Source: an uncultured Gammaproteobacteria bacterium | GTDB lineage: Bacteria > Patescibacteriota > Patescibacteriia > Patescibacteriales > UBA12465 | Assembly (NCBI GenBank): GCA_964355275.1 | Contig: CAYHCB010000006.1 | Span: forward strand, 9,745 to 73,744 | Length of the DNA: 64,000 nt | Direction of reading: 5' to 3' | Notes under the pieces: model-generated | What the model saw: only the letters and a program-made list of their open reading frames with translations | Databases searched by the model: none | Told to the model about the DNA's origin: nothing | Part shown: positions 1 through 64,000 of the stretch, piece by piece | Position numbering within the stretch: position 1 is the first letter of the stretch | Layout of the letters: each line of letters begins with the position of its first letter | Position numbers and translations under genes: made by a program

Positions 1-670
1 TAGAATGTACATTAAGTACTGTGAAAAAAAAGGTTTAAAAATAGAAGTACTAGATTCAAGTGTAATTGGTATTGGTGGTTATAAAGAAGTTATTTTTTCT
101 GTTAGTGGGCCAGGTGCTTATGGTGTATTAAAATATGAAGCTGGTACTCATCGTGTTCAACGTGTTCCTGAAACAGAAAAACAAGGCCGAGTTCATACTT
201 CAACTGCTACGGTAGTAGTTTTGCCAGAAGCCGAAGAAGTCGACTTAGAAATAAAAATGAGTGATTTACGTATTGATACTTTTTGTTCTAGCGGACCAGG
301 CGGTCAGTGTGTTAACACCACCTATTCAGCTATTCGGATTGTTCATCTTCCTACTGGTACAACTGTCAGTTGCCAAGACCAAAAATCACAACACCAAAAT
401 AAAGAAAAAGCTTTACAGGTTTTACGCTCTCGTTTACTAGCTAAACAAGAGGACGAAAGAATTGCCAAAGAATCTAGCGCTCGTAAGACCCAAATTGGAA
501 TTGGTGATCGAAGCGAAAAAATAAGAACTTATAATTTTCCTCAAGATAGAGTTACTGATCATCGTATTAATGAATCATGGCATAGCATACCTCTTATCAT
601 GGAAGGTGGTTTAGATAATATATTTAGTGCTCTAAAAAATGCTGCCAAAGAAGAACAAAGAAAAAAATAA
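1..670 (+). CDS. prfA: Peptide chain release factor 1, C-terminal ~2/3 (5' end outside window)
   Basis: Frame is open to the window edge. GGQ motif [11 protein letters not shown]; RF1-type [18 protein letters not shown]; followed by prmC. Confidence 0.9.
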
Positions 671-1547
671 AATTAAAATATCCGGTCTTCTTCAGGAGGC
701 CGTTTATCTTTTTAAAGCTAAAAACTTAGAAAAACCTGAGCTGGAAGCAGAGTTATTACTATCTTATATTTTAAAAAAGGATAGGCTTTTTTTATTAACC
801 AAGCAAGAAAAAAATATAAATGCTAAAACAGCCGCCAAATTTATTACTTTAGTAAAAAAAAGACTAGCCGGTTGGTCAAGCGCATTATTATTAAAAAATA
901 AAGAATTCTTTAGTTTAAATTTTTTGGTAAATAAAAATGTTTTAATACCACGCCCCGAAACTGAAATATTAGTCGATACTATTTTAAAACAAGTTATATC
1001 AGATAAAAAAACTTTAATAATGGATATTGGCACTGGTTCAGGAGCAATTATTATATCCCTGTTTAAAAATTTACATAACCCAGAAAAAAAACTAAGTTTT
1101 TATGCTTCCGATAAATCTCTCAAAGCTTTAAACGTGGCTCACTATAATGCTAAAAAATATAAAGCTACAATTAATTTTTTGAGTGGCGATTTACTGCAAC
1201 CATTTTTACCAATTTTTAAAAAAATTAAACCCAAAAATATTATTATAACGGCTAATCTTCCCTACTTAAAGCCAGCGGAAATGCATGAATTAAGTATTAA
1301 AAAAGAGCCTAAAATGGCTCTACTTTCCGGGTCTGACGGCTTATGGCATTATAAACGCTTATTTTCCCAGTTAAAAAAATTTATAAACAATGACAAAGAT
1401 TTAATAAATATTTTTTTAATTTGCGAAATTAACCCAGAACAAGCTTTACAAATAAAAAAAATAGCTAAAATAAATTTTCCAAAGGCAAAAATGTCTTTGA
1501 AAAATGATTACACCAACCGTCCCCGTTTTTTTATTTTAGAATTTTAA
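639..1547 (+). CDS. prmC: Release-factor glutamine N5-methyltransferase PrmC/HemK
   Basis: SAM motif DIGTGSGAI; catalytic tetrapeptide position reads NLPY (canonical NPPY); synteny after prfA; overlaps prfA by 32 nt. Confidence 0.85.
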
Positions 1548-2623
1548 TACTCTAGATAAAGCAAATTATCTATTACTTCTATCCAAGTGTTACCAGCATT
1601 AAAAATAAACTCCTCATTATTATTATAATATTTAACGCGGCTAGTAATGTTAGTTTTTTTCCAAGTTCCCATCTGACAGTTGCCATCCTGACACAGTAAG
1701 GCTTTACCTGATAGCGCAGCAGACATTTCTAAACGTAATTTTTCATCAGTAACCTTAAAAGAGGTTAAATGAACGACAATATTATTAGCAATTATCTTGC
1801 CTCCCTGAAAATCTAAATGTAAGGAGTTATCTAAATAACGCTCATATTGATTAGTCTCTTTTTGATATTTCCAATAGACCGAATAACTGCCGGGATATTT
1901 AATATCAACTCGAGATATAACAGCAATACTGGTAGTAGCTCCATCTTTAAACTTCCAACTATCCGATTTTAAACCGGACTCATTATTTTCGGTTCGATAA
2001 TTATTTAAATTATCACCAGAAATTAAGACATTATGGGGGGCTGTTCGCGTATCACTTCGCCAAAAATAAGAGCCTTTATAAAATTCATTTAAATCGCTTT
2101 TACCTAAATTTTTAGCAGATTCTAGAGCTTCTGGGCTACCGCCAGAATGAACATAAGTAGCCCCGGCATCTTTAGCCCAATTTAAGAAGTAATTACGAGC
2201 TGATCTTATCGGTCCTATTTCACTAGGTGCTTGATCGGGAGAGAAAAAGGCTAGATAACGCGTAATACCCCCCTCAGCTGGAGCCTCATAGACCAACGAG
2301 GCGGAACTTAAACCAGATTGCGGTCTAGCAGTCGGAAAGTTATCAATCATCACTGCATAGGGGCGTAATTCCGCTAATTCTGGTTTAACCATTACTCCGT
2401 CTAACCAACGCCTTACACAATTAAGACAAGCCGGCGAAGTGCTAGCAATTTCTGCAACTTTTACAACTTCAAGCGGTGTGTCTTTTTTAAAATTAAATTT
2501 TAACCAATTTGGTTGAAAAAAATATAGAAATAGACCAAAAAACGAAAAAACTAATACCACTAAAGCTAATTTAGTGGTATATAGTAATTTCGGCGATAAC
2601 TTGTTACTATTTTTTTGACTCAT
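1544..2623 (-). CDS. DUF3048-family secreted/membrane-anchored protein
   Basis: N-terminal TM helix. ARPQSGLSSASLVYEAPAEGGITRYLAFF matches my recollection of the DUF3048 core. Confidence 0.7.
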   Translation of the reverse strand: MSQKNSNKLSPKLLYTTKLALVVLVFSFFGLFLYFFQPNWLKFNFKKDTPLEVVKVAEIASTSPACLNCVRRWLDGVMVKPELAELRPYAVMIDNFPTARPQSGLSSASLVYEAPAEGGITRYLAFFSPDQAPSEIGPIRSARNYFLNWAKDAGATYVHSGGSPEALESAKNLGKSDLNEFYKGSYFWRSDTRTAPHNVLISGDNLNNYRTENNESGLKSDSWKFKDGATTSIAVISRVDIKYPGSYSVYWKYQKETNQYERYLDNSLHLDFQGGKIIANNIVVHLTSFKVTDEKLRLEMSAALSGKALLCQDGNCQMGTWKKTNITSRVKYYNNNEEFIFNAGNTWIEVIDNLLYLEY

Positions 2624-3253
2624 TTATTTTTTATCGTTTTTTTCATTCTTTTCGTCTTCTTTAGCGGAAGCTGCGGTTTCTGGAGCAGCGACTGCTTCAA
2701 CTACCTCTTCTTCTTGAACTCTAGGCGGAATTACACTGACAATTATTCTGCTTACTTCGTTCTCTAATTTCAATCCTTTAGGTAAGATTAAATCATCAGT
2801 AGAAATTTCATCGTGATAATTATTTAGCACTGAAATATCAACATCAATATGATCAACTAAATCGGCTGGTAAGCATTCTATTTCTAAAGAATCAAGATCT
2901 TTAATTAAAGAACCAGACATTTCTCTAACAGCCTTAGATTCACCAACAAAATGTAAAGGAATTTCAGTATTAATTTTATCAGACATATTTACCTGAAACA
3001 AATCAACGTGCAATAAACTACTATTTAATCCACTTCTTTGAACCTCTTTTATAAGCACCTTAATACTTTTATCGCCAAGTTTTAAATCAATTAAATTAGA
3101 TTCTCCGGCTCGCTGTACTACTTTCTCTAAATCGCCTCGTTTTAATTTTAAACTAGTACTAGCAACGCCGCGTCCATAAAGAACCGCTGGAACAAAATCA
3201 ACGGTCAGCTTTTCTTTTTGTTCACGAACTTCAGATGTCAATATAATATCCAT
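2624..3253 (-). CDS. rplY: 50S ribosomal protein L25 / Ctc-type
   Basis: N-terminal VPAVLYGRG block and Ctc-like two-domain length with acidic/Lys tail. Confidence 0.85.
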   Translation of the reverse strand: MDIILTSEVREQKEKLTVDFVPAVLYGRGVASTSLKLKRGDLEKVVQRAGESNLIDLKLGDKSIKVLIKEVQRSGLNSSLLHVDLFQVNMSDKINTEIPLHFVGESKAVREMSGSLIKDLDSLEIECLPADLVDHIDVDISVLNNYHDEISTDDLILPKGLKLENEVSRIIVSVIPPRVQEEEVVEAVAAPETAASAKEDEKNEKNDKK

Positions 3254-3316
3254 ATTTTTTGGCCTATTATACTTAAATTTTGCAATTTAAGTTGTTCAGC
3301 TTTTATAATTAATTTT

Positions 3317-4426
3317 TTAATAATTAATTTTTGATTTAATAATAATATTTTGCATAATTCCAATCGAAATAAATAATGAAAGAGTGGCACTGCCACCATA
3401 ACTAATAAAAGGTAAGGGTAATCCCACAATTGGCAACAAGCCAATATTCATGCCCATGTTTATAAACATATGGGTTAAAATAAGACCAGTTACCCCGAGT
3501 ATAAAGTAAATACCGAAATCATTATTAACTTTTTTTAAGGCTGCCAGTGATCTAAAGTATAAAATACTAAAAAAACTTAAAATAAGCATAATACCCAGAA
3601 AACCCATTTCTTCTGCCACTACCGAAAAAATAAAATCGGTTTGGGCTTCTGGTAAAAACTTAAGTTGTGACTGAGAACCAAAGCCTACACCCTTTCCGGT
3701 TAAACCGCCAGAACCAACGGCAATAATCGCCTGAAAGCTATTATAACACTCTTTTTGGGAACAAGATTCAAATGATGGATTTAGAAAGGTGGTAATTCGT
3801 TGTTTCTGATAATCCTTAAATGTTAGCCAAGCAGCACCTGATAAAATAATAGCTGCTAAAGCAATTATGAAAAAATATCTTTTATTAAAGCCCGCCATTG
3901 TTACCATAATAAGCCAAATAGCTAATAAAACTAAAGCTGAACCAAAATCTGGTTGTAAAATGATTAATCCGGTTAAAAGTATTGTACTAAGAGCGGAAAC
4001 TATAAAATGACGAAGGGTTTTTACTTTAGTAGCCAGATTAGAAAAATAACTAGCTAAAAATATAATTAAAATAATTTTAATAAACTCAACTGGCTGGACA
4101 CCAAAACCTAAAATATTAAACCAGCCCTTAGTTCCGTTTATAGTTTGACCAAACAATAAAACTAAAATTAAAATAATAATACCGAACCAATAAAGATAAC
4201 GATTTAAACTTTTTAAAAAACGATAATCTATAAAAGTAAAAATAAACATTAAAATTACACCTAGTCCGATAAAGAAAGATTGCTTATAAAAATTAACTAA
4301 ATCATGACTACCTAAACCAAGCGCCACACTATAGACCTCCATTAAACCAAAAGCCGATAATAAAATAACGGCTGAAAAAATAATCCAATCAAAATTCTTT
4401 AAATATAGCTTAAGCTGATAGTACAT
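3317..4426 (-). CDS. SEDS-family peptidoglycan glycosyltransferase (FtsW/RodA/SpoVE)
   Basis: About 10 TM segments. Conserved SGGLTGKGVGFG...LPEAQTDFIFSVVAEEMGF block. Confidence 0.85.
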   Translation of the reverse strand: MYYQLKLYLKNFDWIIFSAVILLSAFGLMEVYSVALGLGSHDLVNFYKQSFFIGLGVILMFIFTFIDYRFLKSLNRYLYWFGIIILILVLLFGQTINGTKGWFNILGFGVQPVEFIKIILIIFLASYFSNLATKVKTLRHFIVSALSTILLTGLIILQPDFGSALVLLAIWLIMVTMAGFNKRYFFIIALAAIILSGAAWLTFKDYQKQRITTFLNPSFESCSQKECYNSFQAIIAVGSGGLTGKGVGFGSQSQLKFLPEAQTDFIFSVVAEEMGFLGIMLILSFFSILYFRSLAALKKVNNDFGIYFILGVTGLILTHMFINMGMNIGLLPIVGLPLPFISYGGSATLSLFISIGIMQNIIIKSKINY

Positions 4427-4429
4427 AAA

Positions 4430-5317
4430 TTAATTACTGCGGTAAGGCTTATAAATACTGGAGTTAGCAATATTTAAATCGGGGACAATTTTAATAGTTC
4501 CTCCTAAATTACTGGCTTCAGGCCAGGCTAGACGAACCGATTTTTTCTCCAAACTATTTAAACCCTGAATAACGTAACGATTAACTGCCAAGACTTCACT
4601 GCCACGGTTAATTGTAATATTTAGAGGAACCTCAAAATAACCATAAGCCGAATTATTGATAATATCAAATTCTAAATAGCTAACATTATCACTATAAGCA
4701 TTCAGTTTAGGATCAATAATATCGATATCTAAGCGATCTGATTTATAAATATTCCAATCAGGAATAATACGAGCATTAAGTTTTTGCCAATTAATACTAG
4801 TTAATTCGAAGTTAGCTGGACCACTTGGTACTTTAACCTGACTATTTACCACTAAAATATTCTTTTCTTCATTTGGTAAAATAAAACTAGAGCCACAAAC
4901 TTTTTCAGTGTTTACCAAAAAACAAAAATTAAAATTAGCTAATTGTTTAGCATTGGGATTTTTTAAATTAACTACAAAATCAGAACCAACATTAGTCGCA
5001 ATTACTTTAGCGTTTCCGGCCTGTAAATCTAGGGGCTTACTCTGTAAACGATAGTTAGCTAAATCAAGCCCCGAAGCATCTTGAGCTAAAATTTTATCCT
5101 GTTCCCTACCGAAAACAAAGTAATAAAAATATCCATAGCCAGAGTAAAGCAAAAAACTAGCCGCCAAAACAAATAAAATAATTATAGTTGTTTTAGTAAA
5201 GTTATGTTTATTCCGCGCCAACCATAAGCCAAAATCTAAATTTTTAGCGGCTAAACCGGTGGGGTCATCGTATTTATTTAAATCAATGATATTTTTTGGT
5301 CTTTTATCCTCATTCAT
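4430..5317 (-). CDS. Hypothetical membrane-anchored protein (single TM, extracytoplasmic domain)
   Basis: Long ORF 3 nt downstream of the SEDS gene; one TM helix (IIILFVLAASFLLY). No motif recognised. Confidence 0.5.
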   Translation of the reverse strand: MNEDKRPKNIIDLNKYDDPTGLAAKNLDFGLWLARNKHNFTKTTIIILFVLAASFLLYSGYGYFYYFVFGREQDKILAQDASGLDLANYRLQSKPLDLQAGNAKVIATNVGSDFVVNLKNPNAKQLANFNFCFLVNTEKVCGSSFILPNEEKNILVVNSQVKVPSGPANFELTSINWQKLNARIIPDWNIYKSDRLDIDIIDPKLNAYSDNVSYLEFDIINNSAYGYFEVPLNITINRGSEVLAVNRYVIQGLNSLEKKSVRLAWPEASNLGGTIKIVPDLNIANSSIYKPYRSN

Positions 5318-5392
5318 AAAATGATATAATAAAATTGTTTTTAATATCTATATAATACCATATCTTAATAACTTTATAAACTTTTTAAATTT

Positions 5393-6343
5393 ATGATTGA
5401 AATAAAAATTCCTCTTAGTGTCCCTAGCGCAAAACATCGTGAATATCGTAAAAATTGGCAATTAGCCACTGCCGGGAGTGGTTCTTTATTTCTTTTTGCT
5501 GGAGATCAAAAAGTTGAACACTTAAATGACGATTTTTTTGGTCCTAATATTCCCTTAGAAAATGCCGGCCCAGAACATCTATTTCAAATTGCGGCCGTGG
5601 CCCCGATAGGCGTTTTTGCAACTCATTTAGGTTTAATTGCTCATTATGGCGCCAGTTATCCAAAGGTTCCCTATTTAGTAAAATTAAACGGACGAACAAA
5701 TCTATGTGAAAACACTGAAGACTTAATAAGTCGAGCCTGGTTAAAAGTAGCGGACGTTGTAGAATTTAAAAGACAATCTAATTTAAATATTTTAGGAGTT
5801 GGTTATACTGTTTATTTAGGCGGCACGAAGGAAAGTAAAATGTTAAAAGAAGCCGCTCAAATAGTTCGTGAAGCTCATAAGAATGGGCTCTTAGCGGTTA
5901 TTTGGATGTATCCCCGAGGGAAAAATATAAAAGAAGATGATATTCATACGATTGCCGGCGGCGCTGGTGTAGCGGCTGCACTAGGGGCTGATTTTGTAAA
6001 AGTTAAATATCCATATGATAAAAAAATAAAAATAACCGCGGAAAATTATCAAGAAGTAACTCGTGCGGCTGGTCGAACTCAGGTCATTTGCGTAGGTGGC
6101 AGTAAGCAGGAAGCTAAAGATTTAATTACTTACGCTTGGAATCAAAAAAATATTTCCGGAACATCCGGTTTGGCTATCGGTAGAAATTTACATCAAAGAA
6201 CTTTAAGTGATGCCATAAAACTAAGCACCGCCTTAGCGCTAATAATTAATCACGATGCCGGTCTAGAAGATGCTTTGGATGTTTATCTAGAGAAAAAGAA
6301 AATAGAAAGACAAAAAAATTCAAATTTCATTGGTTTGTTCTAA
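5393..6343 (+). CDS. Class I (DhnA/FbaB-type) fructose-bisphosphate aldolase family
   Basis: TIM-barrel aldolase pattern with GADFVKVKYP (Schiff-base Lys region) and GLAIGRN near the C-terminus. Confidence 0.7.
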   Translation: MIEIKIPLSVPSAKHREYRKNWQLATAGSGSLFLFAGDQKVEHLNDDFFGPNIPLENAGPEHLFQIAAVAPIGVFATHLGLIAHYGASYPKVPYLVKLNGRTNLCENTEDLISRAWLKVADVVEFKRQSNLNILGVGYTVYLGGTKESKMLKEAAQIVREAHKNGLLAVIWMYPRGKNIKEDDIHTIAGGAGVAAALGADFVKVKYPYDKKIKITAENYQEVTRAAGRTQVICVGGSKQEAKDLITYAWNQKNISGTSGLAIGRNLHQRTLSDAIKLSTALALIINHDAGLEDALDVYLEKKKIERQKNSNFIGLF

Positions 6344-6403
6344 AAAATAAACTAAGCAAATAAAAAACTAGATTTTAAAATCTAGTTTTTTATTTTATAC
6401 TTT

Positions 6404-8056
6404 TTAGTTTTGAATTTTTATATTTATTTTATCTGGGATAGTTGGCGCGGTAGAAATAAATGACGGTGAGAAATTTAATTCATAACTTTTTATTTCTGGA
6501 AAGCTATCAAGATACTCAGATATTTGTTCACGGTTTAGACCAACTAATTTCTTACGATCAAACAGTGATGAATTAGATTTTAAGGACATTGAACCACTAA
6601 AATAAGCTTTAATAACTGCCGTTTTAGTATTTTCATCAAAACTTTCTAAAGTATAAGTAATTTGTTCTTTATTAAAATTGGACAATTCTTTGTCATCAGG
6701 AACTAATAAGGAAAGGCGCGCCTGAGCTAAACTAATTGCTTTTTCTTTTGGAAAAGTAACTACGACCACCTTCTTTTTAGCCTTAACAATAAATTCTTCC
6801 TTGGATTCCCCTAGCTTGGCATTATATTCAATAGTAATGTTGTCGTCAGTGGCGTCGCCATTAATACCGTAAATTACTACCTTATCAGTGCCAGTAATCT
6901 TTAAATCATTTTTAACCTTTAAATCTAAAACTTCACTGATATCTTTTTTAGCCGAATCTAAATCACGTTGTTTTATATATTTCTTAACTTGAGTTTGATA
7001 AGTAAAAGATTCTTCACTTTCACCATAAATTTGGTCCTGTATACCCGCCCATAAACCCGGGATAGTAAAATGACTAGGATTAGTTATGGCCATCTCAGCA
7101 CTAGGCTTGTCAGCGTAAACATTAATTGTAACTTGTCCGCCAGCTGGCACATTAGTGGCTTCTTTTAAGCGAAATAATTTACCGTCCGCGGAAAGTAATC
7201 TGGTATTTACAACTAATGGTTGATTTTTATTATATTTATTAATTAGGGTAACTTTACCGATCACCTCTTCTCCTAAAACTTCCTCGCCACTAGTTTGATA
7301 TATTTTTTCCGAACTAACCTCAATAACTTGGGCCTCACCATAAATATTTTTATTATACTTAGCCTCAGAATTAGAGTTAATGTCAGTTAAAGGCGAGGTA
7401 GTACTGGAACTAGAAATATTAAAAGTTAAAGAATCGTTTAATGTTTCGCCTTGCGGTGAAATTAAAATTGTTAATTTTGAAAAAAATATATAAAACACGG
7501 CTAATAGTAAAATTGCTGTAGCCCCTAAATAAAATAAAGCTTGGCGTCTATAAAGTCCAATTGATTTTTTATTAGGCGCCAGAGTTGGCTTTTCTTCACC
7601 TTCTTTTGGTTTTACTTGAGAGGCCCATTCAGAAAAAAATTTCTTTTGTTTATCAAAATCTTCTCTATCGTCTAAACCGATTTCATTATTAATCTTATTT
7701 TTTGACTCATCACTTGATTCTTCTGTTTCATCTTCGCTGTAAATATCTTCTGGCTCTAATTTATTTTCTAATTCATTTTTAGGTTCAGTTTTTTTAAAAT
7801 CAGGCCAAGAAGAAAAAACCGGGATAGATTCCTTAGAACTAGTTGGTTGAGAAAAAACATCTTCATCAGAGATAACATCAATTGCAATCTTATTAGATAT
7901 AACAGGGGTTACTTTATTTGTTTTTTTGGTAACCACTTTTTTTATAACTTTTTTCTTGGTAATTACTGGTTTACTTTTGATAACTACTTTTTTCTTTTTA
8001 GGAGTAACTGATTTAATTTTAGTTTTAGGTTTAAGTTTCTTACTTATTTTTGGCAT
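6404..8056 (-). CDS. Hypothetical membrane protein with Lys-rich N-terminal tail and acidic linker
   Basis: N-terminus KLKPKTKIKSVTPKKKKVVIKSKPVITKKKVIKKVVTKK, acidic stretch, one TM (LFYLGATAILLLAVFYIFF), ~350-aa outer domain. Confidence 0.5.
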   Translation of the reverse strand: MPKISKKLKPKTKIKSVTPKKKKVVIKSKPVITKKKVIKKVVTKKTNKVTPVISNKIAIDVISDEDVFSQPTSSKESIPVFSSWPDFKKTEPKNELENKLEPEDIYSEDETEESSDESKNKINNEIGLDDREDFDKQKKFFSEWASQVKPKEGEEKPTLAPNKKSIGLYRRQALFYLGATAILLLAVFYIFFSKLTILISPQGETLNDSLTFNISSSSTTSPLTDINSNSEAKYNKNIYGEAQVIEVSSEKIYQTSGEEVLGEEVIGKVTLINKYNKNQPLVVNTRLLSADGKLFRLKEATNVPAGGQVTINVYADKPSAEMAITNPSHFTIPGLWAGIQDQIYGESEESFTYQTQVKKYIKQRDLDSAKKDISEVLDLKVKNDLKITGTDKVVIYGINGDATDDNITIEYNAKLGESKEEFIVKAKKKVVVVTFPKEKAISLAQARLSLLVPDDKELSNFNKEQITYTLESFDENTKTAVIKAYFSGSMSLKSNSSLFDRKKLVGLNREQISEYLDSFPEIKSYELNFSPSFISTAPTIPDKINIKIQN

Positions 8057-8147
8057 AGGATTTTTTTACTTTTTATCACGCAGAAAATGCGAAAAAAAAG
8101 ATTTTTATGTTGGCTGATTTTTACTTAAATTAAGTATACCAAAAATA

Positions 8148-11100
8148 TTAATTCTCAACAATTTTTAAAGCTCCAGAAAAAAGTCCTTGAAGAGCAATTA
8201 CTAAGTTTTTAGAATTATTTACCTTGAAGCCAGTCTTCATAATAGTATCTTTACTGGCTTGTTTTATTTTAAAATAAGTATCACTGGTACCAGGATGAGC
8301 AATTAATAGCTCTCTTAAAACCTGCAACTCTTCGGCTAATAAATCCCTTTCAAAAATTATTTTAAGAGGTGTCGTGTCATCATTTTTTTTTGACTCGCCT
8401 GATTCAGTTTTATTTAAATTATTACTTATTTTATTTGCACTAACAATTTTATTAGCATTACTACTGTAAGCAGTTAACTTGTCATTACCGGGACGATTAT
8501 ATTTATTTTTTTGCCAAGAATTACCATTACCATTTTTTTCTCTAGCAGCCATCATTAATTTTTTAAAATCATCTACAGAATTTTGCGGGGACACTGCATC
8601 TAGTATCATGACTTGATTAATAAGCAATTTAACGTCCTGGTCTTTTTCAGAGACACCACCTTCGCAAATAATGGCTCTGCCTTCTTGCCAGATAACTAGA
8701 GTTTCTTTAAGTAACCTGGGGAAAATTAAAAGTTCTACCGAAGAAGTCGCATCTTCAATCTTAACAAACAACATTGATTCATTTTTTTTAGTAATAATTT
8801 TTTTAATTGAGCCAATAATACCAGCGGTCACTACTGAATTTGCTCCTTTATGACGATGTAAATCAACTAAAGGAACGGCATACTCTGATAAATATTTTTT
8901 ATAGCCATTAAAAGGGTGCTCACTAATATACAAACCTAGAAGTTCTTTTTCCCAGGCTAGTTTTTCTGCTTGTGGTGTTGGCTCAACAATTTCCAAAGTA
9001 ACCTTTGGCTGATAAGAAACTTCGGTGGCCCCAGAAAATAAACTACTTTGGCGACTTTCTTTATTTTTACTAATCTCTTTATTTAAAAGAAGTAATTTTT
9101 CCGAATTAACTAAAAGACTGCCACGTTCACCCCAATGTTCTAAAGCACCACATTTTATTAAACTCTCTAAAGATTTTTTATTTAAATCTCGATCAGTAAT
9201 TCTTTCTAAAAAATTAAATAAATCTAAATAAGCGCCGCCAGATTTTCGTTCTTTAATTATTACGGAAACAATATGTTCGCCAATATTTTTAATAGCATTT
9301 AAACCAAAACGAATGGTATCAACTACCTCATCTTCACTAACAATTTTATGTTCCGCTGTTCCCGCGGTTACTACTGTAAAAGAATCAAAAGATTCATTAA
9401 CATCTGGAGGCATAATTTTTATACCCATGTTACGACATTCCTCAATTTCAATTGAGATTCGATCAGTATCATGTTGATCGGCTGTCAGCAGCGCCGCCAT
9501 AAACTCTACTGGCCAATGAGCCTTAAGATAAGCGGTTTGGTAACCAATAAGAGCGTAGCAAGCAGCATGCGAACGATTAAAGCCATAACCAGCAAAGGGT
9601 TCAATAAAAGAAAATATTTTTTCCGCTAATTCTTTATAAATTCCATTTTTAACACAACCATCGGTAAACTTTTCTTTTTGTTCAGCGAGTAAACTAACAA
9701 TTTTTTTACCCATGGCTTTTCTAAGCACATCGGCTTGCCCCATAGAAAAACCAGCCAAGTCACGAGCTATTTGCATAACTTGCTCTTGGTAAATGGCGAC
9801 GCCATAAGTTTTTGCTAAAATTGGTTCTAGTTTAGGATGTAAATAAACAACCTTTTTCTCACCATGTTTGCCACTGATATAATCAGGAATCCACTCCATT
9901 GGACCAGGGCGATACAGAGCTACCATGGCAATAATATCTTCGAATTCAGTTGGCTTTAAATCGCGTAAATAGCGTTTCATCCCTGAAGATTCAAATTGAA
10001 AAACTCCTGTTGTCTCACCTCTTTGGAATAATTCATAAGCCGACTTATCGTCCATCGGAATATCATTAATATTAATCTTAAGTCCTCTGACATTTTTAAT
10101 AATCTTTAACGCTGCTTCAATAATCGTTAAATTTTTTAAACCTAAAAAATCCATTTTAAGTAATCCTAAATCTTCAATCGGGTGGGCGGAATACTGAGAA
10201 ACAATTGTTTTATCAGCCGAAGAGGCATACTGAATTGGCGTATAGTCAGTTAAAGGATTTTTAGTAATAAGCACGCCACAAGCATGAGTAGAAGCGTGTC
10301 TAGCAACTCCTTCTAAACGTAAAGCGTAATCTAAAACTCTTTTGGCATCTGGATTTTTAGCATATTTTTCTTTCAGTTCAGGAACTGTTTTAATGGCATC
10401 ATTTAGTTTAGTAAACATTGGAATATCTTTTGCTAAACTATCACAAAAATCATAAGGATAATCTAAAACGCGACCAACATCACGCACGGCCGCTCGAGCC
10501 GCCATAGTTCCAAAAGTAATAATTTGAGAAACATGATCTTCACCATATTTTTTCGCAACATAATTTAAAACATCATTACGACGAATATCAGAAAAGTCCA
10601 TATCAATATCAGGCATTGAGACTCTTTCTGGGTTTAAAAAACGTTCAAAAAGTAAATCATATTTCAAGGGATCAAGATTAGTAATCCCGGTTAAATAACA
10701 AAGCAGAGACCCCGCAGCGCTACCACGACCTGGGCCAACAACAACGCCAGCGTCTTTAGCCCAATTAACAAAATCAGCCACAATTAAAAAATAATCAGGC
10801 CAACCCATTTTTTCTACCACTGATAATTCAAAATCCATGCGATCAAGAATTATTTTGGCTTCTTCACTTTTTAAATCTAAATCTGGATAACGTAATTTAA
10901 TACCAACTTCACATTGATGACGTAAATACGAATCACCACTATAACCGGCTGGCACTTCAAAATGAGGTAATTGAATTTGCCCAAGTTCAATTTCTAAATT
11001 ACATTTTTCCGCAATTTTCAAGGTATTAGAAATAGCCTCAGGGGTATCTTTAAAGGCCTCGATCATTTCCACATTTGAACGCATCGAATAATCGCCATGT

Positions 11101-11819
11101 CCAATCATAGACATGCGGTCAGTATCATGAATTTTCTTTTTATTCTGTAAACAAAGAAGAATATCTTGAGCCTCAGCATCTTCTTTTTTTAAATAATGAA
11201 CATCATTAGTAGCTACTAACGGAATATTTAACTCTTTGGAAAAATTAATTAAAGCATTATTTACCCGACTTTGTCCTTCAAGTTCAGGGTGGTCCATAAT
11301 CTCTAAATAAAAATTATCCTGACCAAAAAGTTCATTATATTCTAAGATTCTTTTTTTTGCACCCACTAAGTCACCAGCTAAAATATACTGGGAAATTTCT
11401 CCACCTAAACAAGCGGTTGAAGCAATTAAGCCCTCATGGTGTTCTTTAAGTAAATCCCAATCGATTCGCGGTTTATAATAAAAACCTTCTAGATGAGCAG
11501 CTGATATTAGTTTTATTAAATTTTTATAACCAATTTCATTTTTAACAAGTAATAAAAGATGATAATTTTTAGCATCAACGCGATTTAGTTTATCAAAGCG
11601 ACTTTTAGGGGCCAAATAAGTCTCTACTCCAATAATCGGCTTAATCCCTGCTTTTTTACATTTTTGGTAAAACTCAATTACGCCATACATTGTTCCGTGA
11701 TCAGTAATTGCTACAGCCGGAGAACCTTCACTTTTAGCACGATTAATCAACTCATCAAGTTGAGTTAAACCGTCAAGCAAAGAATAGTGGGTATGGTTAT
11801 GGAGGTGAACAAAAGACAT
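8148..11819 (-). CDS. dnaE: DNA polymerase III alpha subunit
   Basis: PHP N-terminus MSFVHLHNHTHYSLLDG; 1223 aa; polymerase core blocks (GPGRGSAAGS, MPDIDMDF). Confidence 0.95.
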   Translation of the reverse strand: MSFVHLHNHTHYSLLDGLTQLDELINRAKSEGSPAVAITDHGTMYGVIEFYQKCKKAGIKPIIGVETYLAPKSRFDKLNRVDAKNYHLLLLVKNEIGYKNLIKLISAAHLEGFYYKPRIDWDLLKEHHEGLIASTACLGGEISQYILAGDLVGAKKRILEYNELFGQDNFYLEIMDHPELEGQSRVNNALINFSKELNIPLVATNDVHYLKKEDAEAQDILLCLQNKKKIHDTDRMSMIGHGDYSMRSNVEMIEAFKDTPEAISNTLKIAEKCNLEIELGQIQLPHFEVPAGYSGDSYLRHQCEVGIKLRYPDLDLKSEEAKIILDRMDFELSVVEKMGWPDYFLIVADFVNWAKDAGVVVGPGRGSAAGSLLCYLTGITNLDPLKYDLLFERFLNPERVSMPDIDMDFSDIRRNDVLNYVAKKYGEDHVSQIITFGTMAARAAVRDVGRVLDYPYDFCDSLAKDIPMFTKLNDAIKTVPELKEKYAKNPDAKRVLDYALRLEGVARHASTHACGVLITKNPLTDYTPIQYASSADKTIVSQYSAHPIEDLGLLKMDFLGLKNLTIIEAALKIIKNVRGLKININDIPMDDKSAYELFQRGETTGVFQFESSGMKRYLRDLKPTEFEDIIAMVALYRPGPMEWIPDYISGKHGEKKVVYLHPKLEPILAKTYGVAIYQEQVMQIARDLAGFSMGQADVLRKAMGKKIVSLLAEQKEKFTDGCVKNGIYKELAEKIFSFIEPFAGYGFNRSHAACYALIGYQTAYLKAHWPVEFMAALLTADQHDTDRISIEIEECRNMGIKIMPPDVNESFDSFTVVTAGTAEHKIVSEDEVVDTIRFGLNAIKNIGEHIVSVIIKERKSGGAYLDLFNFLERITDRDLNKKSLESLIKCGALEHWGERGSLLVNSEKLLLLNKEISKNKESRQSSLFSGATEVSYQPKVTLEIVEPTPQAEKLAWEKELLGLYISEHPFNGYKKYLSEYAVPLVDLHRHKGANSVVTAGIIGSIKKIITKKNESMLFVKIEDATSSVELLIFPRLLKETLVIWQEGRAIICEGGVSEKDQDVKLLINQVMILDAVSPQNSVDDFKKLMMAAREKNGNGNSWQKNKYNRPGNDKLTAYSSNANKIVSANKISNNLNKTESGESKKNDDTTPLKIIFERDLLAEELQVLRELLIAHPGTSDTYFKIKQASKDTIMKTGFKVNNSKNLVIALQGLFSGALKIVEN

Positions 11820-11955
11820 AAAAAGTTTAAAATTTCTTGAGTTAATCTTAACTCAACTATAACAAGTTTAACGGAGCTTATCAATCTTGCTTAAAAAGAA
11901 AAAAAGTGCCCTGGTTGTGACACTTTTTTATTTCCTTTTTCTTTTAAGGCGTTAA

Positions 11956-12168
11956 TTATTCTTCGGCACGATATCTTTCGGACATAGTTAAATAAATAAC
12001 AAAGGCGAAAGCAAAACCGGCTATGGTGCCAAGAAGTAAACCTTTACCCAGCTCGAGTAAAGAAAACCCGGGTGTGGTTTTTAAAACGTAGATAAACACT
12101 CCAAGTCCAACAAGAGAGGACATTACTTTAGTTCGGCGAACTAATTTAGCTTGATTTTTTACTTCCAC
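11956..12168 (-). CDS. Small two-TM membrane protein, hypothetical
   Basis: 70-aa ORF with two hydrophobic helices, downstream of parB. No motif. Confidence 0.4.
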   Translation of the reverse strand: MEVKNQAKLVRRTKVMSSLVGLGVFIYVLKTTPGFSLLELGKGLLLGTIAGFAFAFVIYLTMSERYRAEE

Positions 12169-12227
12169 CTTAACCCCCTTTTTTTAAATTAATTAGTAAA
12201 AAGAACTTTAGAATATATATTATACAA

Positions 12228-13103
12228 TTAATTTACTATTTTGTCAAAAATGTCACTTAACTCTCCTTCACTATAAAAATCGATAATAATCTTACCGCCA
12301 CGCCCCTGCCTTTTAATATTTATTTTAGTACCTAAACTCTGAGCTAATCGTTTCTCTTTATCTTCATCAGCAAAATCTTTAATTCTAGCTTCCTTGGTTC
12401 CACCTAATCGTTTTATTTCACGATCAGTTTCCGCTACCGTCATGTTATTTCTTAGAATTTTACGAAAAACATTAATTTGTTTAGCTTCGCTGTCTAAGCC
12501 TAATAAATATTTAGCATGAGCTTCACTAATCTTCTTTTCGCCTAAAGCGATTTTAATTTCATCAGGTAATAATAACAGACGCAAACAATTAGCTATAGTT
12601 GAACGGGCTTTACCAACTCTTTTCGCCGCATCTTCTTGAGAAATATTAAATTCATCAATTAATTTTTGATAAGCCCAAGCAGTTTCTAAAGGGTTTAAGT
12701 TCTCCCGTTGTAAATTTTCAATAATCGCGAATTCTAACTTTTTTTGTTCACTAGCTTCACGAACAATCACTGGAACCTCTTTTAATCCTAAAACTTTAGC
12801 ACTGCGCAGACGACGTTCGCCAGCAATAAGTTCATATTTACCATCAGTTTTAGTAACAATCAGTGGTTGAATAATGCCATGCTCTCTAATTGATTCTACT
12901 AATTCATTTAAAGCATTATCAGCAAAATGCTGACGAGGTTGCCAAGGATTAATCGCAATTTTTTCCGGAGCAACTTTAATAATTCTATCAAAATCATTAA
13001 GTAATAAAGCTGAACCAGCCTCTGATAAAGCATCAAGTGGAACCGTGGTAATTATTTTTTTAGGGATGAGTGAATCAAGCCCGCGACCTAAACCGTTTGT
13101 CAT
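12228..13103 (-). CDS. parB: Chromosome partitioning protein ParB
   Basis: GLGRGLDSLIP, IAGERRLRSAK and HTH region; directly downstream of parA. Confidence 0.9.
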   Translation of the reverse strand: MTNGLGRGLDSLIPKKIITTVPLDALSEAGSALLLNDFDRIIKVAPEKIAINPWQPRQHFADNALNELVESIREHGIIQPLIVTKTDGKYELIAGERRLRSAKVLGLKEVPVIVREASEQKKLEFAIIENLQRENLNPLETAWAYQKLIDEFNISQEDAAKRVGKARSTIANCLRLLLLPDEIKIALGEKKISEAHAKYLLGLDSEAKQINVFRKILRNNMTVAETDREIKRLGGTKEARIKDFADEDKEKRLAQSLGTKINIKRQGRGGKIIIDFYSEGELSDIFDKIVN

Positions 13104-13116
13104 AATATGTAAAAAT

Positions 13117-13887
13117 TTATTTTATTTTTTCTAAAGAAATAACTTCTTGGGCTAACGCCTCATAAGCATGGGCACCGGTTGATTTGGGTTCATACTGTAA
13201 AATGCTGCGACCATAACTAGGCGCCTCGGCCAACCTTACGCTACGAGGAATAACTGTTTCAAAAACACGTCCGGGGAAATGTTTTTTAAGCTCTTCCATA
13301 ACCGAAGTAGATAATTTATTACGACGATCAAACATCGTAACTACCGTTCCCATTATTTTAAGTTCTGGTTTTAAATTTTCTTGTATCAAATTAATGGTTT
13401 GCAGTAATTGACCTAAGCCCTCTAAAGCATAATATTCGCTTTGAGTAGGAATTAAAATTTCATCAGCGGCCACTAAACTATTAATAGTTAAAAGTCCTAA
13501 AGATGGCGGACCATCAACAATTATATAATCATACTCCCCTCTTATACTCTCTAAAATTTGTGATAAACGATATTCTCTATTTTCCATTGACACCAGTTCA
13601 ATGCCAGCGCCAGCAAGACTGACGGTAGCCGGAGCAATTGAGTAACCTTTTTGTTTAGTCCGTTTAATAATATTAAAAATCTCTTTTTCACCAATTAAAG
13701 CCTCATAAATTCCCATTTCTAATTTACTATGTTCGATTCCTAGGCCAGAAGTGGCATTAGCTTGAGGGTCAAGGTCAACTAAAAGAACCTGTTTACCTAA
13801 ACTGGCTAAATAAGCTCCTAAATTAACAGAGGTGGTTGTTTTACCAACTCCCCCCTTTTGATTAACAACGGCAATGATTTTACCCAT
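13117..13887 (-). CDS. parA: Chromosome partitioning ATPase ParA/Soj
   Basis: Deviant Walker A KGGVGKTTT; ParA-length protein adjacent to parB. Confidence 0.9.
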   Translation of the reverse strand: MGKIIAVVNQKGGVGKTTTSVNLGAYLASLGKQVLLVDLDPQANATSGLGIEHSKLEMGIYEALIGEKEIFNIIKRTKQKGYSIAPATVSLAGAGIELVSMENREYRLSQILESIRGEYDYIIVDGPPSLGLLTINSLVAADEILIPTQSEYYALEGLGQLLQTINLIQENLKPELKIMGTVVTMFDRRNKLSTSVMEELKKHFPGRVFETVIPRSVRLAEAPSYGRSILQYEPKSTGAHAYEALAQEVISLEKIK

Positions 13888-13984
13888 AAAAACTGATTTT
13901 GTTACTAGTTTGATTATAACGGAAAAAGCTTATGCTAACAAGTGATAAAATTAAACAAAATTATTAAAAATATTTAATTTTAAT

Positions 13985-14012
13985 TTGACAACTTGAGTTT
14001 TTATATTATAAT
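13985..14012 (+). promoter_or_regulatory. Sigma-70 type promoter for tRNA-Leu
   Basis: TTGACA (13985-13990), 16-nt spacer, TATAAT (14007-14012), 15 nt before the tRNA 5' end. Confidence 0.55.
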
Positions 14013-14027
14013 AAGAAGGAATTTGAT

Positions 14028-14111
14028 GCCCGAGTGTCGGAACTGGTAGACGAACACGATTCAAAATCGTGCGGCCGAGAGGCCATGCGGGTTCGATTCC
14101 CGCCTTGGGCA
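14028..14111 (+). tRNA. tRNA-Leu (anticodon CAA), class II with long variable arm; CCA not encoded
   Basis: Hand-folded cloverleaf. Acceptor GCCCGAG/CTTGGGC, anticodon stem CACGA/TCGTG with loop TTCAAAA, variable arm CGGCCGAGAGGCCAT, T-arm GCGGG-TTCGATT-CCCGC. Confidence 0.9.
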
Positions 14112-14178
14112 CTTTTTAAAATTAAGAAACTTAGTAACAATCTTGATTATATTGTTGTGATGGTTATTTCCACTGAAG

Positions 14179-14210
14179 AGCAAGCTTTAAAAGGCTTGTT
14201 TTTTATTTTA
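14179..14210 (+). terminator. Intrinsic terminator after tRNA-Leu
   Basis: 7-bp stem AGCAAGC/GCTTGTT, 8-nt loop, then TTTTTATTTT. Confidence 0.5.
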
Positions 14211-14214
14211 ATAA

Positions 14215-14243
14215 TTGACTTTACTAAACAAAAATGTTAGATT
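14215..14243 (+). promoter_or_regulatory. Promoter for the 14311 gene
   Basis: TTGACT, 17-nt spacer containing TGn, TAGATT. Confidence 0.4.
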
Positions 14244-14310
14244 CTTTCCAAAGTCCAAAACCGAACGGGACGATAAATATAGGAGTAGGAAAAAATCAAA
14301 TTCTTTAACA

Positions 14311-15315
14311 ATGAAAAATTTTTTAGAAAGAATCCAGGGCATTCAAGATCAATGTATTAACAGATTTAAGAAAAAAGACCCCGCCTTAATCGGCAAAATT
14401 TCTGGAGCCACAATTCGCGGTATTGAAGGAGGTGTTTCATTTACGGAATACCGAAAAATAATGCAAAATGTGGACGATCACTCTAAAGATTGGCGTCGAT
14501 TCAAGGAAGACCCTAATAAGGTAGTAATTGAGAAAAATTTTCTGCTCAACTCCCTTGATTTAATCGGCGGTTTTTTAATCTTTAGACCAATTAACGATGA
14601 GGGTCAAACCTATATCCAGGTGAGTCCGGAATTTTGTTCGTCAATACCAAAGAGTAGTTATAATTACCGGCTGATATTCATCGCGGTAATTTGCGGAATC
14701 TTAACGTTGGCAGCTTTAATCAGTTTATCTTTTTTAGTTCTTCTCTGTTTAATAATTGCTATGTTTGTCGCAGACAGAAGAATAGTTGCCGAAAACAAGA
14801 GAATAAAAAAAGAGTGGGAAGAAAATCGCGCCAAACATCCCAACTCTCTATTTTCCGCCGCCTCATGTTCATTTCGCGAAATGGCTTCTAGGGGGAGAAT
14901 AAAGGCCTCCGTTAATGTTAATCTCTCTGACTGCCCTTTTGAAAGGCAGTATAATAAAATGTTAAATGAACTCGCCATTAGCGCCCATCAAATGAATGGA
15001 AGAATCGTTTGGTTATGGCGATACTCAAGATCGGCATCAAGCTTAGATTCACTTAACTTTTTATACCAAGAATCTAACTTAAAAGATTATCGTAATGCCT
15101 ACATAGATCTTACTCTTAACATCAAAAGCAGTAATCTGGTGCCAGCCATTGAAACAGAAAATTCATTTATTTTCTTTTTTGATAATTTTACGGAAAAGAT
15201 GGAAAAAGATAGCCCGCGTGATTATAGTTCATTTTTTAAACATTTAACCTCACAAATAAGAAATGAGTCAGGCACTATTTTAAAAGATGACATGTTTAAA
15301 CCATATGTCGCCTAA
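14311..15315 (+). CDS. Hypothetical membrane protein (orphan)
   Basis: ATG at 14311 preferred; the track's TTG start at 14215 lies in the terminator T-run/promoter. Central double TM (LIFIAVICGILTLAALISLSFLVLLCLIIAMFV). No motif. Confidence 0.55.
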   Translation: MKNFLERIQGIQDQCINRFKKKDPALIGKISGATIRGIEGGVSFTEYRKIMQNVDDHSKDWRRFKEDPNKVVIEKNFLLNSLDLIGGFLIFRPINDEGQTYIQVSPEFCSSIPKSSYNYRLIFIAVICGILTLAALISLSFLVLLCLIIAMFVADRRIVAENKRIKKEWEENRAKHPNSLFSAASCSFREMASRGRIKASVNVNLSDCPFERQYNKMLNELAISAHQMNGRIVWLWRYSRSASSLDSLNFLYQESNLKDYRNAYIDLTLNIKSSNLVPAIETENSFIFFFDNFTEKMEKDSPRDYSSFFKHLTSQIRNESGTILKDDMFKPYVA

Positions 15316-15335
15316 ACTAAAAATAAATCTAATAC

Positions 15336-15366
15336 AAAAAAGCGGACAAAAATGTCCGTTTTTTCT
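15336..15366. terminator. Bidirectional intrinsic terminator between convergent genes
   Basis: A-run, stem GCGGACA/TGTCCGT, 4-nt loop, T-run. Confidence 0.6.
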
Positions 15367-15393
15367 TTAATAAAAATATAGTTATACTTAAAT

Positions 15394-15747
15394 TTAACTT
15401 TTTTTAAATCTAACTGTAAAAATTGGTTCATATTCTACCTTATTTTCATCTATAATTTTTACTTCCTGACCACTAGTTAACTGAGTTAAAGCTAAATCTG
15501 ATAAAATTTGGGAGTCACCAGCGATATTTAATTTTAAACCTTCAATCTTATCGAACTCTTCTTTAAAATCTGATTGAACACCAACTTCTATTTTTTTCTT
15601 TTTAAGTTTTAATGATTCCAGTTCCTCAATAAGTTCTTGATACCCCCCATTAATAGATAAAGCATCGCGATACATTTTTTTAAGCTCACTTTGCTCTTTT
15701 TTTCTAACTTGAATTCTGTTAAAAACTTCGTGAAGATTTTGAGACAT
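15394..15747 (-). CDS. Hypothetical coiled-coil protein
   Basis: 117-aa ORF rich in E/K heptad-like sequence. No motif. Confidence 0.5.
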   Translation of the reverse strand: MSQNLHEVFNRIQVRKKEQSELKKMYRDALSINGGYQELIEELESLKLKKKKIEVGVQSDFKEEFDKIEGLKLNIAGDSQILSDLALTQLTSGQEVKIIDENKVEYEPIFTVRFKKS

Positions 15748-15907
15748 AGATTATTTTCAATTATATTTTAATTATAAAATTTATTATAGCACAAAGTAAA
15801 AATAAAAAAATTTAAACCAAAATCTCGACAATCTATTTACTTTATCATTAAAATATGTTATAAATACATATCCTTTAAAAATTTAATAATCCCAAAAAAA
15901 CCATAAG

Positions 15908-16465
15908 ATGAAAAGATTATTCGATATCACTGTAGCATTTATGCTGATAATAATATCCTGGCCTCTTATGTTGGTAGTAGGTATTATTATAAAAATAGAT
16001 TCTCCCGGCCCTATCTTTTACTGTCGTAAAAATAACGGTTTCATTAATTACAGAATAGGAAAAGAGGCAAAACCTTTTTACTATTTTAAATTTAGAAGCA
16101 TGTTTATTGACGATGAAAAAGTAACTAATTTTGGTGTTTTTATTAGAAGATGGCACTTCGATGAACTACCGGAATTATTTCTGGTACTTACAGGTAGTAT
16201 GAGCTTGGTGGGACCGAGACCGAGAACTAAAAATTCTATAATAAGAAGTCATGATTCTTATTATAAATCTCTAAGGGTTAAACCGGGAATGACCGGACCA
16301 TTTCAAATTAGTCGCCACAACAATACTATTGAAGAGGTTATTTATTTAAATAACTGGTATAGCGACAATTGTTGCTTTATAAAAGATCTAATTATTATTT
16401 TAAAAACCCCTCTAGCTATTCTAAGGCAAAAGGAAGGTGCCAAAGAAACTCTCAAATTAATATAA
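15908..16465 (+). CDS. Small phosphoglycosyl (bacterial sugar) transferase, PglC/WcaJ-C-terminal type, divergent
   Basis: Aligns by eye to the C-terminal domain of the 20315-21736 protein: re-entrant helix, PIFY, YYFKFRSM, FDELPELFLV, SLVGPRP. The ~30-aa segment holding the DPR[IV]T motif is absent. Confidence 0.7.
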   Translation: MKRLFDITVAFMLIIISWPLMLVVGIIIKIDSPGPIFYCRKNNGFINYRIGKEAKPFYYFKFRSMFIDDEKVTNFGVFIRRWHFDELPELFLVLTGSMSLVGPRPRTKNSIIRSHDSYYKSLRVKPGMTGPFQISRHNNTIEEVIYLNNWYSDNCCFIKDLIIILKTPLAILRQKEGAKETLKLI

Positions 16466-16489
16466 AGGCTGCTTAAAAAAGCAGCCTTT
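16465..16489. terminator. Hairpin terminator between convergent genes
   Basis: Stem AGGCTGCTT/AAGCAGCCT with AAAA loop, followed by TTGTTATTTT. Confidence 0.55.
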
Positions 16490-16514
16490 GTTATTTTATG
16501 TTGAAAAAAATATT

Positions 16515-17603
16515 TTATTTTATAATTCCACCGCCTAATACGCGATTTTTATTATAAAAAACAACACTCTGTCCCGAGGTGACAGCTCGCTGCGGCTCTT
16601 TAAAAATAACCAATAACTCAGTTTTACTTTTTCCACGACTAACAGTACAAACTACTGGCTTATGACCATAACGTATTACCGCTTGGCATTTTAAAGGTAG
16701 GGCTGGCTTTTCTCCAGATAACCAATTATTAGCCTCACAAACTAAACTAGAAGCAAATAAAATGTCTTCATTCCACTGGCGAACAACGTAAAGAATATTA
16801 TTTTCATAATCCATTTTTGCAACATAAAAAGGTCCATTACCCCCAACTTCAATACCTCGACGTTGACCAATAGTGTAAAGTGGCAAACCCTGATGAGTTG
16901 CTATTTCTTCCCCGCTATCTAATAATTTTATCGGACCAGGTTTTAATTTAAGATATCTTTTTAAAAAATCATTATGCGGACCAGATAAAAAACAGATGTC
17001 CTGACTCTCTGGTTTAGACGCCGTTACTAAACCATATTCTTCAGCTAATTTACGCACCCGCGGTTTATCATAAAAACCTAAAGGAAACATTAAATGTTTA
17101 AGTTGTTGTTGATTAAACGTATATAAAAAATAAGACTGATCCTTTTTTGTGTCCTTAGCTTTATATAAGCGACGTTCTCCTTTAAAATCTTTTATTTTTA
17201 AATAGTGACCAGTGGATACATAATCAAAACCTAATTTTCTAGCATATTCCAAAAGCAAGCCAATCTTAATTTTTTTATTACACAAAACACAAGGATTCGG
17301 TGTGCGGCCACTATTATATTCTGATAAAAAATTATCAACTACCGTTGCCTTAAATTCTTTAGAAAAATTAAAAGTATGAAGTGGTATGCCTATTTTGCTA
17401 GCAACCGCCTTAGCGTCAAGCAATGACTCAAGAGAACAACATTTATTTTCCGCTTTAGCACCTAACTTTTCATCTTTCCAGAAATGTAAAAAAATACCAG
17501 TAACATCATAACCCTGATTTTTTAAAAGTTGAGCCGCAACGGATGAATCAACGCCACCCGACATTGCCATTAATATTTTTATTTTTTTATTTTTATTTTT
17601 CAT
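16515..17603 (-). CDS. mnmA: tRNA 2-thiouridine(34) synthase MnmA
   Basis: PP-loop AMSGGVDSSVAA; conserved Cys (NPCVLCN, QDICFL); typical length. Confidence 0.9.
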   Translation of the reverse strand: MKNKNKKIKILMAMSGGVDSSVAAQLLKNQGYDVTGIFLHFWKDEKLGAKAENKCCSLESLLDAKAVASKIGIPLHTFNFSKEFKATVVDNFLSEYNSGRTPNPCVLCNKKIKIGLLLEYARKLGFDYVSTGHYLKIKDFKGERRLYKAKDTKKDQSYFLYTFNQQQLKHLMFPLGFYDKPRVRKLAEEYGLVTASKPESQDICFLSGPHNDFLKRYLKLKPGPIKLLDSGEEIATHQGLPLYTIGQRRGIEVGGNGPFYVAKMDYENNILYVVRQWNEDILFASSLVCEANNWLSGEKPALPLKCQAVIRYGHKPVVCTVSRGKSKTELLVIFKEPQRAVTSGQSVVFYNKNRVLGGGIIK

Positions 17604-18041
17604 TTACAAATCAATAATTATAGTAGTTGGTCCTTCATTAACTAAAGAAACAGACATTTTCGCACCGAAGTTACCAGTTAAAACTTTGAGTCCTTTATTT
17701 TTTAACAACTCAACTATTTTTTCATAGTACGGCACCGCCTTATCAGGTCGAGCTGATTCGATAAAACTTGGGCGATTCCCTTTTTTAGTATCACCGTAAA
17801 GAGTAAATTGTGACACCAAAAGTATTTCGCCACTGACATCCTGCAAACTTAAATTCATTTTATCGTTTTCATCGCTAAATATCCGTAAATTTGTAATTTT
17901 ATCAACCATTTTTATTATTTTGTCTTCCGTATCGTCTATATGAATGGCCAGTAAAACTAAAAAACCTCTATTTATTTGACTAACTATCTCTGTATCTACT
18001 TTAACGCTGGCACTACTTACTACTTGAACAATCGCACGCAT
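17604..18041 (-). CDS. dtd: D-aminoacyl-tRNA deacylase
   Basis: 145 aa with SQFTLYGD..KGNRPSF motif. Confidence 0.9.
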   Translation of the reverse strand: MRAIVQVVSSASVKVDTEIVSQINRGFLVLLAIHIDDTEDKIIKMVDKITNLRIFSDENDKMNLSLQDVSGEILLVSQFTLYGDTKKGNRPSFIESARPDKAVPYYEKIVELLKNKGLKVLTGNFGAKMSVSLVNEGPTTIIIDL

Positions 18042-18042
18042 A

Positions 18043-19185
18043 TTATTTTTTAAATAAATTTAAATAATTATCAACTGTTTTTTTCCAATTAAAAAGTTTA
18101 GCTCGTGCTATGCCTTTTTGCGCATAACTTTCTCTAAGCTTGGTATCAAGTAATAATGTTTCCATTGCTCTAGCTAAATCTAAAGTAGAATAAGGATTTA
18201 CTATTAAAGCGGCCGCCCCAGTTACTTCTGGTAGAGATGAAACATCAGAAGTAATAGTAGCAAGTCCGTGAGCCATAGCTTCAAGCGGCGGAAAACCAAA
18301 ACCTTCATAATAAGAAGGGTAAACAAATAAGGAAGCATTAGAATAAAGCCAATCACGCTCAGTACGACTAACATAGCCTAAAAAAAGAATATCATCGCGA
18401 TATAAAGAGGCGGCCGCTTTTCTGTAAATATGTTTATTTTTCCAACCACTAGCGCCTGCTAAAACTAATTGATATTCCGTTAAAGGAAAATGTCTATCAC
18501 GCATTAAATCGTAAGCCTCGATTAAACCAGATACATTTTTTCGGGGTTCAATGGCACCAAGATAAAGAATAAAACGTTCGCTTATCTTATTTTTATCTTT
18601 AAATTTTTTTGCCTCTATTTCCGTTAAACGGTCTTTTTCTTTATTTAAACCGGAATAAATAACTACTATTTTTTCTTCGGGAATTTGTAAGAGTTCCATT
18701 AAATCGATCTTGGTATTTTCTGATATAGCCACAATTACATCATATTTTTTTACTAATTGTTTAATGTTAAGTCCTTTGTGCCAAAAATTTTTACGAGCAC
18801 TAAAAAATTCCGGATAACGTAAAAATGATAAATCATGAATTGTTAAAATCTTTTTACCAGCCGAAGCTCCAAAACAAGAAAAGTTAAGATGTGGCGACCA
18901 AAAAACATCAACCGGTCCAGTAATTGAATCTAATTTGGGCCAAGCGAAAAACTTTTGTAAAACATAGTTAAAAATTTTATTTGGCCAACTAGTATTTTTA
19001 AAGCTAACTCTTGGACCACACCAATCTAAAAAATGCCGATCTAATTTCTTAAAAGAATTGTAATAAAAAATATACTCATTCCCGTCATCACGAGCTAAAA
19101 GTTCTTTAAGTAAATAATGGGTGTATTCCGAAATACCACTATATTGTCTGTCCATTAAAACCCTGATGTCAACGCCTATTTTCAT
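18043..19185 (-). CDS. Glycosyltransferase family 4 (GT-B)
   Basis: C-terminal EX7E-type block YEGFGFPPLEAMAHG. Confidence 0.8.
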   Translation of the reverse strand: MKIGVDIRVLMDRQYSGISEYTHYLLKELLARDDGNEYIFYYNSFKKLDRHFLDWCGPRVSFKNTSWPNKIFNYVLQKFFAWPKLDSITGPVDVFWSPHLNFSCFGASAGKKILTIHDLSFLRYPEFFSARKNFWHKGLNIKQLVKKYDVIVAISENTKIDLMELLQIPEEKIVVIYSGLNKEKDRLTEIEAKKFKDKNKISERFILYLGAIEPRKNVSGLIEAYDLMRDRHFPLTEYQLVLAGASGWKNKHIYRKAAASLYRDDILFLGYVSRTERDWLYSNASLFVYPSYYEGFGFPPLEAMAHGLATITSDVSSLPEVTGAAALIVNPYSTLDLARAMETLLLDTKLRESYAQKGIARAKLFNWKKTVDNYLNLFKK

Positions 19186-19187
19186 GT

Positions 19188-20306
19188 TTACTGATTATTT
19201 TTTACAACATTTATAAATTTTGTAATTTCTTCTTTAAAACGATTAACGGAAAATTTTTCGGCATGTGCGCGAATTTCTTCAGAATTAAAATCATAACTAC
19301 TAAATTTCTTCACAATCCCAACTATTGCATCAGCTGTTTGTTCATTAAAAAACAAGCCGGTTTTACCTTCAATAACCGTTTCTGTAACGCCACCTTTATT
19401 ATAAGCAATAACTGGTCGGCCAGAAGCCATTGATTCAACAGGAGTAATACCGAAATCTTCTTCCTGAGGATTAATAAAGGCTTGAGCTCGACTATATAAC
19501 ACCGCTTTTTCATCATCACTAATGCGACCTAAGAATTCAATATTAGTTGCTTCACCAGTAATATCCTTAAGATGATCTAAATCTAAACCATCACCAAAAA
19601 CTTTTAATTTATATTCAGCGCCTAATTTTTTAAAAGCTTCAACAACGATATCGACTCTTTTATATGGCACTAAACGACAACCAATTAAAAAATATTTTTC
19701 TTCTGGTGCTTGATTTTTTAAATCACTAATAAAAAAATGTTCCGTTTCAACCGGCGGATAAATTACTTGAGAATCGCGACGATAATATTTGGTAATTCTT
19801 TTTTGAACTGTTTTAGAATTAGCAATAAAATAATCTACTCGCGCCGCTGCTAAAAAATCCCACATTCTAAGTCTCACTAAAATAGTAGAGATTACTTTCT
19901 TTAACCATTTATTATATTTAAGTTCATTTAAATATTGATGGGCATCGCTCCACAAATAACGTGTAGGAGTGTGACAATAACAAATATGAGGAATGTCAGG
20001 ACTAGTAATCACGCCTTTAGCAAACGAGCTAGTATCAGAAATTACTAAATCATATTCACGCAAATCAAAAAATTCCACCGCCATTGGCATAAGTGGTAAA
20101 TACCATTTATAGTGACGAACGCCGCCAGGTAGTTTTTGAATAATCGAGGTATCTATTCGACGCCCCTTTAGATATTTTTCAGTCTTAACTTTATCAGCCA
20201 GCAAAGCGTAAATAACCGCATCAGGAAACATTTCAGCAAATATTTTTAAAACTTTTTCAGCACCACCGTCTTGCGCTAAATGATCATGGATTAAGGCAAC
20301 TTTCAT
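19188..20306 (-). CDS. Glycosyltransferase family 4 (GT-B)
   Basis: EEDFGITPVESMASGRPVIA block; N-terminal GGAEK. Confidence 0.8.
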   Translation of the reverse strand: MKVALIHDHLAQDGGAEKVLKIFAEMFPDAVIYALLADKVKTEKYLKGRRIDTSIIQKLPGGVRHYKWYLPLMPMAVEFFDLREYDLVISDTSSFAKGVITSPDIPHICYCHTPTRYLWSDAHQYLNELKYNKWLKKVISTILVRLRMWDFLAAARVDYFIANSKTVQKRITKYYRRDSQVIYPPVETEHFFISDLKNQAPEEKYFLIGCRLVPYKRVDIVVEAFKKLGAEYKLKVFGDGLDLDHLKDITGEATNIEFLGRISDDEKAVLYSRAQAFINPQEEDFGITPVESMASGRPVIAYNKGGVTETVIEGKTGLFFNEQTADAIVGIVKKFSSYDFNSEEIRAHAEKFSVNRFKEEITKFINVVKNNQ

Positions 20307-20314
20307 GTATTTAT

Positions 20315-21736
20315 TTATTCCGCTTGACGATTTTTAAGAACAGCCAAGGGTGTTTTAAGAAGAATAGAAAAATCTAATAACAAAGACCAATTTTCAATAT
20401 AATAAACATCTAATTTAACTTCCTCTTCGAATAATAAATCACTTCGTCCCGATACTTGAGCTAAACCAGTTATTCCAGGTTTAATGGTTAAAGTTTTTTT
20501 ATGATGATGTTCATATTTAGCTACCTCTTCTGGTAAATGAGGGCGAGGACCGACTAAACTCATGCGACCAGCAAATACTAAAAATAATTCCGGTAATTCA
20601 TCAATTGAGAAACGACGAATAAATTTTCCTACCGCTGTAACACGTGGGTCATCTTTTATTTTTACCATTGGACCATCACTACGTAAATTACGATCCGCTA
20701 GTTCATTATAACGCATGTTATCAACTTTATCGATCATGGAGCGAAACTTAAAATAATGAAATAGCTCTCCTTTTTCACCGACTCTGGTAACTGGTGTACC
20801 GTCATCACGATTAGCGAAAAAAATTGGTCCCCGAGAATTAAGTTTAATGGCAATAGCGGTAATTAAAAATACTGGTGATAAAATTATTATAAAGATACCA
20901 GATAATACTAAATCCATAATTCTTTTAGCAACTCGTCCCCAACCTTCTAAAGTAGTTCGTTTTACTTCTACTACGGGAATACCAATTATTTCTGTTACTT
21001 CGTGACGCAAAACTTTTATCTCTAGTAAATCAGCAACGTATTTAAAAGTTAGCTGATTTTCCGCTGCAAAATCATAAAGACGTAAAGTTTCTACCTTACT
21101 TAAATTAGGGTCACTTTGAATAACTTCATCAACTTCCCGGTCTTTTATAAACTCAGCTAGCTCTTGGGCTGTTTCTAAAGAAAAATCGCGAATACGACGC
21201 ACCACTTCAAAGCCAGAATATTTATTAGAAGAAAATTCAGCAATTAAATTATCTGCCGTTTTACTATTTCCCACTAGAACTATCCGACGAACACCAATAC
21301 CGTAAATATATAATTTTCTTTGTAACCAATTTAAAAAAGAATGTATAAAAATTAAATAAACCATTGATAGCAGCCAACCAACTAAAACAATAAACCTGGA
21401 ATCAAATAATTCCCGACGGAAAAAAATCATCACTGCAATAAGAGCTAAGCCCAAAGAACAACCTAAAATTATTCTAACTAGTTCTTTAGCCAGTGGAGTA
21501 TTTTTTTTAGTCCGATAAAGCCCAGAAAAGAAAAAAATAGGCACCATGAGAAGTGATATAAGTGTTAGTGACCAAAGATAATTATTAAAAGGTAAATCAA
21601 AAATTATCGGACGAATACCCCGATAATACTCAGAAAAACGTATGAAGTAAGCGCTTAACCCGGCCAAAAAAATGGTTAAAAAATCAATTGGTACCAAAAT
21701 GGTGGTAAAAAATAATTCAACTTTTTTTAATTTCAT
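20315..21736 (-). CDS. Polyprenyl-phosphate hexose-1-phosphate transferase (WbaP/WcaJ-like large PGT)
   Basis: 4-5 N-terminal TMs. C-terminal sugar-transferase domain with KFRSM, DDPRVT, DELPELFLV, SLVGPRP. Confidence 0.85.
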   Translation of the reverse strand: MKLKKVELFFTTILVPIDFLTIFLAGLSAYFIRFSEYYRGIRPIIFDLPFNNYLWSLTLISLLMVPIFFFSGLYRTKKNTPLAKELVRIILGCSLGLALIAVMIFFRRELFDSRFIVLVGWLLSMVYLIFIHSFLNWLQRKLYIYGIGVRRIVLVGNSKTADNLIAEFSSNKYSGFEVVRRIRDFSLETAQELAEFIKDREVDEVIQSDPNLSKVETLRLYDFAAENQLTFKYVADLLEIKVLRHEVTEIIGIPVVEVKRTTLEGWGRVAKRIMDLVLSGIFIIILSPVFLITAIAIKLNSRGPIFFANRDDGTPVTRVGEKGELFHYFKFRSMIDKVDNMRYNELADRNLRSDGPMVKIKDDPRVTAVGKFIRRFSIDELPELFLVFAGRMSLVGPRPHLPEEVAKYEHHHKKTLTIKPGITGLAQVSGRSDLLFEEEVKLDVYYIENWSLLLDFSILLKTPLAVLKNRQAE

Positions 21737-21790
21737 AGATATAACAAATTATTCAGGTCTAGGCGCTTTTATTGGCGCAAAAAATTGGTG

Positions 21791-22167
21791 TTAGCAGGGC
21801 AAGCTGTAAGCCGGATTCTGTCCATTAGAGTAAACTCTAATAGGATGATCATTTATCTGGTCCTACTGTTACCAATAGGATCTGGCGGACCACTTTTTTT
21901 CTTATTCAATTGAATAAGAATTTGTCCTTGCTCCAGGCAGGGTTTACCGCGAATCTAGCGTCACCGCTAGTCGAAAAAAGTAGCCAAACAAGTTGACACC
22001 CCCTTTCTTTTCACCTTTCGTTTCAGCAAGCTGAAACTAGTATAGTCTCTGTGGCACTTTCCCTAAGGTTACCCTTGGTGGACGTTATCCACTGCCCTTT
22101 TTGATGGAGTCCGGACTTTCCTCTTCATAATTATAAAAATTATAAAGCGATCATCCGCTTACCCTAA
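21791..22167 (-). ncRNA. rnpB: RNase P RNA (bacterial type A-like)
   Basis: Minus strand carries GAGGAAAGUCCGGACUCC, GGUAAACCCUGCCUGGAGCAAGG and ACAGAAUCCGGCUUA. Ends pair as P1 (UUAGGGUAAGC with GCUUGCCC..UAA). Confidence 0.85.
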
Positions 22168-22172
22168 TAACG

Positions 22173-22178
22173 ATTATA
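22173..22178 (-). promoter_or_regulatory. -10 hexamer for rnpB
   Basis: TATAAT on the minus strand 5-6 nt upstream of the proposed P1 5' end. No convincing -35. Confidence 0.35.
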
Positions 22179-22275
22179 TCGTACTGTAAAAAAGCGAAAA
22201 AATCAAGTTTAAGTAGTAAAACAATCTTTTATTTAAAAAATTGACAAAAAACCTTAAAAACTGAGATTAATCTAA

Positions 22276-22300
22276 AAAAGGGCTCTAAAAGAACCCTTTT
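22276..22300 (-). terminator. Intrinsic terminator after the 22358-25711 gene
   Basis: Stem AAAAGGG/CCCTTTT; on the minus strand followed by TTTTTTAG. Confidence 0.5.
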
Positions 22301-22357
22301 CTTCCCTTGCCGTCTCTCGACTAGACTTAGGCAACTATATTTATACAGCCGCTGACA

Positions 22358-25300
22358 TTATTTAAAAGTATTATATTCGGTTAAAACCTGAGCTGGCGTT
22401 AAAGTTCCCGACCACACCTTAAGCTCGTCTAAAGAAGATGGGTAATTTTCCTTAACAATTTCTAAACCTTCTATTTTTTCGCCTGTTCTTAATTTAATTA
22501 ATTGTTTCTCCATTTTTTTAACTCCATCTAAATAAAAACTTAGCAGATAACGATAAGAATCATAAGTTAAAACAACATGGTGCCACTGATTATCTGTCGG
22601 GAAGAGACTGTCGCCATAGTTTGTTAAATAACCACCATCACCATTAAAACCAAAACTAGGATTATAAATAGTTGGTGTTAGCGACATAATATTACCACTG
22701 TCTCCTTTTAACATTACTCTTGCTCTACCTTCGTTAGGACTTTCGGTATTTCGCCACCAATATGACAAAGATAAATCAGAAACCGATAAACTAGCTAAAG
22801 GTAAATTAATACTTTGACCAAGTTTTAAAGCACTACTATTTCTACCTTCCATATCCCAATGTTCAAGCATAAGGGGCATATCATCACTAGCTACTAAATC
22901 TTTAGTTATCAGGCCGGCATTTTCATCAAAACTCCAATAATGCTCTAGCTTAGCAGCCGTTTGCGCCGTCGGCCAATTATATGGATTAAATGGCTGATTT
23001 AATAAATTAATAGTATTAATTTCAGACGCCGGCAGAGATCTATCCCAAATTGATAATTCATCAATAGCGACTGGATCGGAATAATTACCACGAATTTCAA
23101 AGTAATCAAAAGTTGGCATTATTCCATTATAATGATAGGAATAAACTTCTTGGCCATCTAAATAAAGAGCCCAATAACCACCACTACGATTGACGACCAC
23201 AGAAACCTGATGCCAAGCTAAATCATTAGGCCAAACCACATCATTTAAGCGACCTTCGGGGCCCGGAAAACCATAAACGGTAGTAAAATAAGGAGTAAAT
23301 TCAATATAAGCTTGTTGTCCTGAACTAGCGGGATTAAAAAAATTAAGATAAAAAGCAAAGCTACTTTGAGTGTTGCGGTAATATAAATTTAAAGAAAATT
23401 GATTAGGATCGAGTGGACTACTAAAAATTGCTTTGGTACTAGAAGCATCATTATAACTTAAACTAGCGGCACAACCCCATTTTCCAGGTAACCATTTAGC
23501 TGGTCTTTTAAAATCAACGGGCGCGCTATCACTAATTTGTAACTCATTGGCAGCTGTTTCGCCATAACACTCATCAAAATGCCATAATTGAGTTAAGTTT
23601 TCCGAGTTAAGACCAGCCGGGCTTACAAATAAATCATGATTAATTGGATTATCTTCTGTTACTTGATTTTCTGACTCAATTAAAGCTAAATCATAAGGAA
23701 CTAACAAAAAATCATCGCTGTTATCATCGCTGTCAAATAAACGAGGCCAAAATTCATGTAAACCGCCAGAAGATAATAATTCTAAAGTGGAAGTGGCACT
23801 CGCTTTACGCTCTAAAGCATAACCTTTTTTTAAAGCTGGTGCTGGCGCTCCTTCAAAATATTGGGCCGTGCCATAACCAACTTTATCAATAATATCCTCA
23901 TCATCATCAGAAGAAATTGAAGCCGTTCCTAAATATAAAGTATAGGCATCATCTGTCCAAGAAAAAGTTGTTTTAGTAATAATGGCATCAGCTCTAGCTT
24001 TTATCTCAGAAGATGACGAATCTCTGGCTACTAAATAACTACCATAAGCTTTAATAATTGTTCCTCCGGGATAAACACCATCTACTTCATCACCAAAACG
24101 CATAATTAGAGTAGGGTCGCTACCGGTCTTGGCTTTTTCCAACCGATAACCAGCGGCCGCTAAATCAAAATCAATATTAGTCGTATTTACAATTTCCAAC
24201 CAATCATCACTGTCGTTACTATATATTTTAGCTATTAAAACAATAGGAATTTCTGGCTCAGTTACTTCGGTGCTAGTTGTCACTGCCGGTGTTACAAATG
24301 GCGTAGTGCTTGGATAAATTATAACGGGAGTTGAACTAACATGATTTATTGTTGTGTTTGAAATTGGATGATTAGCCACTATAGTGCTAGTTGAACGATT
24401 ACTTGTAACTGTAGTTGTCGTTGATGCAGCCACATTTGGCCTAACAGTAGTTCTGACCACGGAACTTATTTTTGGTACTACCGCAGCAACGGAACTACTA
24501 CTAACCGGCGAAACAGAATTACTTATTTTAGAAACACTAACTACAGGAGTACTAATTTTTGGAGAACTTACCTTAGCAGAAATGTTAGTACTAGTAGCTT
24601 TGACCGCACTTGTTTTAGTCACCGGAGTTTGCGTAGTTGTTACTTTATTACTTGTTGTTTTTGTACTCGTTGCCTTTGTACTACTTGTTTTTGCACTACT
24701 TACTTTAGCGCTTGATGAAGCCGCTGAGTCTAAATTATCAACTGTATAATTATCAGCCAAAACTACACCACTATCAGGAAAAACCTTATCTTTAATCGCC
24801 ACAAAACCAGTGACCACTTTACTGGCTAAATTTTTAACAGTAGATACTGGATTATTAATTAAACTCCATTTTAAAACTAAACCTAAAATTGGCGAATTAC
24901 CTCTAATAACTGGTTCCGAAAATGATGAAGACAAAGTAATATCAACCACCACATCCTTTAAACTACTTTGTAAATATTGCGTATATGGTAAAAAAATATA
25001 ACGATCACCGTCGCGTTCTAAACCAACGTCAAAACCAATTAATTCTGGCGCCGGAACAATCATGTTTTTCTTACGCGTAATTTTAGAATATTCTAAATTA
25101 CTAGCAAAACAATCTCCATGAGAATTATAAACACTTTCCTTATCATAACCATCAGGAGTAATGTCTACGGCATAATAATCAGGATTATATTCTAAAGAAT
25201 TTAAATTTGTGGGATTACTAATATTAGCACTTTCATAAACTTTTTCCGTTAAACCAACACAAGTCCACTGACCATTCTTAAATCCTTTTTGATATTTAAA

Positions 25301-25711
25301 ATCAAAATCATAAGCTAAATTACTACTCGCTAAATTCTTAGCAATAGAAACTGCTTTAGCAATTTGTAATGGTGAAGCATTAATTGGCAAGCGAGCACCG
25401 ACTAATTTTTCGCCCAAAGATTCGTTAATAAAATATTTAGCCGGCACTTTTATCGCTCCCTTAGGTTGCATCTCCACTATATAATCAATGCCATTTTCCT
25501 GACCAACATAAATAGCGCTATGACCGGAATAAATATGAGCCAACTTACCCTTTTCAGACAAAATTAAATCATCAGAATTATATCCATACATTTTTTCTTC
25601 ACCTGAAGTTCGGTAAAGTAAGGTTCCGACTGGCATAGCTAGCGCTTGAGTTAATGGTAAAAATAAAATTGCCATTAATAAAAATAAAAAAGAAATAATC
25701 AACTTTTTCAT
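22358..25711 (-). CDS. Large secreted multidomain protein: N-terminal papain-like (permuted, tentative) domain, S/T-rich linker, lamin-tail domain, two LamG-like lectin domains
   Basis: Signal peptide. HSAIYVG ... QWTCVGLTEKVY. ~150-aa S/T/K/V low-complexity region. LTD-like DDWLEIVNTTNIDFDLAAAGYRL. LamG_3-type endings IDELSIWDRSLPASEI and LDELKVWSGTLTPAQV. Confidence 0.7.
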   Translation of the reverse strand: MKKLIISFLFLLMAILFLPLTQALAMPVGTLLYRTSGEEKMYGYNSDDLILSEKGKLAHIYSGHSAIYVGQENGIDYIVEMQPKGAIKVPAKYFINESLGEKLVGARLPINASPLQIAKAVSIAKNLASSNLAYDFDFKYQKGFKNGQWTCVGLTEKVYESANISNPTNLNSLEYNPDYYAVDITPDGYDKESVYNSHGDCFASNLEYSKITRKKNMIVPAPELIGFDVGLERDGDRYIFLPYTQYLQSSLKDVVVDITLSSSFSEPVIRGNSPILGLVLKWSLINNPVSTVKNLASKVVTGFVAIKDKVFPDSGVVLADNYTVDNLDSAASSSAKVSSAKTSSTKATSTKTTSNKVTTTQTPVTKTSAVKATSTNISAKVSSPKISTPVVSVSKISNSVSPVSSSSVAAVVPKISSVVRTTVRPNVAASTTTTVTSNRSTSTIVANHPISNTTINHVSSTPVIIYPSTTPFVTPAVTTSTEVTEPEIPIVLIAKIYSNDSDDWLEIVNTTNIDFDLAAAGYRLEKAKTGSDPTLIMRFGDEVDGVYPGGTIIKAYGSYLVARDSSSSEIKARADAIITKTTFSWTDDAYTLYLGTASISSDDDEDIIDKVGYGTAQYFEGAPAPALKKGYALERKASATSTLELLSSGGLHEFWPRLFDSDDNSDDFLLVPYDLALIESENQVTEDNPINHDLFVSPAGLNSENLTQLWHFDECYGETAANELQISDSAPVDFKRPAKWLPGKWGCAASLSYNDASSTKAIFSSPLDPNQFSLNLYYRNTQSSFAFYLNFFNPASSGQQAYIEFTPYFTTVYGFPGPEGRLNDVVWPNDLAWHQVSVVVNRSGGYWALYLDGQEVYSYHYNGIMPTFDYFEIRGNYSDPVAIDELSIWDRSLPASEINTINLLNQPFNPYNWPTAQTAAKLEHYWSFDENAGLITKDLVASDDMPLMLEHWDMEGRNSSALKLGQSINLPLASLSVSDLSLSYWWRNTESPNEGRARVMLKGDSGNIMSLTPTIYNPSFGFNGDGGYLTNYGDSLFPTDNQWHHVVLTYDSYRYLLSFYLDGVKKMEKQLIKLRTGEKIEGLEIVKENYPSSLDELKVWSGTLTPAQVLTEYNTFK

Positions 25712-25752
25712 ATTTTTAAGCCAGCTAAGGGGTTGCTTGCTTTTATTTAATT

Positions 25753-26703
25753 TTAATTAGTAAAATAAGCATCCCAATCAGCTTGAGATAATTCCGGACT
25801 AGAAATCTTAAGTGTTCGGTAACGATTAACAATATCAATGGCAAAACTACGTTGAAAATCATCAAAATATTTGGTCCGATTTATTACATCAACTAATAAA
25901 ACCTCACTAGCTTCAGGATAAAAAGAATAATAATCACTTAAAACCAAAATAGCCTGATCTTTTACGCGATGAGGATAATCACCTGATTCAAGTACTGATC
26001 GTAACTTATCTAAGTCACTAGCTTGATAAGATAATTGCTTATTTTCAATATTAGCTAGGAGAAAAAAAGCTTTATTTTTTAAATTCAGAGAATAATCTCC
26101 TAAAATAATATCCCAAATAAACTTAATAACAACTTGTTCATTTTTACCAATCAGCAAATTAAGTAAATTTTCCTTTTCTGAATCAGTAGAAGCAGTTTTA
26201 AAATTACCAATAATTTCACCATAAAATGAAATATCAACTAATTCCGGCCAAGCGCGTGCTAATTCAGCTCGCAAACTAAGAGAATTTTTAGGGTCATTAT
26301 AGAATTCTTTTAATTTAAGAGAGGGTTCCTGTCCGCTTTCTCGCCAAATTTTTACCATTAAAATTCTAATCTCCGGTAAAACTTGAGGACTTATAATCAC
26401 TCTTTCTAAATCTGGTAATAACTTTTCTTTTTCCGTTAATAAAATTTTAGAAATAATATTTTTATATAATAGCCTTTTAGTAGCACAATCATCTCGACAA
26501 TAAAAACTTGTTTCCGAGGTGGCGGCTAATTTTTTAATCGCAATTTTGGCCCGTAATATTTCTGGATAATCGAGCCAGCTAGAACGAAATACTGGTAAAA
26601 ACATCATGAGAAGTAAAACAAAACCAAATGAACCCGCTAAAATTAAATAATGTTTTTTAATAAACATTTTAAGACGTCGCCAAATTTTTTTTAATTTATT
26701 CAT
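25753..26703 (-). CDS. Hypothetical N-terminally anchored protein
   Basis: 316-aa ORF with one N-terminal TM. No motif. Confidence 0.5.
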   Translation of the reverse strand: MNKLKKIWRRLKMFIKKHYLILAGSFGFVLLLMMFLPVFRSSWLDYPEILRAKIAIKKLAATSETSFYCRDDCATKRLLYKNIISKILLTEKEKLLPDLERVIISPQVLPEIRILMVKIWRESGQEPSLKLKEFYNDPKNSLSLRAELARAWPELVDISFYGEIIGNFKTASTDSEKENLLNLLIGKNEQVVIKFIWDIILGDYSLNLKNKAFFLLANIENKQLSYQASDLDKLRSVLESGDYPHRVKDQAILVLSDYYSFYPEASEVLLVDVINRTKYFDDFQRSFAIDIVNRYRTLKISSPELSQADWDAYFTN

Positions 26704-26933
26704 ATTTTTTAGAGCCGTTTAATTTAAATTATAAAAATTAAACTAACTGTTAATGTGAATTTATAGTAGCAAACCACTCATTAAAACAACTTGAATAAAA
26801 TATCAAAAAACTCCTAAAAGAAATATTTAATTTAATCTGGTTTTAAAGTATCTTTTGACAATCTAAAAAAATCTAACTAGAGAGTCAGATTTTAGAAAAA
26901 ATAATAAATTACAAAACTTTTATTATAAAAAAA

Positions 26934-26957
26934 CCGGACCCTTTTTAGAGGATCCGA
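26934..26957 (-). terminator. Intrinsic terminator after the Wzy_C-TPR gene
   Basis: Imperfect stem CCGGACC/GAGGATCCG. Minus strand followed by TTTTTTTATAA. Confidence 0.5.
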
Positions 26958-26978
26958 TTTTAGAAAAGTAATTTAAGT

Positions 26979-29144
26979 TTATTGCGCCATACTACTAGAA
27001 GAAGCGGCTGGTTTTTGAGCGTTAATCATAGAGGCTTGGAATAAAGCCGAATTAGCATTAATTTCGTCGCCCATTTGTTTATAAACTTCCGCTAAAAATA
27101 ACCAAGCTTGCTCGTTACTAGATTGAAAAACAACTAATTGTTTAGCCATAATAAGCGCGTGCGTCCAATCTTTTCCTTTATAATAATAATCTAAAAGAGT
27201 TAAGAAGTCTTTAGACATCCCTAAAGTAACAGCTCCTTTTAAATCAATGCATTTATCGGCATTTAAATAAGCATTTTTAGTATCCTTATTTAAATTATAA
27301 ACTCGATACAACTGACAATAAATATCCGGAAATTCAGGATTAAATTCAATCGTTTGGTTAATTACTGAAATAGCTTCAGGATACTTCTCCTTAGCCACTA
27401 GAAGGTTAGCCTTAAAGAAATAAACTGGAATACGCTCTGGGCTAGCACCAATAGATTTATCCACGGCTACAAGAGCATTATTATAATAAGTATCTAAAAC
27501 ATTCTCATCACTAAGTTTAAGACTAAAAGCAATCGCATTTATTTGGGCTACTTGTAATTGCATTAAACTATCTTGAGGATTATTAGAAACATTATCGTCT
27601 GCCAAAGAAATAACGTAATCAGCTACTTCTTTGCCCTGTTCAACCGGTAAACTTAAAATTATTCTCGGTTCAGAAATAACTGAATTAACTAAAGCATTTT
27701 TGCCATCACGATCAAGTGGGGTGTTATTTTTAAAGGCTTCTTTGTAAAGTGCCATACCCTCCATAATCTGCCCCTCAGATAATCGCGCATAGCTATTTAT
27801 TACCCCCTGGAAGGTCTGCCAAGGCCTGATATTAAAATAGTTGCTTAGTATTAGAACTAAGATAAAACCGACGATAAGAGCGGTAAATTCGGGCATCTTT
27901 TTCTCAGTCTCCTTAAGCTCAATAACAGGGTTTACTAAATAATAAATATAAGCCAAAGAAACCATTAAACCGATATAAGTAACCAGTGAATCAAAAACGG
28001 CTAAATTTTGAATGAAGTAAGCGGTAAACAGACCAATTAAAATTATTGGCTCGAAATTATGACGATCATTTTTAAGTAAACGAAGTAAATAAATAGCCAC
28101 CGCCACAAAAATACTAAGATAAGCCAAGAGCCCCACTAAACCAGTGGTTGAAGCAATGTCAATTAAATTATTATGAGCCCGATCAAAATAAGTATCACCT
28201 AAAGAATAGTTGTAAAACTTGGCATCAAAGTAACGATCAAAAACAATAGCGTAATTTCCAAAACCCACCCCTAGCCAAGGATGATTATGGAAATCTTTAC
28301 CAGCTGCCTGCCAACTAATTAAACGAGTCTGGAAGGTTGATTTTTGAGAGGTTAAATTTCTTAAAAATGAATTTTGAAACCAAGCAGTATTTTGTTGAGA
28401 AAAAATTAAAACTAAAGCGACAATCGCTACCACCAAAGAACCCCAAGCGGCAATTTTTATTTTTTTACTTTGATGCATTACTCCAATCAAGAAAACAATA
28501 AGTAATACACTGATTCCTAAACCAATAATAGCCCCCGAGGTGCGAGTTTTAGCAAACTCAAACAACATGATAATCACTGGAACAAATAAGAGCCAACGCC
28601 AACTCTCTTTTTTAGCTCTAAAAAATAGTAGAGCACAAAAATATAAATTGAAAATAATATAACCACTGACATAGGCAGTATTACCAATTGTGCTATAAGC
28701 AATACCTGCTAAGCCTTTAATACTAACTAAAGTAGCAATGATTACTGAGGTAAGGAGTAAAATTTGCCAATCTTTATAAGACCTAAAAACTGTAATTAAA
28801 ACTAGATATAAAAAGAAAAAGTGAATTATATGAAAAACACCCAACATTCTTTCAGCGTCACCCCAAAAACTGATAACTGGATCGACGCTAACAAAACAAG
28901 ATAAAATAATTGCTCCTAAAAAAGAAATAAGGCCCCAAGTTATTAATGACTTTTTTGGTCTATAGGTCGGAAACTTCCAAATAAAAATTGCCCAAATTAA
29001 AAGCAAAAATTCAGTTAGCACATTAAAGCTAAGTTGCTTAGAGGTGATGTAAGGAAATAATAAATCCGAAAAAACAAAAAAAACAGTCATTAGCGAAGCC
29101 ACAACTCCTAACTGAAGAATTCTAAGATAAAATTTTGAAGTCAT
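26979..29144 (-). CDS. O-antigen ligase/O-oligosaccharyltransferase-like (Wzy_C) polytopic membrane protein with C-terminal TPR domain
   Basis: About 12 TM helices with a large loop region in Wzy_C-like layout. C-terminal ~300 aa has TPR-like repeats (YPEAISVINQTIEFNPEFPDIYCQLYRVY...). Confidence 0.7.
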   Translation of the reverse strand: MTSKFYLRILQLGVVASLMTVFFVFSDLLFPYITSKQLSFNVLTEFLLLIWAIFIWKFPTYRPKKSLITWGLISFLGAIILSCFVSVDPVISFWGDAERMLGVFHIIHFFFLYLVLITVFRSYKDWQILLLTSVIIATLVSIKGLAGIAYSTIGNTAYVSGYIIFNLYFCALLFFRAKKESWRWLLFVPVIIMLFEFAKTRTSGAIIGLGISVLLIVFLIGVMHQSKKIKIAAWGSLVVAIVALVLIFSQQNTAWFQNSFLRNLTSQKSTFQTRLISWQAAGKDFHNHPWLGVGFGNYAIVFDRYFDAKFYNYSLGDTYFDRAHNNLIDIASTTGLVGLLAYLSIFVAVAIYLLRLLKNDRHNFEPIILIGLFTAYFIQNLAVFDSLVTYIGLMVSLAYIYYLVNPVIELKETEKKMPEFTALIVGFILVLILSNYFNIRPWQTFQGVINSYARLSEGQIMEGMALYKEAFKNNTPLDRDGKNALVNSVISEPRIILSLPVEQGKEVADYVISLADDNVSNNPQDSLMQLQVAQINAIAFSLKLSDENVLDTYYNNALVAVDKSIGASPERIPVYFFKANLLVAKEKYPEAISVINQTIEFNPEFPDIYCQLYRVYNLNKDTKNAYLNADKCIDLKGAVTLGMSKDFLTLLDYYYKGKDWTHALIMAKQLVVFQSSNEQAWLFLAEVYKQMGDEINANSALFQASMINAQKPAASSSSMAQ

Positions 29145-29236
29145 AATAGTAAAAGATTATAAAGTGTAGGACTAATTAAATACTGGATATATTTTAGCAT
29201 TAGTTTAGAAAAAAGCAAAAAATAAAGTAAAAACAA

Positions 29237-29260
29237 AAAGAGCCCCCGAAGGGGCTCTTT
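29237..29260 (-). terminator. Strong intrinsic terminator after the S-layer-like gene
   Basis: 10-bp stem AAAGAGCCCC/GGGGCTCTTT. Loop reads UUCG on the minus strand, followed by TTGTTTTTAC. Confidence 0.7.
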
Positions 29261-29291
29261 TGTAAACACTGGATCAATAAACTAAATAATA

Positions 29292-32200
29292 TTAGTTAAT
29301 TGACATAGTTTGAGTGTCAGATGGTAAACCATTGACTCTGTAACTATTAAACCAGTAATTGTTTGCATCAGTGTTAGAAGCACTATCAGTCCATGTTAAT
29401 GAAGTGAAAGCAGGTGTTAACAAGGTACCAGCAGCATAAGCAGCTTCTGCTATGCTTGTGCTTACAGATTCACGGTTACTACCAGTAACAGTTGTTACAA
29501 GGATAACTTCAAAAGTCTTTGAAGTACCAGCAGCAACAATTTCTGGAGTAGTTGTACCGAAATCAACAAAGATTTGGGTAGCGGAAGTAGTAGAAGTAAC
29601 AGCTTTAGCTACACCATTAACCTTAATAGCGTTAGAAGTGGTAGCTAATGTTACGCTAGCTGTCTTGGTGTAATCCAAGGCAATTCTACTAACTTTTACA
29701 TCAGCATTAGAATCTGCAGTTACAGTGAATTTAGCAACTACGGAATTACCACTAGTTAAAGTAGTATTAGGTAATGCAAGTAAAGCAACTGTAGGAACAG
29801 TTTTTCTAATACGGAATTCGTTAGCAACTACAGATAAACCTGTAGTGTAAGTTAAATCACTATTTGAAGATTTAAACTTAACACTGTTAACTTGAAGTTT
29901 TAAGTAAGCATTGGTAGCGCTTTCGTCGTTATCAATGTTATTTAAAACAGCTTTAATTGTTAACTTCTTAGATCCATCAGCAGGAACAACGATAGCATTG
30001 TTATTAATAACAAACTTAGCCTCTCCATTGAAAGGAGTTACTGTATCGATCGCAGTTGAATTTCCTTCTACATATAATTTGTAAGAAGAAATTCTAGGAT
30101 CGGTAGTAGTAATAGTAGATGTACCAGTAGTACTAGCATTAACAACTGTTAATTCAGTTACATTAGCACTATCATTTGTAGCAACTAACTTAAATTGAGC
30201 AACTGATTGTTCAACTGAAGGTTTAGAAGCTAAAATAGCGCTTACTGGAGAATCACCATCCTTAGTAATACCTAAAGTACCAGCACCTACAACAGTAAAT
30301 TTAGCTGTTACTGGGGTACCAGAAACAGAAACTGTTTTACCACGAGAATCTTCAGCAGTAAATGTTGAAAGCATTTTAATAGAACCAGTAGCGGCAGTAT
30401 CAATAGATCCTTTAAGTTCGATTGTCTTAGTTTGGTTATCAGCTACAGAAATAGATAATGAAGAGAAGGTGGCGCCGGTTGTACCAAAATCTTTAGTAGA
30501 ACCAACTTGTACGCCGTCCATATATAACTTCATATCATAAATACTAGAAGCTAAAACAGTATTGTTAGTTGTTGAAGCGATATCAATTTGAGTGATTTTT
30601 ACAGTGTCATTTGTAGCTTTAACTGTAAATTTACCTAAAGAAATATCAGATGTACCAATAACAACATTCTTATCAGAATAACCATCGCTGCGGATTGCTG
30701 ACAAAGCAGCACCAGAAACAGTGATGCTAGCACCAGTAGCGGTACCAGTTATATCACCTTCAGCAACAGCATTTTGAGATAATACGTATTCTGGAGTATC
30801 TAATAAGTGAGAACTCTTGTTCAAACTTGCTTTAAATACAGCGGAAGTAGTAGTAGCATTTGATTTTACATCAACAGTAACCTTAATTTCATTGTCCCCC
30901 TTGTTTAAAGAAAGAGTTGATGAAAGAGTTGTGGTAGCTGCAGCTGTAATAGGGTCATAAGAATCAAGTAAAGCGCCGTTAACGTAAACCTTTACGTTTT
31001 CAAAAGCGTCTACATTTGAGAAATCAGTATTAATTCTCAAACCATCAGCTACGATAGCCTCATCAGCCTTTACATTAGCTAATAAAGCAACAACGGCCTT
31101 GGTTCCTTTGATAACTGTAACATCAGAAGGAGATGTGGATTTCTTAGAAACAGAAACTACGCCTGATTTGATAGTTAAGTTAGCAACTTGAACTAAAGAT
31201 GCATCTTGCACTTTAACACCAAAACCATTTGTAAGTTCATTACCATTAAAATCTTCAATCTTATTTAATGATAGAACTACATTGTTACTTGTTGCAGTGT
31301 TTTCTTTAGCAATAACATCACCTTTAATAGCAAAAATCTGGTCACCATCATCTTTTAACATGGTTAAACCACCATTACTAAAGGTAAAAGTAATATATTT
31401 ACCAGAAATAGCTGCAGTAGCTACTTTTTTACCATTATTTTCAAGATAGGCATTCATGATAACTTTAGCTAAATCTTCATCACCAGAATTTTTAAACATA
31501 GCGCTCTTTAGAACGATATCTCTAGTGTTTGAAGCAAAATTAACAGTAAATTTACCTAATTGAACGTTCTCGTCACCGACATTAACGTTTACAGCAGCGC
31601 CTCCTTCATCTAATAAAACTTCAGTAACGGAATAATCTGTTGGGGACATTAAATTTCCATTAATAGGGAAAGAACCGGAGATAGCGGCAGCAGTAGCACT
31701 AACTGCAGAAGCAGAAGCGATACTTAAACCAATATTACCAGAACCTGTATTAGTGGATGGGAAAGAAGCGATTAAATCTAAAGTAACTGTTTGACCAGCA
31801 CCAACTGTTAGGGCTGGAGAGAAAGTCAAAATAGATTCATCATTGGAATTCATAGACTTCTTAGAAGCTACGATAGTACCATTTTGTTCTGCCCAAACTT
31901 TATCAATGTTAGTGTAAGCGGAAAGACCAATTCTTTTAACAGTAATAGAGTTAATAGTAACAGCACCATCATTAGCGGCAGTTAAGTTAACTTTAGCCAT
32001 TGGGATGCGAGCACCATTTTTTGGAACAGAAGCGCCAGCTGGAGTAGCAGCACTTAAAGAAGCTGTTAAACCAGAACCGGTCACAATAGGACCTGTACCA
32101 CCTACTTGAGCATCATAGTTTAAACTTTCAGCGCCTGTAACAGCATTTCCAGAAGCTGTAATAGTGTTGGAAATAGTGATTACATTAGCGAAGTTAAATC

Positions 32201-32783
32201 TATTTGCATTGAAAGCAGCTTCGTTAGCAATTGAACGATAGTTAGCGCCATCATATAAATAGACAGCACCTGAACCGGCATTCTTTACTAAAGTACCTGC
32301 AGGGATTTGACCATTAGCTAAAGCTGTACCAATAGTGTAGTTAGTAAAGAAAGCATCAGAAACATCGATAACTCTCTTTGCCCAATTTGCACCAAAGATA
32401 GCAATAGCATCAGCCTCACTAGAAATCTTTCTTAAAACACCGTTGGCTTCAACAGCGTAAACAGAAGGATCAGTTGTGATTTTAACTAATTTTGTACCAG
32501 GTCTTACCACAACGTTAGCTCCTAATGGATAAGATGCTAATTCTGAAGCAGAAATAGTAACTACACCACTAAAATCATTGTGCCAAGAGAAGAATACAGA
32601 TTCACTAGGGAAAACATATCTCTTTCCATCGTTGCCTAAGAAATAAACAGCTGATAAGCCGTCCATTTTAATGAGATCACCAGCTTGAGGAGCAGCTGCA
32701 TTGGCAAAAGAACCAATACCAGTCATTCCTAATACTGTTAATGTCATTACGCCGATGGTTAAGAATTTGCGTAAATTTTTCAT
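29292..32783 (-). CDS. Giant secreted surface (S-layer-like) protein with repeated beta-sandwich-type modules
   Basis: Start moved to ATG 32783 (MKNLRKF... classical signal peptide ending ANA/AAP). T/S/A/V/N-rich. At least 5 recurrences of a (G/A)KFTV.A.ND...V....I module signature. Confidence 0.7.
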   Translation of the reverse strand: MKNLRKFLTIGVMTLTVLGMTGIGSFANAAAPQAGDLIKMDGLSAVYFLGNDGKRYVFPSESVFFSWHNDFSGVVTISASELASYPLGANVVVRPGTKLVKITTDPSVYAVEANGVLRKISSEADAIAIFGANWAKRVIDVSDAFFTNYTIGTALANGQIPAGTLVKNAGSGAVYLYDGANYRSIANEAAFNANRFNFANVITISNTITASGNAVTGAESLNYDAQVGGTGPIVTGSGLTASLSAATPAGASVPKNGARIPMAKVNLTAANDGAVTINSITVKRIGLSAYTNIDKVWAEQNGTIVASKKSMNSNDESILTFSPALTVGAGQTVTLDLIASFPSTNTGSGNIGLSIASASAVSATAAAISGSFPINGNLMSPTDYSVTEVLLDEGGAAVNVNVGDENVQLGKFTVNFASNTRDIVLKSAMFKNSGDEDLAKVIMNAYLENNGKKVATAAISGKYITFTFSNGGLTMLKDDGDQIFAIKGDVIAKENTATSNNVVLSLNKIEDFNGNELTNGFGVKVQDASLVQVANLTIKSGVVSVSKKSTSPSDVTVIKGTKAVVALLANVKADEAIVADGLRINTDFSNVDAFENVKVYVNGALLDSYDPITAAATTTLSSTLSLNKGDNEIKVTVDVKSNATTTSAVFKASLNKSSHLLDTPEYVLSQNAVAEGDITGTATGASITVSGAALSAIRSDGYSDKNVVIGTSDISLGKFTVKATNDTVKITQIDIASTTNNTVLASSIYDMKLYMDGVQVGSTKDFGTTGATFSSLSISVADNQTKTIELKGSIDTAATGSIKMLSTFTAEDSRGKTVSVSGTPVTAKFTVVGAGTLGITKDGDSPVSAILASKPSVEQSVAQFKLVATNDSANVTELTVVNASTTGTSTITTTDPRISSYKLYVEGNSTAIDTVTPFNGEAKFVINNNAIVVPADGSKKLTIKAVLNNIDNDESATNAYLKLQVNSVKFKSSNSDLTYTTGLSVVANEFRIRKTVPTVALLALPNTTLTSGNSVVAKFTVTADSNADVKVSRIALDYTKTASVTLATTSNAIKVNGVAKAVTSTTSATQIFVDFGTTTPEIVAAGTSKTFEVILVTTVTGSNRESVSTSIAEAAYAAGTLLTPAFTSLTWTDSASNTDANNYWFNSYRVNGLPSDTQTMSIN

Positions 32784-33120
32784 ATTTGTAATTAAGGATT
32801 CGAAAGTTGAATGTCCAAACAATTTTAGTCTGAACAATTCCTCTCTCGATATTTATTCGGTTTAAGCTACCATCTGAAAGATAGACCATTTAGGTACATC
32901 AATCGGAATCCCGCTTCCCTAATCGCGCTAGAATTGCGGACTAGTGAAAAGCTAAATCGATGTACACTTGGATATCTCACGATTTAAGCTTATCCCCGAA
33001 TTTTTTTTGTTTTTAATAGAGCGAAACCAATCCTTTGCAGGACCCGACCCTTTACGGGGTTTCACTGATCGCATTTAGCAAGCTAAACGCAGATCTGTTA
33101 ATTTATCTCACACCGTTTCA
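32784..33120 (-). promoter_or_regulatory. Long structured 5' leader (and possible promoter) of the S-layer-like gene
   Basis: 360-nt non-coding gap, GC-richer than other spacers. Several helices whose G-U pairs exist only on the minus strand. TGAAAC hexamer at 33115-33120 (minus). Confidence 0.45.
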
Positions 33121-33199
33121 CCAAATTAGATGATATTAATCTTCCAGAAAAGGGTGTCGAGATAAGAGATAAACTAACAGCTCGGCGCTTTGGCCTTTG

Positions 33200-33943
33200 T
33201 TACTTAATTAAATCATTTACTTCTTTTAATTTATCAAGAGCTTCAGTATATTTCTTTTCATCAAACAAAGTTTTTGCTTCTTCTAAAATTTTAGTTGTAG
33301 TAGAGGTAGTGGCGACAACAACTTCATTATTAACTTCAGTGCCTGCTAAAGAAACACCGGTCTCATCTTTCTTTAAAGTGGCGCTAAAAACTTCTGTACT
33401 GCCAGTAGCTGAACCGACTGTAGAAATTTCTTGTACAACTGGTTTTTCTAATCTAGCCACACTCTTTCGGACAGTCTTCATTTCTTTTTCAAACTTAACA
33501 TTTAGGGCCGCAATTTCCTCTTTATTGTCAAAACTTGGATCAGCTAAAACAGTGGTTATATCCTGAGCATTACTAGCCGCAAATTGTCCGGCCATTTTGT
33601 CTCGATCATCGGAATTAAAAATAGTAGTTAATTTTGCTTGTTCAGAGATTTCCCGAGCGATATATAATGATTGGTTAGGTTTAGTCTTAGCTAAAAGTAA
33701 ATGGCCGTAAGCGCTGGAAGTAACCACAAATAACATTAAAGAGGCTAAGGCAATAGCTGGAGCAGAGGCAGTTTTTAAAGCGCTCTGAAAATTGATAAAA
33801 AAAGATGACCAGGCCGACGAATTTGTCGCTCCGGAGTTAGAAATTTGGGTAAATAAAGAATCCCGATTAGCTTTTAACCAGCTAGTATCGGGTTTGATTT
33901 CTCTAAGATTACCTAATTTTTTGATAAGATCACGGTCAGTCAT
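33200..33943 (-). CDS. Membrane-anchored anti-sigma-like protein (DUF5667-like, tentative)
   Basis: Downstream of the ECF sigma. Short cytoplasmic N-terminus, one TM (PAIALASLMLFVVTSSAY), extracytoplasmic helical/T-rich domain. Confidence 0.5.
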   Translation of the reverse strand: MTDRDLIKKLGNLREIKPDTSWLKANRDSLFTQISNSGATNSSAWSSFFINFQSALKTASAPAIALASLMLFVVTSSAYGHLLLAKTKPNQSLYIAREISEQAKLTTIFNSDDRDKMAGQFAASNAQDITTVLADPSFDNKEEIAALNVKFEKEMKTVRKSVARLEKPVVQEISTVGSATGSTEVFSATLKKDETGVSLAGTEVNNEVVVATTSTTTKILEEAKTLFDEKKYTEALDKLKEVNDLIK

Positions 33944-34031
33944 AAAATTATGTATTATTACGCTTTAATATACGTAATAAAAGAAAAAACGTTACAGTTG
34001 GCAACGTCTTCTCTTTTTTCTATTTGTTCTA

Positions 34032-34613
34032 TTAATTTTTTTGATCTTCTTCGATTAAGTCTTTAAGCGCGGCTAGTGAACGATGCAGTAAAACCCGAAT
34101 ATTACCCTTAGTTTTACCAGTTACTTCACTAATTTCATCAATATTTAAATCATTTACGAACTTTAAAACAATTACCTCGCGGTATTCTTCCTTAAGTAAA
34201 GGTAATTTGCTCTTTATTCTATTTAAATCAGCATTTCGGTCCATATCAGCCTCTAAATCTTTGCCTTCATCAGCAATATCTATCGGATGAGCTTCATCAT
34301 CTAAAGAAATTTCTAATTTATTACCAGTTTCCCGATAATAATCAACTATCGAGGTGCGTGCTATTTTATATAAAAGAGCTCTTAAAGTACTACTACTAGT
34401 TAAGCTATTATTTTGGATATGATTCCAAGTTTTTAAAAATATCATGGAAGTCAAATCTTTAGCTTCCTCAGACTCACCAACCTTAAAATAAACAAAACGA
34501 TAGATATCGCCGGCAAAATCATCGTAAACCTTAATAAAAGCATCCTTGTCTTTATTTTTAAGACGACTTAAGGTTTGTTTGTCTTTAAATTTCTTAACCA
34601 GTGGTAATGACAT
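34032..34613 (-). CDS. ECF-type sigma-70 family RNA polymerase sigma factor
   Basis: 193 aa; region 2 (DLTSMIFLKTWNHI, ALLYKIARTSIVDYYR) and region 4 (YREVIVLKFVNDLNIDEISEVTGKTKGNIRVLLHRSL). Confidence 0.85.
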   Translation of the reverse strand: MSLPLVKKFKDKQTLSRLKNKDKDAFIKVYDDFAGDIYRFVYFKVGESEEAKDLTSMIFLKTWNHIQNNSLTSSSTLRALLYKIARTSIVDYYRETGNKLEISLDDEAHPIDIADEGKDLEADMDRNADLNRIKSKLPLLKEEYREVIVLKFVNDLNIDEISEVTGKTKGNIRVLLHRSLAALKDLIEEDQKN

Positions 34614-34979
34614 CGGGTATTTAAATGTTTAAATTTTTTAATAAAAAATAAGGAAATTCACTATTTCCCTGCTATATTTTACTTTATTTGTGTCAAAATT
34701 CTAGCATAAGAAGTGATAAATAGCAAGAAAAGCCTAATCTTAAATTGTTTTTTTTTATCTCTTTATTATACGCTAAAAATATAAAAACTCTTCACTTCAA
34801 AATTAATAATACAAAACTCTTCGCTTGTTGATTTGGATATAGTTTTTAACATATACTCCTAGATTACCAGAAAGCGCAATATGTGCTGGCGCATTACCTG
34901 GCCATCTTGACTTTTAAATATAAAAGATTAACAATAAAAATACTTTAGTCTATGATATAATGGACTTAAATATTATTCT

Positions 34980-35216
34980 ATGTTAGAAGAAAAAGAAATT
35001 ATCTCACCGCTATGGTTTTCGGTTTCCTCTTCAGCTAAATTAGGTGGCGTTGATCCTAAGACTATTCGTCGTGCCATTAAAAATAATCCTGACTTAAAAT
35101 ATAAAATAGTAAAAGATCGTTATAAAATTGAACTTGGATCTCTGCTCTCTTTTTTAAATAAAAAAACCAAACTAAAAAACAAATTAAATAAAAATGGACT
35201 AGGACAATATCTATAA
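34980..35216 (+). CDS. Small putative DNA-binding (HTH) protein
   Basis: 78 aa; SAKLGGVDPKTIRRAIK resembles an HTH. TGATATAAT about 20 nt upstream; terminator follows. Confidence 0.4.
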   Translation: MLEEKEIISPLWFSVSSSAKLGGVDPKTIRRAIKNNPDLKYKIVKDRYKIELGSLLSFLNKKTKLKNKLNKNGLGQYL

Positions 35217-35249
35217 AAAAAATCACCCGATTCCGAAGGTGATTTTTTT
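35215..35249. terminator. Bidirectional terminator (HTH gene / hup)
   Basis: A-run, stem ATCACC/GGTGAT, T-run. Confidence 0.6.
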
Positions 35250-35273
35250 ATATAGAGGTTCGCTGTTTACAAA

Positions 35274-35555
35274 TTATAGAACAGCATCTTTAACCGCTTT
35301 AGCTAAACGAAACTTAACCACAGTTTTAGCTGGGATTTTGATAGTTTCGCCAGTAGCTGGATTGCGGCCTTCACGAGCTTTTCTTTTAGCCTTTACTAAC
35401 TTACCGAAACCTGGAACGATACATTCACCGTTCTTTTTTACTTCTTTGTAAGTCATGTCAGCAATAGTTTCTAAAAACATTGCTACTTCCTTCTTAGCAT
35501 AACCAGTTGTTTCAGCTAAGTTGGCTACCATTTGGGCTTTTGTCATTTTAGACAT
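35274..35555 (-). CDS. hup: Nucleoid protein HU
   Basis: 93 aa; GFGKL..KARKAREGRNPATGETIKIPA arm motif. Confidence 0.9.
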   Translation of the reverse strand: MSKMTKAQMVANLAETTGYAKKEVAMFLETIADMTYKEVKKNGECIVPGFGKLVKAKRKAREGRNPATGETIKIPAKTVVKFRLAKAVKDAVL

Positions 35556-35687
35556 AGTTGCATGGGGCTTTATGATAAGTAATTATTTTTTTAAAAAAAA
35601 TAAATAAAAATCATTTCTGCCTAAATTATTTAATTAAAAATTTATTTTTAAAATACAAATTTTCAATTAACCTTTATTTACAAGAGT

Positions 35688-35716
35688 ATTATATCACACG
35701 TAAAAATATTTGCCAA
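35688..35716 (-). promoter_or_regulatory. Promoter of hup
   Basis: Minus strand TTGGCA, 17-nt spacer ending TGTGA, TATAAT (extended -10). Confidence 0.55.
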
Positions 35717-35882
35717 TAAACAGGGGTCAAGCGATTAGAGATAAGACAAACACCTTATACTTGGGCCTTTACATTAAACAAAAATCAACTATAATTATAC
35801 TAAATTATAAATTAATAATTATAACTGAATAATTTAATTAGCAAGATAGTACTTTAAATAAACCAAAAAAACCGAATAAACC

Positions 35883-36236
35883 ATGAAAAGAAAAATTTTA
35901 ATCGCCGACAGCGACGAAGTGTCACTTTTTTTCTACGGCATTATTTTAAGAAATTATGATCTTACTATGGTTCAAGATGGTGAGCGCGCCCTGGAAAAAT
36001 TTATTGAAGAAGAACCGCACCTGGTGATTGTTAATCATAGTATAAGTACGCAGAATGGGTTTGAACTTACAAAAAATATTAAAAACCTAAATCAGACAAT
36101 ACCGGTGGTAATGGTTTCCTCTAGTATAACCACAGAAAAAAAAGCAATCAGCGCTGGTTGTGACGGCTTCTACACTAAGCCCATTCGGGCAGAAAAAATT
36201 ATCGAAATTGTGAAAAACACTTTCGCAAAAAATTAA
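35883..36236 (+). CDS. Stand-alone receiver (CheY-like) domain protein, atypical
   Basis: 117 aa with REC layout (ILIADSDE ... VVMVSS ... YTKP). By eye alignment to CheY, the phospho-acceptor position reads Asn (LVIVNHSI). Confidence 0.7.
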   Translation: MKRKILIADSDEVSLFFYGIILRNYDLTMVQDGERALEKFIEEEPHLVIVNHSISTQNGFELTKNIKNLNQTIPVVMVSSSITTEKKAISAGCDGFYTKPIRAEKIIEIVKNTFAKN

Positions 36237-36255
36237 CAGTTTTACAAAAAGCTGC

Positions 36256-36288
36256 AAAAAGATTGGACATAAATCCAATCTTTTTTTT
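36256..36288. terminator. Bidirectional terminator
   Basis: Stem AAAAAGATTGGA/TCCAATCTTTTT. Confidence 0.6.
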
Positions 36289-36290
36289 GT

Positions 36291-37049
36291 TTATTTTAAA
36301 TTGTAGGTGATGTTCATTTCAATAATTATTTCTTTAAGACCACCTGGTGTTTGCGGTGGCACATAGCCTGCCCCCATGCCACCCATACCGCCTTTATCAT
36401 AAACCGGTGATGGCGCCTGAAGAGCATTTTCATACCAACCACTAATGTCATCTAATTCTACTCCAGCGGCATTAGCTAAAACTATTCCTTTAGCTTTAGC
36501 ATCATTTATGGCCCGCAAACGAGCCGTTTGTTTTAAATCATTAATATTAGAAACATCGAAAGACAAACCACTTATTTGATTAGCGCCGGCTCGACTAGCA
36601 GCCGAAATAACTTTATTTAAATTATTGACATCTTGATTATAATTTTGCACTTTAACTATTAATTGTTCGTTAGCATTATAACCAGAAACCACTGATACAT
36701 TATCCTTATAATCATACTGTGGGTACAAAGAATAATTTGAAGCCGAAATATCAGCCTCGGCTACTTTTTCGTTTTTAACGGCGGCAATAATTTTAGTCAT
36801 TTTATAGTTTAATTGTCGCAGTGCTTCGTCAGCAGTTTTAGCTTTATCAATTTGAACACCTAAAGTTACAATCGCTAAATCTGGTTCATAAGAAACTTTA
36901 CCTTGACCAGTTATAGTCACTTGGCGAAATTGTTGATTAACAATTTTATCTCTTAAAATAGAAACGATCACAGTGGCCACAATTCCTAAAACAAGAATTA
37001 AGATTATAATTGTTTTGGGACTACGCCAATTTAAATTTTCTCTTTCCAT
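36291..37049 (-). CDS. SIMPL (DUF541) domain periplasmic protein
   Basis: N-terminal TM, then VTITGQGKVSYEPDLAIVTLGV and a layout typical of SIMPL/26-kDa periplasmic immunogenic proteins. Confidence 0.75.
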   Translation of the reverse strand: MERENLNWRSPKTIIILILVLGIVATVIVSILRDKIVNQQFRQVTITGQGKVSYEPDLAIVTLGVQIDKAKTADEALRQLNYKMTKIIAAVKNEKVAEADISASNYSLYPQYDYKDNVSVVSGYNANEQLIVKVQNYNQDVNNLNKVISAASRAGANQISGLSFDVSNINDLKQTARLRAINDAKAKGIVLANAAGVELDDISGWYENALQAPSPVYDKGGMGGMGAGYVPPQTPGGLKEIIIEMNITYNLK

Positions 37050-37088
37050 ATTTTTAAAATTTATTTTTATTATATTAATATTATACCA

Positions 37089-37823
37089 CTATATTATATT
37101 CTTTTTAAGTGGTTTAATTTTTAAATAGCTAAGTCTTTTGTTCTCTTCTAAACGTTCAATAGCATAACGTAACATTGTCCGTGGCATTTGACTGGCATAT
37201 ATATTTAAAAAATTACATAAAATAAGTTCATTACGTTTACCTAACTCTCTAAGCATCCAACCACCAGCTTTATGCATTAAGTCTTCGGGGTCATTAAGTA
37301 ATTGTTTGGCTAGTGCTAAGACGTCCTGACTTTCTCCTTGACGAATAAAGGCCATCGTAGAAACCATCGCTAAACGTCTATCCCAAATATTTTTTGATTT
37401 AATTAAACGATATAAAATTTTACGCTCTTGAGGTTGACGAACTAAATAATCACCCATGATTTTATAAACTGACAAATCAACTAAATCCCAATTGTTAGCA
37501 GCGGCGCGATGTTTAATATAAAAAAGATAAATTTTTTTTCTTGCCCCATCACTTATGGCAGCTTGATATTTTTCGACTAAAATAATTAAAGCAATCAGTC
37601 TCAGTTCATGGACTTTATCAGCTAATAAAATAACTACGACAGCTAAACTTAAATTCTTAAACTCTTTAGCTAACAGCCTCATTTCTGGCACTGTTAAGCC
37701 CCAAAAGATATCGCCAGCACCATATTGCCCGGGACCAGTCTTAAAAAAATACTGAGAGTGGGCTGCTCGCTCAGGTGAGTATAATTTCTTTGTTTTGCTT
37801 ATTAATTTGGCTAAATCAGTCAT
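37089..37823 (-). CDS. DNA alkylation repair protein (AlkD-like HEAT-repeat family)
   Basis: YFFKTGPGQYGAGDIFWGLTVPEMRLLAKEF and WDLVD blocks; TAG stop. Confidence 0.75.
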   Translation of the reverse strand: MTDLAKLISKTKKLYSPERAAHSQYFFKTGPGQYGAGDIFWGLTVPEMRLLAKEFKNLSLAVVVILLADKVHELRLIALIILVEKYQAAISDGARKKIYLFYIKHRAAANNWDLVDLSVYKIMGDYLVRQPQERKILYRLIKSKNIWDRRLAMVSTMAFIRQGESQDVLALAKQLLNDPEDLMHKAGGWMLRELGKRNELILCNFLNIYASQMPRTMLRYAIERLEENKRLSYLKIKPLKKNII

Positions 37824-38013
37824 AGCTGTAACAATTTTACTTAATTTACGTATGCTATTTATAAAAGTATATTTAAAACATTAAATAAATCATCACCTTT
37901 CGGGAATTTTTTACCTTATTTTAGATAAACAGTTCCCGGAAGGGCGATAGTCATAAGGCTAATCACGAACTAGGATTGGTCCCCTAGTTTCCCCTTCTTT
38001 AAACAATAAATAT

Positions 38014-38163
38014 ATGTTTAGAGAAATCCTGGGATTCTTACTTGTTCTAGTAATCGTGAAATTTGCCCTCCCACAAGAGATTGGTGGCCTGGTAACGGAA
38101 ATTTTACTTAAAATTTTAACTTTAGTAAAAGATGCCGTCAACCAAGTTGGCCCTTCTCTTTAA
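38014..38163 (+). CDS. Candidate 49-aa small hydrophobic protein (below track cutoff)
   Basis: ATG..TAA translating to MFREILGFLLVLVIVKFALPQEIGGLVTEILLKILTLVKDAVNQVGPSL. Stops 7 nt before a strong terminator. No SD. Confidence 0.3.
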   Translation: MFREILGFLLVLVIVKFALPQEIGGLVTEILLKILTLVKDAVNQVGPSL

Positions 38164-38167
38164 AAAA

Positions 38168-38198
38168 TAAAAAGCTTTCCTAACAGAAAGCTTTTTTC
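38168..38198. terminator. Bidirectional terminator (small ORF / rlmH)
   Basis: Stem AAAGCTTTC/GAAAGCTTT with 6-nt loop, flanked by A- and T-runs. Confidence 0.7.
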
Positions 38199-38202
38199 CT
38201 TT

Positions 38203-38658
38203 TTAGTAGTGATATTCCTTATTATGAATAATAGTGGCTGCTCGATAAATTTGCTCAAATAAAACAACTCGGGCTAACTCATGAGGAAAAGTTAAAGGTG
38301 ACAGTGAAATTTTAGGATAACTACTTTCTAGCTCTGGCGCAAAACCTAAGCTACCAGCAATTACAAAAACTATTTCTAAATTATCAATCTTGATCGCAAA
38401 ATCATGAGAGTTAAAAAGTTTTCCATGTTCGGAGAGTAAATAAATTTGGGCCTCTTTTTTCCGTTCTAAAATAACCCTAATTCTATCCGCTTCTATTTTT
38501 TTGGCCTTCTCTTTAGTAGTAGCTGAAAAAGCTTCAGCTTTTACTTCTTCTATTTTTAAACGAGTATAAGGCTTAATTCTTTTTATATAAGACAAAGCAG
38601 CTTCGCTCAAATATGATTCTTTAATTTTGCCAACAGCAACAATGGTAATATTTAACAT
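38203..38658 (-). CDS. rlmH: 23S rRNA (pseudouridine1915-N3)-methyltransferase RlmH
   Basis: 151-aa SPOUT protein; N-terminus MLNITIVAVGKIKE; C-terminal LSLSPLTFPHELARVVLFEQIYRA. Confidence 0.9.
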   Translation of the reverse strand: MLNITIVAVGKIKESYLSEAALSYIKRIKPYTRLKIEEVKAEAFSATTKEKAKKIEADRIRVILERKKEAQIYLLSEHGKLFNSHDFAIKIDNLEIVFVIAGSLGFAPELESSYPKISLSPLTFPHELARVVLFEQIYRAATIIHNKEYHY

Positions 38659-38798
38659 GTTTTAAAATTTTAGAAAACTTAAAAATATTAATCTGCTCTT
38701 ATTCTATCAAAAATTTAAACAAGCGGCTAATAACAAATATTAATTACTAATACTACTTATTTATTGGCAAATGATTATAAAAATACTATAATATAATT

Positions 38799-39218
38799 AT
38801 GAAAAAAATCATTCAAGAATTTAAAGAATTTGCCGTAAAAGGTAATGCTATAGAACTAGCCACAGCGGTGGTTATTGGCGGTGCTTTTGGTAAAATAGTT
38901 ACCTCTTTAGTAAGTGATATTATAATGCCACTAGCTGGCGTATTTACTGGTGGCGGATCTTTCTCTGATTGGAAAATTATTTTAAAAGAAGCAAACGGTA
39001 TAAAAACAGCTCTTACTTTAAATATCGGACTTTTTATCCAAAATATAATTGATTTCCTAATCATTGCTGCCGCAATATTTTTAATGATAAAATTACTTGC
39101 CAGACTCAAAGAACAACTTAAAAAAAGCAAAGCTGAAGAAGAAAAAATTGCCCCCGAGCCTAAACCAACTAAAGAACAGGAATTACTAATTGAAATTAGA
39201 GACTTATTAAAAAAATAA
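38799..39218 (+). CDS. mscL: Large-conductance mechanosensitive channel
   Basis: FKEFAVKGNAIELATAVVIGGAFGKIVTSLVSDIIMPL; two TMs; charged C-terminus. Confidence 0.9.
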   Translation: MKKIIQEFKEFAVKGNAIELATAVVIGGAFGKIVTSLVSDIIMPLAGVFTGGGSFSDWKIILKEANGIKTALTLNIGLFIQNIIDFLIIAAAIFLMIKLLARLKEQLKKSKAEEEKIAPEPKPTKEQELLIEIRDLLKK

Positions 39219-39226
39219 AAGAAACA

Positions 39227-39258
39227 AAAAAAGAGTCCTAAATAAATAGGGCTCTTTT
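39227..39258. terminator. Bidirectional terminator
   Basis: Stem AAAAGAGTCCTA/TAGGGCTCTTTT (one G-T). Confidence 0.6.
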
Positions 39259-39281
39259 GCTATATTTAATATAAAGAAAGC

Positions 39282-39818
39282 TTATTTAATGAAGGTTAAA
39301 CTTTTAGCAATATTATCTATAACTAATTCTAAATCAGCTCTTTTTTCGCCATCATACCAAGCCATAAATGCATAAACCTTATTATTATTTATATAGGTAT
39401 ATCTTATTTCAGTTTGGCCGTCTTTAAAAGTTTTTTCCGGATTAGGATTAGCAATTACAGCGCCATCTAGAACCCAGATGCTTAAAGTAAAATCAGAACA
39501 CTGGAAAATACCTTTATTAAAAAAACATGAACCAGGATATTTCAACTTTACCCCCATTTCCTCATCTTCATAGGTAAAAGTTTTTCTTTTTTCTTCTTGA
39601 CTGACCGGTGGTAAATTATTTTTATTAGCGCTAATTGTTCCTGTTGCAGTTGAGGTGGCGCCAGTAACAGCAGAAGCATCTATCGGAACAGAACAGGTTG
39701 TGTTATTTAAACTAAGGGGCGGCGTCACGTCTGGTTTTATTTTTTCTCCACCAAGAAGTGAACAACCAGAAACTAAAAAGATAAGCGTTAATAAAGAAAG
39801 AAACCAGTATTTTTTCAT
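39282..39818 (-). CDS. Putative lipoprotein
   Basis: Signal peptide with lipobox LVSGC. No other motif. Confidence 0.6.
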   Translation of the reverse strand: MKKYWFLSLLTLIFLVSGCSLLGGEKIKPDVTPPLSLNNTTCSVPIDASAVTGATSTATGTISANKNNLPPVSQEEKRKTFTYEDEEMGVKLKYPGSCFFNKGIFQCSDFTLSIWVLDGAVIANPNPEKTFKDGQTEIRYTYINNNKVYAFMAWYDGEKRADLELVIDNIAKSLTFIK

Positions 39819-39850
39819 AAAGGTAAATATATAATTTATTTATTTCTATA

Positions 39851-40354
39851 TTATAGCACCAAAAGACCAGACCAGACTAATCCAGTAATAACTATTAAAC
39901 TGGCAAAAATAATTCTAAAAATTAAACCAAAACGACCAGCTAACCACATCAGACCAATAAGCGGAAAACCAATCAGCGGCCAAAGGCTAGTTCCCTGTTT
40001 TAAATAATTTAAGCCATCGCGAGAAGCACCTTTTAAATCTTCATCACTAGGAAAAGCATGAGCGGCTACAGAAAAAGCTAACCATAAAAATATAATTCTC
40101 ATATAAGAACCCTCATCAAAAATGTAAATAAAGTAAGCTAGAAAAAAAGCTACTAAGGAATTAAAAATAATCGGACCAGTGGCCACAAAAAAAGATTGAA
40201 GATAATTTCTTGGAGCCTCATGCATGACATAACCACTGGGATTTCCAAAACGAAAATAGACAGTTTTAATAACCTTTAAACCAGATATTTGGCAAAATAT
40301 TTTATGAGCCCACTCATGAATAGCGACACCCGGAAAAGTTAAAAAGAAAAACAT
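39851..40354 (-). CDS. Polytopic membrane protein with HExxH motif (DUF3267-like putative zincin)
   Basis: AIHEWAHKIF at the first TM boundary. Start moved to ATG 40354 because the longer start sits inside the upstream terminator hairpin. Confidence 0.55.
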   Translation of the reverse strand: MFFFLTFPGVAIHEWAHKIFCQISGLKVIKTVYFRFGNPSGYVMHEAPRNYLQSFFVATGPIIFNSLVAFFLAYFIYIFDEGSYMRIIFLWLAFSVAAHAFPSDEDLKGASRDGLNYLKQGTSLWPLIGFPLIGLMWLAGRFGLIFRIIFASLIVITGLVWSGLLVL

Positions 40355-40396
40355 AAATATTATAATTATATAAACATTATAACATAGGCTAAATAA

Positions 40397-40429
40397 AAAA
40401 ATCACCCCGCCTTAAAACGGAGTGATTTT
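40397..40429 (-). terminator. Intrinsic terminator after the 40447 gene
   Basis: Minus strand ATCACTCCG..CGGGGTGAT followed by TTTTTTTA. Confidence 0.6.
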
Positions 40430-40446
40430 AAAAATATTTTTTAAAT

Positions 40447-40935
40447 TTATTTAATTGGAGTGGCTGGAATAACTGGTGCTACTGCCTTTACTGGAACTAC
40501 TGGAGTAGCCGGACTAATATTTTGATTTAACATCGGACAAGAAAAATTTTGCGCTTGAAAAGTTTCTCCAGATATTTGAGCGCCACCATTTCTCATTGGA
40601 CAGCCACCCTGAACTTGAGCTGCTGCTTCCATCTGACAACCGCCACCGTTAAATTTATTACCACGTTCCATTTGACTACCACCGCGTCTATCAAAATTAG
40701 TCATCATTTTAGAACCATAATTACCGCCCTCACGATAATAATCATTATTACCTCGATTTAAGTGAGAACCAAAACTAGCACCGATTGAAAAAATAGCAAA
40801 AACTATAATTGCTACTAGAAAAATCCGAACACACTTATGCCCCTTACAGTCACCATGATGACCACAAAAAGCATGCTTTTTATGCTCTTCTTTAGATTCT
40901 TCAATTTTTTCGCTTTCAATCTTGTCTTCTTCCAT
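40447..40935 (-). CDS. Membrane-anchored Cys/His/Met/Gly-rich protein (possible metal binding)
   Basis: HKKHAFCGHHGDCKGHKC before a TM. Outer part has GGCQME, GGCPMRN and SCPMLN repeats. Confidence 0.5.
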   Translation of the reverse strand: MEEDKIESEKIEESKEEHKKHAFCGHHGDCKGHKCVRIFLVAIIVFAIFSIGASFGSHLNRGNNDYYREGGNYGSKMMTNFDRRGGSQMERGNKFNGGGCQMEAAAQVQGGCPMRNGGAQISGETFQAQNFSCPMLNQNISPATPVVPVKAVAPVIPATPIK

Positions 40936-41026
40936 AGGATTTAAAATTAATTATATTTTATAAAATTTTTAGTTACTTATAGGTAATACGCAAAATACTT
41001 TTTTTTCTTCAAATTAATAAAGATAC

Positions 41027-41063
41027 AAAAAAGGGCGGATAAAATCGCTTAAACCGCCCTTTC
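41027..41063 (-). terminator. Intrinsic terminator after the 41093 gene
   Basis: Stem AAAGGGCGG/CCGCCCTTT; minus strand followed by TTTTTGT. Confidence 0.6.
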
Positions 41064-41092
41064 TATATAAATAATATATTGTTTTTTATTCT

Positions 41093-41563
41093 TTATTTAG
41101 CATCAAATTGACCACCCATTCCCATTCCCATTCCTCGCCCTTCACCTTTAGTGACGCCTAATTCTGTCATAATTGCATCAGCTTGCTGACGTAAGTTATG
41201 GGCTTCAACAAATCGACTAAAATTACTAGCATTAATGGTTTTTAAAATTGGGGCATTTGCTCCTTCAGCCGCTACCCAAGCATTATAATCATTAGCCGCT
41301 AAAGCAGTTTCAACGGCTGCCTTACGTACTTCTCGCTCAGCTTGATTAGCGGTTCGATTAGCTTCTCTTTCTCCCTGAGTCATACCATTTTCTAAATTAT
41401 TAGCCCCTTTGTTCATTCTAAAATGAGAAGTGATATTAGCAACAGTGTTACCAGCTGAATTTTCTGTACCAGCTGCTAAAGTAGCCGAAGAAATTCCAGC
41501 AGCGCCAATAATTGTTAGCGCCAGTAAACCAAGAGCAAGTTGAGACTTTTTAATTTTTTTCAT
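41093..41563 (-). CDS. Secreted helical protein with Gly/Met-rich C-terminal tail
   Basis: Signal peptide, Ala/Glu/Asn-rich helical body, tail KGEGRGMGMGMGGQFDAK. Confidence 0.55.
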   Translation of the reverse strand: MKKIKKSQLALGLLALTIIGAAGISSATLAAGTENSAGNTVANITSHFRMNKGANNLENGMTQGEREANRTANQAEREVRKAAVETALAANDYNAWVAAEGANAPILKTINASNFSRFVEAHNLRQQADAIMTELGVTKGEGRGMGMGMGGQFDAK

Positions 41564-41646
41564 ATATTTTTTAATTTTAATTTGTAAAGTAATTATTTGT
41601 TAGAACCGGTTCTGCTTAGTACTACGTCTTAAAATTATTTTTCTTC

Positions 41647-41684
41647 AAAAAAATCTCCTCAGTTTTAAATTGAAGAGATTTTTA
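41647..41684 (-). terminator. Intrinsic terminator after the 41703 gene
   Basis: Stem AAAAATCTC(C)TCA/TGA(A)GAGATTTTT; minus strand followed by TTTTTTGAAG. Confidence 0.5.
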
Positions 41685-41702
41685 AATAGATTATAAATAT
41701 AA

Positions 41703-42518
41703 CTAATCTTCTAAAGGTGGCGGCGGCAATAAATCACAAGGTCTATCTTTATTATCTTTATTCTTTTCACAATTTCTAGGCACCCCCTCTGGTCGTGGTC
41801 GTTTAAAAAATCCGCGACCTGGGCCAACTGCTAAAATTTCTTTAACCAAAAATTTATGATCACCAGTTTTTTCTCCCATTAACATAACGGGATAACCAAC
41901 AACCATTTTTTCATCATCGTCATCACTAGAAAGTAAAGTTAACCAATCCTCTCCAGCACGATCAATTAGATGATACTCCAGGGGGCTAGGCTGAGAAATA
42001 ACTAAACCAGATAAACGACCACCTTCTGGATTAGCCCAATAATTAAGTCTAGGATTAATAACTTTATCATATAAAGGAGCTCGTTCTCCTAAAATATCAT
42101 CAATTACGCGATCAAGTCCAAAAGCATTAAGTATCCCGCCAAAAATTAAACTAACCGCAATAATTACTAAAATAACTTTGGCAGTAGAATATTTATAACC
42201 CTTTTTAGTATGTTTTACATAGTAATAAACTAATACAGCAAAAACAGCTAAACAAATTATCCAAAAGAATGGAATTATAAATAATAAAGCTTCCAAAAGA
42301 TTGCCACCGGCACGACCGTAAACACCAGCATCTTCACTCCTTATCATAAAAAAAATAAGCGAAGTAGAAATTGCCCCTAGAGCCAAAGAAAAAATACCCA
42401 AAAACCAAATAAAGGAGTTCTTTAAAAGAAACTGCCATTTTGGTTTCGGCGATATTTTTAATTCTTTAATTTTGTGCAAAAAATTTTCGCCAAAATTTTT
42501 ATCTTCTAAATTGCTCAT
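41703..42518 (-). CDS. Polytopic membrane protein, candidate anti-sigma partner
   Basis: ATGA overlap with the upstream ECF sigma gene. Three TMs. C-terminal domain ending PRNCEKNKDNKDRPCDLLPPPPLED. Confidence 0.5.
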   Translation of the reverse strand: MSNLEDKNFGENFLHKIKELKISPKPKWQFLLKNSFIWFLGIFSLALGAISTSLIFFMIRSEDAGVYGRAGGNLLEALLFIIPFFWIICLAVFAVLVYYYVKHTKKGYKYSTAKVILVIIAVSLIFGGILNAFGLDRVIDDILGERAPLYDKVINPRLNYWANPEGGRLSGLVISQPSPLEYHLIDRAGEDWLTLLSSDDDDEKMVVGYPVMLMGEKTGDHKFLVKEILAVGPGRGFFKRPRPEGVPRNCEKNKDNKDRPCDLLPPPPLED

Positions 42519-43099
42519 ATTTTAATTTGTTGTTTAATTAGCTCCCGTTTAAATTCACTTTTAGCTTTATTCATTAAAGATCCAACAGTACCAATTGGTT
42601 TCTTTATAATATCAGAAATTTCTTGATAGTTTTTTTCTTCTAAAAACTTTAAAACTAAAACTTCTCGATATTTTTCTGCTAAAGAATATAAAATTTTAGC
42701 GACTTTATCTTTTAAGTAAAGATTATCTATTTCATTTTCAATATTAAAGTTAAACATTATTTTACTGGCACTATCATCTTCTAGAGTAATGCTGTGTCCT
42801 TCCGCCCGAGCATTTAAACGACGATGTTGGCTTATTACCTGATTTCTCGCGACCGCATAAATCCAAGATGAGAATTTTAAATCAGTATCAAAATCATTTA
42901 GATTTAAATAAACTTTTAAAAATACGTCTTGTAATAAATCCTCAGCATCTTCATCTCTTACATTAGTTATCCGTCTAATATAATTAAAAAGTTTTGTCTT
43001 ATAACGATTAATAATTAACACAAAATTATCCTGATTTTCCAGGGCTAATTTTACTATTTCTTCGTCGCTAAGTTGTTCTGTCACCTCTGGATTAATCAT
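42515..43099 (-). CDS. ECF-type sigma-70 family sigma factor
   Basis: Region 2 (DLLQDVFLKVYLNL, SWIYAVARNQVISQHRR) and region 4 (YREVLVLKFLEEKNYQEISDIIKKPIGTVGSLMNKA). Confidence 0.85.
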   Translation of the reverse strand: MINPEVTEQLSDEEIVKLALENQDNFVLIINRYKTKLFNYIRRITNVRDEDAEDLLQDVFLKVYLNLNDFDTDLKFSSWIYAVARNQVISQHRRLNARAEGHSITLEDDSASKIMFNFNIENEIDNLYLKDKVAKILYSLAEKYREVLVLKFLEEKNYQEISDIIKKPIGTVGSLMNKAKSEFKRELIKQQIKI

Positions 43100-43118
43100 G
43101 TTTTTGTCTTTACTATTA

Positions 43119-43144
43119 ATACGTAAAGATTTATAAATTCTTCA
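43119..43144 (-). promoter_or_regulatory. ECF-type promoter-like motif upstream of the sigma gene
   Basis: Minus strand TTGAAG, 16 nt, CGTATT, 18 nt before the ATG. Resembles TGAAAC-N16-CGTATA. Confidence 0.4.
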
Positions 43145-43152
43145 AACCTTCT

Positions 43153-44289
43153 TTAATATATTGCTTTAGCGACTGTTTTAGCCACTTCTTTATCAAAAGG
43201 ATTAGGTAAAATGAGCTCTGGATTAGGACTGATAACTAAAGCTGCCAAGCTTTCAGCCGCTCGAGTAAGCATTAAATCAGTGATTTGTTTAACTTTATTA
43301 TCTAAGGCTCCACGAAAAATACCTGGAAAAGCTAAAACATTATTAAGTTGGTTAGGAAAATCACTACGACCAGTCGCGACCACAAAAGCACCGGCTGATT
43401 TTGCAACATCGGGCATAATTTCAGGGACAGGATTAGCTAAAGCAAAAATAATTGGTTTTTCATTCATGCTTCTTAACATTTCTTCACTTAATATATTAGC
43501 GGCACTGACACCAATAAAAATATCACGCCCTTTCAAAGCTTCAACTAAAGTCTGAGTATTTTTCTCCTTATTAGTTCGCTCAGCGATTTCGGCTTTAGCC
43601 TCATTTAAATCTGGTCGACCAGAATATATCGCTCCTTTAGTATCGCAAACGATAATGTTTTTAAAACCATATTTTAATAATAAATCAGTAATTGCTAAGC
43701 CAGCCGCTCCGGCACCATTAACTAGTAATTTTGCCTCTTCTTTATTTAAACCCCGAAGTTTAATGGCGTTGATTAAACCGGCTAAAACAACTAAGGCGGT
43801 GCCGTGTTGGTCATCGTGCATCACTGGGATATTTAATTCTTGTTTTAAACGGGCTTCAATTTCAAAACAGCGCGGAGCAGAAATATCTTCTAAATTGATT
43901 CCTCCAAAATTAGGAGCCAAATATTTTACGGTTTTAATTATTTCTTCGGTATCTTGCGTATCTAAACAAATTGGAAAAGCATCAACTCCAGCAAAAGCTT
44001 TAAATAAAATACATTTACCTTCCATGACTGGTAAAGCTGCCTCAGGACCCAAATTGCCAAGTCCTAAAATAGCACTACCATCGCTTATTACCGCTACCAT
44101 ATTACCTTTCATGGTATGAGTTAAGGCAGCGGATTTGTCTTGAGCGATTAAACGACAAACCTCAGCAACGCCAGGGGTATAAGCCAAAGACAAATCTTCT
44201 TTATTCAAAAGTGGCACCTTACTCAGTATTTCCAATTTACCTTTATTTTTTTGATGTAAATTTAATGATTCTTGATAAACACTTAACAT
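43153..44289 (-). CDS. NAD(P)-dependent malic enzyme (short, MaeB N-terminal type)
   Basis: LSLAYTPGVAEVC and VAVISDGSAILGLGNLGPEAALPVMEGKCILFK. Start moved to ATG 44289 (MLSVYQ) to remove overlap with the upstream gene. Confidence 0.85.
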   Translation of the reverse strand: MLSVYQESLNLHQKNKGKLEILSKVPLLNKEDLSLAYTPGVAEVCRLIAQDKSAALTHTMKGNMVAVISDGSAILGLGNLGPEAALPVMEGKCILFKAFAGVDAFPICLDTQDTEEIIKTVKYLAPNFGGINLEDISAPRCFEIEARLKQELNIPVMHDDQHGTALVVLAGLINAIKLRGLNKEEAKLLVNGAGAAGLAITDLLLKYGFKNIIVCDTKGAIYSGRPDLNEAKAEIAERTNKEKNTQTLVEALKGRDIFIGVSAANILSEEMLRSMNEKPIIFALANPVPEIMPDVAKSAGAFVVATGRSDFPNQLNNVLAFPGIFRGALDNKVKQITDLMLTRAAESLAALVISPNPELILPNPFDKEVAKTVAKAIY

Positions 44290-44299
44290 ATTTTTATAT

Positions 44300-45067
44300 T
44301 TATTTACGTAATTTATAAAACAGAATAGCGGCGGCCACTGAAACATTTAAAGATTCAATTTTATCAGAAATATCAATTTTGATAGTTTGACTAGCCATTT
44401 GACCAATTTCAGCGCTAACACCATGACTTTCATTGCCTAAAACTAAACAAAAATTATCAACCGGCTTAAGCTCATCTAAATCTAAACTGCCCCGTGAGCT
44501 AGTGACATACAGTGGTAATTTATTTTGTTTAAGCCAAGCGCCATTTTTATCTTCTAAAATATTTAATTTAAAAATAGAATCTTTAGCGGCGGCAATTGTC
44601 TTAGCATTATAAATATCCACACAAGTATCATCTAAAACTAAATTAGTAAAATTAAAAGCTAAAGCCGTACGCATAATAGTGCCTAAATTACCCGGATCAC
44701 TGACACCATTTAAATAAATAACTGATTTGCTGGCAACTAAATCATTAACCGGAAATTTATAAATAGCCGTAATTCCCGAGGGTGTGTCTAATTGAGAATA
44801 ATGACGATTAAGTGCTTCATCAATTATATAATAAGGGGCGTTAGAATTTTCTTGTAAAACTTGGAATTTATCAAGATGTCTAGTGATAAATTCAGCGGTC
44901 ACAAATAAAACCTCAAAATCATAACCACTGGCTAAGGCGTCGCTAATAATTGTTAAGTTTTCTACGGTAAATTGTTTAAACTCATACCGGTATTTTTTAA
45001 GTGCCAGTTTGCCTAATAATTTGATTTGATTATTTTGTAAGCTAACAATGGTTTCTAGTTTTTTCAT
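44300..45067 (-). CDS. TrmH/SpoU-family RNA 2'-O-methyltransferase
   Basis: SPOUT motifs GNLGTIMRTA, LVLGNESHGVS, ESLNVSVAAAI. Confidence 0.8.
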   Translation of the reverse strand: MKKLETIVSLQNNQIKLLGKLALKKYRYEFKQFTVENLTIISDALASGYDFEVLFVTAEFITRHLDKFQVLQENSNAPYYIIDEALNRHYSQLDTPSGITAIYKFPVNDLVASKSVIYLNGVSDPGNLGTIMRTALAFNFTNLVLDDTCVDIYNAKTIAAAKDSIFKLNILEDKNGAWLKQNKLPLYVTSSRGSLDLDELKPVDNFCLVLGNESHGVSAEIGQMASQTIKIDISDKIESLNVSVAAAILFYKLRK

Positions 45068-45073
45068 AATATT

Positions 45074-45550
45074 TTAATTTAAATTTTTAATCCAATTTTT
45101 AGCATTACCTAAAGTTAAATCTTTATTTTTCTTAAGAGGGGCAAAAAAATCGATTACCGAAATAATTTGATTATTATTTAATTTAGCTTGTAAATTAATT
45201 AAAGCTTTGCCAGGATTACTTTCATGGCTACAAAAAAGGGCTATTTTTTTATTTACTAAAATATTATTTGCTAAAAAGCTACGAATTGCTGGCACGTAAT
45301 TAGCCGCCCAAACTGGCGTTCCAATAACAATTAAATCATAAATATTAAGATTATTATTTATTTTTTCAATTTCTGGCGATTCTTTCATAATTACCTGACG
45401 CCCACCCCATAAATATTTCAGGAAACTATCAGATTTTAATTCCTTTTTAAGATGTAAAACTAACAGATCGGCCCCCACTTCTTGAGCCATTGTTTCACTA
45501 AGAAGTTTAACATTACCATCTAAAGAGTAATAAATAATTAGCGTTTTCAT
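45074..45550 (-). CDS. Flavodoxin-like fold protein
   Basis: MKTLIIYYSLDGN start; LIVIGTPVW; ~160 aa. Confidence 0.65.
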   Translation of the reverse strand: MKTLIIYYSLDGNVKLLSETMAQEVGADLLVLHLKKELKSDSFLKYLWGGRQVIMKESPEIEKINNNLNIYDLIVIGTPVWAANYVPAIRSFLANNILVNKKIALFCSHESNPGKALINLQAKLNNNQIISVIDFFAPLKKNKDLTLGNAKNWIKNLN

Positions 45551-45560
45551 AATATTTTAA

Positions 45561-47156
45561 TTAATTATCTAAATGTAAATTTATAATCGATTCAGCAACC
45601 GTTAAACCATCAATAGCTGAAGAGACAATACCGCCAGCATAGCCAGCACCTTCACCACAAGGATAAAGACCTAAAATATTTGACTGACATTTTTCATTTC
45701 TCAGTAATCTAAGTGGCGCGGAACTTCTGGTTTCAATGCCGGTTAATAAGGCTTCTGGATCAGCAAACCCTTTAATTTTTTGAGCCATCAGGGGCAACGC
45801 TTTTTTTAAACTTCGAATTACATAATCAGGTAAACAGGCATCTAAAGATGTCAGTTTAACGCCTGGTAAATAAGTTGGTTTTACTTTACCAATTTTAAAT
45901 GAAGGGCGACCCGCTAAAAAATCGCCAACTAGTTGCGCTGGGGCCTCATAATTTGAACCACCCATTTCATAGGCTTTTTGCTCCCAAAAACGCTGAAAAT
46001 ATAAACCAGCCAAAGGATCAGTAGAACTAAAATCACTAGGCATAACCGGAACTAGTAAAGCACTATTAGAATTAGCGCCGGCCTGTGAGTAAAGACTCAT
46101 ACCATTAGTGACTAATCCACCTAATTCTGAAGCGGCCGCAATAACATAACCACCGGGGCACATACAAAAAGTATAAACGGATCTTTCGCCAATTACATGC
46201 TCGACTAATTTATATTTAGCGCTGGAGAGTTTTGGATGACTACAAAAATTACCATATTGGGCGCTGTTAATATTTTCTCTTAAATGCTCAATGCGCAACC
46301 CAATCGCAAATGGTTTTGCCTGAATCTCGACTTGTTTTTCCTGAAGCATTTGGTAAGTGTCACGAGCGGAATGACCAGTGGCTAAAATAACTGAATCAGC
46401 TAAAATACGCTCCTTATCATTAAGGATAACAGCGACTATTTTCCCGTCCACAATTTCTAAATCGGTTAAACAAGTGTCAAAACGCACTTCCCCGCCCAAT
46501 GAAATTATTTTTTGACGAATATTTTTTACTATTTTTCTTAAATTATCGGTGCCAATATGAGGCGTGGCGCTAGTTATTATTTCGCTAGGCGCCCCAGCCG
46601 CTACTAATTCCGAAAAAACATAACTTGATCTGGGATCATTTATTAAAGTATATAATTTACCATCAGAAAAAGTACCCGCCCCACCTTCGCCAAACTGAAT
46701 ATTAGATTCTTTATTTAAAATACCGGATTTAAAAAAGTTACTTACCGTTTCTGACCTTAAATCGACCTCCTGCCCACGTTCGATTAGAAAAGGTTGCAAA
46801 CCAGCTGTAGCTAGAGCTAAAGCGGCAAATAAGCCGCTAGGGCCGCTACCGACAACGATTGGTCGATGGGAAGAGAGAGAAACTTTCTTTATTTCATAAA
46901 TATAAGGAGTTACAATTCTCACGCGATGTCTGGGACTCCAGATTTTAATATCTTTTATATCTTTAACCTTAACGTCTACTGAATAAATAAAAAGTATCTG
47001 AGATTTTTTTCGGGAATCAATGGCTTTTTTAATAATCTTACAACTTATAATAGCTGATTCCGGTAAAGCTAAAATTACCCCTATTTTATCTTTAAGCAAA
47101 TCCTCGTCGTCTTCCAAGTCTAAACTTATTTCTTCAATTCTAATTAAATTATTCAT
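45561..47156 (-). CDS. FAD-dependent oxidoreductase of unknown specificity (COG2509-like)
   Basis: Dinucleotide fold VVGSGPSGLFAALALA; C-terminal GEGAGYAGGI. Confidence 0.7.
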   Translation of the reverse strand: MNNLIRIEEISLDLEDDEDLLKDKIGVILALPESAIISCKIIKKAIDSRKKSQILFIYSVDVKVKDIKDIKIWSPRHRVRIVTPYIYEIKKVSLSSHRPIVVGSGPSGLFAALALATAGLQPFLIERGQEVDLRSETVSNFFKSGILNKESNIQFGEGGAGTFSDGKLYTLINDPRSSYVFSELVAAGAPSEIITSATPHIGTDNLRKIVKNIRQKIISLGGEVRFDTCLTDLEIVDGKIVAVILNDKERILADSVILATGHSARDTYQMLQEKQVEIQAKPFAIGLRIEHLRENINSAQYGNFCSHPKLSSAKYKLVEHVIGERSVYTFCMCPGGYVIAAASELGGLVTNGMSLYSQAGANSNSALLVPVMPSDFSSTDPLAGLYFQRFWEQKAYEMGGSNYEAPAQLVGDFLAGRPSFKIGKVKPTYLPGVKLTSLDACLPDYVIRSLKKALPLMAQKIKGFADPEALLTGIETRSSAPLRLLRNEKCQSNILGLYPCGEGAGYAGGIVSSAIDGLTVAESIINLHLDN

Positions 47157-47265
47157 ACTTAAAACATTATTTCTACTCTAAATATTACCTTGACTTACTT
47201 TAATATGCAATCTCTTTAAAAAGTGTAACAAATACAATATTTTTACGTATTATTATATGTAAAAT

Positions 47266-47433
47266 ATGAAAAAGATGCAGAGCTTACAACCCATGTGGTC
47301 AAATTTACAAGCCTTATATAAGGACTGTTTTGCTTATGGTATCGTCACTGACCACCGAGCTGATTGGGCTTTAGCTATGTATTATCAACAACCAGAAAAA
47401 AGTTTAAAGACTATTCGGAGGAATCCCGGATAG
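47266..47433 (+). CDS. Candidate 55-aa small protein (below track cutoff), or part of a cis-regulatory leader
   Basis: ATG..TAG ORF MKKMQSLQPMWSNLQALYKDCFAYGIVTDHRADWALAMYYQQPEKSLKTIRRNPG. GC-richer than flanks. Terminator 27 nt downstream. Confidence 0.3.
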   Translation: MKKMQSLQPMWSNLQALYKDCFAYGIVTDHRADWALAMYYQQPEKSLKTIRRNPG

Positions 47434-47460
47434 GAACAAAAAAAATGTTGCTAACAAGTT

Positions 47461-47497
47461 AAATCCCTCGGCTCAATTCGATCCGAGGGATTTTTTT
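47461..47497 (+). terminator. Intrinsic terminator 55 nt upstream of the MFS gene
   Basis: 11-bp stem AAATCCCTCGG/CCGAGGGATTT followed by 7 T. Confidence 0.7.
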
Positions 47498-47551
47498 GTC
47501 AAAAAAGTATTTCTTGAATTTTTACTAACCGTTCATTAAAAACCAAAAACC

Positions 47552-48769
47552 ATGAAAACACTAAACATTAACCCAATTATTGCGACTTATCTGCTATTTA
47601 ACGGCTTATTTTCGTTCGCCATCTCCTGCTCATTTGTCACCTATGTACCATTTCTTGCAGAAAAAGGAATGAATCTGTGGCAAATAAATCTGATTAATGC
47701 TTCCTTCATGTGCTCTATTGTCCTGGCGGAAATGCCTACTGGTAGCTTCGCTGATCGTTTTGGCAGACATCATAGTCTGGCAATTAGTTGTTTTTTACTA
47801 GCGGCTAGTTTTCTAGTTTACTATTTATCTAACTCCTTCTATTTATTCATTTTAGCCGAATTAATTGGCGCCATTGGCCAAACATTTTCCTCTGGAGCAG
47901 CCGAAGCTTGGTTAGTTGATTCTTTAAAAAAAAGAGACGAACAACACTTAGAAGATAAAGCTTTTAGACAGGAGGCGGTCAGCAAACCAATCGGAACGAT
48001 TGTTGGTTGTCTGTTGGGTGGTGCTTTAGGAGGTGTAGACTTAAGTATTCCCTGGTTAATGTCGGCTTTATTTATCTTTATTACTGGCCTCTTAGCTTTC
48101 TTTTTTATTAAAGAAAATTATGCGACAGAAATGGTCGCTAATCGGAAAAATAGTTTAAGTAAACAAATAAATGAGGCTTGGCATTACGGCGTTAAAAATA
48201 AAGAATTACTCTATATTATGGGATTCGGCTCTTTAATCGCTTTTTCTATCCAAGCACTTAACATGCAATGGACCCTACTATTTAAAGACAATTACAATTT
48301 TAGTTCTTTAGAACTAGGATACTTATTTGTCGGCATTTCACTAACCGCTGCCTTAGGCGGATTATTCTCTAAACTCCTTAAAAAATGGTTTAAAAACGAA
48401 AAATTAGCCATTGTTATCCCCCAGCTTATCACCGCCTTAGCGATTATCATTTGCTCTCAGGTAAGCGGCTTATTCCTAGCTATAAGTGCTTTTTTATTAC
48501 ATGAGTTTGGGCGCGGTATTTTTAGCCCGCTTAAACAAAGCTATGTGAATAAACGCTTAGTTTCTGATAAACGAGCTACCCTTCTATCCCTAGAATCTAT
48601 GTTTATTAAATTAGGCGCTTTCTCGGGATTACTGGCCAGCGGTTTTCTAGCCGAAAACTATTCAATTAGCTGGACCTGGTTATTTTCTGGAGTATCTCTG
48701 GCGGTTGGCACTATTATTTTTATAATAAACACCAAAAAAACAGCCCCCGTCGAGATAAGGTCTGATTAA
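47552..48769 (+). CDS. MFS transporter
   Basis: 12 TM; loop 2-3 motif GSFADRFGRH. Confidence 0.85.
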   Translation: MKTLNINPIIATYLLFNGLFSFAISCSFVTYVPFLAEKGMNLWQINLINASFMCSIVLAEMPTGSFADRFGRHHSLAISCFLLAASFLVYYLSNSFYLFILAELIGAIGQTFSSGAAEAWLVDSLKKRDEQHLEDKAFRQEAVSKPIGTIVGCLLGGALGGVDLSIPWLMSALFIFITGLLAFFFIKENYATEMVANRKNSLSKQINEAWHYGVKNKELLYIMGFGSLIAFSIQALNMQWTLLFKDNYNFSSLELGYLFVGISLTAALGGLFSKLLKKWFKNEKLAIVIPQLITALAIIICSQVSGLFLAISAFLLHEFGRGIFSPLKQSYVNKRLVSDKRATLLSLESMFIKLGAFSGLLASGFLAENYSISWTWLFSGVSLAVGTIIFIINTKKTAPVEIRSD

Positions 48770-48804
48770 AAAAAAGACCCAAGAATAATCTTGGGTCCTT
48801 TTTA
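48770..48804. terminator. Bidirectional terminator
   Basis: Stem GACCCAAG/CTTGGGTC flanked by A- and T-runs. Confidence 0.65.
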
Positions 48805-48822
48805 AATATTTAAATTTAATAA

Positions 48823-49215
48823 TTAATAAAAATATTTAAGAAAATAATTAAACACGGCATAAATTATTGCTAAAGATGAAAAAACAAAAATAGCAATATA
48901 ATTCCACTTAGCCAAACTAGTACTTAGCCCTCTAAGTATATAAACTAAGGCATCTTTTTCTTCTTGATTAAGTGTTTGCCCGGACTCTATTTTAGTTGTT
49001 AAGTTTAATTTTTCAATGAGTAAATCACGACGATTTTCCACTGACCAACGATGGCCAAAAAACCAAACAAAACCGACAGTGCCTACGTACCAAGAGACAT
49101 CTAGCCAAAAAAGACTATAGTCACTGAAAACTATAACTAAACGATAAGATATGGTTGCAATAACACCAACTATAAATATTAAAATACGATAAGCAGAGTG
49201 ATTAAGTTTTGGCAT
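48823..49215 (-). CDS. Hypothetical 3-TM membrane protein
   Basis: 130-aa ORF with hydrophobic helices. No motif. Confidence 0.45.
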   Translation of the reverse strand: MPKLNHSAYRILIFIVGVIATISYRLVIVFSDYSLFWLDVSWYVGTVGFVWFFGHRWSVENRRDLLIEKLNLTTKIESGQTLNQEEKDALVYILRGLSTSLAKWNYIAIFVFSSLAIIYAVFNYFLKYFY

Positions 49216-49224
49216 ATGATTATT

Positions 49225-49755
49225 TTATATTATATAAAAATAAATTTTTTTATTATTTAAGAAAATAGTATTATCTGGTTTTAAATTGGGCAATGAAAAA
49301 GTTTGACTGATTATCTGGGTTCCCTTTTTACATTCCTTGATAATTTTATTTTCCAGCTGAATCATTATATTATTATTTAAATAGCAATAAATAATATCAG
49401 CTGTTTGTAAATTAAGTTTTAATAAATCTTTATTAAGTAATTTTATTTTGCTGCCTTGTAATTTTAATCTAAACTTATTAATAAAATAAATACTAAATAA
49501 ATTTTCAACACCAATTAATTCTGTTGTTGGATAAATAGTCTCTATTTTTCTTAAAAATCTAGCCCGCCCACAACCTATCTCATAAACAACGGCGCCATCT
49601 TTTATTTTAATTAAACTAATTATTTTAGCTATACTTTCTAATTTAGTAGAGAGAAATGGTGGATAATTAAAAAAGATAATATTATAGAATTGTGAAACAA
49701 AAAAGATAAAATAAACCAACAAAACAAAAAAGATAAAAAACAATAATACTATCAT
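49225..49755 (-). CDS. Small class I SAM-dependent methyltransferase with N-terminal TM
   Basis: Motif I VYEIGCGRARF after a hydrophobic N-terminus. Confidence 0.55.
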   Translation of the reverse strand: MIVLLFFIFFVLLVYFIFFVSQFYNIIFFNYPPFLSTKLESIAKIISLIKIKDGAVVYEIGCGRARFLRKIETIYPTTELIGVENLFSIYFINKFRLKLQGSKIKLLNKDLLKLNLQTADIIYCYLNNNIMIQLENKIIKECKKGTQIISQTFSLPNLKPDNTIFLNNKKIYFYII

Positions 49756-49992
49756 AAATATTAATCACATTTTAAAGGGTATTAAAATAAGTTTACTATT
49801 TTATTATATACCAACAAGCCAAAGATGTTAAATTTAAAAAAGAAGGTAATTTATATTATCCCCTTTCGCTAGAATGTTTAAACCGAGTAAGCAAACGGAA
49901 TTATTGCTCGTTTTTTTAAATGTAAAACTAATAAACACAAACAAAACAACCCTCTAAAAAGATGGATTGTTTAAAGTTATCTAGAAATTTAT

Positions 49993-50115
49993 TTACTTTT
50001 TCTTTTTCTTGCTTGCTCTTTCCTCAAGCATCACCCGTTTGATTTCTAAACGTTTTTTAGTTTTAGGAGAGTTAGATTTTTTACCTTTACCGACTCCTGT
50101 GGTTCGTTTTGCCAT
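49993..50115 (-). CDS. Candidate 40-aa Lys-rich basic peptide (below track cutoff)
   Basis: ATG..TAA translating to MAKRTTGVGKGKKSNSPKTKKRLEIKRVMLEERASKKKKK. No match to the small ribosomal proteins I know. Confidence 0.25.
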   Translation of the reverse strand: MAKRTTGVGKGKKSNSPKTKKRLEIKRVMLEERASKKKKK

Positions 50116-50237
50116 AAAAATATTTAATAAATAATAGTAATCTTAACCTATTTTTAAAATAAAATCAAATTAACCCTTTGTTCTCGCTTATTTTATCATT
50201 ATTTGTTTAATAATCGCCTTTTTTCTATAAGGGCAAT

Positions 50238-50267
50238 AAAAAAAATAGGTTAAAATAACCTATTTTT
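50238..50267. terminator. Hairpin terminator after the 57-aa ORF
   Basis: Stem ATAGGTTA/TAACCTAT flanked by 8 A and 5 T. Confidence 0.5.
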
Positions 50268-50293
50268 AGTAAGAGAGTAATAGAATATAACAA

Positions 50294-50467
50294 TTAGAAA
50301 CCAAGATTATTGGATTTTAAAGTTAAATCAAAAATAGTTATAAAAAAAATAATGGTTACAATAATACCAGCAATAAAGCCAGACAAAGAAGATGCTAAAA
50401 CGCGACCCAATTTCCATTTAAAATTTTTATTATCGTTAGAAACAAAATCGTCAAATGATTTTTCCAT
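50294..50467 (-). CDS. Candidate 57-aa single-TM protein (below track cutoff)
   Basis: MEKSFDDFVSNDNKNFKWKLGRVLASSLSGFIAGIIVTIIFFITIFDLTLKSNNLGF. Clean TM and its own terminator. Preferred over the antisense 50310-50504 track ORF. Confidence 0.3.
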   Translation of the reverse strand: MEKSFDDFVSNDNKNFKWKLGRVLASSLSGFIAGIIVTIIFFITIFDLTLKSNNLGF

Positions 50468-50624
50468 AAAAATTATTTTTAATAAATTAATATTTACTTT
50501 TTAATATTTAGCACTTTTATATTTTAACATATTTTATAAATATTTTCAATATTTTAAATATTTGAAATTAGCGTTTCCTATTTTTACTACCCAATAAAGA
50601 TTTTAATTTATATTTAATTAACTA

Positions 50625-51302
50625 CTACTCCTTTGTGTTATATTTTCTAATAGCCTCAATAATCTCTTTTCTAGATTGAATTGCCTCTTCTCTCTTTTTT
50701 TTATCAGTCGCTATTTCTGAATAAATATGACTAGTACTTTTTTCAACTAAAGTGCCCTCGCCAAATGGACTGCAGCCGCGACTCGGACCTTTATCTAGAA
50801 TTTCTTCACCCACTAATAAATCTGGGGTAACCGCGGCTCCAGGCTCTTGATAGCGTGATTTTATAGCTGCAAAACGAACATCTAAAAAACCATTCTTATT
50901 AAAAAACTCTTTTATAGGTAGCAAAGAGGCTCCAGTATGGATGCAAGCATCAAAAATTAAAAGCGGCTGATCTTTGGCAGTGTTTAAATCTTTATAGACC
51001 TGAGCAAATTCTTCAATAACAGCTTCATCTTCTTGATACTGAAAACCCGAAGGATTCAGAAAATAATAATTTGGCTCCTTTAAATCGGGAAAGTTTAGTT
51101 TCCAGTACTCCTTAATACCAATATAAAAATTGCGAGCTTTCCGATCAATCAAGGCTAAATTGGGAATCTTTTCTGACTTTAAATAATTCGCCACCTCTTT
51201 ACTAAAAACATAAATTTCTTCTAAATTACGTTCTTTTTTAAAGATTTCATTCTTAGCTGGGTCAGTTATTTGATTAAAATCGGCTTTAAATTCGTGAAAC
51301 AT
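50625..51302 (-). CDS. Hypothetical protein with phosphoribosyltransferase-like PRPP-loop motif
   Basis: LLIFDACIHTGASLLPI resembles the PRT acidic-hydrophobic PRPP motif. Start at ATG 51302 (MFHEFK) preferred. Confidence 0.45.
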   Translation of the reverse strand: MFHEFKADFNQITDPAKNEIFKKERNLEEIYVFSKEVANYLKSEKIPNLALIDRKARNFYIGIKEYWKLNFPDLKEPNYYFLNPSGFQYQEDEAVIEEFAQVYKDLNTAKDQPLLIFDACIHTGASLLPIKEFFNKNGFLDVRFAAIKSRYQEPGAAVTPDLLVGEEILDKGPSRGCSPFGEGTLVEKSTSHIYSEIATDKKKREEAIQSRKEIIEAIRKYNTKE

Positions 51303-51312
51303 ATTAATAGGA

Positions 51313-51486
51313 TTACATAAGTAAATACAGGTCAAAAATACCCTCTTCTTCTGTTTGGATTCTAATATTTAACACATCTACTATTTCTAATAACTCATCT
51401 TTAAAGGTTGAAGATGAGACTTTAAGCAATTCTGGTGTTTCATATTTATTTAAAAAACTTATAACTACTTTAGCTATCTCTTCCAT
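51313..51486 (-). CDS. Candidate 57-aa ORF (below track cutoff)
   Basis: MEEIAKVVISFLNKYETPELL...EEEGIFDLYLLM. Its ATG overlaps the end of the upstream ORF by 13 nt in another frame. Confidence 0.3.
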   Translation of the reverse strand: MEEIAKVVISFLNKYETPELLKVSSSTFKDELLEIVDVLNIRIQTEEEGIFDLYLLM

Positions 51487-51740
51487 TTTAAAAATAAATT
51501 TTTTAGTCTCATTAACATCCGCCCCATTTTAATTTTTTTATCTAAAAAATCAGGATAAAGTTCTTTATTCTCAAGAGCTAAATGATTAAGTAAATCAACC
51601 TTAAATTTTGCTAAAGCTGAAATTACTAACAAATCTTTTTTATCACTGATTAAATCAAAATTTTCTAAAGCTAAAGTTAAATCTTCCTTAAGCAAAATAT
51701 GCTGATTTTTTAGATTTATAATTAATTCATTGGGACTCAT
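51474..51740 (-). CDS. Hypothetical 88-aa helical protein
   Basis: Track ORF; TGATATAAT 25 nt upstream. No firm motif. Confidence 0.45.
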   Translation of the reverse strand: MSPNELIINLKNQHILLKEDLTLALENFDLISDKKDLLVISALAKFKVDLLNHLALENKELYPDFLDKKIKMGRMLMRLKNLFLKWKR

Positions 51741-51814
51741 ATTTTTTGTTATTTTAATAATATTATTATATCACATTGGTTATTTTGAAAAAAATAAAGA
51801 TAAGGTTAAATACT

Positions 51815-54502
51815 TTATTTTTTAGTATTTGATTTTACAATGAAAAAATGTTTAATAAGCTCAATTATAAAGATATTAATTATTGAGGCAATAAAGATTA
51901 AAAACCAACTGAACATAGACAGTGGAACAGTCCCAATGATTCTTTGAAGTGGGGCCCAATATATAGCTAAACATAATAAAAACAAACTCACCGCAAAAGC
52001 TCCCAGTAAATAAGGGTTGTGTCCATGTTTAATTTTATAAATTGGGATAGTTAAACTTCTTAAACTGAAAATTCCAGAAATTGATTTAAATCCTAAAAGG
52101 GTGAAGAAAAAAGTGCGTAAATAATTAATATCCCAACCAAAAAGAGCTTGATTGCTATAAAGATAGAAAAATAACATTAAAATCGCAAAATCTCTAATTA
52201 GCCCCAGCCAAATAATAATTACCTTCATTTCCCTGTTTACAATTGGTTCACTTTTTTTAAGCGGTTTAGCCGTCATGACATCTTTATCGCTATTTTCAAA
52301 AGCTAAGGAAAAATTAGGAAAACCATCATTAATAATATTAACCCATAGAATCTGCGCCGGTAAAATTGGTAATGGTGTGCCTAAAACTATCGAGCCCACA
52401 ATTAAAAATATTTCCGAAAAAGAATCAGAGATTAAATAAGTAACTGACTTTCTTATATTATTAAAAATAACGCGGCCTTCGCGTACTGCCGCCACAATGA
52501 CTTTAAAATTATCATCAAGTAAAACGATATCAGAATTTTCTTTAGCTACATCAGTACCCGAGCCCAAACAAACTCCAATATCGGCCGTTTTTAAAGCAGG
52601 GGAATCATTTAGACCGTCACCAGTCATGGCCACCACCTCCCCGTTAGCTTGCAAAGCTTGTACAATTTTTAATTTATTTTCTGGGCTAACACGAGCATAA
52701 ATATTATGGGTTTTAACCATGATTCTTAAGGCCTCATCAGTGGTTCTGTCTAATTCTTCTCCGGTAACTATATCATCTACAGTATCAGTAAAACCAACTT
52801 CTTTAGCAATCGCATGAGCTGTCAGAGGATGATCACCGGTAATAATTATCGGGCGAATACCAGCCTGACGGCACAAAGATATGGTTTCCTTAGCATCCAC
52901 CCGTAAAGGATCTTTAAAAGCAATAAAGCCAACAAATACCAAATCATTATCAATGCCCGTCCAATCTTTTGTCTCTTGTTCAATGGACCAAGGCAAGGTG
53001 TCAATCTTTTTATAGGCTAAAGCGATTAATCTTAAACCACGGCCAGTTAATTCTTCGGCTCGATTTAATAATTTAATTTGTTCATTTTTTGTTAATTCTT
53101 TAGAAACACCTTCGGCTAAATATTTAGCCGATTTAGCAATAATTCTTTCCGGGGCCCCTTTCTCGTATAAAACATAATTACCCCCAGATAAAGAATGAAG
53201 AGTGATCATGAACTTATTATCACTACTAAAAGGTAACTCACCTATCTTCGGTTCTTTTTTAAGAAGATCTTCTCTATCTATACCGATTTCTTGTCCAATT
53301 TTTAAAAGGGCGACTTCTATTGGTAGACCAATAATTTTTTCGTCATGCAAGTCATCGGCTTTTTCTAATATAGCATTATTACATAACAGACCGATTTCTA
53401 AAGTGCGAAAAAAATTAACTAACTCTTCTTTTTTAGAACGACTAGTAATATCTATTGGTGTAAGCTCTTTATCGCCAATAATAAATCTAGCAACTTGCAT
53501 TACACCTTCAGTTAAAGTTCCCGTCTTATCCGTACAAATAACAGTGACTGAACCTAAAGTTTCCACTGCTAATAATTTTCTGGTTAAAGCTTTTTGTTTT
53601 AAAATTTGCTTCATGCCTAAAGTTAAAATGACCGTCACGGCCACCACTAAACCCTCTGGCACAGCCGCCACAGCCACAGCAATCGCCGTTAAAAAGATAT
53701 CAAAAAAATTACGTCCCTGAATTAAACCAAAGATAACTATTAAAATACTAGCGGCAATAGCAATTAAACTTATAAATTTTGAAAGTTGGGAAAGGCGCAT
53801 TTGAAGAGGAGTTCGCCCCTCTTTCGTTTGACGCACCATATCAGAAATTTTTCCTAATTCAGTGTGCTGCCCTTTAGCAACCACGACTGCTTCACCGTTA
53901 CCGCTAACGACCACCGTTCCAGAATAAACCATATTTTTTCGATCGGCTAAACCTGTGTTTTCTGGTAATACTTTAGTATGTTTAAATATTGGGTTAGATT
54001 CACCAGTTAAACTAGCTTCATTGATTTGTAAATCAATACTTTTAATTACGCGGCAATCAACCGGAATTTTTTCTCCGGCACGTAAAATTAAAATATCACC
54101 GACTACAACTTCTGAGCTATTAATTTCCCGATCAACACCAGCGCGACGAACAATTGTTTTGTGTTCCACTAATTTCTTTAATTGATTTAAAGTATTGTTA
54201 GCTTTATTCTCCTGAAAAAAACCAATCACCGCATTAATTAAAACCGCACCAAAAACGATTTGGGCTTCTAGCGACCGGCCAATTGCTATAGAAATACCGC
54301 CAGCAACTAATAAAAGAATAATTAAAGGATTTTTAAATTGATTAAAAAAAATAAAAAATTTACCAAGTGGTTTAACTCCGACTAATTTATTAGGACCATT
54401 TTTTTCTAAAAGATGTCGAGCCGTTAGATCACTTAATCCTTGAGATGAACTTTTTACGTGCTCAAAACAGTCGCTGATAGAGAGATTATGGAATAACAAC
54501 AT
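51815..54502 (-). CDS. P-type (P2, Ca2+/cation) transporting ATPase
   Basis: LTGES, CTDKTGTLT, TGDHPLTA, MTGDGLNDSPALKTADIGV; 10-TM layout; 895 aa. Confidence 0.9.
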   Translation of the reverse strand: MLLFHNLSISDCFEHVKSSSQGLSDLTARHLLEKNGPNKLVGVKPLGKFFIFFNQFKNPLIILLLVAGGISIAIGRSLEAQIVFGAVLINAVIGFFQENKANNTLNQLKKLVEHKTIVRRAGVDREINSSEVVVGDILILRAGEKIPVDCRVIKSIDLQINEASLTGESNPIFKHTKVLPENTGLADRKNMVYSGTVVVSGNGEAVVVAKGQHTELGKISDMVRQTKEGRTPLQMRLSQLSKFISLIAIAASILIVIFGLIQGRNFFDIFLTAIAVAVAAVPEGLVVAVTVILTLGMKQILKQKALTRKLLAVETLGSVTVICTDKTGTLTEGVMQVARFIIGDKELTPIDITSRSKKEELVNFFRTLEIGLLCNNAILEKADDLHDEKIIGLPIEVALLKIGQEIGIDREDLLKKEPKIGELPFSSDNKFMITLHSLSGGNYVLYEKGAPERIIAKSAKYLAEGVSKELTKNEQIKLLNRAEELTGRGLRLIALAYKKIDTLPWSIEQETKDWTGIDNDLVFVGFIAFKDPLRVDAKETISLCRQAGIRPIIITGDHPLTAHAIAKEVGFTDTVDDIVTGEELDRTTDEALRIMVKTHNIYARVSPENKLKIVQALQANGEVVAMTGDGLNDSPALKTADIGVCLGSGTDVAKENSDIVLLDDNFKVIVAAVREGRVIFNNIRKSVTYLISDSFSEIFLIVGSIVLGTPLPILPAQILWVNIINDGFPNFSLAFENSDKDVMTAKPLKKSEPIVNREMKVIIIWLGLIRDFAILMLFFYLYSNQALFGWDINYLRTFFFTLLGFKSISGIFSLRSLTIPIYKIKHGHNPYLLGAFAVSLFLLCLAIYWAPLQRIIGTVPLSMFSWFLIFIASIINIFIIELIKHFFIVKSNTKK

Positions 54503-54545
54503 AAATCAAAAATTAAAAATAATAATAAAGCGATTTTATCTTTTT

Positions 54546-54554
54546 ATTATATCA
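54546..54554 (-). promoter_or_regulatory. Extended -10 promoter element for the ATPase gene
   Basis: Minus strand TGATATAAT about 44 nt upstream of the ATG. Confidence 0.4.
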
Positions 54555-54593
54555 TAATTTAATAATATAGGCGTAATAAGGCTATTTTTTAAT

Positions 54594-54622
54594 AAAAAAA
54601 CCAGGGAGATGTTCTTCCCTGG
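54594..54622 (-). terminator. Intrinsic terminator after the 54665 gene
   Basis: Stem CCAGGGA/TCCCTGG; minus strand followed by TTTTTTTA. Confidence 0.65.
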
Positions 54623-54664
54623 TCGCTAAATTGTTTTTAACCTAATAAGATTATTTGTACTGAT

Positions 54665-55228
54665 TTAAAAAATGGGATTTGAGAATTTTTTAGCTAATTG
54701 ATTAGCATCGGAGGAGCTCTTGCCGTAAGTTTGCTGAAAATTTTCAACAAGATCTTGTTCGGTCTCAAAACCGGAATAAACTATCTTCCCGTTTGCGACA
54801 ACTTTTTCAAAAATTTTGAAGAATTTTTTCTCTTTAATTAGTAGGCTCGAATCTGAATCACGACAATCAGTAATTTTGACTTGCCATGATTTCATGGATT
54901 TACCATCACCGGTGGGATTTGGCACGTTATAGTCGTTAATCATTTCGCGGGAGAATTCAACGCTTTCAGCACCGGACTTGATAATAATAAGATCTTCTTC
55001 GTCCTCATTTATTGGAAACGATACACCAGGCAAAAAGTTAAACATTACCGTGTCCCCTTGATAAGTAACCTGGCCATTAAGCAACATGGCATATTCTTCT
55101 TTGGGGTCGGCAAAACGACTAAACAGTCTTTCGGAGGCCTCATCATAAGAATAATAGGAAAAAAACGAAGCGGCGGTAATTCCACCAATTACGACAAACA
55201 TTAAAGAAACAATCATCAATCTTTTCAT
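54665..55228 (-). CDS. Hypothetical N-terminally anchored protein
   Basis: 187 aa, N-terminal TM, slightly GC-richer than neighbours. No motif. Confidence 0.5.
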   Translation of the reverse strand: MKRLMIVSLMFVVIGGITAASFFSYYSYDEASERLFSRFADPKEEYAMLLNGQVTYQGDTVMFNFLPGVSFPINEDEEDLIIIKSGAESVEFSREMINDYNVPNPTGDGKSMKSWQVKITDCRDSDSSLLIKEKKFFKIFEKVVANGKIVYSGFETEQDLVENFQQTYGKSSSDANQLAKKFSNPIF

Positions 55229-55410
55229 AGGTTTCTGGTTTAAATTGTTAAATTACTTTTTTTTATTTTCGACTAATTTCTAACTTAATTAGTATACAAC
55301 AAAATAACATAATTGTCAATTATTACAGTTGCTTAGTCATTATAAATGGCTAATATTAATTTTATTTATGAATAATTGATAAAATAATACTTAGCTTGAG
55401 TAAATAAGTA

Positions 55411-55923
55411 TTAAATATGACAATCTAAAATTAAAGAAAAACTATTATCAGAATATTGTTTTAATATTTTTTTAAATTCATCTTTCCAATTACCAGTGTC
55501 ACCTGTTGATCTTATACGTGATAAGTCTGGCAGTATAATTGAATCCGGAAACCTATCATATCCATCTACATAATTTAACAGATTATCGGTCATATCTAAA
55601 TCAAAAACATGGTAAGAATCAAAAAAATTTAATTTTTTCAAAGGTTTATCAATTTTTTTTACACACTCTGCAATCAAACCAGTTTTAAAAAGAGTGGTCA
55701 TTAGATAAACGCCTTTTTCGTCCACTCCAGATTCATAAGAACTTAGCTCTGCCAGTGATTTCGCAATTGAGTAATTATCATTCATGTCGGTGCCTGGGAT
55801 AAGACTAGCGGATTTTATTATTAAATCGGTAGGATAAGTCTTAGATTTTTCGGGCAACTTTTTTTTAATATTACTTAAAGTTTTTTGGCTAGCCTGAATA
55901 ATAACAATAGTTGTAAACTTCAT
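55411..55923 (-). CDS. Hypothetical cytoplasmic protein
   Basis: 170-aa ORF. No motif. Confidence 0.45.
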   Translation of the reverse strand: MKFTTIVIIQASQKTLSNIKKKLPEKSKTYPTDLIIKSASLIPGTDMNDNYSIAKSLAELSSYESGVDEKGVYLMTTLFKTGLIAECVKKIDKPLKKLNFFDSYHVFDLDMTDNLLNYVDGYDRFPDSIILPDLSRIRSTGDTGNWKDEFKKILKQYSDNSFSLILDCHI

Positions 55924-56000
55924 AGATTAATTATTTATTATTAAAAATAAATTTAAAAATTAAATAAGCGAAAAATTAATTAAAATAATGCCCAAGCAGC

Positions 56001-56783
56001 TTATTTATTTAATTTAGAAACTCTTACCGGCAACGGAATAAAAACACTAGTTCTTTTTTTATACTCTAAAAACTCTGGATTTTCTGCCATTTTCTTTTCA
56101 AGCAACGGAATACCAGAAATCTTAAGAATTAAAATTGTTATAGTAAGTGGTCCAATAACACTTAACCAAGCGTTTGGTGTATTAACTGCAATTAACCATA
56201 GACCCCACCACTGTGCTACTTCACCAAAATAATTAGGATGCCTGGTATATCGCCATAAACCATTTTGCATCAAATGACCTTTGTTAATTGGATTTAAAAT
56301 AAAACTCCTTAGTTGGGCATCTCCAACTACTTCAAAGAAAAATCCTGTTAGCCAAACCAATATACCAAGGCCATCGATAAAATTAAGATCTGCGCCGGTA
56401 TTTTTGTTAATAAATAATACGGGTAATATAATTAAATATAAAAGTGCTCCTTGAAGAAGATAAATTTGTAAATAAGAACGAATATAAAACCAACTTCCCC
56501 ATTCTTTTCGCCAAGCTAAATATCTATAATCTTCAGTTTTTCCTTTATTGCGACTATGAATATGCCAAGCGAGACGAAGCCCCCAGATACTAACCAAAAT
56601 ATTTACCAAAAGACTTCTGATACTAAAATTTTCGGCCAAAAAAAATGATAACCAGGCTATAAGCATAAAACCAATGCCCCAAGCAATGTCAGCTACATCA
56701 TTTCTTTTTTTAAATAAAGAAAGAATAAACCAAAAACTCATGTAAACAAAAAGTGCGCTGGCTAAAATTATATAATAATTCAT
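56001..56783 (-). CDS. DUF1295 (steroid 5-alpha-reductase/ICMT-like) membrane protein
   Basis: RYTRHPNYFGEVAQWWG block; about 7 TM. Confidence 0.8.
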   Translation of the reverse strand: MNYYIILASALFVYMSFWFILSLFKKRNDVADIAWGIGFMLIAWLSFFLAENFSIRSLLVNILVSIWGLRLAWHIHSRNKGKTEDYRYLAWRKEWGSWFYIRSYLQIYLLQGALLYLIILPVLFINKNTGADLNFIDGLGILVWLTGFFFEVVGDAQLRSFILNPINKGHLMQNGLWRYTRHPNYFGEVAQWWGLWLIAVNTPNAWLSVIGPLTITILILKISGIPLLEKKMAENPEFLEYKKRTSVFIPLPVRVSKLNK

Positions 56784-57178
56784 AAACCAATTTTAGTAGC
56801 TATAAAATAAGTAATCACTGAGACAGACGCTGCTAAAGTTGTTCCCCAGAGCAAATCAACAAATGTCACTAAAATAGGCCAATTTGAAATAGTGGCTAAA
56901 TTAGTTAAATCATAAGTTGCATAAGTAATTAAGCCAAATAGCGCCCCTAATAAAAGTGCTTGTTGCCAGGAATTTTTATCAAGCGCTGGAGTGATAACAA
57001 ATAAAACTAAACCAACGATGAAAATTAAGTAAAAAATTATGGCTGCCGTCCAATTAACATTTGTCTTCATTAAAAAGCCGATTTGTTTAGAATAGAAACC
57101 TTTAGCGACTAAGCCGAGCCAAATCATATCAATAGCCAAAAAAACTGGTAAAGCAATAAGATAAATTTTTATAAACAT
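56780..57178 (-). CDS. DUF2177-like membrane protein
   Basis: 132 aa, 4 TM, YDLTNLATISNWP...VDLLWG. ATGA overlap with the downstream gene. Confidence 0.6.
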   Translation of the reverse strand: MFIKIYLIALPVFLAIDMIWLGLVAKGFYSKQIGFLMKTNVNWTAAIIFYLIFIVGLVLFVITPALDKNSWQQALLLGALFGLITYATYDLTNLATISNWPILVTFVDLLWGTTLAASVSVITYFIATKIGL

Positions 57179-57179
57179 A

Positions 57180-57944
57180 TTATTTATTTTTATAAATTAG
57201 TTTTCCGATAAAAAAGCCAAACAATAATAAACATAAAATTACGGTCGCGATAACACTGGGATATTGTCCGTTAAAGCCGTTAACGGATAAATGTTTAAGT
57301 AAGATTCCGAGATACGCCCATATAAGTACTAAACCATACAAAATATTGTTATCTTTACGCATTCGCAGAATTCCAATTAATGCCCCAACGAGTAAAATGA
57401 TGCTTGTCCAGATAAAGTCAGAGATGCCAAATCCATTCCAGTCGAGACTAACTAAAAAAACCGTAATATTGGCAATCGCCGCTACAGTAATCCAGCCAAA
57501 ATACAAACTAAAAGGTGCCCCAATGAAAAGTTTTTCCAAAGAAGAAAATTTTTGTATACGGATAATGTCGGCAATTTTAATAAGAAGCAAAAGTAGCGCC
57601 AACATAATAATAACCGAAAGACCAAGATAATCGTAGTGCCAAGAAAAAATCCACAAAATATTAGCTAGTGATGTGGCGATAAAAAGAGGATTAATTTTAT
57701 TAAAAAGTTCATCATTTTTTTGATTACTTTTTATAAACTGATACAGCACATACCCTGCTAAAAATAGGTAAATTAGACCCCAAATAGAAAACGTTAAACC
57801 AGCCGGCGCAAATAAATTTGGATAAGCATCTGATATTTCACCGGTGCCGCGATTATTAATGGGAAGACTATTAGCTAAAAAATTTACAAAGACCATAGCG
57901 ACATAGGCAATTCCCGCAAAAATTTTTATAATCATGTTTTTCAT
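57180..57944 (-). CDS. TspO/MBR-related (long form) tryptophan-rich membrane protein, tentative
   Basis: GEISDAYPNLFAPAGLTFSIWGLIYLFLAGYVLYQF and a W-rich 7-8 TM body. Confidence 0.45.
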   Translation of the reverse strand: MKNMIIKIFAGIAYVAMVFVNFLANSLPINNRGTGEISDAYPNLFAPAGLTFSIWGLIYLFLAGYVLYQFIKSNQKNDELFNKINPLFIATSLANILWIFSWHYDYLGLSVIIMLALLLLLIKIADIIRIQKFSSLEKLFIGAPFSLYFGWITVAAIANITVFLVSLDWNGFGISDFIWTSIILLVGALIGILRMRKDNNILYGLVLIWAYLGILLKHLSVNGFNGQYPSVIATVILCLLLFGFFIGKLIYKNK

Positions 57945-57969
57945 AATTTTATTTTATAAATTATTAAAA

Positions 57970-58458
57970 TTATTTTATATAACTATCGAAATAAATAGCA
58001 TGGCAAGTGTAGCCCTCGGGATTTTTTTGTAAATAACTTTGATGATAATCTTCTGCCTGATAAAACATTTTTAATGGCTCAAGTGATGTTACTAAAGGAC
58101 TCGGCCATCTTTTTGATTTATTTACAATTTCAATAAAATTTTCCGCTTCCTTTTTCTCTTCATCGTTTCCGTAAAAAATTGCTGATCGGTAAGAAGTGCC
58201 AATGTCATTACCTTGTTGATTTAAAGTAGTAGGGTTATGAATCTGAAAAAAGAAATCGAGAAGATTTTTATATGATGTCGTAGTTGAGTCATATTCTATC
58301 TCTACAGCTTCAGCGTGACCAGGATGATTTTCGTATACCGGGTTTTCGTTTGTACCACCAGTATAACCAACTACAGTCTTAACAACTCCCGGTTGAGTTC
58401 TAATTAATTCCTCAAGTCCCCAAAAACAGCCGCCAGCTAATACAATTTTTTTAGTCAT
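57970..58458 (-). CDS. msrA: Peptide-methionine (S)-S-oxide reductase
   Basis: GGCFWG active site. Start moved to ATG 58458 ([14 protein letters not shown]). Confidence 0.9.
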
Positions 58459-58463
58459 AATAA

Positions 58464-58820
58464 TTATTTGCCAGAAATAAATTTTATTGAAATAGAGTTT
58501 ACACAATGGCGAATATTTTTATCTGTTAACTGTTCACCAGAAAATATGTGCCCCAAATGACCACCACACCGAGCACAACTTATCTCAGTTCTTAGACCAT
58601 CAGTATCTAAACTTTTAATTACAGCGCCCTTTATTTCGTTATCAAAACTTGGCCAACCACAACTGGACTTAAATTTATCTTCAGAATTATAAAGTGGTGC
58701 CTCGCACTGACGACAAACATAAAGACCATTTGCTGTGTTGTTTAGGTATTGCCCAGAAAAAGGCATTTCTGTGCCTTTATTAATTATCACTCTTTTTTCT
58801 TCTGCAGATAATATATTCAT
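58464..58820 (-). CDS. msrB: Peptide-methionine (R)-S-oxide reductase
   Basis: Two CxxC zinc pairs (CRQC, CARC), GWPSF, RHCVNS. Confidence 0.9.
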
Positions 58821-58836
58821 CCTATTAATTTTAAAT

Positions 58837-59472
58837 TTATTTTACTTCAATTAGCACTTCGTTTCGCATCATCCATGGTGGTGTCCACGGTGCATTATAG
58901 CCGGCGTAGGCAGTGTTCCCTGTCGATATAATTCCATCACGAGCAAGTGACAAAAGTAATTTTTCTTGCATACGTTTAATCCGTGCATCTGAGGGGTACC
59001 AGAAAAATCGCATAACGCCATATTTCTTAAGAGGAATCGTTACTATTTCTACTCGAGAATCATTTGGTTTTGGTAATGTTTCAAGTTTATAAGAGCGAGG
59101 CATACCAAAAGATATCACCTGTAAATTGCCATCGGCTGTTACCACTACTGGCGCTGTCATGGAGATATTTTCTGACGCCTTAGAGTTGTCTCCTTTTTGA
59201 GATAATACGGGCGCAGTCATAGCAATACTTTCTTTTTTTGTATTTCCACCAAAGATGTATCCCGCTACAATTCTAAAACCTTGGTTCATGGCCTCTCCAT
59301 GCTCCCCTTGTACCTTTGTTTGCGCCACAATATGCGCCGGATACTCTCTTATTTCGTAACCATTAACTTTATTTACCACTTTATAATCAGCGCGTTCGAC
59401 ATTAGAACCCAAAAAGCCCCAGATAGACCAGAGCAAAGCGATAACCGCAAGAATAATTAGGATATTAATCAT
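58837..59472 (-). CDS. SOUL/HBP-family heme-binding-like protein, N-terminally anchored
   Basis: [19 protein letters not shown] repeated twice, [16 protein letters not shown]-terminus. Confidence 0.75.
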
Positions 59473-59478
59473 ATTAAT

Positions 59479-59487
59479 ATTATATCA
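59479..59487 (-). promoter_or_regulatory. Extended -10 element abutting the SOUL start codon (possible leaderless mRNA)
   Basis: Minus strand TGTGATATAAT-ATTAAT-ATG, only 6 nt between the -10 and the ATG. Confidence 0.4.
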
Positions 59488-59563
59488 CATCTTAAGTTCC
59501 AAAACAGTAACTAAGATTATAATTAATATTGATTAATAAATGGAGAGTTAATCTTTAAAATAT

Positions 59564-60460
59564 TTACCCCCTCTTTAAATAAACTTTTACGAAACTACTT
59601 TTAAGTTCAGCAGCTTTAGTTGATAAACTTTCAATATTTCCTGTTTTAGCTAGATTTAATAATGTTTCCAGATTATTTCTAATTAGCTTAATTTCATCAT
59701 CATTGGCCACTTCCTCAATGGTTATAAGTTTATCATTAGCATCAATGTATGTTTGAATCACTCCAGCTGGATTTTTATTATCTGCTTCGGCAATCACTTT
59801 CTCCATAGAATCATGAAAATCAACTAAATATACAGCTAACATTGAGAAGCCGTTACGCTTTAAAATGTCTTGAAAAATCGGCCGAACTTCCTCAAAATCT
59901 GTATGAGCTTCTTTTAAATCACCAGTATAAACTTTTTCTTTTAAATTTATAATCAGACCGGATACTTTAGCTAAATCAGAGTTAAAATTATTGTCTTTAG
60001 CAACAACTCGAGGGTGATACTTAGAATACTTTTCCGAAAAACTAGCATACTCTAAAGCTAATTTATCATAATTAACAATTGATTCTAATCTCTTATCCTG
60101 TCCAGTGTTAAATAATGTTTGTTTATAATAATTATTCATTACGTTAAAGTCCTCTAAAAACAATTTTCTAGTAAAGAAATCACTATAATAACTACCAGCG
60201 GCAGCAATTATTAAAAAAATAACAACAAAAATAGCAAGTATTACTTTTGATATTTTTTTGTTAATTTTATTAGTATTAAATCCAAAAACTTTATACAAAC
60301 CACAAAATCCCGTGATGGCGGTTGCAAGCATCATAACACCTAAAATATAGAACACTATTTGCAAAGTGCCGCCAAACCAAAACCAAGCTAAAATAAAAAA
60401 TATCTCAGCTAGCAATAATCTTATTAATCTATCTATAATTCCTTCATTCTTTTTAAACAT
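59564..60460 (-). CDS. DUF2892-type (YgaP-like) membrane domain fused to a helical C-terminal domain
   Basis: N-terminal GIIDRLIRLLLAEIF...ATAITGFCGLYKVFG, a third TM, then ~200-aa helical domain. Confidence 0.5.
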   Translation of the reverse strand: MFKKNEGIIDRLIRLLLAEIFFILAWFWFGGTLQIVFYILGVMMLATAITGFCGLYKVFGFNTNKINKKISKVILAIFVVIFLIIAAAGSYYSDFFTRKLFLEDFNVMNNYYKQTLFNTGQDKRLESIVNYDKLALEYASFSEKYSKYHPRVVAKDNNFNSDLAKVSGLIINLKEKVYTGDLKEAHTDFEEVRPIFQDILKRNGFSMLAVYLVDFHDSMEKVIAEADNKNPAGVIQTYIDANDKLITIEEVANDDEIKLIRNNLETLLNLAKTGNIESLSTKAAELKSSFVKVYLKRG

Positions 60461-60464
60461 ATAA

Positions 60465-61622
60465 TTATTTATTAATTTTACTTACTAAATTATTTTCAAT
60501 AAACTTGCGAAAATCTTCCGTTTCCAGCGGATCGCCAGCCTTATTTTTTAATCCATATTTAGGGGCTATTTCTTTCAACATCATTGTTTTATCAATATCA
60601 GCTGGCAGATTAAACTCGGCCTGAAAAGCTGTAAATGGCAGACCACTCTCCTTAATAACAAACTCTAAAGTATTGCTACCTCGAATATTTGCAACGTTAA
60701 CTTGCCCTTTATCGTTTTTAACATTTGATTCTATCGCCTGCTGCCATAGAGGTGACAGTGACGCTCCTAATACAACAACCACAAAAAGAATAACCACTAT
60801 AAGGCTAAATTTATTTTTAGATATTTTTTTACCAAAAATAGAAACTGCTAAACTTTTTTCCGGACAGCCGCTAACACAATTTAAACAGCTAATACAATCG
60901 GCTGATTTAACTGAGTCACTAGTAGCCACATCTAACCCCGCCGGACAAACATAGTTACAATGATTGCAAGATACACAAGTATTTTTATCTCTTCTTAACC
61001 TAAAAAAACTAAACTTTTTAAATATTCCTAAACTTGCCCCGAGTGGACAAAAATATCGACACCAAAAACTCTTAGTAAACAATGAAGCAATTAACAAAAT
61101 TATTAATATACTATAACCGTAGACCTTCTCTTCCCATTCATTACCTAAATGCATTAAAGCATTATAGGGGTCATAATTTCTAAAAACTAAATCACCCAGC
61201 TGATAAGATAAGCCTATAATTACTAATAAAATTATATATTTTAAATACCTGGCATATTTATCAACAACAACCGGAAGCTCTAAATCTTTTTTAATTCCTA
61301 TTTTGCGACCAATCCAGCGAATCATTTCTTGAAGAGCGCCAAGTGGACAAAAATATCCACAAAAAATACGGCCAAAAAATATTGTAAAAATCAACACTAT
61401 TGCCAGAAGCGTAAACGAGCTAAGTAAAATTCTATTTAAAAATTCTCCGGTAGTTACATAAGTTAATAAACTTTCAAAACCACCAAACGGACAAAAAGCA
61501 TCAATTGGTGCCGCTTTTTCAACTCCCAAATTTAAATGTCTAAGAGTCAAATATAAAACTAAAGCAATCACCACAAACTGCGACACTTGTCTTAAATAAT
61601 GCCAATTAATTTTACTGCTCAT
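60465..61622 (-). CDS. Membrane-bound polyferredoxin (NapH/MauN-like 4Fe-4S protein)
   Basis: CxxCxxCxxxCP clusters CVSCNHCNYVCP and CISCLNCVSGCP, repeated CPxG motifs in TM loops, 5-6 TM. Confidence 0.75.
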   Translation of the reverse strand: MSSKINWHYLRQVSQFVVIALVLYLTLRHLNLGVEKAAPIDAFCPFGGFESLLTYVTTGEFLNRILLSSFTLLAIVLIFTIFFGRIFCGYFCPLGALQEMIRWIGRKIGIKKDLELPVVVDKYARYLKYIILLVIIGLSYQLGDLVFRNYDPYNALMHLGNEWEEKVYGYSILIILLIASLFTKSFWCRYFCPLGASLGIFKKFSFFRLRRDKNTCVSCNHCNYVCPAGLDVATSDSVKSADCISCLNCVSGCPEKSLAVSIFGKKISKNKFSLIVVILFVVVVLGASLSPLWQQAIESNVKNDKGQVNVANIRGSNTLEFVIKESGLPFTAFQAEFNLPADIDKTMMLKEIAPKYGLKNKAGDPLETEDFRKFIENNLVSKINK

Positions 61623-61929
61623 AGCTTTGAAAAAATTTAGTTATTAATATATTATATTTTTTAAATATTTTTTTATTTATAAAATAATATTTTTTTTGTT
61701 TTTCTTGTCTAAGATCAATTAACTTTAAATCTTTTAAAACTCGAAGATGGCTGGAAACTAAATTTTGTGATAATTCTAAATTTTCATATATATCACAAAC
61801 ACAGCGTTCCCCGTCTTTTAATAAACAAAGAATTCTTAATCTATTATCTTCTCCAATTACCTTAAAAAGTTTAGACAAATCGCTAAACTCTAAAGAGATT
61901 TTTTTATTTATGCAATCTTTATTTTTCAT
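61612..61929 (-). CDS. ArsR/SmtB-family metalloregulator
   Basis: wHTH with alpha3 ERCVCDI and LSQNLVSSHLRVLKDLKLI. ATG 61929 preferred over track start 61962, whose extra codons are the palindrome. Confidence 0.8.
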   Translation of the reverse strand: MKNKDCINKKISLEFSDLSKLFKVIGEDNRLRILCLLKDGERCVCDIYENLELSQNLVSSHLRVLKDLKLIDLRQEKQKKYYFINKKIFKKYNILITKFFQSYEQ

Positions 61930-61936
61930 TTGTTTA

Positions 61937-61952
61937 ATCAATATATATTGAT
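61937..61952. promoter_or_regulatory. Perfect 16-bp palindrome, candidate ArsR operator
   Basis: ATCAATATATATTGAT, 8 nt upstream of the ArsR ATG. Confidence 0.5.
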
Positions 61953-62096
61953 ATACTAACATTTAAAAATTTTACGGTCAAATATTTTTTGTCCTAAAGA
62001 TAATTAAAATTAAACTAGGTAGTGAGTAAATCGAGCCCCATTAAAGGCCCTATTTTAGTTCTACATCTTCTTGAGAGGAATTCTGCGCCGCTAAGG

Positions 62097-62124
62097 AGGA
62101 TGAAGCAATTCATCCTTTTTTTTA
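62097..62124 (+). terminator. Orphan plus-strand intrinsic terminator
   Basis: 8-bp stem AGGATGAA/TTCATCCT, GCAA (GNRA) loop, run of 9 T. No plus-strand ORF precedes it. Confidence 0.65.
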
Positions 62125-62233
62125 TTTAAGAAACAAATTAGACAAATTAAAAGCCCCAAAACTGTTTTAGTCTCAGGGCTCATAAATTTTATATTGCTGT
62201 TCTATTCAGATGATGGTGGGGTACATTACTGTT

Positions 62234-62644
62234 TTACACAGCTTTGTTGAGGGCGATGTGATCTGAGAAGAACTGGGTGTACATTTGGTGTACTGCCAGC
62301 ACGTGTTGCGTTTTATCGTTGAGGATGTTTGACCAAGCTTGATCGCTCAGTACCAGGTTACAATAGACTCTGCCGTCTTTCATCGTATCGACGATGAAGA
62401 CAACCAGGAGATCGCCTGCTGACTCCTCTTGAACTGTAAACAACTCTGCAAGTGGTCTGGCCGAAAATTCAAACCAATCGTTTCCGGAATGGTGAATTCT
62501 TTTGGATTTGAAAATCGTACAAACATTTTTTAAACTAAATCCGTAGTTATACAGATAATCAGAATAAGAAAGTGATTTTTGCATTTCCAGTAAACCACTT
62601 GGATTACTTAAGATCAAATTTTTGATGCTCGCTTTTGTTTCCAT
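62234..62644 (-). CDS. Orphan 136-aa protein with anomalous composition
   Basis: Track ORF. The 3' two-thirds of the gene hand-counts to 43-52% GC per 60-nt line, against ~25-35% nearby. No motif recognised. Confidence 0.55.
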   Translation of the reverse strand: METKASIKNLILSNPSGLLEMQKSLSYSDYLYNYGFSLKNVCTIFKSKRIHHSGNDWFEFSARPLAELFTVQEESAGDLLVVFIVDTMKDGRVYCNLVLSDQAWSNILNDKTQHVLAVHQMYTQFFSDHIALNKAV

Positions 62645-62651
62645 ATGATTA

Positions 62652-62701
62652 TTTATTAGGTTTTCTCAACTTCCATCAAGAAGCTAGGAAAACCTAATAA
62701 A
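62652..62701. repeat. 14-bp perfect inverted repeat with 22-nt spacer, just upstream of the 62644 start codon
   Basis: TTTATTAGGTTTTC (62652-62665) and GAAAACCTAATAAA (62688-62701). Confidence 0.7.
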
Positions 62702-62745
62702 CATTGAAAAGATTAGATTTTTAAATAACTATTTTTGATAAACTT

Positions 62746-62754
62746 ACTATATCA
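62746..62754 (-). promoter_or_regulatory. Extended -10-like element for the orphan gene
   Basis: Minus strand TGATATAGT about 100 nt upstream of the ATG. Confidence 0.3.
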
Positions 62755-62897
62755 CATTTTTAATATATTGTCAATATTATAACAAAAAATGGGCTGAAAT
62801 TAACCTACTTTTTAGACCTGTCATCCTCCGGATTTTAAGCTAATTTTGAAATATTATATCTAATATTAAATAATAAAAATAGATAACTGGATTTATA

Positions 62898-63629
62898 TTA
62901 AAGCCACTTCAATCTTTCACTCTTAGCTGTAGCAGGGTTATCTATTTTATACTGAGGATGTAATTTAGCCCATTTTGATATATCCGTCCATTTAAGGCCA
63001 TGAAAGCCGAATTGCCCATCCCAATAATAATTATCTTTATCCTCTGACTCAAAACTAAACTGCTTAGCCAAATTAATGGGGGCAAATTTTATTCCTTCAG
63101 CTTCTAAAAGATTACGATACCAAACGCAAAGAGATGTGTCTTCTGGATGTAATCTAGTTATTTCACCTGTCTGAGACAGTTTCGATGTTAACTCTAACAT
63201 TTTTTTACTGCGCAAACTGAAACCACCATTTCCGACCACAAGCTTACCAATAAGTTCTTCTGGAAATGAAAAATTAGTAACCGACCAATCAGCTACTAAC
63301 CAAGGGGCACCAATATAATCATATTCTAGATATTCATCGGTCCAAGCCTTAGGGTTAAGTATGAAGCCATCATACTGAACTAATAAGACATGAGTGGTGT
63401 TAACATATTGCCATAGATCATTTATTACAAAGTGAGAATATTCTTCGGTTGAACTGATAGCTTTAATTTTAACTATATTTTCTTTATTGGCCACGTCTAA
63501 AGAGGTTAGCAGCTTAACTTCGGCAAACTCAAAATCATTTTGGCAAATACTAATCGCCAATCTAAGCCTTTCAACATCGACACAATCAATGCCTAGTAAT
63601 GTTACGTTTTTTAGTTTTCTTTTATTCAT
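62898..63629 (-). CDS. DUF5672-like protein (putative glycosyltransferase-like), tentative
   Basis: VTLLGIDCVD, YDYIGAPW and GNGGFSLRS blocks, matching my recollection of DUF5672. Confidence 0.5.
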   Translation of the reverse strand: MNKRKLKNVTLLGIDCVDVERLRLAISICQNDFEFAEVKLLTSLDVANKENIVKIKAISSTEEYSHFVINDLWQYVNTTHVLLVQYDGFILNPKAWTDEYLEYDYIGAPWLVADWSVTNFSFPEELIGKLVVGNGGFSLRSKKMLELTSKLSQTGEITRLHPEDTSLCVWYRNLLEAEGIKFAPINLAKQFSFESEDKDNYYWDGQFGFHGLKWTDISKWAKLHPQYKIDNPATAKSERLKWL

Positions 63630-63685
63630 ACTTATATTTCTTTTCTCTGATTAACTGATTAACTAATCCGCCGATATATTAAATA

Positions 63686-64000
63686 TTAATCCTGTCTTTT
63701 AGCTTCTTTTATTAATTTTTTAAAATTATGATAATTACCCTCTAATTCCTGTCGACAAATTTCTAAAGATATAATATTATATTTTTCATCAATCTTTTTT
63801 TCTAAATTATCTAAAACGAGGTTAAAATTAGGAAGTCTGTTGCCAAATATCATTAGTCCATGAAAAAAACCTTCGGGACTTAAAAATCTATAACAATCAG
63901 CATTAGCACAAATTTCGGCCTCCAAACAATAGTAATCTTTAACGCCGTGATGCTGCTCGATACAGTAAACTATTTTTTTAAAAACTTCATCATTAAGATT
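63686..64000 (-). CDS. Hypothetical protein, 5' end outside window
   Basis: Reading frame stays open from the track's TTG (63925) to the window edge (…NDEVFKKIVYCIEQHHGVKDYYCLEAEICANADC…). Cys/His-rich. Confidence 0.45.
   Translation of the reverse strand, partial: NLNDEVFKKIVYCIEQHHGVKDYYCLEAEICANADCYRFLSPEGFFHGLMIFGNRLPNFNLVLDNLEKKIDEKYNIISLEICRQELEGNYHNFKKLIKEAKRQD

Follow-up and report, generated by a model that had tools for sequence, protein, structure and literature searches.

Why would a streamlined genome, in which spacers are very short, devote 410–830 nt, the size range across the family described below, to one RNA ahead of one gene? The question is raised by a locus on the minus strand of the window, by which we mean the whole 64,000-nt stretch of DNA analysed here. 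A gene for a secreted surface protein of 1163 residues (29292–32783) is preceded by a structured RNA of ~410 nt that fills the spacer between this gene and the next one upstream (32784–33193). These features and all others described here lie on the minus strand. The first-pass annotation had proposed a GC-enriched leader of about 300 nt ending at 33120. The enrichment holds, with a GC content of 0.389 compared with 0.16–0.33 in the spacers other than that of RNase P (0.383), but the leader is longer than proposed, its 5′ edge lying at ~33193, a few bases past the upstream stop codon. The minimum free energy (MFE) of the sense strand is −138.2 kcal/mol (z = −7.6), against −103.7 kcal/mol (z = −3.5) for the antisense strand, and the energy per nucleotide is the lowest among 13 intergenic regions on either strand, below that of the RNase P region.

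Covariance-model scans of the region with Rfam 15 gave no match at the gathering threshold, and the region's matches at E ≤ 10 all had E ≥ 4.9, far below gathering. Fifteen related loci gave matches at chance level only, and two divergent leader variants were likewise without a gathering-score match, in agreement with the first-pass annotation, which had recognised no Rfam family. A literature search found no RNA of this kind described from Patescibacteria, Falkowbacteria or Parcubacteria. With no catalogued RNA family matched, the RNA is probably a new control element for the surface-protein gene. Our tentative preference, to which we give a little less than even weight, is that it represents a new RNA family, acting in cis as the leader or intercistronic region of the surface-protein mRNA of Falkowbacteria-type Patescibacteria.

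The relatives used for comparison are metagenomic loci, 80 in number, taken from 250 stretches encoding relatives of the surface protein. The core motif GCGGGAU[UC]C[CU]G is present in all 71 related loci with enough upstream sequence, at 100–223 nt before the ATG, and occurs nowhere else in the 562 kb of these loci. The leader is 70–86% identical over its full length in eight loci, and across the family it varies from 410 to 830 nt while keeping a multi-junction architecture and invariant unpaired bases. Pairing was evaluated on two model-fitted alignments (A7 and A8) and two structure-blind MAFFT alignments (A9 and A10), which agree on the helices. Alignment A7 is 92% paired, with compensatory changes at 29 of 50 pairs, and A8 is 90.6% paired, with compensatory changes at 44 of 63. 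The helices tested with two covariance models and MAFFT, including the three-way junction and helix B described below, show 86–100% pairing and many compensatory changes. Conservation and covariation among relatives, which the first-pass annotation had named as the check on its proposal, are thus both strong, in the structure-blind alignments as well, and the fold elements of both domains are under purifying selection and covary.

The two covariance models, R1 and R2, each match once in the window and once per related locus, on the strand of the gene. No further copies of the RNA were found in the 64-kb window, elsewhere in the 562 kb of loci or in viral contigs, and a scan of genome contigs returned one locus, truncated at a contig end, that lacks the 5′ end of the gene and the leader. 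Together with the conserved G-U pairs and the covariation, these strand-specific matches bear out the earlier proposal of a functional RNA that is oriented like the gene. Two coding explanations were considered and rejected. Sense open reading frames of at least 20 codons vary in position, frame and length among 17 leaders, one of which has none, so a hidden small ORF with a fixed frame or position does not account for the conservation, a possibility that the first-pass annotation had raised against its own proposal. An N-terminal extension of the surface-protein gene from a TTG at 32837 was set aside because the in-frame open stretch is anywhere from 1 to 50 codons long among the leaders and because covariation there follows a hairpin.

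The fold of the sense strand consists of two closed domains, D1 (33018–33193) and D2 (32784–33003), after which comes an unpaired AU-rich start site. The domains are joined by an A-rich single-stranded linker, CUCUAUUAAAAACAAAAAAAA (33002–33019), which is unpaired in both the MFE and the consensus folds and which in relatives reads CUAUUAAAAAC or UAUAAAC, both of them conserved forms. The three helical elements that the first-pass annotation had placed on this strand were all found at their proposed positions.

D1 begins with a long hairpin, D1a (33085–33191), composed of helix P1 and an apical hairpin (33147–33126). P1 contains 22 bp (33191–33166 with 33109–33085), is recovered by RNAalifold on A10 and, as a covarying helix, marks the outermost 5′ part of what is conserved. 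Its 15-bp core, CUGUUAGUUUAUCUC/GAGAUAAAUUAACAG, is nearly invariant and contains a conserved G-U pair; the rare changes in this core are uncompensated. As helix 1 of A7, P1 is 95% paired across 36 sequences, with nine compensatory pairs in its outer part, and the P1 extension is 86% paired on A10, with four of eight pairs compensatory. P1 is a near-perfect duplex of at least ~20 bp located between cistrons, as an RNase III intercistronic site requires. A further hairpin, P1c (33067–33095; 33095–33083 with 33078–33067), is present in the MFE fold and shares nucleotides with the 3′ strand at the base of P1. On A10, P1c is 93% paired, compared with 16–43% for slid controls, and five of its seven pairs are compensatory. 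It is either a pseudoknot partner of the P1 extension or an alternative to it.

The remainder of D1 is a three-way junction, D1b (33020–33066), which corresponds to the outer helix enclosing two hairpins in the first-pass annotation. It is composed of an outer helix (33066–33060 with 33026–33020), a CCC/GGG hairpin (33058–33048; 33058–33056 with 33050–33048) and a GUCCU/AGGAU hairpin (33043–33030; 33043–33039 with 33034–33030). The last of these had been described as carrying a GNRA loop, GCAA; the hairpin is conserved, but relatives do not keep the GNRA loop. The helices of D1b (5–7 of A7) are 93–99% paired, with compensatory changes in all 15 pairs. The junction sequence, AAGGNCGA, is conserved, and the AAGGTCGA signature of D1b is retained even in the most distant leader variants.

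D2 contains a closed body (32855–33001; helices 1–4 of A8) and a terminal hairpin. The closing helix of the body (33001–32996 with 32860–32855) is 90.6% paired on the structure-blind A9, with four of five pairs compensatory, and inner helices are predicted in the clade of the window at 32992–32987/32868–32863, 32983–32981/32874–32872 and 32972–32970/32888–32886. The D2 core (32894–32965) consists of the 11-bp helix B (32965–32955 with 32904–32894), a stem (32952–32938 with 32925–32913) and the mini-hairpin GG-GAUU-CC (32912–32905); the invariant motif GCGGGAUUCCG (32914–32904), the core motif of all 71 loci, forms the junction hairpin of the domain. Helix B is 99.7% paired on A9, with compensatory changes at 4 of 11 pairs, and at least 12 S2/S4 sequence variants occur in the family, every one of them complementary. 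The terminal hairpin (32800–32849; 19 bp) is recovered by RNAalifold on A9 and is 93–94% paired, with 14 compensatory pairs (helices 10–11 of A8); its loop and closing bases are conserved (GUU...ACUA..UGU...GAC).

A second pairing, helix A, is available to part of the D2 core. Its 5′ strand, S1 (32980–32991), can pair with S2 (32959–32949) to form 11 bp with one bulged U. As the first-pass annotation had pointed out, helices A and B are mutually exclusive, both using the CGAUU at 32955–32959. The two have fared differently: helix B covaries, whereas helix A is complementary in 27 of 32 leaders and is not backed by covariation. Helix A is 75% paired (slid controls, 25–55%) and only two of its pairs are compensatory, the near lack of covariation being explained by the invariance of S2. 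The S1:S2 duplex, which competes with S1:S3 pairing as well as with helix B, has a mean z of −2.1 relative to shuffles over the 32 leaders. To judge from retained complementarity, helix A may be feasible in most relatives. Two overlapping helix pairs, A/B and P1 extension/P1c, are kept across the family, and these could constitute a real switch.

Such competing helices would suit a riboswitch-like sensor, in which D2, perhaps together with D1, binds a small molecule, an ion or a protein, and a shift in the A/B or P1 extension/P1c balance alters expression of the surface gene. The fold is aptamer-like in its multi-helix junctions and in the invariant bases of junctions and loops, the S1:S2 duplex energies (−9 to −18 kcal/mol) are similar to those of helix B, S1 resembles S4 in what would be a mimic arrangement, and both members of the overlapping pair at the 5′ end covary. 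We nevertheless regard a sensor of this type as rather unlikely. The leader has no expression platform, with neither a terminator within it nor a Shine–Dalgarno (SD) sequence to hide, and forcing helix A gives a predicted start-site accessibility of 0.61, against 0.63 when helix B is imposed. The B state is more stable than the A state by a mean of 5.6 kcal/mol, the S1:S2 duplex is missing in 5 of the 32 leaders, and the gene under control encodes a structural protein of the cell surface rather than a metabolic or transport function. A translational switch operated by helices A and B was rejected because accessibility is the same in both states, and SD sequestration because the genes of the window lack SD motifs. 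The missing terminator and SD sequence, the unchanged accessibility and the five leaders without helix A argue against the riboswitch or attenuator mechanism as originally proposed. The T-box, cobalamin and other large sensing leaders share with this RNA the cis location, a strand-specific covarying multi-helix fold, invariant junctions and competing helices, but the RNA described here differs from them in lacking a terminator or start-sequestering platform and an Rfam match, and in the class of gene that follows. If the RNA acts as a cis-acting leader, the A/B competition would most simply be a co-transcriptional folding intermediate rather than a ligand-operated switch.

The genomic context bears on whether the RNA acts in cis. 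The conserved unit has the order ECF sigma factor, membrane protein, RNA, surface protein and terminator. The sigma factor gene (34032–34613; Pfam Sigma70_r2/r4, NCBIfam sigma70-ECF above cutoff) is the first of the unit, is preceded by a canonical sigma70-type promoter and is syntenic in 48 loci at 43–88% identity. The gene that follows it (33200–33943; 247 residues) is syntenic in 52 loci; its product, as read by eye, is a putative single-pass membrane protein and a candidate anti-sigma factor. In relatives, the stop codon of this gene directly adjoins the first RNA helix or lies within it, P1 starting at the stop codon itself in four loci (L074, L067, L009 and L014), and the spacer measures 410–530 nt in nearly all loci and more in a few. 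The unit ends directly after the surface-protein gene at a strong intrinsic terminator (29236–29261), an 11-bp stem with six G-C pairs followed by a U tract. The terminator scan found this element and another canonical one at 26961–26930, but none in 32600–33400 and none after the 247-codon gene. No consistently placed sigma70-type promoter match lies ahead of D1 across 33 loci, and inspection by eye revealed no convincing ECF-type −35/−10 pair in the loops or the linker. Since P1, which covaries, starts at the upstream stop codon or overlaps it, with no terminator after the upstream gene and no consistent promoter before D1, the RNA appears to be transcribed from upstream.

That the RNA acts in cis is suggested by its single copy per locus, always on the strand of the gene and directly upstream of it, and by the lack of a terminator between RNA and gene combined with the strong one after the gene. 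The same observations make it quite improbable that the RNA works independently in trans, as a non-coding RNA or part of a ribonucleoprotein whose place beside the surface gene is incidental. Its size and conservation do resemble those of large non-coding RNAs, and its GC content and fold energy are comparable to those of the RNase P RNA spacer. It adjoins the surface gene in the correct orientation in 71 of 71 loci, however, with its last hairpin ~15–30 nt from the ATG; it has no terminator or promoter of its own and is tied, in the window and in each locus searched, to one surface-gene family. The OLE, GOLLD, ROOL and raiA RNAs share its size class (>400 nt), many covarying helices, invariant loops and a lineage-restricted distribution. 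The leader matches none of their Rfam models, and they are free-standing genes or occur in other contexts, whereas the leader is fixed 5′ of one gene family and lacks its own promoter and terminator.

A position inside an operon, just ahead of a very long gene without ribosome-coupling SD signals, is also where a polymerase-modifying RNA might act. In this alternative, which we consider improbable, the RNA, while still nascent, would attach to RNA polymerase during elongation and promote processive antitermination through the 3.5-kb gene, as do the Bacillus EAR element and the put sites of phage HK022. A conserved, complex fold without a terminator or ribosome-binding-site platform is what such elements would show, and no terminator separates the RNA from the upstream genes. 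On the other hand, no tested leader variant has an Rfam match, although models of EAR and put are presumably part of Rfam 15, and the scan found no strong intrinsic terminator within the gene to be overridden, the sole match there being a 5-bp stem at 31515–31502. The analogy with EAR and the HK022 putL and putR sites lies in the operon-internal position of the leader before a long cell-surface gene and in its structure without a classical platform, but the leader is approximately three to six times larger than they are.

The start region itself appears to be kept open. The AU-rich stretch that includes the ATG of the surface gene (32781–32799) is unpaired in all folds, and in the window the pre-ATG stretch has a predicted unpaired probability of 0.81–0.84. 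No SD motif was found at any gene of the window. A potential pairing of the pre-ATG stretch with a strand of the GNRA hairpin (AAGGAUU/AAUCCUU) is not kept in relatives and was treated as chance.

The protein encoded downstream consists of an N-terminal α/β domain, a linker and approximately eight Ig-like β-sandwich domains, and its AF2 model has a pLDDT of 82. It has no Pfam, NCBIfam or PDB sequence match, an exact-sequence lookup returned no record, and it shows no sequence homology to known S-layer proteins; Foldseek found generic Ig-domain arrays only. Its predicted architecture suggests that it may be an S-layer-like main surface protein. The N-terminal 290 residues are ~90% identical to those of the L051 protein and the rest far less, for an overall identity of 40%. 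The nucleotide sequence follows the same pattern: identity between relatives is 80–86% over the leader plus the initial ~870 nt of the gene, and 55–65% over the remaining, variable part.

This pattern is compatible with an element that functions as DNA, either a 5′ cassette of leader and N-terminal coding sequence that acts as a homology arm in the exchange of variable surface genes, for which Campylobacter fetus sap provides the comparison, or a protein-binding inverted repeat. The near-invariant P1 core, with its rare uncompensated changes, would also fit. Compensatory changes are nevertheless found in nearly every other helix, among loci whose proteins are only 34–60% identical, and RNA is also favoured by the conserved G-U pairs, by a fold twice as strong on the sense strand and by the restriction of R2 matches to one strand, apart from two weak reverse matches. 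We therefore consider a purely DNA-level element very improbable. A recombination role could coexist with an RNA role but cannot alone explain the covariation data.

Under the interpretation as a cis-acting leader, transcription would enter from upstream, by read-through from the sigma and anti-sigma genes or from a promoter within the last part of the upstream ORF, and the RNA would have a post-transcriptional effect on the mRNA that carries it. At the 5′ edge, P1 could be a processing or 5′-protection element, which would uncouple an abundant, stable surface-protein message from a low-level regulator message. The invariant junctions may be where a conserved factor binds, a protein being the likeliest candidate. 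Being self-contained, the fold would leave the start region accessible to ribosomes, consistent with the lack of SD motifs in the genome and with a predicted unpaired probability of 0.6–0.85 for this region. A duplex of ~22 bp directly after an upstream cistron, ahead of a gene that needs a very different expression level, is also found in the RNase III hairpins of the T7 early mRNA and the rnc and pnp leaders. RNase III substrates require no invariant sequence, whereas the core of P1 is invariant and P1 is a single module within a conserved structure of much greater size.

By analogy, the mRNA-stabilising leader that the first-pass annotation had suggested for the surface gene is plausible. 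Lactobacillus S-layer mRNAs are stabilised by long structured 5′ UTRs, and the structure of the slpA 5′ UTR accounts for an mRNA half-life of 14–15 min (PMC3666127). Like the RNA described here, the slpA leaders of L. acidophilus and L. crispatus are long, untranslated and predicted to form a stable structure directly before a major, or in the present case putative, surface-layer gene. The Patescibacteria RNA differs from them in having invariant junction motifs, in covarying across a broad group of Patescibacteria, in beginning at an upstream stop codon rather than at a mapped transcription start site and in lacking an SD site. It is also larger and more constrained in sequence, with two multi-junction domains in 410–830 nt; slpA-type leaders have a few hundred nucleotides at most. 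A stabilising role needs only a 5′ stem-loop and leaves the conserved multi-junction fold unexplained. This fold and its invariant unpaired bases point to specific recognition.

A more ambitious reading, which we regard as possible but unlikely, is that this is an ornate, lineage-specific and hitherto undescribed class of Patescibacteria RNA in which the GCGGGAUUCCG and AAGGNCGA junctions and the competing or pseudoknotted helices form a sensor or a catalytic or ribonucleoprotein core. Synthesis of a hypervariable surface layer would then be coupled, through the ECF sigma/anti-sigma pair, to a cellular or host-contact signal. If so, the RNA would do more than passively stabilise its message as a leader.

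A large part of bacterial diversity belongs to the Patescibacteria (CPR), whose genomes are tiny; to our knowledge, almost none of their regulatory RNAs have been characterised. The present family is well supported by covarying pairs that number in the dozens, may include a pseudoknot and a switch, and is ripe for Rfam curation, structure probing and cryo-EM. The surface protein, with its conserved anchor domain and hypervariable Ig-like array, may be the interface of an episymbiont to its hosts and phages, and the RNA would offer a direct handle on control of the cell surface. The RNA is also relevant to the organisation of translation and message stability where bacteria do without SD sites. 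The leader is 86% and 80% identical to those of its close relatives, compared with 80% for the sigma gene and 72–73% for the upstream ORF. An RNA at least as conserved as the neighbouring sigma gene, in a genome this compact, implies an important function.

The leader of the surface-protein gene (29292–32783) is a cis-located, sense-strand RNA with a two-domain fold that is under strong purifying selection and ends in an open, AU-rich start site. It lies within a 416-nt spacer (32784–33199) whose flanking genes are all on the minus strand: an upstream 247-aa ORF (33200–33943) and a downstream 1163-aa ORF with its ATG at 32783. The sense RNA has a minimum free energy of −138.2 kcal/mol (z = −7.6) compared with −103.7 kcal/mol (z = −3.5) for the antisense, and the spacer is clearly more structured than expected by chance. 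Its energy per nucleotide (−0.33) is the lowest among the 13 window spacers, each folded on both strands, with the RNase P RNA spacer at −0.29. The GC contents of these two spacers are also close (0.389 and 0.383); all remaining spacers fall between 0.16 and 0.33. The only window RNAs recognized by Rfam or ARAGORN are a bacterial RNase P RNA of class A (252 bits; 21791–22166, minus strand) and tRNA-Leu(CAA) (14028–14112, plus strand).

Every helix described in the first-pass annotation was recovered at its coordinates, and the 5′ domain, D1 (33018–33193), extends further than the end at 33120 proposed there. A 22-bp helix (33191–33166 : 33109–33085) and its apical hairpin reach ~33193, a few bases past the stop of the 247-aa ORF. 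This region, D1a (33085–33191), consists of the long helix P1, in which a core of 15 bp hardly varies, and the apical hairpin. It is followed by the P1c hairpin (33067–33095), which overlaps the base of P1, and by the three-way junction D1b (33020–33066), where an outer helix (33066–33060 : 33026–33020) encloses two hairpins (33058–33048 and 33043–33030). An A-rich linker (33002–33019) leads to the second domain, D2 (32784–33003), which is closed by the helix 33001–32996 : 32860–32855. The D2 core (32894–32965) contains helix B (32965–32955 : 32904–32894, strands S2 and S4), a stem and an invariant mini-hairpin. A terminal hairpin (32800–32849) and ~16 unpaired AU-rich bases precede the ATG. 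In most relatives beyond the window's clade (L007, L016, L044 and ~20 more loci), the tip of the D2 stem carries an extra conserved module of ~70 nt between CUCCAG and CUGG (GCAACACGCGC..GGCUGGCAGAACUU..AGAUCAGUCAGCC..CGCCUUAAGCC), which is lost in the window's clade and shortened in L045 and L081.

Homologues of the downstream protein number in the hundreds; 80 of the 250 stretches that a metagenome scan showed to encode relatives were analysed here. All other named homologues belong to Candidatus Falkowbacteria or Patescibacteria, so the labels of locus L001 (CAZPKN010000023.1; uncultured Gammaproteobacteria MAG) and of protein P0097 (Bacteroidales) are probably binning errors. Nearly all loci with enough flank have a 250–330-aa ORF 410–530 nt before the gene (up to ~830 nt in a few). 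The ECF sigma factor gene is syntenic in 48 loci and the 247-aa ORF in 52. By blastn, the full-length leader is 70–86% identical in eight loci, with short islands in ~40 others. Between the window and two close relatives, nucleotide identity is 86% and 80% in the leader, 80% in the sigma gene and 72–73% in the upstream ORF; the surface gene is 81–83% identical over its first 870 nt and 55–65% over the remainder.

One signature, GCGGGAU[UC]C[CU]G in the D2 core, is present in 71 of 71 loci with at least 220 nt upstream, always on the gene's strand and 100–223 nt before the ATG; it has no other occurrence on either strand in 562 kb. It has no match in viral contigs, and a phage or repeated element was rejected. 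The motif persists even in divergent leaders missed by the covariance models, among them AT-rich ones of 450 nt and GC-rich ones as long as 830 nt; in most of these leaders the three-way junction also retains its AAGGNCGA sequence. Six long leaders (L024, L022, L029, L042, L017 and L053; 480–830 nt, GC up to 46%) have only the motif and an AGGTCGA-type junction signature in common with the window RNA, which indicates a family much more diverse than the models capture. A small ORF hidden in the leader had been raised as a possible cause of conservation; we looked for one and found none conserved, nor any conserved N-terminal extension of the gene, and a coding element was rejected. Rfam gave no family match for any leader variant checked, and the first-pass annotation had likewise recognized none.

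Covariation supports the fold in both domains. RNAalifold predicts 113 pairs for the eight close leaders, 29 with compensatory changes. Covariance models of D1 (R1) and D2 (R2) each give a single match in every locus, immediately 5′ of the gene, with no second match anywhere in the window; R2 matches almost exclusively on the gene's strand, and R1 also gives weaker reverse-strand matches over the long palindromic helix. In the model-fitted alignments, pairing is 92% for D1 (A7, 36 sequences; 29/50 compensatory; slid controls 37–46%) and 90.6% for D2 (A8, 41 distinct sequences; 44/63; 30–51%). Because such alignments are biased toward the model's structure, pairing was tested again with plain MAFFT alignments (A9 and A10). 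Helix B is 99.7% paired in A9 (4/11 compensatory; slid controls 18–43%) and the D2 closing helix 90.6% (4/5; 9–57%); in A10 the P1 extension is 85.9% paired (4/8; 23–56%) and P1c 92.9% (5/7; 16–43%). From A9 and A10, RNAalifold independently recovers helix B, the GCUUU:GGAGC and CCAGC:GCUGG stems, the GG-GAUU-CC mini-hairpin, the terminal hairpin, P1 and the apical hairpin. At least 12 distinct S2/S4 sequence pairs, from all leader types, are each fully complementary. Conserved G-U pairs confirm the earlier proposal of an RNA in the gene's orientation, and the covariation contradicts a purely DNA-level element, which we regard as very improbable.

The leader also contains competing helices. 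Helix A (32991–32980 : 32959–32949, S1 with S2; 11 bp and one bulge) shares 32955–32959 with helix B and excludes both helix B and the GCUUU:GGAGC stem. S1:S2 complementarity is kept in 27 of 32 leaders (mean z −2.1 against shuffles; duplexes of −9 to −18 kcal/mol), and helix A is 75% paired in A9 (slid controls 25–55%). Only two of its pairs show compensatory change because S2 is almost invariant. Forcing state B gives folds with a mean stability advantage of 5.6 kcal/mol over state A, and predicted accessibility around the start codon (−18 to +6) is the same in both (0.63 in B, 0.61 in A). Helix A is therefore plausible, neither proven nor tied to any output. The overlap of A and B proposed earlier holds, and the riboswitch- or attenuator-like switch suggested there is not supported, given unchanged accessibility and the absence of a terminator and of a Shine-Dalgarno (SD) sequence. 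A true ligand- or protein-operated switch, for which the aptamer-like core and competing helices would speak, lacks an expression platform and seems rather unlikely. Terminator-based attenuation was rejected, as the leader has no intrinsic terminator, and SD sequestration because SD motifs are absent: none occurs in the 30 nt before 53 window ORFs, stretches that are merely rich in AU, and this organism therefore seems to initiate translation independently of SD sequences. In D1, the P1 extension and P1c share 33089–33093 and both covary. For most relatives, the parts with good support have almost no bases in common, and an H-type pseudoknot would result; the longer P1c of the window's clade cannot coexist with the P1 extension.

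Upstream of the leader, the ECF sigma factor gene is paired with the gene for the 247-aa protein, which, judging from its sequence and position, is probably an anti-sigma-type protein that crosses the membrane once. In several loci the first covarying helix begins on this ORF's stop codon or overlaps it, and no terminator was found after the ORF, so transcription of the RNA presumably starts inside the ORF or further upstream. A unit with its own sigma70 promoter was rejected, with no consistently placed sigma70-type promoter before D1 in 33 loci. Conservation of the C-terminal end of the 247-aa protein (..DKLKEV.E.IK*) and of the AT-rich codons for it (AAATTAAAAGAAGT...ATTAAATAA) continues as far as the first helix (33200–33260, minus strand, and equivalent 3′ ends in relatives); a weak TTAAAA-N16-TAAAAT arrangement there, in ~8 of 33 loci, may be either a promoter or just codon bias. 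The sigma gene is preceded by a canonical sigma70-type promoter (TTGCTA, 17 nt, TGcTAGAAT) and, in its 5′ leader, by a GC hairpin with a U tract (CAGGGAAAU...AUUUCCUUAUUUUUUAUUAAAA; promoter and hairpin within 34625–34726, minus strand). This hairpin and UUAUUUUUUGUUAAAA are kept in >20 related loci, and it resembles an attenuator of the terminator type that would control the entire unit. The surface gene is followed by a textbook intrinsic terminator (29261–29236), as is the next gene, which encodes an O-antigen-ligase-like Wzy_C/TPR protein (terminator at 26961–26930; both minus strand), which makes these separate transcription units despite conserved synteny in 18 loci.

The 1163-aa protein has a signal peptide, predicted by eye, and no family match. 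Its AF2 model (pLDDT 82, confident) contains an N-terminal α/β domain (residues 35–220), a flexible linker and ~8 Ig-like β-sandwich domains, for which Foldseek against the PDB returned generic Ig arrays only. Relative to the L051 homologue (L051:3001-6471), identity is ~90% across the signal peptide and the N-terminal ~290 aa and far lower in the remaining ~870 aa (40% overall); nucleotide identity is 81% in the first part and 55% in the rest. This mosaic suggests that the exposed Ig-like array is under diversifying selection or is replaced as a cassette. S-layer or major surface proteins typically combine an anchor that is conserved with an exposed array that varies, and on this basis an S-layer-like role is a reasonable, if putative, assignment.

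Our tentative preference is for an element that acts after transcription, either as a leader or between cistrons. The duplex at its 5′ end could process or protect the surface-protein message and so make this message independent of the one for sigma and anti-sigma; the invariant junctions may bind a conserved factor, and the fold, complete in itself, would leave the start region, which lacks an SD, accessible. A polymerase-modifying antitermination RNA is improbable, and a free-standing non-coding RNA more doubtful still. In its apparent mode of working the leader is closest to the long stabilizing 5′ UTRs of S-layer genes (PMC3666127), although it is much larger and far more constrained. It resembles large ornate non-coding RNAs in size and complexity but is fixed to one gene, and its sequence is unrelated to any catalogued family. 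We found no published description of it and file it as a new RNA family of a known type, the structured cis-acting leader; a new function, for instance as a sensor or as the core of a ribonucleoprotein, is possible though unlikely. A second highly structured spacer (37824–38202, plus strand; 379 nt, GC 0.327, MFE −101.6 kcal/mol, z = −5.6) has no Rfam match at gathering score and ends in a strong bidirectional terminator-like hairpin.

Follow-up and report, generated by a model that had tools for sequence, protein, structure and literature searches.

A conserved module of ECF sigma factor, membrane protein, structured leader RNA and candidate surface-layer protein in Falkowbacteria-like bacteria

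In the window, by which we mean the whole 64,000-nucleotide stretch of DNA analysed here, the genes for an ECF-type sigma factor and a single-pass membrane protein are followed on the same strand by a large structured leader RNA and the gene for a candidate surface-layer protein (Table 1). With moderate confidence we regard these elements as a conserved four-part envelope module of Falkowbacteria-like bacteria (CPR/Patescibacteria), in which the sigma factor would direct expression of a probable anti-sigma factor together with the leader and the surface-protein gene. The order sigma factor, membrane protein, leader, surface protein, which a preliminary description had read from this one stretch, is kept, among about 170 Falkowbacteria-like loci, in every one with enough flanking DNA. 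Among 78 loci seeded with the membrane protein, the sigma gene lies upstream in 76 and the surface gene downstream in 70; a leader with a clear hairpin 1 is wanting in four, and the remaining gaps are mostly contig ends. The same picture emerges from 90 metagenome loci seeded with the leader RNA (120 matches to the leader core, less 30 chance matches in unrelated, mostly higher-GC DNA), where the surface gene follows the leader in 72 of 72 cases, and the membrane protein and the sigma factor precede it in 43 of 43 and 29 of 29, respectively. Insertions occur: a methyltransferase gene or a HicAB pair stands between the membrane-protein gene and the leader in about ten species.

Table 1. Features of the module and related sites, in window coordinates
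Feature	Position	Strand	Description
Strong intrinsic terminator	29226..29261	-	11-bp stem with 6 G-C pairs, then T-run
Surface-protein gene	29292..32783	-	1163 aa including signal peptide; resembles S-layer protein
Structured leader RNA, 416 nt	32784..33199	-	MFE z = -7.25; covariation
Leader final hairpin	~32849..32800	-	
Leader conserved core, 25-mer GGGAAGCGGGATTCCGATTGATGTA	32919..32895	-	between covarying helices
Leader helix P1	arms 33190-33166 and 33109-33085	-	arms 84% complementary; covarying
TGAAAC hexamer	33115..33120	-	judged non-functional; chance frequency, unconserved
Single-pass membrane protein, probable anti-sigma	33200..33943	-	247 aa; distant DUF5667 relative
Predicted ECF-type promoter	33969..33996	-	TGTAAC 33996..33991, 16-nt T-rich spacer, CGTATA 33974..33969
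16-bp spacer hairpin	33980..34016	-	repeat search and folding; 3' arm overlaps ECF -35 box and T-tract
ECF-type sigma gene	34032..34613	-	193 aa; Pfam Sigma70_r2 and Sigma70_r4_2, nearest solved chains
Short hairpin and U-run, sigma 5' UTR	34641..34670	-	stem AGGGAAAT/ATTTCCTT; kept in most loci
Predicted housekeeping-type sigma-gene promoter, extended -10	34698..34726	-	promoter scan; TTGCTA, 17-nt spacer, TAGAAT, TG directly 5'
Second exact ECF promoter site	37827..37853	+	160 nt 5' of 49-aa membrane-protein ORF (38014..38163)
Second ECF sigma	43099..42515	-	upstream region TTGAAG-N16-CGTATT
Third exact ECF promoter site	47224..47250	+	15 nt 5' of 55-aa ORF (47266..47433)

The 193-residue protein is a genuine ECF-type sigma factor, and the open reading frame identified as such in the preliminary description is real. 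Its only Pfam domains, Sigma70_r2 at residues 30-96 and Sigma70_r4_2 at residues 132-183, correspond to the sigma2 plus sigma4 layout of the ECF class (group 4), without region 3 or region 1.1, and its score against TIGR02937 (76.1 bits) exceeds the 42.9-bit cut-off. Among specific NCBIfam models that of the BldN family, TIGR02952, comes first with 118.9 bits; as this score lies under the equivalog cut-off of 206.45 bits, membership in that family is denied. Scores against the SigW models TIGR02948 and PRK09641 (65.9 and 66.4 bits) stay below the cut-offs of 243 and 209, respectively, and the protein falls far under the SigW and SigX equivalog cut-offs (66 versus 243 bits). Among solved chains the nearest are the ECF sigma factors 6dxo_A and SigW 5wuq_A. 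The entry 6dxo is described as an 'ECF-subfamily sigma factor', the BldN-RsbN structure being another entry, 6C03.

Directly 3' of the sigma gene and 25 nt 5' of the membrane-protein ATG lies the sequence TGTAAC-N16-CGTATA, which agrees with the form of Bacillus ECF promoters, tGAAACnTTTt...CGTA, including the T-tract (PMC5758882). Exact copies of TGTAAC-N16-CGTAT number three in the window, against 0.01 expected. Of 79 genome sequences (the 78 loci and the window), 73 have the motif directly 5' of the membrane-protein gene, 43 of them with precisely 9 nt between the end of the -10 box and the ATG; in 42 of 47 metagenome loci it likewise stands right before that gene. Where the sigma and membrane-protein genes overlap by 11 nt, TGTAAT-N16-CGTATA stands before the sigma gene instead, so that all 47 metagenome loci carry the motif at one place or the other, including three with a CGTAAT -10 box recognized by eye; where accessory genes are inserted after the sigma gene, on either strand, the motif remains with the membrane-protein gene. 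A promoter of the cognate type, its -35 box containing AAC and its -10 box being of the CGT type, is present beside or upstream of the sigma gene in all informative loci, and we infer that TGTAAC-N16-CGTATA is the predicted promoter of the adjacent sigma factor itself.

The spacer between the two genes measures exactly the 88 nt given in the preliminary description, and the hairpin reported there is present; it is not weak, however, as its stem comprises 16 bp and the entire spacer folds at -24.7 kcal/mol (z = -6.5). The ECF promoter had been overlooked; the hairpin then described overlaps its -35 box. The hairpin arms are complementary by eye in the loci L001-L003 as well, and in most loci the spacer is merely 32 nt long and lacks the 16-bp hairpin, which in this subclade may terminate transcription of the sigma gene. 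For the sigma gene itself we predict a housekeeping-type promoter with an extended -10 box: of 76 loci, 46 have the strict pattern TTGCTT-17-TRTGnTAnnAT upstream of it, and further loci have a 16-nt spacer. In most loci examined the 5' UTR of the sigma gene contains a hairpin followed by a T-run, resembling a terminator or attenuator, whose stem changes in a compensatory manner among clades (CGGG/CCCG, AGGG/CCCT, CAGG/CCTG). Its fold is unremarkable in the window alone (z = -1.1), and RNAalifold returned no pairs for this UTR, the short stems being misaligned; it was folding sequence by sequence that revealed the hairpin.

The gene following the sigma gene encodes a single-pass membrane protein, as had been proposed. 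Hydrophobicity peaks in a 19-residue window starting at about residue 56, and the AF2 model (mean pLDDT 60, insufficient for a fold comparison; about 50-60 at the N-terminus) is all-helical with a single long helix at residues 61-83, which would be able to cross the membrane. The window protein has no Pfam match of its own: against PF18915 (DUF5667) it scores 12.3 bits (E = 0.24), the gathering cut-off being 27 bits. That family is nevertheless matched by 19 of 27 homologues at E-values up to 1, the best being 1.3e-7, and one distant homologue has a precomputed PF18915 match. None of the 27 homologues matches an anti-sigma model in Pfam or NCBIfam, and a profile search of PDB sequences with the membrane protein found no anti-sigma factor. 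The Class I anti-sigma domain (zf-HC2, RsiW/RseA/ChrR type), a recognizable N-terminal domain of about 85 residues that often contains HxxxCxxC, is absent from this protein, which has no cysteine at all. When the profile of the membrane protein was compared with that of the protein paired with the second ECF sigma factor in the window, an 8-residue I-x-P-x-x-x-W resemblance was all that emerged, and it is not significant. A literature search on DUF5667, ECF factors in Parcubacteria, anti-sigma factors in Patescibacteria and the S-layer of Falkowbacteria found nothing relevant. On the basis of gene context, the membrane protein is probably an anti-sigma factor, with its N-terminal segment of about 55 residues most likely holding the sigma factor at the membrane.

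This assignment has to be weighed against the alternative that the membrane protein is an envelope protein of the sigma regulon, engaged in surface-layer anchoring, assembly or sensing, while the sigma factor is controlled otherwise, for instance through its 5' UTR hairpin. The lack of a match to any anti-sigma family, the shortness of the cytoplasmic segment, the conserved terminator-like hairpin and the fact that accessory genes can part the two genes would all fit such a role. We still consider it unlikely, since the two genes lie side by side in nearly all loci and share 11 nt in some clades, the first 37 residues, on the cytoplasmic side, contain 11 of the 27 invariant alignment columns, and sigma factors usually control the gene of their own anti-sigma factor; moreover, binding may require no more than one helix, as RsbN illustrates (PMC6101532). 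A different objection concerns the sigma factor that reads the motif, given that the window encodes a second ECF sigma factor whose own upstream -10 box, CGTATT, is similar enough to make cross-recognition possible. Recognition of TGTAAC-N16-CGTATA by this or another ECF sigma factor instead of the adjacent one appears improbable, however: the motif tracks the sigma/membrane-protein pair in both arrangements and in all informative loci, the -35 region of the second sigma gene, TTGAAG, lacks the AAC, and the two proteins share only 22% identity. The two further exact sites in the window extend the predicted regulon to small units. The 49-residue membrane-protein ORF is paired with its promoter in the window and in eight other loci, and the 55-residue ORF is followed at about positions 47463-47497 by a terminator-like hairpin with a T-run; three loci (L014, L016 and L018) have similar ECF sites with short ORFs placed about 20 nt further downstream.

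The stop codon of the membrane-protein gene abuts the leader, as stated in the preliminary description, the base of the first helix beginning about 10 nt beyond it. Across the candidate class the leader measures 416-530 nt, folds into about 18 helices and retains invariant sequence blocks throughout. In an alignment of 25 species, 91.4% of the positions in 127 proposed pairs are paired, compared to 35-46% when the partners are slid; 61 of the 127 pairs are altered on both sides, and none of 500 shuffles reaches these pairing and covariation values. The many G-U pairs indicate that the transcribed strand is that of the genes. No Rfam family reaches its gathering score in the window, and nothing credible appears at E-values up to 10 for the leaders of the window and of locus L010. 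This RNA is an unreported motif that merits a study of its own. The leader, we think, probably determines how stable the surface-protein part of the message is, how it is processed or how well it is translated.

The protein encoded behind the leader looks like an S-layer protein and is a candidate for one, and its gene probably encodes the main cell-surface protein. S-layer proteins are secreted, abundant and lattice-forming, and they typically combine a signal peptide with an acidic pI, an absence of cysteine and an anchoring domain. Translation from the ATG at 32783 reproduces the NCBI-recorded protein exactly. The mature form has no cysteine, a pI of 5.1, no second hydrophobic segment and a content of A, T, S, V, N and G that adds up to 60%; no relative was found in Pfam, NCBIfam or the PDB, nor an SLH or other known domain, and it is the N-terminal part, as far as about residue 490, that can be aligned across nearly all loci. 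A strong intrinsic terminator begins 31 nt past the stop codon, and the same scan found no such site between 32600 and 35000. In 33 of 53 loci, terminator-like hairpins lie no more than 150 nt past the stop codon of the surface gene. With looser criteria, 35 of 67 loci show weak hairpins with T-runs somewhere from the start of the membrane-protein gene to that of the surface gene, mostly within coding sequence or RNA helices. All ORFs of at least 80 residues between the membrane-protein gene and the leader share the strand of the genes. Since the scan located no terminator, and the comparisons no other conserved promoter, between the ECF promoter and the site at 29226..29261, one transcript would run through the leader into the surface gene, and co-transcription of that gene from the ECF promoter is likely but unproven. 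ECF control of the surface protein is plausible by this route only, from the promoter 5' of the membrane-protein gene. In most loci no terminator separates the sigma gene from the ECF promoter, so that housekeeping read-through could also feed the operon.

The preliminary description suggested an ECF promoter at the leader itself, with the TGAAAC at 33120-33115, bracketed by an inverted repeat of GAGATAA units, as the -35 box for the surface gene. The hexamer is indeed there, on the correct strand, with ACAGAT 16 nt further, but, as noted in that description, no CGT-type -10 box follows. The window contains 25 copies of TGAAAC where 37.6 are expected, a second one lying close by at 33064..33059; it is absent from the closest relatives (the nearest, L001, has TGGCTGGGCGG in its place) and falls within the variable apical part of helix P1. 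The GAGATAA/TTATCTC units exist as well, but as the base of this covarying helix, with compensatory changes, rather than as a bracket around a promoter, and the inverted repeat is larger than described, with arms of 25 nt. An ECF-type motif between the membrane-protein and surface-protein genes is absent from all 70 orthologous regions when up to two mismatches are allowed, the one match, in L076, being of non-ECF type. The comparative data thus refute the TGAAAC promoter, and we give it next to no credence.

A more serious competitor holds that the surface gene has its own promoter, probably of the housekeeping type, at or inside the leader, that the ECF promoter serves only the membrane-protein gene and the small units, and that the sigma pair and the surface gene are neighbours by descent or loose functional association, not one transcript. 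Abundant surface proteins usually have a strong promoter of their own, and S-layer genes in general possess strong dedicated promoters and long 5' UTRs. The 10-40 nt before P1 are A/T-rich and leave room for a weak -10 box, the methyltransferase and HicAB insertions split the membrane-protein gene from the leader, and P1 shows hardly any variation in its 14 inner base pairs, a constancy that RNA pairing alone does not account for. A weakly conserved promoter may lie near the leader. The evidence on the other side makes us doubt this reading as a whole. Inspection of the DNA 5' of P1 in three different genomic contexts revealed no conserved or promoter-like sequence; a positionally conserved housekeeping-type promoter was not found in the leaders, the strict pattern occurring in 7 of 68 at scattered positions; no terminator follows the membrane-protein gene in the window; and covariation at the very base of P1 indicates that transcripts start upstream of this helix. 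The individual candidates did not hold either. TCGACA-16-TAATAT at 33160-33133, retrieved by the promoter scan, is unconserved in relatives, and the core 25-mer is ruled out by its place between covarying helices. TGnTAGTTT in the 5' arm of P1, read as a -10 box, changes from TG to TA in about 20 loci with compensation in the 3' arm, so that the constraint is pairing and not promoter function, and TTAACA in the 3' arm lacks a conserved -10 box. DNA conservation at the 3' end of the membrane-protein gene tracks the peptide DKLKEV and is missing where a methyltransferase gene or HicAB precedes the leader, which led us to reject a promoter embedded there.

Under the co-transcription model that we favour, the sigma gene would be expressed from its housekeeping-type promoter, and the sigma factor would read TGTAAC-N16-CGTATA at 33996..33969 to transcribe the gene of the DUF5667-like membrane protein, which in turn would tether the sigma factor, in the manner of an anti-sigma factor, via its conserved N-terminal segment. 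The transcript from the ECF promoter would continue through the leader into the surface-protein gene. An envelope signal, possibly the extracytoplasmic stress suggested in the preliminary description, would be sensed by the outer DUF5667 domain and release the sigma factor, and the freed protein would then raise the level of the anti-sigma factor, as negative feedback, along with those of the surface protein and at least two small units (37827 and 47224), while the leader RNA would act on the surface-protein part of the message as outlined above. One may go further and imagine a self-contained surface homeostat of CPR bacteria, in which the outer domain monitors the surface layer or its unassembled subunits, the released sigma factor gives rise to a single message for anti-sigma factor and surface protein, and the 416-nt RNA represents a new class of large cis-acting regulators (binding a ligand or protein, or acting as a processing or stability switch) that uncouples surface-protein from anti-sigma output, DUF5667 being a new and widespread anti-sigma class of Patescibacteria. 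This extended version is a speculation to which we assign a rather small chance.

A sigma/anti-sigma pair is, as such, ordinary. The CPR or Patescibacteria, however, are uncultured organisms with tiny genomes and few regulators, and to our knowledge almost nothing is known about the control of their transcription. [quoted passage not shown] The motif can be used at once for regulon prediction in hundreds of assembled genomes, and a heterologous host would allow the sigma/promoter pair to be tested.

Parts of the module have counterparts in known systems. The slpA genes of Lactobacillus and Thermus have long structured 5' UTRs, thought to stabilize the message or to permit translational control, and here too a long stable leader directly precedes the gene of a candidate abundant surface protein. 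This leader differs in its size, helix number and class-wide invariant blocks, in matching no Rfam family and in being probably internal to an operon, not a 5' end. In the FecI/FecR-fecA system, sigma factor, regulator and target are arranged in a row, with a sigma-dependent promoter between regulator and target. The linear order of sigma gene, membrane regulator gene and target envelope gene is the same in our module, which nonetheless contains neither FecR nor TonB-receptor domains and has no ECF promoter between the last two genes in the 70 regions compared. The envelope-stress factors sigmaW (with RsiW) and sigmaX of Bacillus subtilis recognize TGAAAC-N16-CGTA and tGtAAC...CGaC, respectively (PMC5758882). 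As in those systems, a two-domain sigma factor has a single-pass membrane protein encoded next door and a promoter whose -35 box contains AAC and is followed at once by a T-tract, with a 16-nt spacer and a -10 box that includes CGTA; SigW (5wuq) is among the solved chains nearest to the window protein. In contrast, the partner lacks a zinc-binding anti-sigma domain, the SigW/SigX models are missed by a wide margin, the sigma gene is under a predicted housekeeping-type promoter, and most species have the ECF promoter after the sigma gene, in front of the partner gene, instead of before the sigma gene. Another parallel is the Streptomyces RsbN, a single-pass membrane anti-sigma factor without similarity to other anti-sigma factors, whose gene has its own promoter, a direct sigmaBldN target apart from the promoter of the sigma gene, in a regulon of secreted cell-surface coat proteins that form the chaplin/rodlin sheath (PMC6101532). 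The partner gene in our module likewise has its own predicted promoter, and the BldN family provides the best specific NCBIfam model for the sigma factor (119 bits, versus a cut-off of 206). The differences are that the membrane protein has no RsbN homology and a cytoplasmic segment of about 55 residues rather than 117, that the host is a CPR bacterium and not an actinomycete, and that the surface gene here belongs to the same module, behind a large structured RNA.

Four features follow one another on the minus strand of the window, a 193-aa ORF, a spacer, a 247-aa ORF and a leader, with a 1163-aa ORF next. The preliminary description placed its ORFs, the spacer, a TGAAAC hexamer and GAGATAA/TTATCTC units correctly, and its naming of an ECF sigma holds: the first ORF contains Pfam Sigma70_r2 and Sigma70_r4_2, no other domains, and scores above the TIGR02937 cut-off. 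Among specific models the BldN family (TIGR02952) fits best, at 119 bits where 206 is required; the SigW and SigX models, which require more than 200, give about 66. The closest solved chains are the ECF sigmas 6dxo_A and SigW 5wuq_A. Judged by sequence, this is an ECF-type sigma outside every curated subfamily.

Features of the module and related sites
Feature	Position	Strand	Basis or remark
Housekeeping-type promoter, TTGCTT-17-TRTGnTAnnAT	34726..34698	-	upstream of sigma
Short hairpin + U-run	34641-34670	-	between this promoter and sigma start codon
Sigma ORF, 193 aa	34613..34032	-	ORF call
Sigma/membrane-protein spacer, 88 nt	between the two ORFs	-	ORF coordinates
ECF promoter	TGTAAC 33996..33991, 16 nt, CGTATA 33974..33969	-	aligned sigma/membrane-protein spacers
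8-bp inverted repeat, UAUUACGU...GCGUAAUA	33956-33979	-	across ECF -10 box
Membrane-protein ORF, 247 aa	33943..33200	-	ORF call
Non-coding leader, 416 nt	33199..32784	-	between membrane-protein and surface-protein ORFs
First leader helix, 25-nt arms	33190-33166 and 33109-33085	-	
TGAAAC	33120..33115	-	in first leader helix
Surface-protein ORF, 1163 aa	ATG at 32783	-	identical to NCBI protein record from that start
Strong terminator	29261..29236	-	terminator scan; 31 nt past surface-gene stop
Surface-gene terminator and Wzy_C/TPR gene, 721 aa	26979-29261	-	the gene's own terminator 26961-26930
Second exact ECF site, TGTAAC-N16-CGTAT	37827..37853	+	160 nt before 49-aa membrane-protein ORF; unit 37827-38163
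Third exact ECF site	47224..47250	+	15 nt before 55-aa ORF; unit 47224-47497
MFS transporter gene	47552-48769		just after 55-aa ORF unit
Second ECF-type sigma, 194 aa	43099..42515	-	unit 41703-43099
RNase P RNA, class A	21791-22166	-	252 bits
tRNA-Leu(CAA) gene	14028-14112	+	

Searching one genome for each species with the alignment of membrane proteins as query gave 78 loci, 77 of them Falkowbacteria-like and the remaining one from Magasanikbacteria. The order sigma, membrane protein, surface gene is conserved: sigma lies upstream of the membrane-protein gene in 76/78 loci and the surface gene downstream in 70/78, loci without one of these neighbours being mostly at contig ends. As an independent seed, the conserved leader core was searched in metagenomes, yielding 90 loci after 30 chance matches, which sat in unrelated DNA of mostly higher GC, were dropped. 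Wherever the flank sufficed, the surface gene was found downstream (72/72) and the membrane protein (43/43) and sigma (29/29) upstream, in agreement with the genome loci.

Sigma and the membrane-protein gene are a median of 56 nt apart, and in about ten species 1–2 kb of accessory genes, on either strand, lie between them. This gap is a recurrent insertion site (L011, L012, L023, L031, L033, L037, L052, L066, L067), and the inserts look from their sequence motifs like Fic, NYN, DUF3800, AbiE-type toxin-antitoxin/abortive-infection and AAA-ATPase types. The gap between the membrane-protein and surface genes is at least 400 nt in 69/70 loci (median 500). Ahead of the leader it holds, in one clade of about ten species (L013, L019, L021, L057-L059, L066, L070, L071, L076), a ~265-aa gene whose motif LDIACGSGYG suggests a SAM-dependent methyltransferase, and in two species (L014, L063) a HicAB-like pair. 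All ORFs of at least 80 aa in this gap, these included, are co-directional with the module.

Compared side by side, the spacers after sigma carry a near-invariant TGTAAC(R)TTTT...N...CGTATA(Y)TA directly 5' of the membrane-protein ATG, a conserved ECF promoter overlooked by the preliminary description, whose -35 box often overlaps the sigma stop codon. Under a strict pattern it is present in 73/79 genome sequences (the 78 loci and the window). The -10 box ends 9 nt ahead of the ATG in 43 of these 73, from which a leaderless or near-leaderless message would result; such a message is probable in most species. Where accessory genes are inserted after sigma, the motif remains with the membrane-protein gene. 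In four genome loci the two genes overlap by 11 nt, the motif is gone from its usual place and TGTAAT-N16-CGTATA stands upstream of sigma, the classic autoregulated layout; among metagenome loci the motif precedes the membrane-protein gene in 42/47 and sigma in 5/47, three of these five having CGTAAT as the -10 box. The spacer hairpin described as weak is real and not weak, with a 16-bp stem (spacer -24.7 kcal/mol, z = -6.5). Peculiar to the window's subclade is an inverted repeat across the ECF -10 box, which arises from 17 nt inserted between this box and the ATG.

The exact motif occurs three times in the window against 0.01 expected. The second site and its 49-aa protein (MFREILGFLLVLVIV...) recur together in eight further loci; the intervening leader holds complementary segments CCTTTCGGGAA / TTCCCGGAAGG. 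The third precedes a 55-aa ORF that has a terminator-like hairpin with a T-run behind it (AAATCCCTCGG...CCGAGGGATTTTTTT), a ~240-nt unit that could encode a small protein or be a sigma-dependent small RNA; akin sites are seen in L014, L016 and L018, with an ITCDR-like peptide common to them. A second ECF-type sigma shares 22% identity with the first, and its gene has a 4-nt overlap with that of a 271-aa multi-pass membrane protein containing several hydrophobic stretches. This partner has only an I-x-P-x-x-x-W motif in common with the DUF5667-like membrane protein. Upstream of the second sigma stands TTGAAG-N16-CGTATT, and because this -35 region differs we assign TGTAAC-N16-CGTATA to the first sigma, which likely reads it.

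The sigma gene itself has a housekeeping-type promoter in nearly all loci, and in the main clade no ECF-type promoter was found upstream of it. The hairpin in its 5' UTR is kept in most loci, with compensatory stem changes between clades, and could be an attenuator or, in a region without Shine-Dalgarno sequences, a translation signal; no such sequence is recognisable before any of the three module genes (32784-32800, 33944-33960 and 34614-34630, minus strand).

The window's membrane protein has no family match itself. It has 60 homologues, one labelled Candidatus Falkowbacteria, and 19 of 27 aligned ones touch DUF5667 (PF18915; best E = 1.3e-7). Conserved columns are dense at the N-terminus, where the first 37 residues (consensus MTDRDLIKKLGNLKEIKPDxSWLKANRDSLYTQISNS) account for 11 of the 27 invariant ones; past the predicted transmembrane helix comes a second conserved block, KPNQSLYIAREISE. 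A low-confidence AF2 model is all-helical: three short helices (4-11, 20-35, 45-56) precede a long one (61-83) and a three-helix region (92-165), after which come a disordered linker and a pair of C-terminal helices. Neither the protein nor its homologues match anti-sigma families or solved anti-sigmas; we consider it probable that it is the anti-sigma of the adjacent sigma.

The leader folds far better than shuffles (z = -7.25). Orthologous leaders have blocks in common, a 25-mer being present in 69/70 loci, and there are invariant blocks such as AGCGGGATTCCGA. A 127-pair structure is 91.4% paired on 25 species, against 35-46% with partners slid by 1-3 columns, and 61 pairs show both-sided changes where the slid controls have about 30; 0/500 shuffles reach the observed values. 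Frequent G-U pairs indicate that the transcribed strand is the gene strand. This multi-helix RNA of 416-530 nt (window 32784-33199; the genome loci L001-L078; 90 of the metagenome loci L079-L198) is found only between the membrane-protein and surface genes and has no Rfam match. One internal domain (GCAACACGCGC...CUGGCAGAACUU) present in most relatives is missing from the window's subclade. Other RNAs in the window are an RNase P RNA and a tRNA-Leu(CAA).

The surface protein carries a signal peptide, lacks Cys, has a pI of 5.1 and consists to 60% of A, T, S, V, N and G; Pfam, NCBIfam and PDB searches found no known domain, and it looks like an S-layer protein. Directly past its gene and terminator lies the gene of a membrane protein that combines TPR repeats with an O-antigen-ligase domain (Wzy_C) and may act in surface glycan or surface-layer modification.

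How the surface gene is transcribed admits two readings, co-transcription from the ECF promoter and, as the main rival, a separate, unrecognised promoter serving leader and surface gene. The promoter proposed in the preliminary description, with TGAAAC as -35 box, is refuted: the hexamer occurs 25 times in the window where 37.6 would be expected, recurs 56 nt downstream, lies in the variable apical part of the first leader helix and, as already remarked there, is followed 16 nt further on by ACAGAT and no CGT-type -10. The inverted repeat thought to bracket it exists and is far larger than described, the GAGATAA units being the inner part of that helix. Fourteen inner base pairs are nearly invariant, for which pairing alone is an insufficient explanation. 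The sole promoter-like resemblance in the leader, TGnTAGTTT in this helix, was rejected since, where its TG is lost, the partner arm changes in compensation. All 70 leader regions lack an ECF-type motif with up to two mismatches, a strict search of them gave no housekeeping promoter of conserved position, and by inspection no conserved sequence precedes the first helix after the membrane-protein, methyltransferase or HicAB gene.

The terminator scan found no site in 32600-35000 and a strong one just past the surface gene. A looser home-made search for hairpins with T-runs found sites within 150 nt downstream of the surface-gene stop in 33/53 loci, at about eight times the density between the membrane-protein and surface-gene starts, where matches are mostly weak stems within coding sequence or RNA helices. 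We judge a separate promoter less likely and lean modestly towards co-transcription from the ECF promoter as the best-supported reading. Under co-transcription, sigma would be made from the housekeeping-type promoter and would read TGTAAC-N16-CGTATA, driving the membrane-protein gene and, as transcription reads through, the structured RNA and surface gene; the membrane protein would act as anti-sigma, and the RNA would tune how stable the surface message is or how it is processed or translated.

A sigma/anti-sigma pair as such is nothing unusual. The new elements are the candidate anti-sigma family (DUF5667), the ECF promoter position between sigma and partner genes, a defined motif with a small regulon in an uncultured CPR lineage, and the large structured RNA within the module. 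Long folded leaders have precedents ahead of S-layer genes; the present one is much larger and conserved across a whole candidate class. The promoter matches the Bacillus ECF form of AAC, T-tract and CGTA (PMC5758882). In promoter form the system works like Bacillus sigmaW and sigmaX. Scoring under the curated cut-offs of the SigW/SigX and BldN families, the sigma is a member of neither. Closest in layout is Streptomyces BldN/RsbN, in which a separate sigma-dependent promoter serves the anti-sigma gene, RsbN is a single-pass anti-sigma unlike any other, and the BldN regulon builds a surface sheath (PMC6101532).

Follow-up and report, generated by a model that had tools for sequence, protein, structure and literature searches.

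Several previously described ECF systems share key features with the locus examined in the current study. In groups ECF281 and ECF290, the ECF gene is followed by an anti-sigma gene at position +1 and by a gene encoding a PF13801 protein at +2, which is a recognized design, and both of these groups as well as ECF291 (CnrH) have PF13801 partners and a link to heavy metal stress (PMC7826278). The locus described here is alike in gene order, having an ECF sigma factor, a presumed membrane anti-sigma (g2) at +1, and a secreted protein of the PF13801 type (ZraP/CnrX family; g3) at +2. However, the ECF281 anti-sigma is a zinc-finger protein and that of ECF290 is RskA-like, whereas g2 is neither, combining three TM helices with an OB-fold, and the host phylum in this case is Patescibacteria. 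A second parallel is found in the CnrYXH-CnrCBA system of Cupriavidus metallidurans pMOL28 (ECF291), which likewise pairs an ECF sigma factor with a short, non-canonical membrane anti-sigma and includes an extracytoplasmic PF13801-family sensor as well as a sigma-dependent efflux system next door. Despite this, CnrH is only 23% identical to our sigma factor, the gene order is Y-X-H rather than sigma-g2-g3, sequence comparison detected no similarity between g3 and CnrX or between g2 and CnrY, and CnrCBA is an RND pump, unlike the MacB-type ABC pump encoded by relatives of the module. The third parallel is SigW-RsiW of B. subtilis. SigW is the closest solved structure to sigma (PDB 5wuq, 80 bits), its promoter consensus (TGAAAC-N16-CGTA) is nearly identical to the TGAAG-N16-CGTA motif of the current locus (PMC5758882), and both systems appear to be autoregulated, with a MacB/YknXYZ-like pump among the targets in relatives. 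The two systems also differ: SigW is also the best NCBIfam match of sigma, but at 95 bits it falls below the equivalog cutoff of 209; the -35 element is followed by an A-tract and not a T-tract; and g2 is unrelated to RsiW, having no ZAS motif and three TM helices as opposed to one.

The module lies within a 64-kb window, by which we mean the whole stretch of DNA analyzed, and all positions refer to it. An ORF check of the window recovered the six minus-strand ORFs of the initial annotation, all at the coordinates it had assigned: sigma (42515..43099, 194 aa), a SigW/RpoE-like ECF (group 4) sigma factor; g2 (41703..42518, 271 aa), the presumed membrane anti-sigma/sensor; g3 (41093..41563, 156 aa), a secreted ZraP/Spy-like helical protein with a Gly/Met-rich C-terminal tail; g4 (40447..40935, 162 aa), a fast-evolving single-pass membrane protein; g5 (39851..40354, 167 aa), a polytopic membrane HExxH protein; and g6 (39282..39818), a lipoprotein. 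For g5, a start at GTG 40405 was replaced by ATG 40354, in agreement with the public gene call. Sigma matches both Pfam ECF domains (Sigma70_r2, 7e-15; r4_2, 1e-8) and TIGR02937 (sigma70-ECF, 90 bits; cutoff 42.9), while the g2 start overlaps the sigma end by ATGA and g2 contains three hydrophobic segments, which bears out the earlier proposal of an ECF sigma factor translationally coupled to a 3-TM partner. The genes had also been described as separated by terminators. This is correct for the minus-strand hairpins following g2 (41649..41683, dG -12.9 kcal/mol, z -4.3), g3 (41028..41064, dG -16.7 kcal/mol, z -3.4, with a T-run behind it), g4 (40398..40429, a 14-bp stem, dG -17.4 kcal/mol, z -7.2), and g6 (39229-39258, predicted), with overall values of -12.4 to -17.4 kcal/mol and z of -3.4 to -7.2, but not for the translationally coupled sigma/g2 junction or the g5/g6 junction, neither of which contains a terminator. 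Hairpins with differing stem sequences occupy the position of the sigma-g2 terminator in 8 related loci as well, and in the window its T-run directly adjoins the -35 element of P_g3, the predicted g3 promoter.

Evidence for a regulon comes from the promoter motif. The TTGAAG-N16-CGTATT sequence reported upstream of sigma was located on the minus strand at 43145-43120 (P_sig, 43120..43145), 20 nt upstream of the start codon, and minus-strand counterparts are present at 41623..41648 (P_g3, TTGAAG-N16-CGTA) and 40987..41012 (P_g4, TTGAAG-N16-CGTA(TT)). The window contains exactly 3 matches to TGAAG-N16-CGTA, compared to 0.29 expected, and all are intergenic, oriented on the minus strand, and directly upstream of the sigma-g2 operon, g3, and g4, whereas a scan of the window found none ahead of g5-g6. 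The search suggested with the initial annotation thus has a positive outcome for g3 and g4. Among related loci, the strict motif also precedes sigma in L001, L002, L003, L006, L007, L009, L011, L013, and L021, g3 homologs in 15 loci, and g4-like genes in L005, L006, and L009. In its relaxed form, it is found ahead of sigma in 20/46 low-GC loci and ahead of g3 in 22/33, versus a background of 1.4% (P about 3e-25 and 2e-33, respectively). The 84 related loci contain 38 strict sites, and in 34 cases what follows is sigma, g3, a g4-like gene, or a MacB-type efflux operon. No exact motif was present in the most distant loci, Chlorobiaceae among them. An independent metagenome promoter scan, in which the 16-base version of the motif yields many chance matches, returned intergenic matches that include three sigma genes, three g3 genes, lipoG, and one g3-like gene. 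P_sig, P_g3, and P_g4 are predicted promoters, presumably controlled by sigma, and the conservation of the motif ahead of sigma in relatives favors the autoregulation previously suggested from its SigW-like sequence. The g3 leader contains an additional element just downstream of the -10 element, a perfect 12-bp palindrome, AGAACCGGTTCT (41602..41613), for which there is no second exact copy in the window. A single copy of GAACCGGTTC is found in each of L001, L002, L003, L005, and L006, always at the g3-leader position, and the L003 leader carries the symmetric variant GGAACCGGTTCC. Folding predicted no stable RNA structure at the palindrome (-0.2 kcal/mol), which is a possible operator.

The g4 terminator marks the end of the ECF-controlled part of the locus. 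The polytopic HEWAH protein and the lipoprotein of the initial annotation are both present, as g5 and g6 (lipobox LVSGC), but their assignment to the regulon does not hold, as they lack the ECF motif and are preceded by a terminator and an extended -10 element in both the window and L003. In the window, this predicted housekeeping-type element is TGtTATAAT (40376..40384, minus strand), and L003 exhibits the same order of terminator, TGcTATAAT, and g5 start. From these sequence features, g6 appears to be cotranscribed with g5 from a housekeeping-type promoter, and both are best viewed as syntenic neighbors outside the ECF regulon. The two genes are adjacent in L003, L005, L006, L008, and L009, and g5 is found in 7/44 long low-GC loci. 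The g5 protein scores 20 bits against DUF3267, below the cutoff of 27, and members of its family (755 representatives) repeatedly match DUF3267, M50B, and M50 just below cutoff, suggesting that it is a distant relative of the DUF3267/Peptidase_M50B/M50 (S2P-like) zincins.

Based upon these features, we consider it reasonably probable that the locus encodes an autoregulated ECF sigma/membrane anti-sigma signaling module of an uncultivated Falkowbacteria-like Patescibacterium, organized as three transcription units. At rest, sigma would be held at the membrane by the N-terminal amphipathic helix, the KPKWQF element, and the HTKKGYKY loop of g2. An envelope signal would be sensed by the extracytoplasmic OB-fold of g2 and its tail (GPGRGFFKRP and a Cys pair), possibly with g3 bound as an accessory, much like CpxP for CpxA, ZraP for ZraS, or CnrX for CnrY. 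Inactivation or degradation of g2 would then release sigma, which would amplify its own operon and switch on two further genes, g4, encoding the Cys/His/Met-rich membrane protein, and g3, whose product would act as a chaperone or modulator in negative feedback; relatives would additionally induce an efflux pump. Within the 64 kb of this genome that were covered, the predicted regulon comprises sigma-g2, g3, and g4, and it may be larger genome-wide. As for the signal, the evidence is compatible with a thiophilic metal (Zn/Cu) and with general envelope or antimicrobial stress.

One alternative, which we regard as rather unlikely, is a regulon dedicated to the sensing and detoxification of Zn, Cu, or Ni/Co, in which extracellular metal binding frees sigma, g3 serves as a ZraP/CnrX-type metal sensor, and g4 is a metal-binding membrane protein. 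It draws on the resemblance of g3 to ZraP, which supports the envelope-stress module favored above as well. This resemblance had been noted initially and is upheld by comparison with the authentic E. coli protein. Using hhalign, g3 matches ZraP with a probability of 95% and a score of 52.2 (shuffles 16.5±1.5), or 30.9 once the tail is removed (shuffles 16.1±0.7), while HMMER scores of 16.5 bits for ZraP and 12.0 bits for Spy compare to at most 4.3 for 273 decoys. Both proteins share a signal peptide, a helical core (residues 63-134 of the g3 AF2 model, pLDDT above 90), similar size, collinearity, the pattern YNA...A..P...KIN...NLRQ...(A/T)E(A/L)G, a G-x-G-M-G-M-G tail, and, at the level of the g3 family, an LTxxQ motif. 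In that family, the tail is nearly invariant and LT(D/E)xQ is found in most members (alignment A2), with MTQGE in its place in the window protein. The secreted, helical nature of g3 and its Gly/Met run are thus as initially described, except that the run stops 5 residues before the C-terminus (...GEGRGMGMGMGGQFDAK) and is not terminal. Like zraP, cpxP, and spy, g3 would be induced by its neighboring pathway. We consider g3 to be a remote ZraP/Spy relative, as the homology is below Pfam thresholds and ZraP was recovered neither by a g3 HMMER search of the PDB nor by Foldseek. Unlike ZraP, which is controlled by a two-component system with sigma54, g3 has an ECF sigma/anti-sigma pair as its controller and lacks the His-rich Zn motifs (HGGHGMW, HMGMGHW), and the host is presumably without an outer membrane and hence a periplasm. 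PF13801 ("heavy-metal resistance") is matched by 3/42 g3 homologs, a point in favor of the metal reading, although these matches are few and weak. ZraP itself is now seen as a chaperone that works in the periplasm as part of an envelope-stress pathway (PMC4987338), which speaks against a specific metal role.

As had been noted, g4 is an anchored protein (HKKHAFCGHHGDCKGHKC) with three (G/S)C(Q/P)M motifs (GGCQM, GGCPM, and SCPM), and its layout comprises an acidic N-terminus, a cytoplasmic Cys/His cluster, one TM segment, an exterior Gly/Asn/Gln/Met-rich region holding the three motifs, and a Pro/Val tail. Among seven g4-like proteins (alignment A4), the Cys/His cluster is conserved in composition but not in position, and the G/S-C-x-M motifs occur in only 4/7; a protein search found only 2 clusters, and g4 evolves rapidly. 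Further support for metal sensing may be drawn from the conserved extracytoplasmic Cys pair of g2 (family alignment A1), from a 66-aa His/Cys/Met-rich protein of L194 whose gene has this promoter motif and a comparable leader, and from the heavy metal link of the ECF groups introduced above, the absence of similarity to CnrX and CnrY notwithstanding. Against this reading, neither the 84 loci nor the metagenome scan showed a metal exporter (P-type ATPase, CDF, RND, or other) behind the motif, the recurrent pump being of the MacB type. Given this result and the only partial conservation of the g4 motifs, the metal regulon of the original proposal is a plausible hypothesis, and it is safer to describe the locus as an envelope-stress ECF module.

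Another alternative, to which we assign a similarly low likelihood, is that the system responds in the manner of SigW to antimicrobial compounds and membrane damage, with MacB-type (YknXYZ-like) efflux or extrusion as the main output, g3 and g4 protecting the envelope in an accessory role, and a pump that has been lost or moved in the window genome. The kinship of sigma and its promoter to those of SigW speaks for it. A MacB-type operon with a YknX-like adaptor is present in 19/44 long low-GC loci and is the recurrent third target in relatives, where the strict motif lies directly ahead of it in 7 loci. The SigW regulon of B. subtilis includes yknWXYZ. However, the 64-kb window contains no MacB operon and the module is nevertheless intact, so the core can do without the pump. 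Among the targets, g3 and not the pump is conserved best; 32/50 low-GC loci have a g3-like gene no more than 2.5 kb downstream of g2. In addition, g2 has no match to RsiW.

It is improbable, in our estimation, that g2 is not an anti-sigma at all, but a cotranscribed membrane effector or transporter-like protein, with sigma controlled transcriptionally or by an unlinked factor. Pfam and PDB searches detected no known anti-sigma domain in g2, its cytoplasmic N-terminal segment has only about 30 residues, and some family members carry the JGI annotation "cytochrome oxidase subunit 2-like". The oxidase match, however, reflects TM-hairpin similarity only (E 0.03), and short non-canonical anti-sigma segments are known, CnrY and ECF241 among them (PMC7826278). 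The AF2 model of g2 (pLDDT 75.8; beta-domain above 90) predicts an N-terminal cytoplasmic helix and three TM helices with the basic HTKKGYKY loop between them on the cytoplasmic side, followed outside by a helical linker, the OB-fold, and a disordered tail; Foldseek matches the OB-fold to PAN/Rpt, IF1, and CcmE (E about 1e-3, prob about 1). Conservation is strongest in the cytoplasmic elements (W28, F30, T104, G107, and Y108), the two most conserved being KPKWQF and the HTKKGYKY loop. Furthermore, sigma adjoins g2 in 78 of the 80 testable cases among the 84 related loci, and both adjacency and translational coupling extend to very distant lineages, including Chlorobiaceae. Finally, the notion that the repeated motif is not a promoter but arises by chance or from the composition of AT-rich intergenic DNA can draw on a genome of ~32% GC and on the frequent chance matches of the 16-base version, but it is effectively refuted, as 0/100 shuffles reached 3 sites, the relaxed motif is strongly enriched, and in dozens of loci the motif keeps its position and orientation ahead of orthologs despite variable flanking sequence.

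We favor an ECF sigma/membrane anti-sigma module as the interpretation of this locus. The sigma module represents a known design, found here in Patescibacteria with a membrane partner, g2, that lies outside the recognized anti-sigma domains.

The locus at 39282-43145 is a recognizable ECF σ factor circuit whose membrane partner is unclassified and one of whose targets is ZraP-like; regulation in the host phylum is unexplored. All six minus-strand genes described in the initial annotation are present there: the σ gene (42515-43099); g2 (41703-42518), encoding the presumed 271-aa membrane anti-σ/sensor; g3 (41093-41563), encoding a ZraP/Spy-like secreted protein; g4 (40447-40935), encoding a Cys/His/Met-rich single-pass membrane protein; g5 (39851-40354), encoding a HEWAH membrane protein; and g6 (39282-39818), encoding a lipoprotein. 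None of the six proteins is named in any public source. The observation itself is confirmed, and its interpretation as a possible metal/envelope stress regulon is partly supported. The σ stop codon overlaps the g2 start (ATGA), in a window of ~32% GC. Terminators said to separate the genes do follow g2, g3, g4 and g6 (z -3.4 to -7.2), but none lies between σ and g2 or between g5 and g6. Similarly, g5 exists but begins at the ATG at 40354, yielding 167 aa in agreement with the public gene call, and the Gly/Met run that was thought to end g3 is present but not terminal, being followed by QFDAK. Beyond the locus, a putative MscL-like gene (38799-39218, plus strand; resembling the large-conductance mechanosensitive channel, as judged by eye from its translation) converges on g6, with which it shares a bidirectional terminator at 39229-39258.

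The locus carries signals for autoregulation, three promoter-terminator units and targets that are conserved in relatives. The TTGAAG-N16-CGTATT element proposed upstream of σ holds up well: TTGAAG-N16-CGTA is found at 43145-43120, is conserved in relatives and has the form of an autoregulatory ECF promoter (AAC-type -35, CGT-type -10). Its strict core, TGAAG-N16-CGTA, occurs exactly three times in the 64 kb versus 0.29 expected, a count reached by 0 of 100 shuffles, and all three are minus-strand copies located 20-60 nt ahead of σ, g3 and g4. No copy precedes g5-g6, which instead follow a terminator and then an extended -10 element (TGtTATAAT), an arrangement shared with the related locus L003. 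Given this motif placement and the separate terminator and -10 element of g5-g6, the window holds three predicted ECF-dependent units (σ-g2, g3 and g4) and one housekeeping-type unit (g5-g6).

Across 84 loci, the strict motif is present in 38 copies, which are located upstream of σ (9), g3 (15, including one frameshifted copy), g4-like genes (3) and a MacB-type ABC efflux operon that recurs in relatives (7), while the remaining four sites look like chance. When relaxed to GAA[AGT]-N16-17-CGTA no more than 130 nt upstream (background 1.4% per window searched), the motif precedes σ in 20/46 low-GC loci (P ~3e-25) and g3 in 22/33 (P ~2e-33). The consensus across loci, T-GAA-(G/A)-(A/G)-AAA...G-CGTA, follows the same pattern as the TGAAAC/CGTA promoter of B. 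subtilis SigW (PMC5758882), but its -35 is followed by an A-tract in place of the T-tract seen in Bacillus. In two related contigs (L002, 3652-3676; L090, 139-168), an extra strict motif falls within the gene for a SpoU-type methyltransferase, ahead of those for malic enzyme and σ; it may be a chance occurrence or an internal promoter, and the SpoU gene of the window (44300-45067) is without it. When metagenome contigs were scanned for the promoter, the matches listed were mostly chance occurrences inside ORFs, and the intergenic ones among them preceded σ (3), g3 (3), a pump-operon lipoprotein, a tail-less g3-like gene and a 66-aa His/Cys/Met-rich protein. Among the matches listed, no metal transporter was found behind the promoter, and the 66-aa protein was the only new functional class.

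The σ protein contains regions 2 and 4 only (Sigma70_r2, residues 30-96; Sigma70_r4_2, residues 133-181; Pfam), has the expected length of ~190 aa and scores 90 bits on TIGR02937, over the cutoff of 42.9. Together with its autoregulatory promoter, this domain content and length place it in the ECF (group 4) σ70 family. The other ECF σ factor of the window (34032-34613) is 22% identical to it and is followed by a gene for a 247-aa single-pass membrane protein (region 33200-34613); this second σ gene is without TGAAG-N16-CGTA, and an extended -10-like TGCTAGAAT is located upstream.

From its translational coupling and near-universal adjacency to σ, we infer that g2 encodes the anti-σ factor. The g2 family is small (61 clusters, named only as Falkowbacteria or Patescibacteria), and an alignment search of species-representative genomes yielded 80 loci distributed among many Patescibacteria classes and the Chlorobiaceae. 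Within the gene neighborhood, the σ-g2 pair is conserved: σ lies directly upstream of g2 in 58/59 low-GC and 20/21 higher-GC loci, such that the ATGA overlap in the window is matched by conserved adjacency in 78/80 loci overall. The rest of the neighborhood is more variable. A g3-like gene occurs within 2.5 kb downstream of g2 in 32/50 low-GC loci and elsewhere in the locus in three more, while the MacB-type operon (Gly-rich lipoprotein, YknX-like adaptor, ABC ATPase and FtsX permease) is present in 19/44 loci and absent from the window. Genes g4, g5 and g6 are limited to close relatives (4, 7 and 5 of 44 loci, respectively). Chlorobiaceae loci (L056, L057, L060, L073 and L084; ~8950-9300) keep the σ-g2 pair, followed at the +2 position by a gene for a small secreted Ala/Lys/Pro-rich low-complexity protein (77-103 aa) that is not ZraP-like; the exact promoter motif was not found in these loci.

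In the predicted structure of g2 (AF2, pLDDT 75.8), an N-terminal helix (residues 4-19) precedes three TM helices, with a basic loop in the cytoplasm; outside the membrane, a helical linker leads into a five-stranded β-domain (residues 168-229, pLDDT above 90), which Foldseek matches to OB-folds (PAN/Rpt, IF1/eIF1A, CcmE). The cytoplasmic N-terminus in this model is a single helix of ~16 residues, and the invariant residues of the family are concentrated in the cytoplasmic KPKWQF and HTKKGYKY segments and in the OB domain. The tail following the OB-fold is disordered and contains GPGRGFFKRP together with two Cys residues. This region (residues ~232-262; 41703-41800) conserves (V)GPGRGFFKRP, with C-x(6-10)-C after it in most close homologues, and could constitute a cleavage, docking or redox/metal site. 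No known anti-σ domain (class I/II ASD) is matched in the g2 family by Pfam, zf-HC2 zinc fingers occur in 0/38 members, the g2 N-terminus is without Cys or His, no RskA-like domain was found in the family and g2 has no relatives in the PDB.

The proposed resemblance of g3 to ZraP-type chaperones proved to be a good lead when the family was compared with authentic E. coli ZraP. The g3 family alignment displays a signal peptide, a core of DYNAWV...AP-IL...NF...VEA and a nearly invariant G-x-G-M-G-M-G tail. With hhalign, the family matches ZraP at 95% probability (score 52.2 vs 16.5±1.5 for shuffles) and, with the tail removed, at 58% (30.9 vs 16.1±0.7). HMMER with filters off gives 16.5 bits for ZraP, collinear over nearly the whole length, and 12.0 for Spy, compared with at most 4.3 bits for 273 decoy ORFs; one apparent decoy that scored like ZraP was in fact ZraP, extended upstream. 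In both comparisons, the Gly/Met-rich C-terminal tail of ZraP, which follows ...AE(A/L)G..., is aligned with that of g3. Most family members also carry LT(D/E)xQ as a single motif, for which the window copy has MTQGE. No Pfam match was obtained for the g3 of the window, PF13801 is matched by only 3/42 homologues (best E 0.0024), CpxP reaches 2% probability against the family and a HMMER search of PDB sequences with the g3 profile gave nothing beyond noise (ribosomal protein S20, for example). The AF2 model consists of helices 63-89 and 115-134 linked by short helices (pLDDT above 90). Foldseek comparison of this model to the PDB yielded nothing below E 2.6, and thus the fold leaves the link to ZraP unconfirmed. 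ZraP's His-rich motifs are absent from the window copy as well. Judging from the profile comparisons, we conclude that g3 is probably a remote ZraP/Spy-type protein. In some distant relatives, the conserved GDY-AW...INADNF...ELG domain of the g3-like protein is tandemly duplicated (L004, 2716-3426; also L033, L040, L047 and L050). In L002 (6932-7371), the homologue is split over two reading frames behind an intact promoter, which points to a frameshift (pseudogene) or to faulty assembly.

The g3 leader also contains a perfect 12-bp palindrome, AGAACCGGTTCT (41602-41613), just downstream of the promoter -10, which is its sole copy in the window. It is found once per related locus at the same spot (L001, 6909-6918; L002, 6876-6885; L003, 6851-6860; L005, 9512-9521; L006, 8866-8875), with L003 carrying a symmetric variant, GGAACCGGTTCC. 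An RNA hairpin can be ruled out, as the predicted folding energy is -0.2 kcal/mol. Because it does not fold as RNA, the palindrome suggests a putative operator for a dimeric DNA-binding protein, which would add a second layer of g3 control.

A protein search with g4 recovered only itself and an 88% relative, and consequently g4-like genes were located through their features and promoter. Seven such proteins share an acidic N-terminus, a Cys/His-rich juxtamembrane segment, a TM segment, a Gly/Asn/Gln/Met-rich exterior and a Pro/Val tail. Their Cys/His composition is conserved, but the positions are not, and G-C-x-M occurs in only four of the seven; g4 evolves fast. It is not a ZAS-type anti-σ factor, since it is without HxxxCxxC, has a short N-terminus and is a target of σ rather than its partner. 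The g5-g6 pair, previously counted in the possible regulon, has to be removed from it, as the motif is absent and the pair has its own terminator and -10 element. The two genes are a conserved pair (39851-40384; L003, 7380-7430), directly preceded by the terminator and extended -10 (TGnTATAAT); the leader is very short or absent. The g5 family is large (755 representatives). The window copy contains HEWAH and scores 20 bits on DUF3267 (cutoff 27), and scores in its family are 21-27 bits for DUF3267, Peptidase_M50B and M50, all just under the cutoffs. On these motif and profile grounds, g5 is a predicted membrane zincin and a distant relative of the site-2 proteases. The presence of a site-2-protease-like gene beside a predicted anti-σ gene is suggestive, yet the two co-occur in only 7/44 loci, which speaks against g5 as a protease dedicated to g2.

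Based upon these features, a working scheme can be proposed. In the basal state, g2 would sequester σ at the membrane. An extracytoplasmic signal would be sensed by the g2 OB-fold and tail, perhaps in complex with g3, and the released σ would then induce its own operon, g3 and g4 and, in relatives, the MacB pump. The role of g3 would be that of both a chaperone and a feedback modulator, by analogy with ZraP (PMC4987338), CpxP and CnrX. One idea is that the signal is a metal, which would fit the ZraP link of g3 and the Met/Cys/His-rich σ targets, whereas the promoter has no metal exporter behind it, the candidate motifs are poorly conserved, the His motifs of ZraP are missing and the recurrent pump is MacB-type. 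The 66-aa protein from the metagenome scan also favors a metal. On an unrelated contig (L194, 9634-9950), this His/Cys/Met-rich protein (HEEGHNHGEHCCMMGMMEGC) is encoded behind the same promoter and a leader of similar sequence (CGTATTACTAAATAGAAACAGG). It has neither a signal peptide nor a TM segment and may belong to the regulon as an additional member that looks metal-binding.

The system works like known ECF circuits, but its presumed anti-σ factor belongs to no described class. Both σ and its promoter are closest to those of SigW: the best specific models are SigW models (NF007223, 95 bits vs a cutoff of 209; TIGR02948, 88 vs 243) and, among solved structures, B. subtilis SigW (5WUQ, 80 bits) is the nearest. 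However, scores under both curated cutoffs reject σ as a SigW equivalog, and while SigW is followed by a single-pass ZAS (HxxxCxxC) anti-σ, g2 has three TM helices and no RsiW-type partner is present here. The order of ECF σ factor, anti-σ at +1 and PF13801 protein at +2 has already been described for ECF281 and ECF290, with CnrH (ECF291) as the experimentally studied relative (PMC7826278). In those groups, the +2 protein is of the PF13801 type (PMC7826278); here, the +2 position is held by g3, which is ZraP-like but falls below Pfam thresholds. Their +1 anti-σ is zinc-finger or RskA-like, neither of which occurs in the g2 family. Homology to CnrYXH is ruled out by null hhalign comparisons to the authentic locus (g3-CnrX, score 11.7, equal to shuffles; g2-CnrY, 0.7% probability), which leaves analogy only. 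Identity between σ and CnrH is 23%.

A full-text literature search for ECF σ factors in Patescibacteria found no relevant paper, and to our knowledge almost nothing is known of gene regulation in this group (CPR). The locus offers a complete testable circuit: the promoter is sharply defined and conserved in many CPR classes, the partner of σ is conserved as well and the small regulon can be read from sequence. Its small parts (σ, anti-σ and a promoter-reporter set) suit a heterologous host. It also places a ZraP/Spy/CpxP-type envelope accessory protein in a new setting, under ECF σ control rather than a two-component system. The host bacteria are presumed to be without an outer membrane. We tentatively propose, as a possibility that falls somewhat short of probable, that g2 represents an undescribed class of ECF anti-σ factors, in which the N-terminal helix and cytoplasmic loop bind σ, three TM helices span the membrane and an extracytoplasmic OB-fold acts as the sensor, and that in Patescibacteria it is partnered by a secreted ZraP-like protein providing feedback in the manner of CpxP. 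If so, this class would be widespread in Patescibacteria and also found in Chlorobiaceae. The locus would then give the Candidate Phyla Radiation its first defined signaling circuit and regulon, and the motif would be clean enough for regulons to be mapped straight from metagenomes.
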